Shown: positions 1-32,000 of the stretch, piece after piece | Layout: every line of letters starts with the position of its first letter | Position numbering within the stretch: the stretch's first letter is position 1 | Assembly (NCBI GenBank): GCA_963718915.1 | Contig: CAVRAI010000003.1 | Coordinates: 750,001 to 782,000 of the forward strand | From: an uncultured Chloroflexia bacterium | Lineage (GTDB): Bacteria; Chloroflexota; Ktedonobacteria; Ktedonobacterales; JADMIN01 | Direction: 5' to 3' | DNA length: 32,000 nt | Position numbers and translations under genes: made by a program | Notes under the pieces: model-generated | Seen by the model: only the letters and a program-made list of their open reading frames with translations | Database searches by the model: none | Told to the model about the DNA's origin: nothing

Positions 1-231
1 CACCAAATGATGGATGATCGCGGTGTCAGCGATCTACCGAGAGCCAATGTGACCCACCATGAAGCCGGAGATTCCGTGCGGACGGTCCTGCTGAGTAAGG
101 GCATCGTGCCAGAGCAACTTCCTACACCACGGAAGAGCTTTCAACAGCTCTTGCGAGAGGAAGAAGCACGCCAACGCATCCTCGCTGAAGATCGACTTGG
201 CCTATGGGGTGACGCTGAGGAAACGGAGTAG
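1..231 (+). CDS. 3' end of a DinD-like (DNA-damage-inducible protein D family) gene, truncated by the window edge
   Basis: Frame 1 is open from base 1. The tail ...THHEAGDSVRTVLLSKGIVPEQLPTPRKSFQQL... parallels the C-terminus of the second DinD-like gene in this window (...AHHVVGREVRETIARLGGTMPEDLPTPEQSIQQL...). It also parallels the E. coli DinD C-terminal motif as I recall it. Confidence 0.6.
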   Translation, partial: HQMMDDRGVSDLPRANVTHHEAGDSVRTVLLSKGIVPEQLPTPRKSFQQLLREEEARQRILAEDRLGLWGDAEETE

Positions 232-265
232 CGAGGCCGCAGGAATCGAGGCGAGGTGTGTGACT

Positions 266-493
266 TCACCCAGCACTCTCTGACTCATCATCCCACTTGC
301 AGGGAGTGGTAGGGCCGTTTTTCGCTTCCTGTATCAGTTCATCCAGGAATGCGTCTGATTCGGGCGATTCCAGCAGCGCGTCCCAGCGGGCGTCGGCTAG
401 CCACGACTCGATCTGCGCGGCCAGCGCTTCCTGCGCCTCGGGCGAGAGTGTGGCGGCTTCATTTATCGCGGCTTGCAGTTTCTCGTTCAGCAT
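266..493 (-). CDS. small acidic helical protein, antitoxin-like (hypothetical)
   Basis: 75-aa ORF with a GGGAGG SD just upstream of the ATG. The ...LSPEAQEALAAQIE... helix resembles short addiction-module-type proteins and the ORF at 15103-15336. No partner toxin ORF is present. It lies 52 nt downstream of the VWA gene on the same strand. Confidence 0.45.
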   Translation of the reverse strand: MLNEKLQAAINEAATLSPEAQEALAAQIESWLADARWDALLESPESDAFLDELIQEAKNGPTTPCKWDDESESAG

Positions 494-545
494 CGGTAGC
501 CTCCCTTCAGTGCTACCGCTAGCATATCACGCCGCGCATCCACAC

Positions 546-1718
546 TCATCTCTCGGCGCGAGCGGTCACGATGTCATTGCGCGCCGCCCAGAGACTGAGG
601 TCGCGCTTCTGGATCGTCGCCGCCATCAGGTCGGGGAAGAGGTCGGGCGTGCAGGCGAACGACGGGATGCCGAGCGAGGCGAGCGTCGCCGCGTTGCGCT
701 GGTCGAAGCTGGGCGCGCCCTTATCGCTGAGCGCCAGCAGGCAGACCATCTGCACGCCACTCGCCGCGATCTCGCCCGCACGCCGCAGCATCTCTTGCGT
801 GTTGCCGCCCTCATAGAGGTCGGTTATCAGCACCAGAATGGTCTGCGCCGGGCGCGTGATAATCTGCTGGCAGTAGGCGAGCGCGCGGTTGATATCGGTG
901 CCGCCGCCCAGTTGCGTGCCAAAGAGCAGGTCTACCGGGTCCTGCAAATCCTCGGTCAGATCCACCACCGACGTATCGAAGACGACCATGCGCGTGCTGA
1001 CGGCGCGAATCGAGGCGAGCACCGCGCCGAAGATGCCCGCATAGACCACCGACGAGGCCATCGAGCCGCTCTGGTCCACGCACAGCACGATGTCGCGCAG
1101 GGCCGAGCGCTTGTGGCCGTAGCCGACAAGCTTCTCGGCGATGATCGTGCCACGGTCGCGCTGGTAGTTCTTCAGGTTGGCGCGGATGGTGCGATGCCAG
1201 TCAATCTCGTTGGCGCGGGGACGGTACGAGCGCGTGGCGCGGTTCAGGCTGCCACGGATCGCCTGCTGCATCGGGCTGGCCAGCTTGCGCTCCAGCTCCT
1301 CGACGACCTTGCGCACGACCGCCCGCGCCGTATCCTTGGTCTTGTCGGGTATGACGTGGCTGAGCGAGAGCAGCGTCGCCACCAGATGCACGTCGGCGTC
1401 CACCTGCTCCAGCATCTCCGGCTGGAGCAGCATCTGTGTCAGGTTGAGCCGCTCTAGCGCGTCCTGCTGCATCACGCGCACCGCCGTCGAGGGGAAATAG
1501 GTGCGGATGTCGCCCAGCCAGCGCGTGACGTTCGGCGATGAGCCGCCCAGGCCAGCTGACCGCTCGCCGTCGTAGAGCGCCGCAAGCACGTCATCCATGC
1601 CACGATCCACACCCACCAGCGCGCCTGTGCCCAGGCTTTCCTGCGCCGGGCCGCCGAGCGCCAACCGCCAGCGTCGCAGCCGCTCGTCTTCTATCGGATC
1701 AGTGATTGGTGTCGTCAT
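546..1718 (-). CDS. VWA domain protein, CoxE-like (MIDAS-containing)
   Basis: 390-aa ORF with a MIDAS motif in ...IVLCVDQSGSMASS... and a later ...ILVLITDLYEGG... VWA core strand. The ~200-aa N-terminal region resembles CoxE-type VWA proteins. The start overlaps the upstream gene by 20 nt. Confidence 0.85.
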   Translation of the reverse strand: MTTPITDPIEDERLRRWRLALGGPAQESLGTGALVGVDRGMDDVLAALYDGERSAGLGGSSPNVTRWLGDIRTYFPSTAVRVMQQDALERLNLTQMLLQPEMLEQVDADVHLVATLLSLSHVIPDKTKDTARAVVRKVVEELERKLASPMQQAIRGSLNRATRSYRPRANEIDWHRTIRANLKNYQRDRGTIIAEKLVGYGHKRSALRDIVLCVDQSGSMASSVVYAGIFGAVLASIRAVSTRMVVFDTSVVDLTEDLQDPVDLLFGTQLGGGTDINRALAYCQQIITRPAQTILVLITDLYEGGNTQEMLRRAGEIAASGVQMVCLLALSDKGAPSFDQRNAATLASLGIPSFACTPDLFPDLMAATIQKRDLSLWAARNDIVTARAER

Positions 1719-4014
1719 AGCTCACCCCCAAAATCCGCGCCAGCACCGGCAAGACCTGTCGTGCGCGCTCCTCGACCACCGCGCCTGTGGTATCGGTCGC
1801 CACAGCGGCGGCGGCGTGATGGAGATTCTTTACCTTCTCACCCATCGTCTGGCGGGCGGGGGCCTCGAAATCGCTGAAGGCGCGCCGTAAGAGCGGCAAG
1901 AGCGCCACGAACGTCTCGCCATCGAGCGCGGCCAGCCAGCCATCCAGCGCCAGCCAGAGGCCATCCTGCGCCATCATCATCTGCGCGCCGCCACGGAGCA
2001 CCCCCGCCACCCATGCGGCGGCCTCCGGCGCGGGTACCGCGGGCGAGAGGGTTAGCCCGGCCAGGCGGCGTAGCTCCTCCGTATCCACCACACCTTTTTC
2101 CAGCAATAAGCGGCAGCAGCGGCCACGCACCAGCCCGTGTACGCCGTCGCGCTCCATCACGACACGCAGCGCGCCCTGCCACGCCAGGCGCAGGTCGTCG
2201 CGCTGCAACATATCCATCGCCTGGTGCGCGCGTTCGATGCTCTCGATCATCTCATTGGCCGCGTCATCATCCAGCGAGGCGCAGGCCACCGGCAGCCCCA
2301 CGACGATACGGGCGTAGAGGTTATCCACGACCGGGAGCACTCGCTCGGCCCGCGTGCCGCGCACGTCGCCGTAGCGCGCGACCCTGGCGAGCGGCGGCGT
2401 GGCGTCCATCAGGCGGCGCACGTCGGCGGAGACCGCTGCCCGCGCCTGAATGTGCGTCAGCAGGTCATCCACCGCGCCGGGCAGATCGGCCAGCATCGCG
2501 CGATCCAGCAGCTCGGTCAGCTCGGCCAGATGGTCCGCTTTGGCGGCGGCGGCGCGGACGGCGGCGGTGGCGGCGGCCTCGATGGTGTTGCCCCAGATGT
2601 TCGCCTCGATAATCTTGACGGCGAACTCAGGCTGCCACTGTAGCCGCCAGTTCTCATGGAAGGTGCCGAGTACTCTCCCGGTGTACTGCTGTTCACCCCA
2701 TTCGATATTCAGCAGCCGCAGCGCATGCAGCAACTTGCTCCGCTCGCGGTCGTTGTCATTGCGCAGATCGAGGTCATAGTCCTTGAAATCCGCGTTTGCT
2801 GGCAGGCGCAGGCGTCGCTGGCGGGCCTCCAGGTCGCGCTGGAGCGGGACGGCGGGTGTCTCTGGCGGCACCTCGCCCATATGCTCGCCAATCTCCAGCT
2901 TCTCGCGAATCAGTGTCATCGGCGCCTCGTCGCCATTGCAGAGCACGGTGAGCGTCGCTTCGTGCATCTCATCCAGCCCCGGCATCGGCAGATCGCGCAT
3001 GGCCGCCAGCGCCTCGGTCAGCCGCACCGCCTCGATCACGCTGGCGCTGGAGACATCCAGGCCCTCGCTCCGCAGCAGGCGGGCCGCCCGCGACATCCAG
3101 CGAACGCCCATCCGGTCGGTGGTCGTCCAGAGGTGCTCGTACCAGCCGGGCGAACCGACGCCCGCGCCATAGCCACTGCGCCAGGAAAGCCGCGAGTTCG
3201 TCCACGGAATCCAGGTCGCCGCCACCTTCGTGCGCGGCAGTTTGCTCAGCAGCGCGGCGTCGCCCTTCATATCGTCGCGTTGCGCCAGCGCGGGAGTATG
3301 CCATGCGCCGCAGACAACGGCGATCCGGCTGAATCCCTCGCCCTCCGCCGTGCGGATGCCCTGGCGCATATGGGCCTCACGCAGCGCCTCTTCCTCGTCC
3401 TTGGGTGTCAGGTCGCTGCGGAGCGCGGTCATCGCCTCCAGGATGCCGTCGAAGAGGTCGTTGGCATTCTGGCGCTGCTCGATCTGGCGCTCCCACCACA
3501 GTTCGTGGTCGCTATAGCCCGCCGCTTCCGCTAGCATCGCCAGCGGATCATCACGCATGGCTGGCGCGTCGGTTGTCGGCGCCTCAGGCACGGCCTCGGC
3601 GACCAGATCAACGGCGCTATCAGCGACTGGAAGCCGCTCCGGCTCGTCCGTCTTGTCGGGCGCTTCTGGCGCGTCGGATACTTCGTCGGCTGCTTCCTGC
3701 GCCAGCCGCACCGCCTGCGGCAGATCAATGAAGCGCGCGGGAATATTGTGGGCCTGCGCGAAGCTCATTGCCTGCCACTCCGGCGAGAAAGTGGTGAAGG
3801 GATAGTAGACGGCGCGCGCGGGCGCATCGGGCGCGTAGATCAGCAGCGCGACCGGTGGCTTCATCGCCGGGTGCGTCAGCAGCGACAGCACCGCATGCGC
3901 GTCGGGTGGGCCTTCCACCAGCACAATATCCGGTTCGAGCCGTTCGAGCGCCTCGCGTAGCGCCCGCGCGCAGCCCGGCCCATGGTGGCGAATGCCAAAG
4001 ATGTGAGTGGTCAC
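1699..4014 (-). CDS. large uncharacterised protein, DUF5682-like
   Basis: 771-aa ORF. Its GTG start lies 12 nt after the ATPase stop, with a GAGGA SD. The N-terminus MTTHIFGIRHHGPGCARALREALERLEPDIVLVEGPPDA matches my recollection of DUF5682 N-termini. I see no other motif I can name. Confidence 0.7.
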   Translation of the reverse strand: MTTHIFGIRHHGPGCARALREALERLEPDIVLVEGPPDAHAVLSLLTHPAMKPPVALLIYAPDAPARAVYYPFTTFSPEWQAMSFAQAHNIPARFIDLPQAVRLAQEAADEVSDAPEAPDKTDEPERLPVADSAVDLVAEAVPEAPTTDAPAMRDDPLAMLAEAAGYSDHELWWERQIEQRQNANDLFDGILEAMTALRSDLTPKDEEEALREAHMRQGIRTAEGEGFSRIAVVCGAWHTPALAQRDDMKGDAALLSKLPRTKVAATWIPWTNSRLSWRSGYGAGVGSPGWYEHLWTTTDRMGVRWMSRAARLLRSEGLDVSSASVIEAVRLTEALAAMRDLPMPGLDEMHEATLTVLCNGDEAPMTLIREKLEIGEHMGEVPPETPAVPLQRDLEARQRRLRLPANADFKDYDLDLRNDNDRERSKLLHALRLLNIEWGEQQYTGRVLGTFHENWRLQWQPEFAVKIIEANIWGNTIEAAATAAVRAAAAKADHLAELTELLDRAMLADLPGAVDDLLTHIQARAAVSADVRRLMDATPPLARVARYGDVRGTRAERVLPVVDNLYARIVVGLPVACASLDDDAANEMIESIERAHQAMDMLQRDDLRLAWQGALRVVMERDGVHGLVRGRCCRLLLEKGVVDTEELRRLAGLTLSPAVPAPEAAAWVAGVLRGGAQMMMAQDGLWLALDGWLAALDGETFVALLPLLRRAFSDFEAPARQTMGEKVKNLHHAAAAVATDTTGAVVEERARQVLPVLARILGVSYDDTNH

Positions 4015-4026
4015 GGCGGCACGTCC

Positions 4027-6396
4027 TCAGATTACTTCGTGGCAGGCCCGATAGAAGTCTTTCCATCCATTGCGGTCCTTGACCACCGTCTGCAGATACT
4101 CCAGCCAGACGATACGATCCTGCACCGGGTCTTTGATGATCGCGCCGGTCAGCCCGGCGGCCAGATCACCCGCATGCATCGCGCCATCGCCATAGTAGGC
4201 GGCCATCGCCAATCCGTTGGTCATCACCGAGATGGCCTCGGCGGTAGAGAGCGTGCCAGAGGGCGACTTCAGTTTGGTCTTGCCGTCAGATGTTACACCA
4301 TCGCGCAGTTCGCGGAAGACTGTGACCACCCGGCGAATCTCCTCGAGCGCGGGCTTCTCGGCGGGCAGTTCCAGCGCGCGGCCAAGTTGCGCCACGCGGC
4401 GATCCACAATCTCCACCTCTTCATCCATGGTCGCGGGCAGCGGCAGCACGACCGTATTGAAGCGGCGCATCAACGCGCTCGATAGCTCGTTAACGCCCTT
4501 ATCGCGGTTATTGGCGGTCGCGATGACGTTAAAGCCCTTCCGCGCCTGCGCCTCTGTATTCAGTTCGGGCACGGGCAGTGTCTTCTCGGAGAGGATGGTA
4601 ATCAGCGTATCCTGCACCTCGGCGGGGATGCGGGTCAACTCCTCGATACGCGCCAGCCGCCCCTCACGCATCGCCCGCATCATCGGGCTGACTACCAGCG
4701 CCTCCGCCGACGGCCCCTCCACCAGCAGCCGCGCATAATTCCAGCCATAGCGGATGGCCGACTCGTCGGTGCCCGCGGTCCCCTGGATCATCAGCGTCGA
4801 GTCGCCCGTGATGGCGGCGGCCAGATGCTCAGAAACCCAACTGTTGTGGATGATGATGTCGTTGGCCACGAAATTGTGGGTATCAGCCATGCTCAAGTCA
4901 TACACCTGATGATCGCCAATCGGCTCAATCGAGACAATGGTATCCCAATAGATGGCGCTCTCGGCGAGTTGACGAAGTTCCTCGTTACGAGTAAGCGCCG
5001 CAAGGCGCATTAAGCGTGACCGCGAAATGCTTTGATGCGGACGAGCCGAAGCCTTAGCAGTCATCTTACGCTGATTTATATCGGCTTGTAGCAACATTCC
5101 TACACTGCTGTATCCTGAGCCAACGGCGGCGCTTTGGAGACGCACCCATATCTGTTGGGGAATTGTATCCAGATTGGGGTTGACCAATCCTCTAAAGGAC
5201 TCTAAATGGGCGTTAGCTTCTTGGATGTATTTGCGCCCCAAGAGTCCAATCTCGTTCAGGAAAATCCTACACTGCCCTGTTCCATGAATGAAGAGCCGGT
5301 AGTGTCCGCTAGACAAATGGCGGACACGTGAGTTGATGCCGAAGCGCAACAGCAAATGCTGCACGTCTCGTATCAATCGTTTCGATTTGCTCGCGTAATC
5401 AATGGTGACTTGTTTCTTGGGAGTGTTGCGCATGTGGAGGAATCCATCGCCACTGAACAAGCGATTAAGGAAGAGCGCCACTTGTCTTCTGGGCAACATG
5501 AAAACCAAATCGGGAATGAATTTGGTTCCTGAGTTCGTACCCATTAGCCCCAACTCTCGAAGCCATTGGGTGCATGGGTTTTGGAATTTGCCCCCACCTC
5601 CACGTTGTTGCCTTGAAACACTGCAAGTTCTGCCATCGGGATACCAGTGCGCTTGAAGGTCGGGAAAGGCTTCGGTGACCGCCTTACTGAAGTCATCCTT
5701 CATATCAAGATTGGTATTAGTAAAGTAAGGCAGTTCCTGAGTGAGCGTGCCTTCAGCAAGCAGATGAGCGAGCAATTTGACGTGCGCGTCACTTATCTTT
5801 GCTATTCCGAAATACGGCATCGATCGAGGAACCGCGATTCTGTTGCCCACCTCAAGTTTCTCGAGCGGACGCCAACCATCTATGGTAAGGAAGGGATGGT
5901 TGAGTGTCACCTCGATTTCCCGCCCCAAGTGGGTTGTAACGCGATAGCACGGGCGAATGCCGTTATCCACGTAGTCACTGGGAGCTTGTGATTTGAGCTG
6001 ATACTCGGGGTTTAAGGAGGCCACTTCAATGTTACGTGTTCTGCATGCTTCGGCGATGGTTACTCGTCTTCCAGTCCGCGTATCCAGTACCAGAGCGTCA
6101 TGTTTTACACACTTGGCGGTCCCCGGCAGCCCGTAGAGCAGCAGGGCGCGGTCGGTGGCGAGGGTGGCGACGGCGATCTCGATCAGGCGGGCGTTGCCAA
6201 TATATTTGGGCGAGATGGTGAAGCCGCTATCCAGTTTGCCGCCAAGCAGGTAGGTGCGCACGGCCCAGGGGGAAAGCGTCCAGTTGGGCGGACGCTGGCG
6301 GTCATCCACGCGCGCCAACTCGGCCAACTCTTCGGCGAATTGCTGCTCGGCGTGCTGGCGCAGGACGGCATCGTTGACGATGTTCTCAGAGGCCAT
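4027..6396 (-). CDS. AAA_5 / MoxR-type AAA+ ATPase, interrupted by an intein (precursor 789 aa, predicted spliced product 366 aa)
   Basis: Removing aa 96-518 restores Walker A as GLPGTAK|S. The downstream segments ...GRLARIEELTRIPAEVQDTLITILSEKTLPVPE... and ...FNVIATANNRDKGVNELSSALMRRF... are typical of MoxR/dynein-related AAA_5 ATPases. Confidence 0.9.
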   Translation of the reverse strand: MASENIVNDAVLRQHAEQQFAEELAELARVDDRQRPPNWTLSPWAVRTYLLGGKLDSGFTISPKYIGNARLIEIAVATLATDRALLLYGLPGTAKCVKHDALVLDTRTGRRVTIAEACRTRNIEVASLNPEYQLKSQAPSDYVDNGIRPCYRVTTHLGREIEVTLNHPFLTIDGWRPLEKLEVGNRIAVPRSMPYFGIAKISDAHVKLLAHLLAEGTLTQELPYFTNTNLDMKDDFSKAVTEAFPDLQAHWYPDGRTCSVSRQQRGGGGKFQNPCTQWLRELGLMGTNSGTKFIPDLVFMLPRRQVALFLNRLFSGDGFLHMRNTPKKQVTIDYASKSKRLIRDVQHLLLRFGINSRVRHLSSGHYRLFIHGTGQCRIFLNEIGLLGRKYIQEANAHLESFRGLVNPNLDTIPQQIWVRLQSAAVGSGYSSVGMLLQADINQRKMTAKASARPHQSISRSRLMRLAALTRNEELRQLAESAIYWDTIVSIEPIGDHQVYDLSMADTHNFVANDIIIHNSWVSEHLAAAITGDSTLMIQGTAGTDESAIRYGWNYARLLVEGPSAEALVVSPMMRAMREGRLARIEELTRIPAEVQDTLITILSEKTLPVPELNTEAQARKGFNVIATANNRDKGVNELSSALMRRFNTVVLPLPATMDEEVEIVDRRVAQLGRALELPAEKPALEEIRRVVTVFRELRDGVTSDGKTKLKSPSGTLSTAEAISVMTNGLAMAAYYGDGAMHAGDLAAGLTGAIIKDPVQDRIVWLEYLQTVVKDRNGWKDFYRACHEVI
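4843..6111 (-). mobile_element. 423-aa intein with LAGLIDADG homing-endonuclease domain, inserted in the Walker A P-loop
   Basis: Cys96 (tgt, 6109-6111) follows the Walker A Lys directly. Block B is TLNHPF. The two LAGLIDADG-type motifs are LLAHLLAEGTL and LNRLFSGDGFL. Blocks F/G read VYDLSMADTHNFVANDIIIHN, ending at Asn518 (aac, 4843-4845), followed by +1 Ser (agt, 4840-4842). GC is visibly lower than in the flanking extein DNA. Confidence 0.85.
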
Positions 6397-6522
6397 GGTA
6401 CTTCAATCTCCTCACATCAATTACGCGCGGGTTTACTCATAGGGCACGGTGGGTAGTTGGCCACGTTCGCGGCATGAATGCCGCGTCTAATCCTGACCGT
6501 ACCATACTCTTTCGATGGCAGG

Positions 6523-8100
6523 CTACGGCGCGCTCGCGCCCGGAATCTCGTCGCGGATGCGCTGGCGCTGGCGCACCGCCTTCAGGAACTGGTCGTGCTG
6601 CTCGCGCCACGTGACCGCCTGCCATCGGTTGTTGTTGTACTCGCCCATCTCCCAGGGCGAGAGCGCCTCGTCGAGGCATTCCGCTGGCAGGAGGGTCGCG
6701 TGTTCATCTGAGCATTCGCGCCAGTCGGGGGCGTAGCTCTTCAGCGACGCCAGTTCGTCGCGGGCGAAGGCGCGCAGACCCGCGAGCCATGCGCGCGCCA
6801 GCTCGACGCTCCATGGGCGAGGTAGAGCCGCCATCAGTGTATCCCACGCGATATCCTGCTTCGATTCGCCGTCCCGCAGGATTTTCAGCGCCATCGTCTC
6901 CAAGGCGGACTGTGGCAGCTTTGGCAGCAGTAACTCGCACATCTCCAGCGGCGCCACGCCACCGCTGGCGCGCTTGCCAAGCCGTTTGCTCCATGCCTCC
7001 ACCAGTGGCTGGACCCAGTGACTCGCATCATAGAGCACAGTGGCGCGTGACCAGCCCTCCAGGATTTCGACGCCATGCTCGTCGGTCGCGGCGGCGATCA
7101 GGTCGGCAGGCGACATCCCAAACCGCTCGACCCAGTGCGCGGGCGGTGTCACCGCGACGATCTGCATCAGCCACCACGAGCGCTCGCCCATCCCCTGTCG
7201 CGGCTTTGCCACGATGCCATCGCGCTCCCAGCTTTTCTCATGCGCCTCGGGCAGTGTCGTCGCCAGCTTCTTCTTGCCCATAGTCAGCAGCATATCGGCG
7301 CGAGCAATGGCGCGGGCCTGAAACGCCGAGCCGGGAATCCGCGCCAGTAGCCGCTGCGCCACGGCGCGCACGTTGCCGCTACGGTCGTCCAGCGCGGTTT
7401 CGAGCAGTTGCTCGTCAACGGCGGAGAGATTATTGGCCAGCGCCTCGACCAGTTCAGCGCGGAAATCGGCCTTCTCCTGCCGCCAGACCGCTGCGATCTC
7501 GTCGCGCGCCTTCGCCGGATCGGTGGATCGCCAGTGCGCCAGCATTTGCAGACGGTCAGCGGATGCGCCCTCCTGCCAGACGGCGTCGGCGTCGGCAGGC
7601 ATCTCATCGAGGCGATGTGTCAGGGAGTCGCGCACCCATGACCAGGCGCTATTGAAGCCGCCGAGCCACGCGCCACGCTCGCCCGCCACCTGCGCCATCA
7701 GCGGACGCTGCGCCACCGTCGCGCCGCCCAGCGCCAGCGGCAGCATCTCCGGCGGCAGAATCAGTCCAGCGGCAATCATGCGCTCCAGCGCCTCACGCAG
7801 CAGATCATTCGAGCGCGCGGTGAGCAACTGCTGTATCAGGTCGGCGACGTGCGCCGGGCAGACCGTTTTTGTTTCGGCGGGCGCAGGCTCCAGCGGCGCA
7901 TCCAGCCGTTCCGGCGCGTAGCCCGCCAGACCATAGATGGCGCGCGCACCGGCAGCCAGCAACAGCCGCTGCTCGATGTTGACATCCGCGAGTGGCCCCA
8001 CCAGCGATCCCTCAGGGGTGGCGAGGGCCAGCGCCTCATCCAGCGGGGCGCGGGCGGAGCCAACCAGCGCGGCGTTTGTGATGCGATCCATGCTGCCCAT
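6523..8100 (-). CDS. Ala/Leu-rich helical protein, DUF5691-like (uncharacterised)
   Basis: 525-aa ORF. Its ATG abuts the SWIM gene stop (8100/8101), with a GGGGAGGA SD. The composition suggests an all-helical repeat protein. The family assignment is from memory of this gene order and is unverified. Confidence 0.6.
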   Translation of the reverse strand: MGSMDRITNAALVGSARAPLDEALALATPEGSLVGPLADVNIEQRLLLAAGARAIYGLAGYAPERLDAPLEPAPAETKTVCPAHVADLIQQLLTARSNDLLREALERMIAAGLILPPEMLPLALGGATVAQRPLMAQVAGERGAWLGGFNSAWSWVRDSLTHRLDEMPADADAVWQEGASADRLQMLAHWRSTDPAKARDEIAAVWRQEKADFRAELVEALANNLSAVDEQLLETALDDRSGNVRAVAQRLLARIPGSAFQARAIARADMLLTMGKKKLATTLPEAHEKSWERDGIVAKPRQGMGERSWWLMQIVAVTPPAHWVERFGMSPADLIAAATDEHGVEILEGWSRATVLYDASHWVQPLVEAWSKRLGKRASGGVAPLEMCELLLPKLPQSALETMALKILRDGESKQDIAWDTLMAALPRPWSVELARAWLAGLRAFARDELASLKSYAPDWRECSDEHATLLPAECLDEALSPWEMGEYNNNRWQAVTWREQHDQFLKAVRQRQRIRDEIPGASAP

Positions 8101-9462
8101 CTAGTCGTCCTCCCCCAGTGGATGATAGACGCCATTGCTGAGCGCCCCCAGCGGACGGAACGCGCGCCCATCCCACTCGCCAGCCACATCCACCGGATGC
8201 CCGCCAGAGATCGCCAGCAGCGGCCAGTGGTCACCGGAGGTCACGGGCAGCGCCGCGCCATCGGCGTCACGCACGCGCCAGACGCCCGTAGCGGAATCGT
8301 AGTGTGGCGTCACCTGCGCGAGCACCGCCAGAAAGCGCTCCTGCCACGGCTGGCGCGCGAGCGATGCGGCGACTCCAGCGAGAAACGGCTCGATGGCGCA
8401 GGCGCCGGGAAGCGGGCCAGTCAGCGAATGGACATCACCCTGGCGAACCATCAGGGACGCGCGTTGCGGGCTGGCGCCGGGCCAGAATCCCAACTCCGCC
8501 CGCTGGCTCACGCCGGGCATCAGCAATTCAGCGAAGGGCCTGCCGGGCAACGCGAACTGCACAATCAGGGCGGTTCGTCCAGTGGAGTAGCCGCGCAGCC
8601 AGGTATATTGCGACTGGCCACCTATTGAGCCGCGATCCTGCGTCTCGACCCACTGGCCGAGGAATGCCCAATCGTCGCTGATGCGCTCGCCTTGCGTCTC
8701 CAGATCAGCGGCGTTGTAATTCCAGCCGACGAGATGGCGCACATCCTCATGCAGCGCGGGATCGAGCGCATCCAGCCGGGCGAACGCCTGCGTCACCAGC
8801 GCGACGCGGCCCAGATCGCCAAGCAGCCGATCCGGCCAGTCTGGCGTGGAGCCGGGGAGCGTCGCCATTGTCCGCAGCCGTCCGGCGATACCCTGCGCCT
8901 GCGCGTCGGTCATGCGCGCCGCCTGCGCCTCCCAGAAGCTTTCGGGCTGCGTCTCGGCAGCGGCCAGCCCATTACGCACGAGGTCATCAAGCCAGAGATT
9001 CAGTCCGGCGATACCATCGGCGACCAGCTTCTCGCGTTTCTCGGCACGTTTGGCTTTGCCTTTCTCTCGCGCCTGCTCTTTGGCGGCGGCCTCCTCGGGC
9101 GAGAGCGTCTCCTCGGCGGCATGCTTTTCCTCGTGGGAGTGGCGCTTGGCCAGCCAGTCGGCCACCCAGGATGGCGGCTCCGCCTCGGCCACATCGCTTG
9201 CTTTAGCGGCGAAGATCAGCATCAGGCCAAGCCCATGTTTGCAGGGAAATTTGCGGCTGGGACAGCTGCATTTGACGCTGAGCGTCGCCAGGTCCACCTC
9301 TACTCTATAAGGGGCTTTGCCGCTGCCCTGGCACTCGCCCCAGAGAGCGTCAGGATTACGGCCAAGTGACTTCCACTGGCGGGTGTTGGCAAGCTTGCGT
9401 CCCGCGGCGGCGGATGCGCTATCTGGGGCGAGGGCAAGCGCCTGCTCGCTGGTAAATGGCAT
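8101..9462 (-). CDS. SWIM zinc-finger protein
   Basis: 453-aa ORF with the SWIM signature CSCPSRKFPCKH (CxCx6CxH) at aa 65-76. A Lys/Glu-rich linker (...EEAAAKEQAREKGKAKRAEKREK...) and a ~300-aa C-terminal domain follow. A GGAGAGGGAGAG SD precedes the ATG. Confidence 0.85.
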   Translation of the reverse strand: MPFTSEQALALAPDSASAAAGRKLANTRQWKSLGRNPDALWGECQGSGKAPYRVEVDLATLSVKCSCPSRKFPCKHGLGLMLIFAAKASDVAEAEPPSWVADWLAKRHSHEEKHAAEETLSPEEAAAKEQAREKGKAKRAEKREKLVADGIAGLNLWLDDLVRNGLAAAETQPESFWEAQAARMTDAQAQGIAGRLRTMATLPGSTPDWPDRLLGDLGRVALVTQAFARLDALDPALHEDVRHLVGWNYNAADLETQGERISDDWAFLGQWVETQDRGSIGGQSQYTWLRGYSTGRTALIVQFALPGRPFAELLMPGVSQRAELGFWPGASPQRASLMVRQGDVHSLTGPLPGACAIEPFLAGVAASLARQPWQERFLAVLAQVTPHYDSATGVWRVRDADGAALPVTSGDHWPLLAISGGHPVDVAGEWDGRAFRPLGALSNGVYHPLGEDD

Positions 9463-9610
9463 CGTCTCTCCCTCTCCGCTGCCCCCTGAGCCACCTGATG
9501 GCCCTTTCTGATCATCAGTCTATTCCCTGGAAGCCAGCCAGAAGCGGTCAGCGCTCCCCACATGGAGACATGACGAATTCGACTCTCCTCCCACCCCTTT
9601 CGTATGATAC

Positions 9611-9720
9611 TGATTTCGTTTGGATTGTTGTCCTTGGGGGCCGACCGTAGCGTGAACGCTACGGCGAATGGGGTTGGGAAATTAGCCGCAGCCTTCAGGC
9701 TGCGGTCGGCCCACCCCAAC
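9611..9720. repeat. cluster of GC-rich hairpin modules (REP/MITE-like)
   Basis: Perfect hairpins ccgtagcg-tgaa-cgctacgg (9645-9664) and ccgcagcc-ttca-ggctgcgg (9685-9704). The same modules recur inverted at 11119-11200. Related modules occur at 14849-14888 and 15441-15480. Confidence 0.7.
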
Positions 9721-9893
9721 GGCAACAACCCAGCCTAAACGGGTATGAGTAGAAGCGGTAAGAGCGAGTGTCAATCGTCCTATGATACCGCCGTTGCGGG
9801 CAATACACAACGCGCAAAAAGCGAGCGCGCCCTGAACTCGGCAAAATCGCTGGTTGGGCGCGCTGCGTATCGGTACTGCTGCGGACGGTGAGC

Positions 9894-9953
9894 GCTGGCG
9901 GCTGAAGCCGCGCCTATGGGCCGCTGGCCGCAAAGCCCGCCTGCGCGGGCTGG
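9894..9953. repeat. 60-nt intergenic repeat, copy 1 (gctggcggctgaagccgcgcct...ccgcaaagcccgcctgcgcggg)
   Basis: Near-identical copy at 13332-13390, an inverted copy at 15526-15580 and a diverged inverted copy at 14936-15008. Confidence 0.8.
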
Positions 9954-9996
9954 TCAGACTATACCCCTACTTATCCACCTGCATTGTTCGCATAGT

Positions 9997-10039
9997 CCCT
10001 CCCCTCGTAGGGGAGGGTGGCCGAAGGCCGGGAGGGGTC
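9997..10039. repeat. 43-nt double-hairpin repeat immediately downstream of map
   Basis: The sequence ccctcccctcgtaggggagggtggccgaaggccgggaggggtc contains the hairpins ccctcccc/ggggaggg and ggcc-gaa-ggcc. An inverted copy with 41/43 identity lies at 10937-10979. Confidence 0.8.
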
Positions 10040-10046
10040 TGTAGCC

Positions 10047-10832
10047 CTACAGTGTTGTCAGAATCTCAGGCCCGTTATCGGTGATAGCAAGCGTATGCTC
10101 GAACTGCGCCGAACGCCTGCCGTCGGCGGTACTGACAACCCAGCCATCTTCGGCCAGCTTTGTATCGGCGGTTCCTTCGTTGAGCATCGGCTCGATGGTA
10201 AAGACCATGCCGGGACGAATCTCCGGGCCAGTGCCTACTTTGCCGACGTGCGTGACGAACGGGTCTTCGTGCAGCGAGCGGCCAACACCATGGCCGCCAT
10301 ATTCGCGCACGACGCCGTAGCCCTCGCCCTCAGCATACTTCTGGATGGCCGCGCCGATATCGCCGATGCGTCCGCCCGGTTGCGCCGCCGCGATGCCAAG
10401 TTCTAGGCTGTGCTTCGTCGCGGCGAGCAGGCGCTCAGTCTTCTCATCGGGCTGGCCAACGGCGAAGGTGACGCAGGAATCGCCGACCCAGCCGCGAAAG
10501 ATGACGCCGATGTCGATGCCGACGATGTCGCCATCCTGGAGTATCTGATGCGTGCTGGGGATGCCGTGGCAGATGACGTCGTTGATGGCGACGCAGATGG
10601 TGGCCGGGAAAGCTTGGCGCACCAGCCGCCCGCGATTGGTGATTGCGCCGTAGCCCTTGTACATGGGCAACGCGCCGTGACCGCGAATGAACTTCTCCGC
10701 GATGCTATCCAGCTCGCCGGTCGAGACGCCCGGCTTGACGTGCGGGCGCAGTTCTTCGTAGGTCTCGGCGACGAGACGGCCCGCCGCGCGCAATTTCTCG
10801 ATCTGGTCAGGAGATTTGAGCAAAATAGCCAT
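10047..10832 (-). CDS. map: type I methionine aminopeptidase
   Basis: 261-aa ORF with a full-length Map pattern (MAILLKSPDQIEKLRAAG..., ...DGDIVGIDIG..., ...REYGGHGVG..., ...MVFTIEPM..., ...SAQFEHT...). Confidence 0.95.
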   Translation of the reverse strand: MAILLKSPDQIEKLRAAGRLVAETYEELRPHVKPGVSTGELDSIAEKFIRGHGALPMYKGYGAITNRGRLVRQAFPATICVAINDVICHGIPSTHQILQDGDIVGIDIGVIFRGWVGDSCVTFAVGQPDEKTERLLAATKHSLELGIAAAQPGGRIGDIGAAIQKYAEGEGYGVVREYGGHGVGRSLHEDPFVTHVGKVGTGPEIRPGMVFTIEPMLNEGTADTKLAEDGWVVSTADGRRSAQFEHTLAITDNGPEILTTL

Positions 10833-10936
10833 AGGACAGTCGCCTCTGTTGACTGGTTTGTTGACTCTTTAATCGACGCTGCGTTGTCAATCATGGCAAT
10901 GCATTGATTCAGTATACAATCTCAGGGCAGGATTCG

Positions 10937-10979
10937 GACCTCTCCCGGCCTTCGGCCACCCTCCCCTACAAGGGGAGGG
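10937..10979. repeat. inverted copy of the 43-nt double-hairpin repeat, upstream of map
   Basis: gacctctcccggccttcggccaccctcccctacaaggggaggg is the reverse complement of 9997-10039 with 2 mismatches. Confidence 0.8.
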
Positions 10980-11118
10980 CCTAGGCGAACCCTGTGGCGA
11001 TGGGGTAGGGGCCAGTCTGGCGCCCCTATCCTCGTAGGAGAGAGGCTGGGGGTGATGTTTGTCCGGGATTTCACGCGCCGTAGCCTGATGAAGTTTAAGC
11101 ATTACCTCCGAACAGCTT

Positions 11119-11200
11119 GCTGGGGTGAGCGTGCCGGAGCCTGCCAGCGAATTTCCCCATCCGAATCACTCCTCCATTCGCCGTAGCGTTGACGCTACGG
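11119..11200. repeat. inverted copy of the hairpin-module cluster seen at 9645-9720
   Basis: ccattcgccgtagcgttgacgctacgg (11174-11200) is the reverse complement of 9645-9671 with one loop mismatch. The adjacent gaatttcccc / caccccagc modules are also shared. Confidence 0.7.
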
Positions 11201-11287
11201 CCTGCCTCGCCCGCCACGACGCGCGGTGTTCGGAATATAAAGTTAAAGTTCATCATGCCGCGAAGGTGGCTTACCACCAACCTTTCC

Positions 11288-12157
<870 letters not shown>

Positions 12158-12166
12158 AGTGCTTTC

Positions 12167-13305
12167 TTAGCTCCTGGCCTTGATCTCGGCGACGATCTTC
12201 TGCGCGCCGTCGCGCATGTCTGCGCCCCAGGTGAGGCCAGCGTCGGCCAGCAGGGCGCGGCCCTCAACCTCGCCGGTGCCGGAGAGGCGGGCGACGATAG
12301 GCATGCCCTTGGGAAGCTCGCCCTGGGCCATGATAATGCCCTTCGCCACCTCTTCGCCACGGGTGATACCGCCGAAGATATTGACCAGAATGCCGCGCAC
12401 CTGGGGGTCGCGGGCGACGAAGAGCAGCGCCTTCTTCATCACCTCGGCCTTGGCGCCGCCGCCGATATCGAGGAAGTTAGCGGGTTTGCCACCGGAGCGG
12501 GCGACCATATCGAGCGTCGTCATGACGAGGCCCGCGCCGTTGCCGATGATGCCAACATCGCCGTCGAGCTTGACGTAGGTCAGCCCCTCGCCCTTCGCCT
12601 CGAACTCCAGTGGGTTCGCCTCTTCCGGCTCGGCCCAACTGGCGTACTCTTTCTGGCGCGGCAGGCCATTGTCGTCAATCAGGATTTTGCCGTCGGCGGC
12701 GAGCACCTGACCATCAGCGGTGAGGGCGAGCGGGTTGATCTCGGCGAGCGTTGCGTCGCTGCCCTCATAGGCGCGGGCCAGCGCGGCGAGAATCGCGCCG
12801 CCCTTCGCGACGACGCTGGAGGGCATGCCCGCCCGTGCGAGCAGTTCGCGCGCCTGCCATGCGGGCAGTCCCCAGCGCACGTCGATAGTGTGCTTGATGA
12901 TCTTTTCGGGCGTCGTCTCGGCGACCTCTTCGATATCGACGCCGCCCGCCGCGCTGACCATGACGACCGGGGCCTGGCTGGCGCGGTCGAGGACGATGCC
13001 GACGTAGTATTCATCGCGATGGCGATCTTGGGTGTAACCAGGACTTTCTCGACGGTCAGCCCTTTGATGTCCATCCCAAGCACACGGCTCGCGGCGTCGC
13101 GCGCCTGCTCGGGCGTATCGCCAAACTGGATGCCGCCCGCCTTGCCACGTCCGCCGACGTAGACCTGCGCTTTGATGACGACCGGCTCGCCAAACTCGCG
13201 GGCGATCTCCTCGGCCTGTTCCGGCGTGGTGGCGATTTTGCCCGGCTGCACGGGGATGCCGTACCGGCGCATGATTTCTTTCGCCTGGTACTCATGAATC
13301 TTCAA
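12167..13305 (-). pseudogene. sucC: succinyl-CoA synthetase beta subunit, reading frame broken by a 1-nt deletion (or sequencing error)
   Basis: TTG start at 13305 with a GGGAG SD gives (M)[18 protein letters not shown]... in one frame up to ...[10 protein letters not shown]. The homologous continuation [30 protein letters not shown]... is in another frame. Only 2 nt (13013-13014) separate the two frames. Confidence 0.9.
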
Positions 13306-13331
13306 TGGTTCAGCTCCCTGAAATAAATACC

Positions 13332-13390
13332 GCTGGCGGCTGAAGCCGCGCCTAAGGGCCTTCGACCGCAAAGCCCGCCTGCGCGGGCTA
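13332..13390. repeat. 60-nt intergenic repeat, copy 2
   Basis: gctggcggctgaagccgcgcctaagggccttcgaccgcaaagcccgcctgcgcgggcta is nearly identical to 9894-9953. Confidence 0.8.
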
Positions 13391-13545
13391 GCAGAATTGG
13401 TGGCACATGGCTCCGTTGCCATGTGGCGTCATGCGTTGCCCTGCCAAATAGCTCTACTCAGAGATAGTACCACGAGCTATGGCGGCTGGCCGCTCCATCT
13501 ACTCAGTCACTCTTTGAGATACGATGCAGTTGTCGGATCATACGC

Positions 13546-14761
13546 TCAATTACTGTAGTAGTCTTCCCTCAACCTTTTGGCATAGTTGGTGCGTCCTAGC
13601 GCGTCAAGTGAGGCAAGATAAAGTTGGAATGCTTCACTGTCGTCCTTAAAGGCTCCATCACGGATCCGCTTAACGAAACGCCACCTGAGTGCATTCCCGT
13701 AGCGATTTTCGAAGATATGCACAATCAAGCCGTAGGTTTCTCTAGCATCATCGGGCAGCCCAATCTTCATAAACGCCTCAGCAAACATGTAAAGAGTACG
13801 AATATCAGACAGTGTATTTAGAAGGGGTCGTTCACTGTACCACATTGCCACTAAAGCATTGAGACGATTAATGCGTTTCAGTCCCTCGATCAACTCCATG
13901 AGTAGCTGATTTCGCTCAAGTTTTCCGCGTTGACTCCAGTGATGAGAGGAACGAAGCATTGAAAATGCTTGCAACAGTTCGTGTTCATCAGTCAGTGTGC
14001 GAAAGATTTTAACATAAGTGAAATCGCTACTGACGCTACGGCCAAACATACCATATGTTGTGGATACAGGGGTTGTGGATACAGGGGTTGTGGATACAGG
14101 GGTTGTGGATACAGACCAGAGATACTCATCGTCAGGATCAATCAAGAGGATGTGAAATAGAGCTTGACCTTCCGAGCCAGGATCGTTTATCGCACCTAGA
14201 ACAGAGGCCTTGATTTCGAGTACATCGATGTTCTTCGGATCGAGGGCGAGGACGCGCTCACAGACCGATAGTGCATTAGTATAGCTTCCTTCTGTCGAGC
14301 GGGATCTGCAGAGCCTAATCAAGTCTTCGAGAGTCTCTGCTGTTGCCACAGGTGCGGCATCCAGCCCAGGCGCTGGTGGCGTTTCTATAGCCATAATGGT
14401 GACGCGGGACGCCGCATGCGGCTCCTCGCCGACGACGGCGATCCACTGAATTGTAAGCAAGAAGCCTGATACCTGGGTGTTGCGTAACAGCACAGGCAAG
14501 ATGCGTCGCCGCGTCGCGATAGCCAACTGCAATTCATCCTGCACCCATTTGGATTCCCATGCTTCAGGGGTCAGTACCAGCAGGAATACGTCGCGATTCT
14601 CTACCTCACTTCTGGATGCTATCTACCCATGCTGCGCCGCCCTGGAGTCCCGTCTCGTCATACCAGACATCATAGCCAACAGCCTTGAGAGCATCGGCGA
14701 ATGGGCGGCACCATTCGTTATCCTGGTGGCTATGGCTGACGAAGATACGTACCTGTGCCAT
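13546..14761 (-). pseudogene. TIR-domain protein with TPR-like/helical C-terminal domain, frameshifted by one extra base
   Basis: ATG at 14761 with a GGAGGGAG SD 7 nt upstream. The N-terminal frame reads MAQVRIFVSHSHQDNEWCRPFADALKAVGYDVWYDETGLQGGAAWVDSIQK, then TGA at 14606-14608. Skipping base 14608 continues EVENRDVFLLVLTPEAWESKWVQDELQLAIATRRRILPVLL... (TIR_2-like). The low-GC C-terminal part contains a TPR-like ...ALSVCERVLALDPKNIDVLEIKASVL.... Confidence 0.8.
14056..14115. repeat. 15-nt tandem repeat x4 (ggttgtggatacagg) inside the TIR-gene C-terminal region
   Basis: Four head-to-tail copies, the first and last with 1 mismatch. They encode (STTPV)x4 on the minus strand. Confidence 0.95.
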
Positions 14762-14848
14762 TATGTATCTCCCTCCATCGGCAAGTACTCAATATTGGCC
14801 CATTGTAGCACAAGCAATGAGAGGGCGAGATGTGAACAAGGTGGGCGC

Positions 14849-15008
14849 GCCGCAGGCTGAAGCCCTGCGGCTAATCCTGATCGTTTGGTATCTCTCTTGG
14901 TGGTAAGCGAGTGCGCACAAATAGCGTCTGGCCAGTCCGCGCAGGCGGACTTCGTGGCGGAGCGTTAGCGAGGCCAGTCAGGCGCGGTTTTAACCGCCCG
15001 CCTCCCCG
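14849..15008. repeat. ~150-nt composite hairpin-module element, copy A
   Basis: Module gccgcaggctgaagccctgcggctaatcctgatcgtttgg (14849-14888), a ~48-nt related spacer, then a diverged copy of the 60-nt repeat (14936-15008). The architecture matches 15441-15580. Confidence 0.7.
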
Positions 15009-15103
15009 GCAGAGAACCTACGAAGTAGCAGGAGGGGATAGCCCACAATTGCCTTGGGTTCTATGACAACATTCGTATCTACCAGAATTTGTGTACGAGC
15101 CAT
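14990..15103 (-). pseudogene. truncated PIN-domain (VapC-like) toxin remnant
   Basis: The ATG shares 1 nt with the stop of the upstream small ORF (TGATG junction at 15101-15105). The N-terminus MARTQILVDTNVVIEPKAIVG has the PIN-type ...LVDTNV... start. After ~21 aa the frame runs into repeat element 14936-15008 and stops, giving 37 aa in total. Confidence 0.5.
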
Positions 15104-15336
15104 CATCCAAAGCGCTCGTCACGGCTCTCATCGAGCAATTGCTGTTCATCAATTGGCTCGGCGGTGCGGGCAATGCCGCGCAGGCTAGCGGCGCTGCCAC
15201 CCTTTGGGGCTGGCGGCAATTCACGCCTCGTATTCTGCGCCAACGCCCGCATGATCTCCTGCGCAATCGCCGCTTGTTCTTCAGGCGGCAACTGATGCAC
15301 GGCATCGAGAATCGCTTGGCGTGATAGCTGAGGCAT
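15103..15336 (-). CDS. small antitoxin-like protein (partner of the PIN remnant)
   Basis: 77-aa ORF MPQLSRQAILDAVHQLPPEEQAAIAQEIMRAL.... The stop overlaps the PIN-remnant ATG, as in toxin-antitoxin operons. Confidence 0.55.
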   Translation of the reverse strand: MPQLSRQAILDAVHQLPPEEQAAIAQEIMRALAQNTRRELPPAPKGGSAASLRGIARTAEPIDEQQLLDESRDERFG

Positions 15337-15440
15337 CGCGCCCTCCTCTCTTCATTCACTTCCAGCGGATCGACAAACAGTCCACCTGAAGTATAACCCA
15401 AGCTGAAGAGAAGAGGGCGTGGTTTGAGCAGGGCGAGCAT

Positions 15441-15580
15441 GCCGCAGGCTGAAGACCTGCGGCTAATCCTGATTGTTTGGCGCTTCTGTCGATGGCGAAC
15501 GGGTGCATGCAAAGCGGTCTGGGAGGCCGCGCAGGCGGCCTTTGCGGCGTAGCCCTTAGGCGCGGCTTCAGCCGCCAGCC
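15441..15580. repeat. ~150-nt composite hairpin-module element, copy B
   Basis: gccgcaggctgaagacctgcggctaatcctgattgtttgg (15441-15480, 38/40 identical to 14849-14888), a related spacer, then an inverted copy of the 60-nt repeat (15526-15580). Confidence 0.7.
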
Positions 15581-15626
15581 TCCCAGGCACGAGCAAACCT
15601 ACACCAACCGCCCGCGCGCTTACCCG

Positions 15627-16757
15627 CTACCCCACCGGATCCGGCGTGCGTTCAGATGTCGTTGCAGCGGTGCGGTCGTCGCGGCGGATCACCACGATCA
15701 GCAGCGCCACCAGCCCAGCGATGAGCGCCACCAGCAGCGCCACCTGCGGCGTGCCGATGGGCAACTGCGGCAGCCAGCCGGGCAGATCGTGCCCGTTGCG
15801 CGCGGCCGTCACCAGCGATGTGCCGAAGGGAGCCAGTTGGATGACGCCAGCCGAGGTGAGCGAGAGATCGTATGTCACCTGCGGCTCCGTCGCGTTCAGC
15901 GTCAGATATGTCAGCCAGGCGTCCGACGGCACCCAGCCCATATTGCGGTCGGTCGAGAGATCGTGGTAGAGCGAGGCGTTCATATGCTCCTGGAAGGCAA
16001 CCTGGAAGCCCGTCGCGCCCGGCACCGCGCTGCCAACCGGCGATTGCCCGATGGTCGCGCCCACCGCGCTGGTATTGACCGGCTTATCGGTCAGTAGATA
16101 GAGGTCGGCGTTCACCTGTTGCCCCTCGACGGCCAGCACCTCCAGCGGCACCCAGAGGCGCGGCGTCTTCATCGTGATGAGCACCGGCGCGCCATCGCCC
16201 TGCAACTGGCCGCGCGCGCGGGCGGCGGATGTGTCGTATTTCGCCGCCATGAAGATCGGGCTGCCGTGGGCATAGCCGAGCAGGTGCGCCTTCGTCTCGT
16301 CATTCAGCTCGAAGCCGTTGGTCGCGCACCACTGGATCACCTCCTGGCCGCTGCCTTTGAGGACGGTGATGTTGAGCGCCTCGACCTTCACCTGCTGGAT
16401 CACCTGGGCCGCGCTCGGGGCCGCCGCGCCTGCCGCCTGGTCCAGCGCGAACGTCGGCTGCGGATGCGTCTCGCGCTCCAGCCGCTGCAACGTCCAGGCG
16501 CCGCCTTCCTGGATGCTCAGCGGAATCGCGGGCAGCGGCACAATCCAGCCGACGTCGTTGAAGTCGCCTTGATACGTGAAACTCGTCAGATAATGCTCGA
16601 TGCCGTCATGCCAGGCGACCAACGTCGTGGCGCGCTCCAACCGGACGGAGCCGTTGGGGGCGACGAGGCCACCACAGGCGGCGGCGGTGGCTGCCTGGGT
16701 CACGAAGACGCCAAGGACGAAGAGGACGGGTATCAACTTCCACAGTTTACGGATCAT
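15627..16757 (-). CDS. DUF2330-like secreted/membrane-anchored protein
   Basis: The preferred start is MIRKLWKLIPVLFVLGVFVTQAATAAACGG... (ATG 16757, AAGGAG SD 8 nt upstream). It has a signal peptide followed by ACGG, as I recall for DUF2330, and a C-terminal TM helix VALLVALIAGLVALLIVVI. The 86 extra upstream codons in the ORF track lack an SD. Confidence 0.65.
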   Translation of the reverse strand: MIRKLWKLIPVLFVLGVFVTQAATAAACGGLVAPNGSVRLERATTLVAWHDGIEHYLTSFTYQGDFNDVGWIVPLPAIPLSIQEGGAWTLQRLERETHPQPTFALDQAAGAAAPSAAQVIQQVKVEALNITVLKGSGQEVIQWCATNGFELNDETKAHLLGYAHGSPIFMAAKYDTSAARARGQLQGDGAPVLITMKTPRLWVPLEVLAVEGQQVNADLYLLTDKPVNTSAVGATIGQSPVGSAVPGATGFQVAFQEHMNASLYHDLSTDRNMGWVPSDAWLTYLTLNATEPQVTYDLSLTSAGVIQLAPFGTSLVTAARNGHDLPGWLPQLPIGTPQVALLVALIAGLVALLIVVIRRDDRTAATTSERTPDPVG

Positions 16758-16992
16758 GCCGGGGTCTCCTTTCATCGCTAGTGTCTGGAATGAACTTGCG
16801 CTCTGGTCTTTTAGAGATTGCCTGGCACTGTTGACGCTGGCGCAGAATGAAAGGTTCCCACACGAGCGAAATGTGTGTCCAATGTCACAAGTTGCCCTCT
16901 CAGGACAGATTGTGTCCGGATATGCCGGTATGCTGGTTCTGGATGATTGTGCGCTGCCGCCTGCCCGACGAGCGGATGTAAGGAGCGATTTG

Positions 16993-17508
16993 ATGACGGA
17001 GACACCGATTGACATGAGCCTCGGACGTTATGGGAACATTGTGCCCGACGAGTATACCTACTATCAGAAGCTGGTGACTCCAGGCGACGACCTGCGTCTG
17101 CCACACGCCTATCTCAAGTGGTACGACATCTACCGCCCCGACAGAGAGATTGCGGCGGAGCATGTGCGCGAGAGCCGCGAGTTTGTGGCAGCTGAGGTGG
17201 AGCGATTGAAGCTGAACTATGAGCTGGGGTTCGTGCTGCTACACGCGTGCGGGCCAGCGTTGCTGCTGATGGTGATAACCTGGCGCAACACCAACGAGCT
17301 GTGGGAATCGGTCTACACGAAAGACCTGTCAACGTCGGAAGGCTTCACGCTCACAACATACGAGACGAGCCACCGGGGCACATACTGCGTCTGGGAGCTT
17401 GGCCCGATCTGGCATGAGCGCAACGCCTGGATGCGCTATCTCTCATCCCGGCGCGATGAGGTGGCGAAACAGGCCTATATCAACGATCGGTTCTCGGGGC
17501 TGGTGTAA
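16993..17508 (+). CDS. hypothetical protein (171 aa)
   Basis: ATG at 16993 with an AAGGAG SD 7 nt upstream. The composition is non-repetitive and protein-like (…YELGFVLLHACGPALLLMVITWRNTNELWESVY…). I recognise no family. Confidence 0.6.
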   Translation: MTETPIDMSLGRYGNIVPDEYTYYQKLVTPGDDLRLPHAYLKWYDIYRPDREIAAEHVRESREFVAAEVERLKLNYELGFVLLHACGPALLLMVITWRNTNELWESVYTKDLSTSEGFTLTTYETSHRGTYCVWELGPIWHERNAWMRYLSSRRDEVAKQAYINDRFSGLV

Positions 17509-17572
17509 AATACACCACACCTTCTGGCCTCGCCTGCGATGTGAGCGACACGTGCCAACACTGTACAATCGC

Positions 17573-17830
17573 TTATACCGTCAGATCTGTGTCTTGCTGG
17601 TGTGGCGCTGGAAGCAGATCGACCCGTGTTGTCCAATCCGGCTCTGCCATCCAGTAATGATAATGCTTGCTGTAGAGAACGGTCGCCTCAACCTCCATCT
17701 CTTCATCGAAGAGCACGACGTGTTCGCCGTCGCGAAATGAAGGATGATCCGTCAATTTATCAGCGCTGAGTTTGACCAGATCAACTGGCTCACTCATCGT
17801 GGTATTGAAGTCAACGTAGATTCTCTGCAT
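17573..17830 (-). CDS. hypothetical protein (85 aa)
   Basis: ORF with ordinary amino-acid composition in a lower-GC patch. No motif recognised. Confidence 0.45.
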   Translation of the reverse strand: MQRIYVDFNTTMSEPVDLVKLSADKLTDHPSFRDGEHVVLFDEEMEVEATVLYSKHYHYWMAEPDWTTRVDLLPAPHQQDTDLTV

Positions 17831-18006
17831 GGTATGCCTCGGATGCTATGGACGGCTGTAATACGGATGACCTGTTCCCTAATTATATGAGGAATGTGAC
17901 GCTATGATCGCCGCTGGCTCGATTGTATCGAATCGTGTCAATGGTATTGCTGACGATGGCGTATGATACAGGCGGGAAATGCGCTGCAAAGCCAATGGAG
18001 GCGCGG

Positions 18007-18898
18007 ATGAAGCTGTTCTATAGTCCTGACTATGTGCTGGCCGAATATGCCTTCGATACGACGCGGAAGGCGCGCTGGGTGGCCGAGTCGCTCCAGGCGG
18101 AGCCGGTCGCGGGAGTCGAGTTCGTCGCGCCGGAGCCGGTCTCTGAGGCGGCGCTCTGCGAGCTACACGACCCGGCGTATGTGGCGGCGGTGCGCACGGG
18201 CGCCCCGCGCGCGCTGGCAGAGTCGCAGGGCTTCCAGCTGGGATGCGCTGCTCTGGCGCAGTGTCCGCGCCTCGACCGGAGGGGCGATTGCCGCCGCCGA
18301 GGTGGCGCTGCGCGAGGGGTGCGCCGGCTCGCTCTCCAGCGGGCTGCACCACGCCTGGCGCTACCAGGGCAAAGGCTACTGCACCTTCAATGGGCTGGCG
18401 CTGGCGGCACACCACGCGCTCAGCAGCGGCGCGAACTCCGTGCTCATCCTCGACCTGGACGCCCATTGTGGCGGCGGCACGCACTCGCTGGTAGCGCAGG
18501 AGCCGCGTATCCACCACGCCGATATCGCCGTCGATCCGTTCGACTATTACACGCCCACGGCAGATAACAGCTTCGAGCTGGTCACCGACGCGGCGCGCTA
18601 TCTGCCCGCCGTCCGCGAGCTACTGGCCCACCTGGAAGACAGCGGCGGCTACGATCTCTGTCTCTACAATGCTGGTATGGATCCACATGAGGGCAGCGCT
18701 ACGGGTAGCCTGGCGGGCATCACCGAAGAGACGTTAGCCGAGCGCGAGCGGATGGTCTTCGCGTGGTGTCGCGCGCGCGCGATTCCGGTGGCGTTCGTGC
18801 TGGCAGGCGGCTACATCAGCCCACGACTCCCGCAGGAGCGGCTGGTGGCGCTGCACCGGCTGACGGTGGAGACGGCGGTGGCGCAAGGGAGCGCATGA
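18007..18898 (+). pseudogene. histone deacetylase/acetylpolyamine amidohydrolase family protein, frameshifted by one extra base
   Basis: ATG at 18007 (GGAGG SD) gives MKLFYSPDYVL...HDPAYVAAVRTGAPRALAESQGF in one frame. The continuation SWDALLWRSVRASTGGAIAAAEVAL...GLHHAWRYQGKGYCTFNG...LILDLDAHCGGGT... is in the next frame. The junction is at the CC at 18234-18235. Confidence 0.8.
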
Positions 18899-19749
18899 TG
18901 CCAGCAATGCACCTCGTCGGGCTGATCGGCTATCCCGTCGGCCACTCTCGCTCGCCCGCGATGCAGCAGGCCGCGTTCGACGCGCTGGGCATCTCTGCCC
19001 GCTACCTGCTCTGGGAGACGCCGCCGGAGACGCTGGCCGAGCGGATCGCCAGCCTGCGCGCGCCGGATGTGCTGGGCGCGAACGTCACCATCCCGCATAA
19101 GACGGTGGTCGTCCCGCTGCTGGATGCGCTGGCGCCGAGCGCACGGCAAGCCGGAGGCGCGGTCAACACCATCGTGCGCGGCGCGGATGGCCGCCTGACG
19201 GGACACAATACCGACGTGACGGGCGTGTTGCGGGTGCTGGACGCCCACGAAGCGGGCGACGCCGGGCAATCGCCACTGATCCTGGGGGCAGGCGGCGCGG
19301 CGCGGGCAGCCTGGGCAGTGGCCCATGAGCGCGGGATGACGCTGCGGGTAGCGGCGCGGAATCCGATAGCGGCGCGGGAGGCGCTGAGCGCGCTTGATCT
19401 CTCGCCCGTAGGAATCGTCCCGCTGGACGCGCCCGATGAACTGGCAGAGGCACTAAGGGTGAGCAGCATCCTCATCAACGCAACGTCCGTTGGCATGGGC
19501 GATCCGCTGGCGTCGCCGCTGCCCACCGAACTGTTGGGGCATCTGCCGCCACCCGCGCTCGTCTTCGATATGGTCTACGCCCCACCCGAAACGGCGCTGC
19601 TATGGGCGGCGCGCGCGCTGGGGCTACGCACAGCGGCGGGGCTGGAGATGCTGCTGGAACAGGGCGCGGCGGCTTTCGAGCGATGGACGGGGCTGCCAGC
19701 GCCCGTCGAGGTGATGCGGGCGGCGCTGGCGGCGCATGATATGGAATAG
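18895..19749 (+). CDS. aroE: shikimate dehydrogenase
   Basis: 284 aa from the ATG at 18895, which overlaps the upstream TGA (ATGA). Motifs: ...GYPVGHSRSP..., NVTIPHK, GAVNT, GHNTD. Confidence 0.9.
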   Translation: MMPAMHLVGLIGYPVGHSRSPAMQQAAFDALGISARYLLWETPPETLAERIASLRAPDVLGANVTIPHKTVVVPLLDALAPSARQAGGAVNTIVRGADGRLTGHNTDVTGVLRVLDAHEAGDAGQSPLILGAGGAARAAWAVAHERGMTLRVAARNPIAAREALSALDLSPVGIVPLDAPDELAEALRVSSILINATSVGMGDPLASPLPTELLGHLPPPALVFDMVYAPPETALLWAARALGLRTAAGLEMLLEQGAAAFERWTGLPAPVEVMRAALAAHDME

Positions 19750-19804
19750 ATCTATGAAATAGATATGTGGAATAGAGGCGTATCCAGGAAAGAGCGACAT
19801 GCCA

Positions 19805-19825
19805 GGCGTCGAGGGGGACGACGCC
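19805..19825. terminator. GC hairpin between convergent aroE and the regulator gene
   Basis: ggcgtcg-aggggga-cgacgcc has a 7-bp perfect stem and a 7-nt loop. There is no U-tract, so function is uncertain. Confidence 0.3.
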
Positions 19826-19871
19826 CGGCTATCGGCTGCGTAAAGACTGTTCCATCGTTGGCAGCGCCACT

Positions 19872-20303
19872 TTAGAGTTCGGCAAGAATGTCGAGCGCCT
19901 CAACCTGGTCGCGCTCCAGCGTCTTGATGCTGATGTTGTGCAGATACTCGCAGACACGCTGCCGCGGCCAGCGCTCCTCCAACGCCAGGCGCACGATCTG
20001 CCGCTGGCGTGGGCGCAGGCGGTCAATCGCCGTCGAAAGCTGCGCGCGGGTGAGCAGTCGCTGCTCGCCATCGGGCCGCACGATCACCAGTGTCGTCTCG
20101 GTCTCCGCGCGTGGCACCGCCCGCAGAAACTCGCGGATGATCTGGCGTGTATATGCCCGTTGCTGCCAGTCGGCGGAGTTCACATCCCCCAGTTCGCTAT
20201 CAAGCTCGCCCTCGATCTCGGCGTCGGGCAGTTGCGGCCTGCCATAGCCACTCTGACTGGTCCATCCCGCCTGTACATACCCCTGACCATTGCGATTCAT
20301 CAT
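19872..20303 (-). CDS. small HTH protein with a sigma-70 region-4-like C-terminus
   Basis: 143-aa ORF. The C-terminal ...LRPRQRQIVRLALEERWPRQRVCEYLHNISIKTLERDQVEAL... resembles region 4 / LuxR-type HTH of ECF sigma factors. No region 2 is visible. Confidence 0.5.
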   Translation of the reverse strand: MMNRNGQGYVQAGWTSQSGYGRPQLPDAEIEGELDSELGDVNSADWQQRAYTRQIIREFLRAVPRAETETTLVIVRPDGEQRLLTRAQLSTAIDRLRPRQRQIVRLALEERWPRQRVCEYLHNISIKTLERDQVEALDILAEL

Positions 20304-20402
20304 CTCGTCGTCCCCCTTCTCGGACCACTACCACTGAAATCTGTCATGTTCTCCAGGAGGTATGCAGCGCGCGCTGGTAGAGCAGGCTGCATCCTGGCTT
20401 CT

Positions 20403-20464
20403 GGATTAGAACAAATTTTCTAATCCGTCTGCCTTCTAGAGTAGAACAAATACCCTAATCCGTC
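20403..20464. promoter_or_regulatory. operator-like palindrome plus 23-nt direct repeat upstream of the HTH gene
   Basis: GGATTAGAA-caaatt-TTCTAATCC palindrome at 20403-20426. tagaacaaattttctaatccgtc (20407-20429) is repeated as tagaacaaataccctaatccgtc (20442-20464). The site is AT-rich in a GC-rich genome and lies 100-160 nt upstream of the start at 20303. Confidence 0.35.
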
Positions 20465-20570
20465 AATAGCCAATTTGGCGTGGAAGGGTTGGGATGTCGG
20501 GGTATGGGAGCACTGTTCCGCCTGTGCTACCGTCTGAGCTACCACCTGAGCTATCGTGTCCCATCGTATC

Positions 20571-21164
20571 CTACCGTGACGGTGCGGCTCGCCAGTCACG
20601 AATCAGGATGAAAAGGCCCAGCGCGGCAGAGGCGGAGATCAGGATGGTGGCGGGGGCAAGGTAGAAGCCCGCGCCCGAGATGGCGGGGATGGTGATCGCG
20701 ATGATGAGGAGGGCGCAGGTCACCAGCGCCCCGCAGGCGACGCTGCGATTGGATGGCTCGGGGGTGTGGTGCTGCCACCACGCGGAGAGCGTCGCCGCCA
20801 GGAACAGCACGATGACAGTGCTGAGCACGAAGGCAACGCGCGCTGACTGTTGCGCGAACTCCAGCGAGCTGGGCGCGATGGGCTTGCAGAGCATCGTCTG
20901 GTTGGAGACGCCGTAGCAAATCTCATGCGCGCCAAAGAGGCTGATAAGCAGATAGGCGCTTGCCAGCAGGCAGAGAACGAACGAGACGAGGGCCAGAATG
21001 ATCTGGGTACGGGCGATAGGCTCTAACTGGCTCAGGGAGCGAAGCTGTTTCAACGTGTCAACCCTCTCAGGGAAAATATCAATCGGTATCATCGGTATCA
21101 TCGGTATGAGCGGCGCTAGCCATTCAGAAGAAGTATAACGCGCCCGCGACCCAGTATGCAGCAA
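20571..21164 (-). CDS. integral membrane protein (about 4 TM helices), start uncertain
   Basis: Hydrophobic segments IILALVSFVLCLLASAYLLISLF, VAFVLSTVIVLFLAATLSAWW, ACGALVTCALLIIAITIPAI and ILISASAALGLFILI. Several in-frame ATGs lie in a 9-nt repeat near the 5' end. Confidence 0.6.
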   Translation of the reverse strand: MLHTGSRARYTSSEWLAPLIPMIPMIPIDIFPERVDTLKQLRSLSQLEPIARTQIILALVSFVLCLLASAYLLISLFGAHEICYGVSNQTMLCKPIAPSSLEFAQQSARVAFVLSTVIVLFLAATLSAWWQHHTPEPSNRSVACGALVTCALLIIAITIPAISGAGFYLAPATILISASAALGLFILIRDWRAAPSR

Positions 21165-21362
21165 CCACCAGCGTTTCTCCTACGCCTGAACCCCGCAGCC
21201 ATCTCTGCCAGCCAGTGTCCGTATGTGTCCACATGTGTCGGGATATGACCACGAGGAGCCGCTTGACAACTCGCCTGCATGCATCCACTATTGTCCCTGA
21301 GCATGCGATGTTGGCGACGTGTGATTTGCCAGTCACGTGATGGCAGGCAGGAGGTACATCTC

Positions 21363-22254
21363 ATGAGCGACGATCCTAACGACACGAACGAAATCAATGA
21401 CGAACAGGCGATGCTCCCGTTCGACGATGGCAGCATGGGGCGCCTCGTTCGTCGGCAATGGCATGAGGGACAGTGGTATTTCAGCGTTGTAGACGTGATC
21501 GCGGTGCTGACCGATAGCGACGCACCGCGCCGCTACTGGAGTGATCTGAAGCGCAAACTCCACGATGATGAAGGGTTCAGCCAGTTGTACGAAAAAATCG
21601 TACAACTGAAAATGCGTTCGCCGCTCGATGGCAAGAAATACGCTACCGACGCCGCCGATGCGGAAACCATGCTGCGCATCGTGCAGAGCGTGCCCAGTCC
21701 CAAGGCTGAGCCGATCAAGCAGTGGCTAGCGCGGGAAGGCGCCAAGCGTCTGGAGGAGATGGCGGCGGAGCTTCCTGAAAGCCAGAAGCGCCTGCTCTTG
21801 CGCGGAGAGGTCGCCGAGAAGAACCGCAGCCTTGCGGATACCGTCTCCGCCGCAGGAGTTCTCACGCGGCGTGACTTTGCCATCTTCCAGGATTTCGGCT
21901 ACCGGGGGGCTCTATGGTGGCGAGAAGGCCAGTGACATCGCCACACGCAAGGGTCTCGCATGCGGCCAGCATATCCTCGACCACATGGAGAGCGAGGAAC
22001 TCGCCGCGAACTGGTTCCGCATCACTCAGACCGAGGCCAAGATACGCCGCGAGGAGATCGATAACAAGGCCGACGCCAACGCCGCGCACCATGTCGTTGG
22101 CCGTGAGGTGCGCGAGACCATAGCTCGGCTTGGCGGCACGATGCCCGAAGACCTGCCCACCCCGGAGCAGTCCATCCAGCAGCTCGAACGCGCCGAACAA
22201 CAGCGCATTCAGGCTGAGCGCCAGCCTCTACTCCTCTCCGATGCCAACCACTAA
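21363..22254 (+). pseudogene. DinD-like protein (Bro-N-like N-terminus + DinD C-terminus), frameshifted in a G6 run
   Basis: ATG at 21363 (AGGAGG SD) gives ...QWHEGQWYFSVVDVIAVLTDS...FAIFQDFGYRG. The continuation LYGGEKASDIATRKGLACGQHILDHMESEELAANWFRITQTEAKIRRE...GGTMPEDLPTPEQSIQQLE is in the next frame. The switch is at GGGGGG, 21904-21909. Confidence 0.8.
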
Positions 22255-22265
22255 ACGACAAACAA

Positions 22266-22294
22266 CCACCCCTTCCATATGCTGAGAGGGGTGG
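22266..22294. terminator. hairpin between the convergent DinD-like gene and ilvE
   Basis: ccacccct / aggggtgg form an 8-bp perfect stem with a 13-nt loop, 12 nt after the DinD-like stop. Confidence 0.35.
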
Positions 22295-22329
22295 CGAGAG
22301 CGTGCTGTGTTACGACGTATTATGGTGGG

Positions 22330-23409
22330 CTAGCGGGCGCGCGCCTTGCTGCTGCTGCGCGATTTGGCGTGACCGTTCGCATGGCTGCTATGGCCATTGC
22401 TATTATGAGCGCTGTGGCCGTTGCTGGCGGCTTTACCCGTCGCGACCATCTGCCCCGCGTGGCTCTCGGCATAGACGGGTGTGAGCCAGTCGCGGTACTC
22501 TGGCCGCATGCCGCGCACCACCTCGTGATAGGTCTGCTGCAGGGTCTCGGTCAGCGCGCCGATCTTGCCCGTGCCGACCGGGCGATGATCTACCTCGATC
22601 ACCGGGCAAATCTGGGCGCCGGTGCCGGTCAGGAAAATTTCGTCGGCGATGTAAAGCTCGGTGCGGTCGATCTGGCGCTCGCGGGTGATGCGATCCAACT
22701 CGCGGTGGGCAAGCTCCATGATGGTCTCGCGGGTGATGCCAAGCAGGATGTTCTCTGAGGCGGATGGCGTCACCAGTTCGCCATTGATCAGCATGAAGAT
22801 GTTTTCGGCGCTGCCCTCGCTGACGTGGCCCTCGCTGGTCAGCATGATCGCCTCGTCGAAGCCGTTCATCAGCGCCTCAGACTTGGCGAAGGCGCTATTG
22901 ACGTAGGCGCCGGAAATCTTGGCGCGGGCGGGTATCATGTTGTCGTCCACCCGCCGCCACGACGAGACGCCGCAGCGCAGGCCAGTGGTGGCGACGTAGT
23001 CACCCATCGGCACGGTGTAGATGAGGAATGCGTCGTCCAGGTCGTTGAGCCGGACGCCGATGATCTCATTGGCTTTGTAGGCGAACGGGCGAATGTAGCA
23101 GTTCTCGCGCAGATTGTTGCGGCGAACAAGGTCAATGGTGATCGCGATCAACTCGTCGACGCTATAGGGTAGCTCGATATTGACGATGCGGCAGGAGCGA
23201 TGCAGGCGCTCGTAATGTTCGCGCAGCCGGAAGATATACAGTTCTTCGGTCTGGTCATTCCAGTAGGCGCGGATTCCCTCGAAGCAGCCAGTGCCATACG
23301 ACAGCGCATGACTCATGACGCCGACATGCGCCTCATTGGAGGCCACAAACGCGCCGTTCATGAAGACGACCATATCGGTTCGCTGGGAAAGAGGAATAGA
23401 CACGCTCAC
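22330..23409 (-). CDS. ilvE: branched-chain amino acid aminotransferase with a His/Ser/Asn-rich C-terminal extension
   Basis: 359-aa ORF with class IV aminotransferase motifs ...YGTGCFEGIRAY..., ...EGSAENIF... and ...LTGTGAQICPV.... The last ~45 aa (…SNGHSAHNSNGHSSHANGHAKSRSSSKARAR) lie beyond the usual C-terminus. Confidence 0.9.
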   Translation of the reverse strand: MSVSIPLSQRTDMVVFMNGAFVASNEAHVGVMSHALSYGTGCFEGIRAYWNDQTEELYIFRLREHYERLHRSCRIVNIELPYSVDELIAITIDLVRRNNLRENCYIRPFAYKANEIIGVRLNDLDDAFLIYTVPMGDYVATTGLRCGVSSWRRVDDNMIPARAKISGAYVNSAFAKSEALMNGFDEAIMLTSEGHVSEGSAENIFMLINGELVTPSASENILLGITRETIMELAHRELDRITRERQIDRTELYIADEIFLTGTGAQICPVIEVDHRPVGTGKIGALTETLQQTYHEVVRGMRPEYRDWLTPVYAESHAGQMVATGKAASNGHSAHNSNGHSSHANGHAKSRSSSKARAR

Positions 23410-23600
23410 TCGCCTCCTCTAATGCGGCCTCGTCGCCGCATCATTATGGTCAGACCACTACGCCAGATAGCGGCCAGCTCGATCTCACACGATTCGTGGC
23501 GAACACGCGCCCCATACCATCAGACTATCCATAGTGTCAAGACGAATCAGCAGGCCAGATACCTACACCTACGATGCCGCAATACAGGACATGACAGGAT

Positions 23601-24515
23601 TCACATGATGCGTTTGCCGGTGGCTGAGAGCGCCAGTTGCGCCGCGAGATCAGCCGTGCGGTTGCGGTCGTCCAGAATTGGGTTGACCTCAACCAGATCG
23701 AGGCTAAGCAGCTTGCCGGAACTGGCGACCAACTCCATCGCGAGATGGGCCTCGCGCCAGGTCATGCCGCCGGGGACTGGTGTGCCGACGCCGGGAGCGT
23801 CCTTGGGGTCCACCCCATCGAGATCGAAGCTGACGTGGATGCCCGCGGCGCCTTCGGATGCCAGGGTAATCGCGTCGTGGGTGATGCGGTCCATTCCGTG
23901 GCGGTCGATATCGGCCATGGTGAAGACATGCGCGCCAGAGCGCTTGAGCAGCTCGCGCTCGCCGGGGTCGATGTCACGCGCGCCGACGATGACGACGCGG
24001 CGTGGGTCGATGTGTGGGCCGCCGCCAGCCACCTCGACGAGCGCCGGATCGCCGACCGAGGGGTCGCCATAGCCGCAGAGCGCGCCAAGGATCATGCCGT
24101 GGATGTTGCCGGATGGACTGGTCTTCGAATTGTTGAAGTCGGTGTGGGCGTCGAACCAGATGATGCCGGGCGAATTGACCGCGTTGGCGACGCCGCTGCC
24201 GGAGCCGAGCGAGATGCTATGGTCGCCGCCGAGTATGATCGGTGTCGAGCCTGCGCGCACGACGCTTTCGACCCGTTTGGCGAGTTCGTTGGCGACGCAA
24301 ACGACTTCGTCCAGGTATTTGAGCGGATCGTCACGAGATGGGGTCGCGGTGGGTTCGGGGACGGAAACCGAGCCGAGGTCTTCGACGGTGTGGCCCAGGT
24401 CCGTCAGTTTCTCGCGGATGTTTGCGTACCGGATGGCGCTGGGGCCCATATCTACGCCGCGACGCCCCGCGCCCAGGTACATCGGAACGCCAATCAGGCT
24501 GATGTGCATGGTCAA
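23601..24515 (-). CDS. rocF: arginase (ureohydrolase family)
   Basis: 304-aa ORF with ...ILGGDHSIS..., ...WFDAHTDFN..., ...SGNIHGM... and ...HVSFDLDGVDP... Mn-binding motifs. Confidence 0.85.
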   Translation of the reverse strand: MTMHISLIGVPMYLGAGRRGVDMGPSAIRYANIREKLTDLGHTVEDLGSVSVPEPTATPSRDDPLKYLDEVVCVANELAKRVESVVRAGSTPIILGGDHSISLGSGSGVANAVNSPGIIWFDAHTDFNNSKTSPSGNIHGMILGALCGYGDPSVGDPALVEVAGGGPHIDPRRVVIVGARDIDPGERELLKRSGAHVFTMADIDRHGMDRITHDAITLASEGAAGIHVSFDLDGVDPKDAPGVGTPVPGGMTWREAHLAMELVASSGKLLSLDLVEVNPILDDRNRTADLAAQLALSATGKRIM

Positions 24516-24925
24516 CTATCGTTTCTGTCTCGACCACCGCTACGGGCGCCGTTGCCAATAACGGGGAGCGCTGAAGCTGAGAAGGGTCAGTGCTGCCCCC
24601 AGTATACTGCCCCCACCCCGTTTCGTCCAGTATGGGAGCGGCATCGGAGTCGTGCCAGCACCGAATTTTCCTGGGAAAGTTCGCCTGAGAATGTGTGGGG
24701 TAATGCGCGGACTATGTGGCTGTAGCAGACGCGCGAACCTGCTGCCAGTCCTGTTCGTGAGTCTGTTCTAGCGAGATGTTTACGTGGCGCCAACCTATAT
24801 CTAACGTTGGTCTACTGATGGTCTAACACACAGTGTCCGCGGCGGTGACTATACTTCTTTAATAGCCAATACCCAGGCATCCCGGAGCGCTGAAGGAGTC
24901 GCTCGTGTAAAGGGAGGACAACATC

Positions 24926-25423
24926 ATGTCCACCAGGACGACTGTGAGCGTCCGACGGGCAGCTGAGGCTGACCTCGATCAGGCGCTCGCGCTCTTTCAC
25001 GAGTTTCATGAGTTCCACGTGCGCGGCGTGCCAGATCGGCTGCGCATCCCCCATCCCTACGACGACGCGGCGGCGCGCGAGACGCTGCTCGGCATCCTCG
25101 ACAACGCGGACGCGTCGCTCTTTGTCGCTGAGGAAGACGGGCGGCTGCTTGGCCTGGCCGAGGTCTACCTGCGGCGCGACGCGCCCCATCCGGCGGCCAT
25201 CGAGTATGTGTATGGCTACCTCCAGAGCCTGATCGTCACCGCGTCCATCCGGCGGCGCGGCCTGGGGCGCCAGCTGATTGCCGCCGCCGAGCAATGGTCG
25301 CGCGAGCACGGCGCGCGCGAGATGCGGCTGGCCTGCTGGGAGTTCGCCGAGGGTCCGCTGCCCTTCTATGAGGCGCTGGGCTATCGCACGATGAAGCGCA
25401 CACTCGTCCGTACCCTCGCATGA
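24926..25423 (+). CDS. GNAT family N-acetyltransferase
   Basis: 165-aa ORF with the acetyl-CoA binding motif ...IRRRGLGRQLIAAAEQW... and a GGGAGGA SD upstream. Confidence 0.85.
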   Translation: MSTRTTVSVRRAAEADLDQALALFHEFHEFHVRGVPDRLRIPHPYDDAAARETLLGILDNADASLFVAEEDGRLLGLAEVYLRRDAPHPAAIEYVYGYLQSLIVTASIRRRGLGRQLIAAAEQWSREHGAREMRLACWEFAEGPLPFYEALGYRTMKRTLVRTLA

Positions 25424-25436
25424 GCCGATCCCTATA

Positions 25437-25526
25437 TCATGGTGATCGTCGCGGCGCTGGTGGGGCTGCTCGGCAGACCAAGTTCCCCGAAGCATTGTAG
25501 CTGGCGGTGTAGGCGCCTGCCGGATG
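25437..25526 (-). pseudogene. short Rhs/YD-repeat-like fragment directly after the stop of the 177-aa gene
   Basis: The same frame as the upstream gene reads ...GAYTASYNASGNLVCRAAP... after its TGA. The 19-nt string tagctggcggtgtaggcgc (25497-25515) is identical to 26329-26347. Confidence 0.45.
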
Positions 25527-26060
25527 TCAACAGCCGCCTGGAGCGGCGTGGGGGAAACTCCCAACCAGGATGAGCAGGCGCAGCACATTGTCAGGCGAGG
25601 CGCGCGTGAGTGTGATAGAGAGCGCGCGGTTCCCATTGAGGGCCGCCACCAACGCCTGACCGTTCTCAGTGGAGTCAGACAGCATGATCGTCTGAACGCA
25701 CTGCCACCCAGCGCCGGGGAGATGCGTCGCATACAGATCGGAGACGGTATCGACCTGCGCCCCAGCCCCAGAGACCGTGAAGGACCAGGTCTCGGCAGTC
25801 ACGCCGGAAAGCTGGGGGCCAGGGTTCGGCTGGCCCGCGAACTGCGCTCCGGCGGGCAGCGGGATGTCGCAGGTGAGGCCGTGGCGCGCGGGTTCGGTGA
25901 GACCACACAGGCGCGGCGCGACGAGGAAAGCGCCCGTGGCTCCGAGGAGCACCAGGAAGAGAACCACTATGAGCGCGATGATGAGCGGGCGTCTGCTACG
26001 GCCCATCTGAGGGGTAGGCATCGGCATCTCAGGGGACGCGGAAGAAGCGGATGCGGACAT
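25527..26060 (-). CDS. single-pass membrane-anchored hypothetical protein
   Basis: 177-aa ORF with a TM helix PLIIALIVVLFLVLLGATGAFLV after a Ser/Pro-rich N-terminus, then a ~120-aa C-terminal domain. No family recognised. Confidence 0.55.
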   Translation of the reverse strand: MSASASSASPEMPMPTPQMGRSRRPLIIALIVVLFLVLLGATGAFLVAPRLCGLTEPARHGLTCDIPLPAGAQFAGQPNPGPQLSGVTAETWSFTVSGAGAQVDTVSDLYATHLPGAGWQCVQTIMLSDSTENGQALVAALNGNRALSITLTRASPDNVLRLLILVGSFPHAAPGGC

Positions 26061-26186
26061 GGATGAATCTCCGAATACGCACAGAACACCACCCAGAACA
26101 CATAGAGCTTACAAACGGACGGTGAGCAGTCCGCTGCCAGTCTAGCACGTCTGTCAAGCTCGTCGACACCTAGCTGCGGTCGGCCG

Positions 26187-26445
26187 TCAGCCAGGAATGA
26201 TTGGCGCATTCTGCCAGGCGACCAGTTGGCCCGCGTAGTCCCAGGTCAGTTGCTGGTTGGTGGTTGCGCCAGCATTGCAGGTGGTGCTGCCATCGGGCGC
26301 GCGGCAGACCATATACCTGCGGCGTCATAGCTGGCGGTGTAGGCGCTCCCACCCGAACCCATCGCGGTCGCGTCGTGCAGGTGCGCGCTGTCGCCGTAGA
26401 TGTAGCTGCCCGATGGTCCAACCGTCAGCCGATTGAGCGCGTCGT
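26187..26445 (-). pseudogene. Rhs/YD-repeat core fragment, internally frameshifted
   Basis: Two frames read ...HDALNRLTVGPSGSYIYGDSAHLHDATAMGSGGSAYTASYDAAG, then a 2-nt gap at 26313-26314, then MVCRAPDGSTTCNAGATTNQQLTWDYAGQLVAWQNAPIIPG*. The YD..G / WD..G..V periodicity is typical of Rhs cores. The 5' part overlaps the 3' end of the TPR gene out of frame. Confidence 0.55.
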
Positions 26446-27570
26446 GGCTAAAGCACTGTGGTCGATGAGACGTGCAATCAACGAACCTAGAGGAATCCTC
26501 GACGCGGCCATGCGTAATGCAAGTCCACGACGTGCAGTATCAAAAGCTTCATCGACCCGTCCTAAATTGCGTAACGCCTGCGCCTTGCCGCTCCATGCAT
26601 GCCATATATAGATATGGTTGGGGTCAATTTCAATGGCGCGATCAAAATCCTCCAAAGCATCTGTGTCCTGGCGCAACGAGAGTAACAGCGTGCCCCGGGC
26701 AATCCATAGTGTAGAGTCAGACTCATCAAGAGTACCAGCGCGGGTGAACGCTGTGAGCGCCTCATCTATTCGTCCTAGCTTCTGCAAAGCAATTCCCTTG
26801 CCTTGCCAAGCGCGTGCCAGGTTGTCTTCGATCTCGAGTGCTCGGTCAATTGCATGTAGCGCCTCTGAGAAGCGCTTGAGGGCATTGAGCGTTTCCCCTC
26901 GTCCAAGCCAGGCAGGAGCGAATCGCTGATCCAGTGCCAACGCATGGCGATAAGCCATGAGTGCTTGCTGATTCCGATGAAACCAGCGATGGTTTTCTGC
27001 TATATTGTACCAGGCAATCGTAAAGGCTGAGTCCAATGAGATCGCTTGTTGCCATGCGATTAGCGCCTCCCGACGCCGGGACATTCCCTGCAATGCTACG
27101 CCTTTTTCGTTCCAGGCCCGCGCAGTGGCAGGGTCTATCCTCAACGCCTGATTGGCTGCAGCCAAAGCCTCGTCATCGCGATGCAGGTCATGAAATGTCC
27201 CGCTCATGTTGACCCATGCCCCGGCTAATCGCGGATCAAGGGTGACTGCCTGCTGATAGGCTGCCAGCGCCTCATCATAGCGACGGAGCTTACCAAGCAC
27301 GTCGGCGTAGTTAGCCCACGTCGAAGCGATACCCCCATCGAGAACGAGGGCATGCTCGAAAGTCTCCAGCGCTTCTTCATAGCGACGGAGAGTGACTAAC
27401 ACATACCCTTTTTGACGCCATGCCAGCACATCCCTAGGGTGCTCCGTGAGCCGTTGGTCAAGCGCCTCAAGTGTTTCCGATTCTAGCCGCTGATTGTCCA
27501 CAGCCGCATTGAGGTCGTCCCATAGCGGTCCGTTGTCCTGGCTCATCAGGCTCTCCTGTCCAGCTTCCAC
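26425..27570 (-). CDS. tetratricopeptide-repeat (TPR) protein, ~9-10 repeats
   Basis: 381-aa ORF with repeating 34-aa units (…AWRQKGYVLVTLRRYEEALETFEHALVLD…, …AWNEKGVALQGMSRRREALIAWQQAISLD…). GC is lower than in the neighbouring genes. The start is GTG 27570 or, perhaps better, ATG 27546 (GGAGAG SD). Confidence 0.85.
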   Translation of the reverse strand: MEAGQESLMSQDNGPLWDDLNAAVDNQRLESETLEALDQRLTEHPRDVLAWRQKGYVLVTLRRYEEALETFEHALVLDGGIASTWANYADVLGKLRRYDEALAAYQQAVTLDPRLAGAWVNMSGTFHDLHRDDEALAAANQALRIDPATARAWNEKGVALQGMSRRREALIAWQQAISLDSAFTIAWYNIAENHRWFHRNQQALMAYRHALALDQRFAPAWLGRGETLNALKRFSEALHAIDRALEIEDNLARAWQGKGIALQKLGRIDEALTAFTRAGTLDESDSTLWIARGTLLLSLRQDTDALEDFDRAIEIDPNHIYIWHAWSGKAQALRNLGRVDEAFDTARRGLALRMAASRIPLGSLIARLIDHSALATTRSIG

Positions 27571-27723
27571 GCCTTCTCATTGGTTTCCTCTATCATAAAC
27601 TATACGTGTTCTCTCCCCATCTGTAGCGAAATGGCGCGCTCTGCCGCCTTGACGCCACTCCGTGCCTTCCGCCATCATAGAGAACGCACGTTCTATTTTG
27701 GATATGAAGAGACGGGGGAAGCT

Positions 27724-27969
27724 ATGGATACTGCTGGGAAAACGCGGGCGCTCGATACGTCTGGGCAGGCGCAAGGAAGCGCGTTGCCCACTTTGGAGCC
27801 AGAGACAGGTGGGACAGCGCGCGGGCTGCTGGGTCCGCTGATCGAGATGATGGGCGCCGAGGGCGACTCGCTGCAAGGGACGCTGGCGGCGTGGCAGCGC
27901 GAGCAGGATCGCCTGGCCAATCGCGCGTGGCGGCGGCCCGGTGGGATGGCGCGGCCCGCTGGCCTGTAA
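27724..27969 (+). CDS. hypothetical small protein (81 aa)
   Basis: ATG at 27724 after GGGGGAAG. It is co-directional with, and 45 nt upstream of, the tail-like gene. No motif recognised. Confidence 0.4.
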   Translation: MDTAGKTRALDTSGQAQGSALPTLEPETGGTARGLLGPLIEMMGAEGDSLQGTLAAWQREQDRLANRAWRRPGGMARPAGL

Positions 27970-28014
27970 TATGTGCCGCCCGATGGAGATGGGATGGGGA
28001 GGGAGGCTGAAACG

Positions 28015-29499
28015 ATGACACGCGAGACGCTGGCGCTCTGGGCGTATACCCCGCCGGGCGGACCATGGCCGCTGGTGGCGACCGACTACGGCGCGCGGAT
28101 CGAGGCGCTGGAGTTCACCACCGTCGCGCCGGGCGGCTTCGGCGATCTCTCCTGCATCCTCAAGCTGCCCGATGCGCGGCTGCCCCGGCCAGAGCTGGGG
28201 CTGTTCTCGCGGGTGGCGCTGCGCGATGGCCTCTTCACCTGCTTCTCCGGCGAGTGGAGCGATCCGACGCTGGTGATGGATAGCACGCGCGGTGAGTACA
28301 TGATGCTCTCTGCCCTTGGCGGCGGTGTGGCGTTGCGTGACGATCCAGACGATACGGCCTATACCTCAGCGACCACCGCCCAGAATATCCTCGCCGCCGA
28401 ATTCGCCCGGCGCGCCAGCTACCTCGCCCTCGATGGTGACCTCGCCGCCGTCCTGCCCGACCATCCGGCCAACACCTTCACGCCGGTCTACGACGGCTAT
28501 ACGCTCGAAGAGATCCTGCACGACCTGACAGGCGCCCTCGGCGACTACACCTGGACGGTCTACGAGCATCCCACCCATACCGACGCCGCTGGATTGCCGA
28601 CGTGGCAGCTGCGCGCCCACCAGCGCGATGTCACGACAACCAACTACCTGGCGCTCGGCGCCGATATTCTCGAGTGGCGGGTGGCTCCTTCGGCGCAGCG
28701 GGCCTATAACGTCGTGCAGGTGGCGTATGTCGATCCGGTGGCTGGCCCTGGCAGTGTCACGGTCAGCGATCCGCGGCTGGGGCCGGGCGGCGCGCAGGGT
28801 AACGCGCCCTTCCGTCGCCGCAAGCTCCGACGCAATCTGGGCAACCTGCCACTCACCGCCACGCAGGCCACCGCCATCGCCAACGCCTGGCTGGCGACCT
28901 ACAGCAATCCCAGCAACAAGATCGAGATTACGCTGCGCGCGGTGCGCGACGCCAGTGGCAACCCGCTGCCGCTGAGCCATGTGCGCGCCGACGCCAACCT
29001 CTTTGTGCCAGAGCTGGCGGTGCGTGGGCAGCAGCTCTCGTCTGGCCCGACGCCAGGCGTCAACCAGTTTTACATTATCGAATCGAGTTACCGTGAGACG
29101 GCATCCGGCGACGTGCGGCTGACGCTCCAGCTGGATAACTACGCCGACCGGGGCGAATCGCTGCTGGCGCGTCTGCAGATCGCCGACGAGGCGCGCCAGC
29201 GGCGGCGCGGCGTCTATCGCCCGGTGCAGTCTGCCGGCGCGCAACAGGTCGGCTATCTCTCGATTCGCGCGCCAGGCGCCAGCGCGGGCCAGCGGTTCGG
29301 CGTCGGCGTCAACTTCGTGCCGGTGCTCTCGAATACGCCGACGGGGCTGACCTTCACGGCGGTCACCAGCACGAATGTCGCCAGCGGGCCAACCGTGACG
29401 GCGGGCTCGATGACGCCCTATGGCTGCGAGGTCACGGTGACGGCATCGGCAACGGGTACGGTCGTCTGGACCGGCAAATATACGACCGTCGGCGCGTAA
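28015..29499 (+). CDS. hypothetical protein with weak resemblance to phage tail/baseplate proteins
   Basis: 494 aa from the ATG at 28015 (GGGAGGGAGG SD 8 nt upstream). It is beta-rich, and the C-terminal ~80 aa (…GLTFTAVTSTNVASGPTVTAGSMTPYGCEVTVTASATGTVVWTGKYT…) look like an Ig-like beta-sandwich. The functional call is impressionistic. Confidence 0.35.
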   Translation: MTRETLALWAYTPPGGPWPLVATDYGARIEALEFTTVAPGGFGDLSCILKLPDARLPRPELGLFSRVALRDGLFTCFSGEWSDPTLVMDSTRGEYMMLSALGGGVALRDDPDDTAYTSATTAQNILAAEFARRASYLALDGDLAAVLPDHPANTFTPVYDGYTLEEILHDLTGALGDYTWTVYEHPTHTDAAGLPTWQLRAHQRDVTTTNYLALGADILEWRVAPSAQRAYNVVQVAYVDPVAGPGSVTVSDPRLGPGGAQGNAPFRRRKLRRNLGNLPLTATQATAIANAWLATYSNPSNKIEITLRAVRDASGNPLPLSHVRADANLFVPELAVRGQQLSSGPTPGVNQFYIIESSYRETASGDVRLTLQLDNYADRGESLLARLQIADEARQRRRGVYRPVQSAGAQQVGYLSIRAPGASAGQRFGVGVNFVPVLSNTPTGLTFTAVTSTNVASGPTVTAGSMTPYGCEVTVTASATGTVVWTGKYTTVGA

Positions 29500-29517
29500 A
29501 AGTGTGGGAGGGGAGGC

Positions 29518-30573
29518 ATGGCGATGGCGGCGACAACAGCGACAACTGCGCAAAAGGTACATGTGGAAGTTCCAGGCTTTCAGGCGTTTGGCGAGTTCCA
29601 TGGCAGCAACAAAGATTGCAGCGCCGACGCCGAGTTGATGGCGCGTCACCCGCTGGATGGCTCGCCGCTGGACGCCGCGACGCTGAATCTCTGGTGGGGC
29701 GAATATTGGAACACCGGGCATCACACGTCGGGCGGGGCGACGCTTGACCATATCTACTGGCACCTGACGGGTAGCGCGCATAAGCTAGATCCGACTAAAG
29801 CCAGGGTCGTGAAGTATATCGGGACGGACAAGATCCCGCTGGCGCAGTTGCGTGCGGAGATCATCGCGGCGCTCTCACAGGGGCAGACGGTCATCACGTA
29901 CCTCGGTAAAGCGCTGGCTTTGCCCGACAACGAACATGGCGTCTACGGGCATTTTGTGGCGCTGGCTGGTGTGGATAGTGACCTGGGCTATCTGGTCGGC
30001 AATGGCGATACGACCGATGCGCTGGGTGGGCACGGGATCATCCCCACCCACTGGCACGGCTGGAATCAACTGGCGGCGGCTGAGATCAATGGCATGATAG
30101 CGTTAGAGAAAGTGACGGTGGCGAACGTGAGCACTATTCCGACAGGTTGGAAAGACGATGGCAAGACGCTGGTGGCGCCCAATGGCGTGCCGGTGGTCAT
30201 GGGTTTTCGCGAATATGTGCTGGCTCAGGCGGGAGTGGGTGGCTGGGACGCGAACAACTGGCCGCTGGCGGCGGAGCAGGTGATCGTGAGTGGCAGCGTC
30301 GAGCCGGGGAATACGGCGATTGGGCCGGGAAGCAGGCAAGACTTCCGGCTGACCTCGCTGGGCTGGACGGCGAGCCGAAACGTCTATGTGATCTACGTCG
30401 GGCAGGATATCCGCGCATTGGAGCAGCAACTCGCCGCGGCGAACGCCCATGTGGCGCAACTGGAGGCGCAGCTTGCCAGCATGCCCGCCCCCGCGCCCGC
30501 TGACCCGAAGGCCACGGAGGCGCTTGCCGCGATGGTGGAGCTGGCGAAGGCGCTCAAACTGGTGGCGGCGTAG
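29518..30573 (+). CDS. papain-like (C39/NlpC-like) cysteine peptidase-domain protein with a C-terminal coiled coil; possible lysin
   Basis: 351-aa ORF. Candidate catalytic Cys lies in ...GSNKDCSADAELMA... and His in ...VYGHFVALAGVDSD.... The C-terminus ...IRALEQQLAAANAHVAQLEAQLAS... is coiled-coil-like. The gene starts 19 nt after the upstream gene. Confidence 0.45.
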   Translation: MAMAATTATTAQKVHVEVPGFQAFGEFHGSNKDCSADAELMARHPLDGSPLDAATLNLWWGEYWNTGHHTSGGATLDHIYWHLTGSAHKLDPTKARVVKYIGTDKIPLAQLRAEIIAALSQGQTVITYLGKALALPDNEHGVYGHFVALAGVDSDLGYLVGNGDTTDALGGHGIIPTHWHGWNQLAAAEINGMIALEKVTVANVSTIPTGWKDDGKTLVAPNGVPVVMGFREYVLAQAGVGGWDANNWPLAAEQVIVSGSVEPGNTAIGPGSRQDFRLTSLGWTASRNVYVIYVGQDIRALEQQLAAANAHVAQLEAQLASMPAPAPADPKATEALAAMVELAKALKLVAA

Positions 30574-30742
30574 CCAGGCTCTTTCGTTGCTCCAGATAGA
30601 AGCGCTGAAGCATCATCAGGCGCCAGACAGCGTAGATGGCGGTCAGCATCCCGATGGAGAACGCGAGAATCGCCATCCAGAGCCGCGTGGGAACGCGCTG
30701 GGCATCCGCAGATCATTGCAGGCTGTTCGAGGCCATCATATG

Positions 30743-31966
30743 TTAGAGACTGTCGTAGGCTACTTCGCCATGTAAGATCTCGTCGAGGCCAGCAATTTCC
30801 GTTTCTTTGGAGACCCGCACCGGCTCGAACCGGTTGATCAGACGCAAGATGCCGTAGGTCACGACAAAGGCGTAGAGTGCGGCAATGGCGACGCCTGCCA
30901 CCTGGACAGCGAACTGGCGACCATTGCCTTCGAGCAATCCCGCGACCCCGTTGATGGCCGCGCTGGCGAAGACGCCCGTCAAGATGACACCAAGACCACC
31001 GCCAACTCCGTGCACGCCCCACACATCCAGCGCGTCGTCCCACTTCCGTCGCACACGGAGTTGAATCGCCAGATAGCAGACGCCAGCGGCGCACAGGCCG
31101 ATCACCAGCGCGGCCCAGGGCGGCACAAATCCAGCGGCAGGCGTGACCGTCGCGAGGCCAGCCACAGCGCCAGTGAGCGCGCCGGTCATGCTGGCGCGAT
31201 GTTCACGCCACCAGACGAGCGCCAGCCAGGCGACCATGCCCGCCGCCGCTGCTGTGTTCGTGTTGACGAACGCGACCGCCGCCACGCCGTTCGCCGCCAG
31301 CGCACTGCCGCCATTGAAGCCGAACCAGCCGAACCAGAGGAGGCCCGCGCCCAGCGCAACAAAGGGCACATTATGCGGAGTGGCGGAATCAGCGGTATGA
31401 AGCGTGCGGGGGCCGATGAAGAAGACCGCAGCGAGCGCCGCCATACCCGCGCTCAGGTGAACGACGATGCCGCCCGCGAAGTCCACGACGCCCATCTTGG
31501 CGAGAAAGCCTCCGCCCCAGACCCAATGGACGAAGGGAATGTAGACGAGCAGACTCCACAAGACGAGGAAAATGAGGTAGGCCTTGAAGCTGACTCGGTC
31601 GGCGAATGCGCCACTGATCAGGGCAGGAGTAATGATGGCGAACATCACCTGAAACAGGAAGAATGCGAGGAAGGGAATGGTTGGGGCATAGGTGTGGCTG
31701 GGGGCAAGGCCGACGCCCGCCAGGCCGACCTGGCGCAGATCACCAATGAGACCCAGCGTGTCGCCGCTATAGGCGAGGCTGAAGCCAACCAGCACCCAGA
31801 GGAGAGTTACCACACCCATGGCGATGAAACTCTGCATCATAATGGTCAAGACGTTTTTGCGACGTACCAATCCCCCATAGAAAAAGGCCAAGCCGGGCGT
31901 CATGACGAGGACCAACGCTGCGCTGAGCAGCACAAAACCAGTATCGGCGCCATTGATAGAACCCAT
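30743..31966 (-). CDS. amt: ammonium transporter
   Basis: 407-aa ORF with Amt family signatures ...DTGFVLLSAALVLVMTPGLAFFYGGLVR..., ...VDFAGGIVVHLSAG... and ...DVWGVHGVGG.... Confidence 0.95.
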   Translation of the reverse strand: MGSINGADTGFVLLSAALVLVMTPGLAFFYGGLVRRKNVLTIMMQSFIAMGVVTLLWVLVGFSLAYSGDTLGLIGDLRQVGLAGVGLAPSHTYAPTIPFLAFFLFQVMFAIITPALISGAFADRVSFKAYLIFLVLWSLLVYIPFVHWVWGGGFLAKMGVVDFAGGIVVHLSAGMAALAAVFFIGPRTLHTADSATPHNVPFVALGAGLLWFGWFGFNGGSALAANGVAAVAFVNTNTAAAAGMVAWLALVWWREHRASMTGALTGAVAGLATVTPAAGFVPPWAALVIGLCAAGVCYLAIQLRVRRKWDDALDVWGVHGVGGGLGVILTGVFASAAINGVAGLLEGNGRQFAVQVAGVAIAALYAFVVTYGILRLINRFEPVRVSKETEIAGLDEILHGEVAYDSL

Positions 31967-32000
31967 GAAGGAACTCTCCTCTGTGAGACTCGGTGGCGCG

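Follow-up and report, generated by a model that had tools for sequence, protein, structure and literature searches.

An AAA+ motor of the MoxR class working with an adjoining VWA protein that carries a MIDAS site is the common plan of RavA-ViaA, NorQ-NorD, CbbQ-CbbO, CoxD-CoxE and the Mg/Co-chelatases (subunits I/D or S/T), and the clients of the characterized pairs include NOR, Rubisco, CODH, LdcI/Nuo and porphyrin. In eukaryotes, Midasin (Rea1) combines an AAA_5 motor with a MIDAS domain that pulls a protein ligand, within a single giant polypeptide which has six AAA modules and acts on pre-60S ribosomes. The system most similar to the one analyzed here is the E. coli K-12 locus yehL (AAA_5)-yehM (DUF5682)-yehP (VWA_CoxE)-yehQ (SWIM), which is chromosomal and single-copy in 5210 of 5426 complete E. 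coli genomes (96%) and for whose genes a literature search returned only incidental mentions; YehL has given its name to one of the seven recognized MoxR subfamilies (PMC3893208). MoxR-vWA pairs also form the core of several predicted conflict systems, which are enriched in Chloroflexi, Cyanobacteria, Planctomycetes and Actinobacteria, and whose ternary types, as described by Kaur et al. 2020, are the VMAP, iSTAND, FtsH and beta-propeller types, with no mention of SWIM (PMC7159879).

The window analyzed in the present work is a stretch of 32,000 nucleotides of DNA from an uncultured Chloroflexia bacterium. Five intact open reading frames without frameshifts occupy positions 546-9462 of its minus strand, and re-examination of these frames bore out the co-directional genes and the junctions on which the original prediction was built. 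They encode a SWIM zinc-finger protein (8101..9462, 453 aa; Pfam SWIM, 4e-5), a DUF5691 protein (6523..8100, 525 aa; 1e-115), the precursor of a YehL-type MoxR AAA+ ATPase (4027..6396, 789 aa; AAA_5, 3e-30), a DUF5682/YehM-family protein with a GTG start (1699..4014, 771 aa; 1e-264) and a CoxE-type VWA protein (546..1718, 390 aa; VWA_CoxE, 4e-50), so that all five domain assignments made beforehand were reproduced by profile search; the two motifs quoted with them, CSCPSRKFPCKH and DQSGS, are also present. The SWIM and DUF5691 genes abut (8101/8100), the DUF5691 and ATPase genes are separated by 126 nt (6397-6522), the ATPase and DUF5682 genes by 12 nt (4015-4026), and the start of the VWA gene overlaps the end of the DUF5682 gene by 20 nt (1699-1718). 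The DUF5682 gene lies between those of the ATPase and the VWA protein, with close or overlapping junctions on its two sides. By its gene content and order, the locus is a five-gene, operon-like MoxR/VWA cassette that is widely conserved across bacteria.

The extent of this conservation was measured on the 53 related loci that have enough flanking DNA. All five genes are complete and collinear, in the order SWIM/DUF5691/AAA_5/DUF5682/VWA_CoxE, in 46 of them, and the adjacency of the ATPase and DUF5682 genes is kept in 48; because the same five-gene order recurs in 46/53 loci, the arrangement is not the product of chance. The complete collinear loci span five phyla (Chloroflexota, Planctomycetota, Cyanobacteria, Betaproteobacteria and Bacteroidota), the annotated order is identical on a Rhizobium etli plasmid, and in Hymenobacter the SWIM and DUF5691 proteins are fused into one polypeptide; the recurrence of this order, as originally stated, is thus well founded. 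The ATPase retains 71-98% identity across phyla, and DUF5691 is the least conserved member (26-86% across loci). The cassette also occurs on large plasmids, and no conserved flanking genes were found around the related loci. The family comprises 5,306 clusters at 50% identity and is present in at least 589 species, and its best 150 cluster representatives have a uniform length of 574-905 aa, which does not suggest any extra domains. A search of 2.9 million viral contigs produced a single weak match. A phage origin was considered and rejected: the sole record labelled “phage” is marked UNVERIFIED, carries MgsA and a polysaccharide deacetylase, and looks like a bacterial contig.

The comparison with E. 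coli places the cassette more precisely. The ATPase without its intein is 42% identical to YehL over the full length (E=7e-81), the DUF5682 protein is 27% identical to YehM, which is annotated as DUF5682 and matches that Pfam model at 2e-98, and the VWA protein is 34% identical to YehP. The nearest solved relatives of the ATPase are Midasin (3e-13) and NorQ (1e-5), and with NorQ reaching only 1e-5 the ATPase is, as far as sequence similarity can place it, closer to YehL than to other MoxR subfamilies. The two loci share the AAA_5, DUF5682, VWA_CoxE and SWIM families, the core order AAA-DUF5682-VWA with tight or overlapping junctions, and the MIDAS and ATPase motifs. They differ in that the SWIM gene is downstream in E. 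coli (yehQ, 614 aa) but upstream in the window, in that yehL has no intein, and in that the E. coli locus lacks DUF5691 and has instead DUF4132 (yehI), yehK and WGR/MolR-like pseudogenes upstream; between the accessory proteins of the two loci, similarity is undetectable beyond the SWIM finger. Alignment of DUF5691 with YehI and YehQ, and of the SWIM protein with YehQ, by hhalign likewise gave nothing significant, but these negatives are weak because the same setting scored the true SWIM-SWIM match as insignificant. With a YehL-like ATPase, an adjoining DUF5682 gene, a downstream CoxE-type VWA gene with its MIDAS site, and a SWIM gene, the locus is identified as an intact YehL-type MoxR-VWA cassette of a DUF5691-carrying subtype, with yehLMPQ as its E. 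coli counterpart. The description of the locus as an undescribed machine was accordingly too strong, since its core together with SWIM corresponds to yehL-yehM-yehP-yehQ and YehL already names a MoxR subfamily; the kind is catalogued, and its function is still uncharacterized.

The assignment of the third gene to the AAA_5/MoxR ATPases held, but an intein of 423 aa (4843..6111, minus strand) had been overlooked within it, and it is because of this intein that the reading frame extends to 789 aa, the extein being 366 aa. The frame matches the Intein_splicing and LAGLIDADG_3 models in addition to AAA_5, intein_Nterm and intein_Cterm also match (intein models of both Pfam and NCBIfam being hit), and the best intein match is the intein part of the DnaB model PRK07773 (1e-96). 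The insertion splits the Walker A loop, separating K95 from S96 (GLPGTAK/C...HN/S, with slashes at the junctions); inteins typically occupy conserved sites of this kind. C1, T69-x-x-H72, E120, D222 and H422-N423, along with the +1 Ser, are conserved in all five of the intein copies compared, E120 and D222 being located in LAGLIDADG-like motifs, and the element has every sequence feature of a class 1 intein with a LAGLIDADG homing endonuclease. It appears to be a relative of the DnaB inteins at a new insertion site, and we infer from the intact splicing residues that it is self-splicing. Its GC content is 0.506, compared to 0.63-0.66 in the exteins, it is found in only 4 of 80 related loci, and its copies are 67-84% identical to each other while their exteins are 82-98% identical. 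In the ATPase itself, Walker A residues G89/P91/G92/T93/K95, Walker B residues E162/E163, N206 and R221/R222 are invariant. The VWA protein, for which a single-sequence search of PDB sequences gave no match, has a complete MIDAS site (D215-x-S217-x-S219, T274 and D300) that is invariant in 31 homologues including YehP. Since the ATPase motifs and the MIDAS residues are both invariant, the motor is predicted to be competent.

The other three products are the large partners that had been described as lacking a characterized role, and this description stands, as neither published work on DUF5682 or DUF5691 nor solved structures were found. In the SWIM protein, the SWIM domain is N-terminal (aa ~30-82) and is joined by a charged linker to a C-terminal domain of ~300 aa without an assigned fold; the Zn ligands C65, C67, C74 and H76 (CxCxnCxH) are invariant in 32 homologues. 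DUF5691 is a helical protein with a HEAT-like repeat, and weak HEAT and HEAT_2 matches occur in 9/25 and 6/25 of its homologues, respectively. Profile searches of PDB sequences with the SWIM protein and with DUF5691 found no solved relative of either one.

The DUF5682 protein begins with an α/β N-domain (aa 1-270), in which residues 114-155 form a disordered acidic insert, and continues through a conserved GYGAGxxSPGWY loop into a C-terminal half of helical repeats. Its invariant residues include G7-x-R9-H10, H11, E34, E79, R94, D97, R212, E213, R217, C235, G236-x-x-H239 and G281-Y-G-A-G285. In the N-domain, β1 is followed by a His, β2 by a Glu and a later strand by a second GxxH, and there is an Arg/Glu helix, an arrangement that resembles the TIKI/TraB/ChaN/erythromycin-esterase proteins; TIKI proteins have a 2His/2Glu-plus-Arg signature (PMC6254334). 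No match to that superfamily reached statistical significance, whether by sequence, by profile or by Foldseek: comparison with the PDB by sequence and profile (full length and N-domain) and by Foldseek, using AlphaFold2 models with pLDDT values of 74.9 and 72.2, returned nothing significant, and Pfam searches at E≤10 with the N-domains of 33 homologues detected no TraB, ChaN or Ere. Three histidine-phosphatase folds are located low in the Foldseek list. In an hhalign comparison that did not reach significance, G-x-x-H10 and E34 are paired with the GxxH and VE motifs of YbaP, a TraB-family protein of E. coli; the targets were YbaP alone and a 17-sequence enterobacterial alignment, and the latter is a shallow TraB profile because the homologue search gave only close YbaP orthologues. 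An interpretation of the RHHG sequence as a histidine-phosphatase (RHG) motif was set aside, because the context of the second His and the motif after β2 fit less well.

The neighbours of the cassette are the housekeeping genes map, sucCD and an aroE-like gene. The operon's own promoter is presumed to be located in the 584-nt upstream intergenic region (9463..10046, minus strand), although a scan for promoters and terminators gave results at chance level; an Rfam search upstream of the operon found no riboswitch or RNA element. A REP-like hairpin (9928-9951) is directly downstream of the preceding map gene. The 75-aa reading frame at 266-493, which had been suggested as a sixth member of the operon, does have a good Shine-Dalgarno sequence, but its homologues are confined to the closest relatives (locus L051 and, in part, L002) and it matched no protein family, so the suggestion was not upheld.

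The reading that best accommodates these results, to which a probability of roughly 0.55 is assigned, is that the cassette encodes a self-contained, conditionally expressed MoxR-VWA machine for remodelling or maturation which belongs to cellular physiology rather than to anti-phage activity. The precursor would splice out the LAGLIDADG intein from its Walker A loop, as the intact splicing residues suggest, and only the spliced 366-aa ATPase would be able to bind ATP. By analogy with RavA-ViaA, NorQ-NorD, CbbQ-CbbO, CoxD-CoxE and Midasin, the spliced MoxR protein would build an AAA+ ring and work with the CoxE-type VWA protein, the MIDAS site of which would grip an acidic residue of a partner. 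The partners remodelled in this way would be the co-encoded proteins themselves, DUF5682/YehM and a SWIM-DUF5691 scaffold. In the DUF5682 N-domain, the paired invariant GxxH motifs together with the invariant Glu and Arg would make up a site of the TIKI/TraB/ChaN type, either hydrolase-like or binding a metal or cofactor, and the ATPase-VWA pair would gate access to this site or its loading. In contrast to the characterized MoxR-VWA pairs, the cassette has no linked client, and its motor is always accompanied by three dedicated large proteins (~1750 aa); unlike Midasin, it shows no sign of a ribosomal role.

The locus was originally suggested to be a candidate for a machine of either defence or client remodelling. 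On the defence reading it would be an NTP-dependent conflict or anti-phage system in which the SWIM and DUF5691 proteins sense an invader molecule and the MoxR-VWA pair licenses the response, with DUF5682 in the effector role, as a TIKI-like protease or esterase for instance. This is considered unlikely. The predicted MoxR-vWA conflict systems are indeed enriched in the same phyla as the cassette (PMC7159879), the cassette moves as a unit among unrelated genomic contexts and is carried by large plasmids, expression of yehL and yehM rises in hns/stpA mutants, and SWIM and DUF5691 diverge far more quickly (26-50% identity) than the motor does (71-87%). The cassette shares with the systems of Kaur et al. 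2020 the MoxR and vWA core, but SWIM, DUF5682 and DUF5691, the only third components that Pfam detects, are not part of those systems, and it has no variable effector or EAD domains; as the third components differ and SWIM is absent from that paper (PMC7159879), the cassette falls outside the four ternary systems. The bpMoxR model gave only a match below threshold, and for YehL only. None of the five proteins matches a PADLOC-DB v2 model, if one leaves aside the homing-endonuclease models that hit the intein and a weak DpdE match (E=2e-4) limited to the SWIM region. Hypervariable effector fusions are missing, as the uniform protein lengths indicate, the cassette has housekeeping neighbours, its flanks are unconserved, and viral contigs are essentially devoid of it. 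A sporadic distribution is typical of defence systems, while this cassette is near-universal and single-copy in E. coli. On balance, these findings, along with the strong conservation of the ATPase (71-98% identity across phyla), speak rather against a classical defence system.

A distinctly unlikely possibility is that the cassette is a chelatase-like machine for metal or cofactor insertion, with DUF5682 as a large subunit that binds the ligand or carries out catalysis, like CobN/BchH, the AAA_5 protein in the place of CobS/BchI and the VWA protein in that of CobT/BchD, or that it serves the maturation of an external metalloenzyme, like CoxD-CoxE and NorQ-NorD. NorQD, CoxDE, CbbQO and the Mg-/Co-chelatases do have specific enzymes as clients, on which they mostly act at a metal site, the VWA protein of the window is of the CoxE family, NorQ is among the closest solved relatives of the ATPase, and DUF5682 has an invariant His/Glu/Cys/Arg cluster; yet a client enzyme gene is linked to the cassette in no phylum, neither a riboswitch nor a metal-related gene is nearby, DUF5682 has no similarity to CobN or BchH, and this reading would not account for what SWIM and DUF5691 do. 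It is very improbable that the operon is a decaying remnant, non-functional in the window genome because the P-loop intein has inactivated the ATPase. The intein does break the essential Walker A motif and has a foreign GC content, but the five reading frames are intact, the canonical splicing residues (C1, TxxH, HN and +1 Ser) are kept across the five copies, the exteins hold their identity while the inteins vary, and a conserved site is where an intein is normally expected.

A more specific and speculative proposal, to which low odds are attached, is that DUF5682/YehM is a latent TIKI/TraB-like hydrolase (a protease or esterase) licensed by the MoxR-VWA motor, which would open its active site or deliver its substrate under the control of a SWIM-HEAT sensor. 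If this were true, the cassette would be a processing machine licensed by ATP, hitherto unrecognized and shared by bacteria from E. coli to Chloroflexota, and, as the motor would exist only after the P-loop intein is spliced, the lineage of the window would have an added layer of control. The intein is in any case a small bonus, since its position in the P-loop would make it a natural conditional switch in a MoxR ATPase.

The present analysis argues against the fashionable interpretation of such a cassette as a defence system, and it connects E. coli yehLMPQ with the DUF5691-type cassette found in Chloroflexota, Planctomycetota, Cyanobacteria and Proteobacteria. Five conserved components without a known function, structure or phenotype constitute a real gap in the bacterial “y-ome”. 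Because of the tie to yehLMPQ, hypotheses about the cassette can be tested in the most tractable of organisms, and the conservation analysis supplies the candidate residues for mutation: those of Walker A and B and of the MIDAS site, H10, E34, E213 and H239 of DUF5682, and the SWIM cysteines.

The six-frame ORF list places five co-directional genes on the minus strand, with the coordinates and junctions that the original prediction had assigned to them: a SWIM zinc-finger protein of 453 aa (8101-9462), a DUF5691 protein of 525 aa (6523-8100), an AAA_5/MoxR ATPase ORF of 789 aa (4027-6396), a DUF5682 protein of 771 aa with a GTG start (1699-4014) and a VWA protein of 390 aa (546-1718). The first two genes abut (8101/8100), the next two junctions are gaps of 126 nt (6397-6522) and 12 nt (4015-4026), and the last is an overlap of 20 nt (1699-1718). 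Each claimed domain was matched in the Pfam search (SWIM, 4e-5; DUF5691, 1e-115; AAA_5, 3e-30; DUF5682, 1e-264; VWA_CoxE, 4e-50), and the peptide motifs quoted for these proteins are found in the translations; the five-gene feature is real and was rightly delineated. A 75-aa acidic ORF with a good Shine-Dalgarno sequence (266-493, minus strand), proposed as a possible sixth member, has no match in Pfam, NCBIfam or PADLOC, and its recurrence in tblastn searches of 80 loci with cassette relatives is limited to L051 (91%) and, in part, L002, which places it outside the conserved cassette. The ORF that follows it is short and uninformative.

DUF5682 peptide patterns were searched in one genome for each GTDB species, and at least 589 relatives were confirmed; the nearest, among the matches listed, are Ktedonobacterales MAGs with 90% and 87% identity, which identifies the source of the window as a Chloroflexota member of the class Ktedonobacteria. 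In a DUF5682 profile search against 1.84 billion cluster representatives, 5,306 clusters passed E<=1e-3 and 2,223 passed E<=1e-30. The lengths of the top 150 span 574-905 aa, which suggests that there are no recurrent fusion partners. When the five window proteins were compared by tblastn with the 80 fetched loci, the complete, collinear and compact cassette was found in 46 of the 53 with sufficient flanking DNA; these 46 are drawn from Chloroflexota, Planctomycetota, Cyanobacteria, Betaproteobacteria (Massilia, Azovibrio, Viridibacterium) and Bacteroidota, and the incomplete loci are mostly cassettes split by insertions. The expectation of a conserved gene order is borne out by these loci and by a Rhizobium etli plasmid, the annotation of which has the window's exact order (SWIM / DUF5691 / AAA / DUF5682 / VWA). 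The genes are thus kept across phyla as an intact, co-oriented and tightly spaced unit. Conservation is strongly uneven between the members, with tblastn identities of 71-98% for the ATPase extein (the halves flanking an intein), 58-97% for VWA, 43-90% for DUF5682, 35-88% for SWIM and 26-86% for DUF5691, and clustering of the flanking ORFs found no conserved flanking genes beyond close relatives.

Several cyanobacterial and planctomycete loci (L039, L053, L054, L055, L057, L072, L075) have multi-kb insertions that split the cassette, or no partners detected within 10 kb. The MAG MFD05502.bin.2.81 has two DUF5682 loci (L030, L013), one of which is a fragmented match with no SWIM, DUF5691 or AAA gene nearby. 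On a plasmid of Hymenobacter sp. HDW8 (L083), the SWIM protein and DUF5691 form a single polypeptide of 1,009 aa (4183-7212), which is evidence that the two act jointly; this plasmid also carries a 203-aa hydrophobic ORF without a Pfam match (8362-8973) between the ATPase and DUF5682 genes, and genes for a PDDEXK nuclease and a recombinase directly downstream of the cassette.

The original prediction had put the system forward as a candidate undescribed machine, and this goes too far. A tblastn search of annotated plasmid records matched E. coli genes annotated as "yehM: DUF5682 family protein", and on the K-12 chromosome yehI (DUF4132), yehK, yehL ("putative AAA(+) MoxR family ATPase"), yehM, yehP (VWA) and yehQ (SWIM) run in one direction with overlapping junctions. 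Pfam assigns AAA_5, DUF5682 (2e-98), VWA_CoxE and SWIM to the K-12 genes, and the window proteins are 42% (ATPase to YehL), 27% (DUF5682 to YehM) and 34% (VWA to YehP) identical to their counterparts. The cassette core therefore corresponds to yehL-yehM-yehP plus the SWIM gene yehQ, and among the seven subfamilies into which MoxR proteins are divided (MRP, APE0892, RavA, CGN, APE2220, PA2707 and YehL; PMC3893208), the last has YehL as its type member. We assign the locus to the YehL-type cassettes with a confidence of about 0.9. A literature search found no functional study: the DUF5682 and DUF5691 names gave no papers, and the yeh genes were mentioned only incidentally. Upstream of yehLMPQ, the K-12 locus (L081, 475-8290) carries yehF, of the PF05406 family (the WGR domain); the yehH pseudogene, which corresponds to the old "molR" locus; the 1,210-aa DUF4132 protein YehI; and yehK. 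In the E. coli subtype these genes may encode accessory partners in place of DUF5691, with a hint of a possible link to nucleic acids or molybdate.

A typical MoxR protein has about 360 aa. The 789-aa ORF contains an intein of 423 aa with a LAGLIDADG domain (4843-6111, minus strand), which the original prediction had overlooked. The translation across the insertion (...LLYGLPGTAK/CVKHD...IIHN/SWVSEH..., with slashes at the intein boundaries) puts it in the Walker A loop, with the catalytic Lys on one side and the next Ser on the other; Intein_splicing and LAGLIDADG_3 fall between the two AAA_5 halves in Pfam, and the N- and C-terminal intein splicing models were matched in NCBIfam. Its GC content (0.506 vs 0.63-0.66 for the exteins; GC3, 0.56 vs 0.79) accounts for the dip in the window's composition profile. 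Among the 80 related loci, just four (L002, L014, L032 and L058, all Ktedonobacterales) have an intein at the identical site, and all five copies keep C1, the block-B TxxH, both LAGLIDADG acidic residues, the terminal His-Asn and the +1 Ser. The splicing residues are thus intact, and from them we infer that the intein is probably live and mobile and that the ATPase would be functional only once spliced. The best overall NCBIfam match, to the DnaB model PRK07773 within its intein (1e-96), suggests that a DnaB-type intein may have moved to a new P-loop site.

Elsewhere in the window, sucC (succinyl-CoA ligase beta subunit; 12167-13422, minus strand) consists of two overlapping ORFs, one with the N-terminal half of ATP-grasp_2 (12679-13422) and one with its C-terminal half and the CoA-ligase domain (12167-12961), which looks like a frameshift, a pseudogene or an assembly error; the close relative L003 has a seemingly intact homologue of about 408 aa. 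A 24-nt palindromic element, CCGCAAAGCCCGCCTGCGCGGGCT, is present in three copies (9928-9951 and 13366-13389 on the plus strand, and 15524-15547 on the minus strand, the third with 2 mismatches) vs 0 expected by chance. Rfam labels it CRISPR-DR28, but no array is present, and a dispersed REP-like hairpin or a terminator is its probable identity; one of the copies separates the map gene from the region upstream of the cassette operon.

That the cassette is a defence or mobile conflict system appears unlikely. The precedent offered for it, the MoxR-vWA conflict systems of Kaur et al. 2020, does not carry over, since those are ternary systems of the VMAP, iSTAND, FtsH and beta-propeller types, and the paper makes no mention of SWIM (PMC7159879). 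A patchy phyletic spread, the presence of the cassette on megaplasmids, the rapid evolution of SWIM and DUF5691 and the de-repression of yehL and yehM in hns/stpA mutants (PMC3686432) would suit such a role, but 5,210 of 5,426 complete E. coli genomes have yehLMPQ as one copy on the chromosome, a distribution that fits core genes and not a sporadic defence island. The cassette also has a fixed architecture, its motor is conserved to an unusual degree for a comparison between phyla, and it is virtually missing from viral contigs (one yehM-like match in 2.9 million), the lone "phage" GenBank record being an unverified contig with MgsA and a polysaccharide deacetylase. The neighbours in the window are a methionine aminopeptidase, succinyl-CoA ligase, a deacetylase-family protein and a shikimate dehydrogenase-like gene, and PADLOC matched only homing-endonuclease models on the intein and, weakly, DpdE within the SWIM region.

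The motifs of both the ATPase and the MIDAS site are intact. In the ATPase, 32 homologues, YehL among them, share invariant Walker A (G89, P91, G92, T93, K95), Walker B (E162, E163), N206 and R221/R222 residues; in the VWA protein, the full MIDAS (D215-x-S217-x-S219, T274, D300) is invariant, in YehP too. The nearest solved structures to the ATPase are the Midasin AAA modules (3e-13) and NorQ (1e-5); sequence searches of solved structures found no relative for the other four proteins. All four Zn ligands of the SWIM protein are invariant, its C-terminal domain of about 300 aa gave no matches, and DUF5691 is helical, with weak HEAT-repeat matches in one third of homologues. AlphaFold2 models of DUF5682 from a 55-sequence alignment (pLDDT 74.9 full-length, 72.2 for residues 1-400) predict a well-modelled C-terminal half of helical repeats and an α/β N-domain (β1-α-β2-α-β3-β4-α-β5-α, a disordered acidic insert at 114-155, helices, β6, β7). 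The invariant residues are concentrated in this N-domain: G7-x-R9-H10-H11-G12 past β1, E34 past β2, S77-P-E79-W80, R94/D97, R212-E213/R217 on the helix preceding β6, C235-G236-x-x-H239 past β6, and the loop G281-Y-G-A-G...P-G-W-Y.

By analogy with RavA-ViaA, NorQ-NorD, CbbQ-CbbO, CoxD-CoxE, the chelatases and Midasin, the spliced ATPase would assemble into a ring and act together with the VWA protein, which would use its MIDAS to hold a partner to be remodelled or released by ATP hydrolysis, as in characterised MoxR-VWA pairs. The obligatory co-occurrence of the genes, their close junctions and the Hymenobacter fusion suggest that the cassette encodes its own complex and serves no linked client enzyme, in which case the motor would have DUF5682 and a SWIM-DUF5691 scaffold as its partners. 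In DUF5682, the putative business end is the invariant His/Glu/Arg site, which may be hydrolytic or bind a metal or cofactor, and would be gated by the motor. This picture as a whole, of a spliced MoxR-VWA motor gating the DUF5682 site with SWIM-DUF5691 as further partners, is one that we favour slightly. The cassette belongs to a catalogued and named family, represented here by a DUF5691-bearing subtype with a P-loop intein; the window alone reveals no new kind of system.

Follow-up and report, generated by a model that had tools for sequence, protein, structure and literature searches.

In the 32-kb window analyzed here (the whole stretch of DNA under study), the gene for a MoxR-class AAA+ ATPase of an uncultured soil Ktedonobacterales-type Chloroflexota is divided inside its Walker A P-loop by an in-frame segment of 423 codons. 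This arrangement raises the question of what the segment is, and whether it is a parasite of the gene, a device that controls the ATPase, or a lesion that has silenced it. The Lys|Ser/Thr position of the P-loop is a classic intein insertion site (PMC5050341), and P-loop inteins are common (PMC4760082). In the searchable literature, we found no description of an intein in a MoxR-family protein; where one paper names both an intein and MoxR, it is an unrelated report on a phage genome.

The 2370-nt precursor frame runs without interruption. Its translation reads ...LLLYGLPGTAK-CVKHDALVLD...THNFVANDIIIHN-SWVSEHLAAAI..., and every sequence motif quoted in the initial annotation was found in it. 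Splicing is predicted to leave an ATPase of 366 aa. We assigned the host protein to the MoxR class on the basis of its AAA_5 profile (Pfam, 105.5 bits; cutoff, 22), Walker A, Walker B, sensor 1, and Arg finger motifs, and a VWA partner gene. Its Walker A is the variant GxxGxAKS, and its Walker B is IEE, not DE. The rejoined loop, GLPGTAKS, had been called a textbook P-loop. Excision would indeed restore a P-loop, and GLPGTAKS is the consensus of this ATPase family (118 of the 120 best orthologues), but the description was slightly overstated, since Ala replaces the last Gly and the loop does not conform to GxxxxGK[ST].

Domain profiles identify the segment as an intein. It matched Pfam Intein_splicing with 75.5 bits (cutoff, 35.8) and LAGLIDADG_3, which covers aa 305 to 384, with 56.1 bits (cutoff, 22.5); the NCBIfam models TIGR01445 and TIGR01443 matched with 32.1 bits (cutoff, 24.5) and 24.7 bits (cutoff, 15.6), respectively. 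These scores place the identification far beyond chance. In intein numbering, TLNHPF occupies residues 69 to 74, LLAHLLAEG residues 113 to 121, LNRLFSGDG residues 215 to 223, and blocks F and G residues 402 to 423. D405, N413, F414, A416, H422, and N423 are nearly invariant in a 46-sequence alignment, and the C-terminal junction, VYDLSMADTHNFVANDIIIHN|S, has the block F Asp and His, the penultimate His, the terminal Asn, and the +1 Ser, conserved in at least 90% of the 46 aligned relatives. Three noncatalytic cysteines (C55, C163, and C180) recur in the clade members that were read. Both endonuclease acidic residues are retained in the window intein; loss of the acidic residues of blocks C and E marks dead endonucleases (PMC8966425).

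The predicted fold agrees with the profiles. An AlphaFold model of the intein (pLDDT, 94.6; pTM, 0.93) matches full-length endonuclease-bearing inteins, with the TliVMA intein as the best Foldseek match in the PDB (E value, 6e-23; TM score, 0.70), followed by PI-PfuI, PI-PkoII, and PI-SceI. The Hint fold of the model superimposes on the Ssp DnaB, Npu DnaB, and Mtu RecA mini-inteins with an rmsd of 1.2 to 1.7 Å over ~96 residues, and the endonuclease domain matches those of TliVMA, PI-PfuI, PI-SceI, and I-DmoI. TliVMA (PDB 7QSS), PI-PfuI (1DQ3), and PI-SceI share the whole two-domain architecture (Foldseek E values, 6e-23 to 1e-10) but are 10 to 18% identical to the window intein and belong to archaeal or yeast hosts, other proteins, and other sites. 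The TliVMA endonuclease, in which both catalytic acidic residues are present, is active in experiment (PMC8966425).

Both intein boundaries are fixed because orthologues and syntenic alleles that lack the insert read uninterrupted across the site. None of the 120 best orthologues (367 to 388 aa) contains it; they read continuously as G[LVI]PG[TV][AG]K|S.... Codon-level comparison with the syntenic intein-less loci L002 to L006 puts the junction exactly at the insert, which the blastn alignment with L002 flanks on both sides. The initial annotation had interpreted the segment as a full-length LAGLIDADG intein in the Walker A motif of the ATPase, and the intein HMMs, the fold, and the intein-less orthologues confirm this to the base (Table 1).

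Table 1. Coordinates of the five-gene cluster, the split ATPase gene, and the intein motifs within the window
Feature	Coordinates	Strand	Evidence
Cluster gene 1, SWIM zinc-finger protein, 453 aa	8101..9462	-	Pfam SWIM; same position in L002-L005, L007
Cluster gene 2, DUF5691 protein, 525 aa	6523..8100	-	Pfam DUF5691, 388 bits; synteny
Cluster gene 3, precursor ORF, 789 aa + stop, MoxR-class AAA+ (AAA_5) ATPase split by intein	4027..6396	-	Translation; Pfam AAA_5, Intein_splicing, LAGLIDADG_3
Cluster gene 4, DUF5682 protein, 771 aa	1699..4014	-	Pfam DUF5682, 881 bits; synteny
Cluster gene 5, CoxE-like VWA-domain protein, 390 aa	546..1718	-	Pfam VWA_CoxE, 171 bits; synteny
N-extein, aa 1-95, ending in the first 7 Walker A residues, GLPGTAK (6112..6132)	6112..6396	-	Colinear with intein-less L002, L005
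Intein, 423 aa (Cys1-Asn423; precursor Cys96-Asn518), class-1 Hint domain with inserted double-motif LAGLIDADG homing endonuclease	4843..6111	-	Profiles, AlphaFold, Foldseek
Splicing block A with Cys1 nucleophile (TGT, 6109..6111)	6070..6111	-	TIGR01445 intein_Nterm covers aa 96-171; aligns to Ssp DnaB intein N terminus
Splicing block B, EVTLNHPFLT (Thr69, His72, intein numbering)	5884..5913	-	Aligns with ATANHRFLT of Ssp DnaB intein
LAGLIDADG motif 1, LLAHLLAEG (acidic Glu120)	5749..5775	-	Glu kept in all clade members read
LAGLIDADG motif 2, LNRLFSGDG (Asp222, Gly223)	5443..5469	-	46-sequence alignment: D222 nearly invariant, G223 invariant
Splicing blocks F + G, QVYDLSMADTHNFVAN-DIIIHN (Asp405, His412, penultimate His422, terminal Asn423)	4843..4908	-	TIGR01443 intein_Cterm
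C-extein, aa 519-789, first residue +1 Ser (AGT, 4840..4842) = Walker A Ser	4030..4842	-	
C-extein Walker B-like IEE	within 4630..4656	-	
C-extein sensor-1 VIATAN	within 4507..4530	-	
C-extein Arg-finger region	4459..4482	-	

In the sequences compared, the intein falls in a small and isolated clade confined to this ATPase family and to Ktedonobacterales/Chloroflexia. The nearest outgroups are DnaB inteins, at ~35 to 43% identity. Inteins of DnaB site b were the top-scoring relatives outside the clade in a word-seeded search (38 to 43% identity); in an exhaustive search, site a and site b inteins scored about equally, and nothing fell between 47% and 65% identity. The clade was recovered in 30 of 30 bootstraps of an NJ tree, outside a mixed group of DnaB-a, DnaB-b, Dcd, and PolIII inteins. 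DnaB site b was rejected as the specific donor: the tree gave weak backing for it as a donor or sister, with the two joined in 7 of 30 bootstraps, and site a scored alike. Neither the tree nor the word-seeded and exhaustive searches identified a donor lineage.

Endonuclease-containing class-1 inteins of DnaB site b resemble the window intein in their insertion at the Walker A Lys|Ser/Thr (ARPSMGK|C...HN|T), their Cys1 nucleophile, their full LAGLIDADG endonuclease, and their similar length. However, their host is a RecA-fold SF4 helicase, whereas the host here is of the MoxR AAA+ type, and the extein sequences on either side are unrelated. In the InBase sense, inteins of one allele share the host protein and the insertion site, and here only the structural position K|S/T is common; since its host is an AAA_5 protein and not DnaB, the window intein represents a distinct allele family. 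The Ssp DnaB and Mtu DnaB inteins (site a, motif H4; PDB 1MI8) are alike in class 1 chemistry and in blocks A, B, F, and G (...HNFVANDIIVHN), whereas their site, RESG|SIEQDAD, lies in a DNA-binding loop of another host protein and not in a P-loop. The Hint domain of the window intein is ~36% identical to the Ssp DnaB intein, which is highly active; the two align at C1, at TxxH, at the Asp of block F, and at HN. The intein region of NCBIfam PRK07773 matched with 325 bits. Mycobacterial DnaB site b inteins, unlike the window intein, are class-3 mini-inteins (PMC6195587). The equivalent K|S/T fold position is occupied in TerL1-a of mycobacteriophages, archaeal MCM-a and RFC-a, and Pho RadA, whose precursors are likewise expected to be without ATPase activity (PMC5050341, PMC4760082, PMC6195587), although these are other intein lineages in other hosts. 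Conditional splicing has been demonstrated for RadA and Msm DnaBi1.

The base composition of the intein sets it apart from the gene that carries it, as the initial annotation had proposed. The GC content is 0.506 in the window intein versus 0.638 in the extein (GC3, 0.556 versus 0.809), and among the other segments of 1269 nt in the 32 kb, only 0.4% are equally AT-rich. The same difference was seen at all nine intein-bearing loci (intein GC3, 0.53 to 0.74; extein GC3, 0.79 to 0.94), several of which are partial and which represent few independent lineages. Each of the nine intein-bearing alleles encodes the +1 Ser with AGY; among the 6 distinct lineages that lack the intein, 4 use TCG, and AGC is found at this position in two intein-less lineages.

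Judged by dN/dS (~0.065), the endonuclease is under strong purifying selection: values were 0.065 to 0.075 for the intein overall, 0.064 to 0.067 for the endonuclease region, and 0.04 to 0.24 for the exteins across regions and pairs. The C-exteins of the window and L007 are 98.2% identical (dS, ~0.31), while their inteins are 84% identical (dS, 1.27), a comparison that is imperfect insofar as the regions differ greatly in GC3. Between the window and L008, the exteins are only 83% identical and the inteins 82 to 83%. Across 21 pairs, intein and extein identities were uncorrelated (Spearman, 0.23; P = 0.32). Syntenic loci without the intein encode an ATPase protein that is 97% identical, in surrounding DNA that is 85 to 92% identical. 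We found no clear co-conversion tract around the insertion past the first C-extein codons; the C-extein was slightly more divergent over its first 60 nt (7 to 11 differences, versus a mean of ~5), which is not decisive. The phylogenetic and compositional pattern, as read from these comparisons, is one of horizontal spread. The selection on the endonuclease, the intein/extein discordance, the presence or absence of the intein among near-identical hosts, the persistently low GC content, and the AGY codon at +1 point indirectly to recent mobility, and the intein is probably still mobile. The first three of these also lend indirect support to the suggestion in the initial annotation that the intein may continue to home.

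Of the intein-bearing genes, four independent ones are both full length and intact. Several database clusters of 504 to 509 aa, all beginning at one shared internal Met (MG[TL]xS..KF[IV]P), were considered as evidence of a naturally split or disrupted intein. We rejected this reading: these forms are gene-calling artifacts on truncated contigs, because the frames of L001 and L013 are open to the contig end. Among the apparently split copies, a real frameshift was found only in the related copy L012, inside the intein, and therefore decay does occur in this intein clade.

The split ATPase gene belongs to a cluster in the order SWIM, DUF5691, MoxR ATPase, DUF5682, and CoxE-like VWA. Synteny supports the five-gene system of the initial annotation as a conserved cluster, with the intein present in L001 and L007 and absent from L002 to L005. 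MoxR ATPases are usually partnered by a CoxE-like VWA protein, and the VWA_CoxE gene lies two genes downstream of the ATPase. CoxD/CoxE and RavA/ViaA are reportedly MoxR-VWA chaperone pairs of this kind; the window cluster resembles them in encoding an AAA_5 ATPase alongside a CoxE-like VWA protein but adds SWIM, DUF5691, and DUF5682 proteins. Against PADLOC defense-system models, the cluster proteins gave marginal matches only (IetA, E value of 0.003; DpdE, E value of 2e-4 over 80 aa), and we rejected membership of the cluster in a known anti-phage defense system for lack of a credible match. In the searchable literature, we found nothing relevant on DUF5682/DUF5691 or on SWIM, MoxR, and VWA clusters, and no function described for this cluster. 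Elsewhere in the window, at least one gene, sucC, is frameshifted.

We consider it very likely that the segment represents a selfish and mobile intein of class 1 that carries a LAGLIDADG homing endonuclease and is inserted in frame at the Walker A Lys|Ser of the MoxR-class ATPase. In the mechanism we propose, the 789-aa precursor would be translated, Cys1 would attack the Lys95-Cys96 peptide bond, the N-extein would be transferred to the +1 Ser, and cyclization of Asn423 would follow. The products would be an ATPase of 366 aa, whose loop GLPGTAK-SWVSEHL is the family consensus, and a free 423-aa intein-endonuclease. The endonuclease would then cut the insertion site in alleles without the intein, which would acquire a copy of it during repair. 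We infer that the intein splices and that its endonuclease is active. It is also reasonable to expect that the precursor would bind no ATP before splicing, as argued by analogy with work on P-loop inteins, including RadA (as cited in PMC6195587).

Several other readings of the locus deserve consideration. The intein could be competent in splicing and no longer mobile, its endonuclease inactive or kept for some other reason; its sole reason to persist would be that imprecise loss destroys the P-loop, and its distribution would reflect rare precise losses rather than gains. An intein is not easily lost from an essential catalytic site (summarized in PMC6195587), the AGC codon at +1 in two intein-less lineages could be a scar of precise loss, and both the decay of L012 and the lack of a clear co-conversion tract are in keeping with lost mobility. 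We nevertheless regard this reading as unlikely. The endonuclease is selected as strongly as the splicing domain (dN/dS, 0.064 to 0.067), with both acidic residues conserved; intein and host divergence are uncoupled, both between the window and L007 and in L008, where a window-like intein accompanies a distant extein; and the GC3 is unameliorated in all nine loci. The ATPase gene might, on the other hand, be a pseudogene within the cluster, inactivated by a nonsplicing insert. Splicing is deduced here from the sequence, and the window does contain a frameshifted sucC, but the uninterrupted 2370-nt frame, the full set of splicing residues, the purifying selection on the exteins of intein-bearing alleles (dN/dS, 0.04 to 0.14 for the window versus L007), and the four independent intact genes make such inactivation extremely improbable.

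A further reading is domestication, the gate suggested in the initial annotation: the intein would act as a conditional splicing switch (responding, e.g., to redox, metal, or temperature) that keeps the MoxR ATPase, and with it the SWIM/DUF5691/DUF5682/VWA system, inactive in the absence of a signal. A selfish element fits better than an adapted switch because the intein is rare and sporadic, being absent from all 120 closest orthologues, and because near-identical intein-less systems exist, among them syntenic ones that function without it with an ATPase protein 97% identical. Moreover, the endonuclease is under selection, the foreign composition gives no sign of long residence, and the Hint domain is similar to those of fast-splicing DnaB inteins of class 1. 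We therefore hold a switch to be very unlikely, even though P-loop inteins can splice conditionally, as documented with Pho RadA and M. smegmatis DnaBi1 (PMC4513877, PMC6195587, PMC7360933), the precursor is almost certainly unable to bind ATP, and the Cys1 nucleophile is accompanied by the recurring noncatalytic C55, C163, and C180. More speculatively, the intein may be more than a parasite, either as a switch that controls the cluster, for instance through Cys1 and the recurring cysteines, or, in a milder version, as an isolated lineage actively homing in a nonreplication AAA+ chaperone, its AT-richness perhaps maintained by continual transfer or by an escape from GC-biased conversion that follows from the lack of the intein in most alleles; we think there is little chance of this.

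Interpreted as a selfish mobile intein, the locus provides a fresh host and insertion site for a well-known type of element, and its mechanism is not new. Annotators of Ktedonobacteria MAGs should expect gene callers to split or truncate such genes. With this locus, the known intein hosts come to include a MoxR-class chaperone ATPase, an AAA+ protein outside replication. The locus also provides a natural series of alleles with and without the intein at near-identical host divergence, a convenient setting for tests of homing, of what the +1 codon does, and of the AT-richness of mobile inserts in GC-rich genomes.

The gene for the MoxR-class (AAA_5) ATPase translates as a precursor that reads ...LLLYGLPGTAK / CVKHDALVLD...THNFVANDIIIHN / SWVSEHLAAAI..., and computed excision of the insert leaves 366 aa. 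The insert, described in the initial annotation as a full-length LAGLIDADG intein, lies exactly where it had been placed and occurs once in the window; all of the motifs quoted for it were found and located in window coordinates. Comparison with intein HMMs, which had been proposed as a check, bore this description out. In the precursor, Pfam Intein_splicing matched residues 109-518 (75.5 bits; cut-off, 35.8) and LAGLIDADG_3 matched residues 305-384 (56.1 bits; cut-off, 22.5), with AAA_5 at residues 519-646 (105.5 bits). The NCBIfam intein N-terminal and C-terminal models both exceeded their cut-offs, and the intein part of PRK07773, the NCBIfam model of intein-containing DnaB, scored 325 bits.

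All of the class-1 splicing residues are present (Cys1, Thr69/His72, Asp405, His422, Asn423, and the +1 Ser of the C-extein). Both Hint halves align with the solved structure of the Ssp DnaB mini-intein, and the register is kept across blocks A, B, F, and G (...TLNHPFLTIDGW..., ...HNFVANDIIIHN). An AlphaFold model of the intein, made from an alignment with 46 relatives, was confident (pLDDT 94.6, pTM 0.93); its best PDB matches were the full-length, endonuclease-bearing TliVMA, PI-PfuI, PI-PkoII, and PI-SceI, and mini-inteins superpose on its Hint part at 1.2-1.7 A. Degenerate intein endonucleases are recognized by loss of the acidic residues of the LAGLIDADG helices (PMC8966425). Here, as initially annotated, an acidic residue ends each helix (Glu120 and Asp222), and, judging from the sequence, the endonuclease is probably active. 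The dN/dS values were 0.064-0.067 for the endonuclease region and 0.04-0.10 for the Hint parts, and we therefore consider both activities to be under constraint. The best explanation for the element is a selfish class-1 intein.

Features of the intein-bearing gene and of other parts of the window
Feature	Position	Strand	Description
ATPase precursor ORF	4027..6396	-	789 aa, from translation
Intein	4843..6111	-	Cys96 to Asn518, 423 aa
sucC (succinyl-CoA ligase beta subunit)	12167..13422	-	two overlapping ORFs, 12679..13422 and 12167..12961; single-base frameshift near 13010..13025, after '...PKIAIA'
Second low-GC island	about 13500..14770		about 50% GC, comparable to the intein
ORF in second low-GC island	13546..14544	-	332 aa; weak TPR match; TTPVS tandem peptide repeat
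BRO-N ORF	21279..21935	+	amid housekeeping genes (shikimate dehydrogenase, class IV aminotransferase, arginase)

Thousands of MoxR-like ATPases matched the spliced 366-aa sequence, and the best 120 of them were inspected. These orthologues (84-97% identity, 367-388 aa), mostly from Ktedonobacterales MAGs or Dictyobacter, all lack the insert and run uninterrupted through G[LVI]PG[TV][AG]K|S.... The predicted spliced loop is the commonest form among them; excision would restore the family loop. The “textbook” P-loop of the initial annotation slightly overstates a variant GxxGxAKS motif. Contigs encoding a 97%-identical ATPase share the gene order of the window (M24 peptidase, SWIM, DUF5691, ATPase, DUF5682, and VWA_CoxE). 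By blastn, the syntenic intein-less locus L002 is 85-92% identical in DNA to the window on both sides of the insert, and codon-level comparison with five such loci (L002-L006) puts the junction exactly at the insert, so that the boundaries could be fixed against insert-less orthologues as had been suggested.

The insert is AT-richer than the extein DNA, as first noted, with a GC content of 50.6% versus 63.8% and a GC3 of 0.556 versus 0.809 (0.76-0.87 in four neighboring genes). Only 0.4% of 1269-nt windows elsewhere in the 32 kb are equally AT-rich, all of them from the second low-GC island near 13500. Elsewhere in the window, the frameshift in sucC could be an assembly error or mark a pseudogene, and the BRO-N domain is of a typically phage-associated kind.

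The closest relatives form a small clade (55-87% identity) at the same site in the same ATPase family; many are fragments, and they derive from Ktedonobacterales except for one that carries the label Herpetosiphonaceae. When one genome from each of 185,579 species was scanned, three full-length copies were recovered, each in a Ktedonobacterales/Chloroflexia MAG (L007, 84%; L008, 82%; L009, 70%). Exhaustive HMMER searching of 1.84 billion cluster representatives gave two fragments and one full-length member, P0241 (65% identity), whose host ATPase is more divergent and reads VGEPGTAK|C; no other match was above about 47% identity. DnaB inteins come next, at site b (P-loop, ARPSMGK|C...HN|T) and site a (H4, RESG|C...HN|SIEQD), often together in one multi-intein DnaB. 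Further relatives (30-40% identity) sit between Lys and Ser/Thr (xGK|[ST]) in dCTP deaminase (P0213, P0217, and P0229; AIGK|STYARSG), PolIII alpha (P0226; FNK|SHA), large terminase (P0218), AAA_24 (P0221), and an archaeal ATPase (P0158). In published work, the bond that joins Lys to Ser/Thr in Walker A is called the classic site for P-loop inteins (PMC5050341; see also PMC4760082, PMC6195587). The same junction is kept even in dCTP deaminase and PolIII alpha, which are not P-loop NTPases, hinting at a junction preference of this lineage. A neighbor-joining tree recovered the AAA_5 intein clade in 30/30 bootstraps and resolved no sister group; no donor lineage could be named from the tree and searches.

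Several comparisons bear on how the intein reached this gene. The window and L007 have C-exteins that are 98.2% identical (extein dS about 0.31-0.35) and inteins that are 84% identical (dS 1.27); dS is an imperfect comparison across regions of unlike GC3. Inteins of the window and L008 are as alike as this pair, with exteins about 83% identical, and over 21 pairs intein identity showed no correlation with extein identity (Spearman 0.23, p 0.32). Intein-less L002 and L005 are as distant from the window as intein-bearing L007. In all nine intein-bearing loci (the window, L001, and L007-L013), a small sample, intein GC3 (0.53-0.74) is below that of the locus's own extein (0.79-0.94). The nine inteins differ mutually at dS above 1.2 and yet remain AT-rich and unameliorated. 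This implies that they either are continually brought in anew from a lower-GC reservoir outside the sample or escape the force that pushes host GC3 up. The +1 Ser codon is AGT or AGC in 9/9 intein-bearing alleles and TCG in 4/6 distinct intein-less lineages; no single synonymous step leads from AGY to TCG. This association would fit a codon that moves with the intein or one that belongs to the target, and no clear co-conversion tract was seen past the first codons of the C-extein. Taken together, selection, divergence, presence/absence, composition, and the +1 codon favor repeated horizontal acquisition by homing as the history suggested by these sequences.

A related intein with a frameshift after '...KVGDRIA' (L012:1798-4225; called as two ORFs) interrupts a more divergent MoxR-like ATPase with the canonical P-loop GEPGTGK|C; this copy is either decaying or affected by sequencing error, and it is a caveat to the homing history favored above. 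Two independent metagenome contigs, L001:1 and L013:1, break off at block B (EVTLNHPF) no more than two codons apart. Such shared ends and starts around the intein look like a systematic assembly or gene-calling artifact, possibly caused by strain polymorphism. A split intein, suggested by clusters of 504-509 aa sharing an internal Met start, was rejected as gene calling on truncated contigs.

The host cluster comprises five co-directional, tightly packed genes and recurs both with and without the intein. An AAA_5 ATPase encoded together with a CoxE-like VWA partner usually marks a MoxR chaperone module. We found no mention of DUF5682 or DUF5691 in the literature searched, and PADLOC gave no credible defense-system match for the cluster proteins.

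Splicing would yield a normal ATPase. By analogy with other P-loop inteins, whose precursors lose ATP binding (PMC4513877; discussed in PMC6195587), the unspliced protein very likely cannot bind ATP, and splicing would therefore be required for the system, in a trivial sense only. The initial annotation went further, proposing that splicing could gate the five-gene system; a true gate would imply conditional splicing. The rarity of the intein among orthologues and the near-identical systems without it argue against an adapted regulator. Inteins in ATPase P-loops are already well known, and we found no description of one in a MoxR-family protein in the literature searched; the novelty lies in the host protein, of the MoxR class of AAA+ ATPases and encoded in a SWIM/DUF5691/DUF5682/VWA cluster, and in an isolated intein lineage in Ktedonobacterales.
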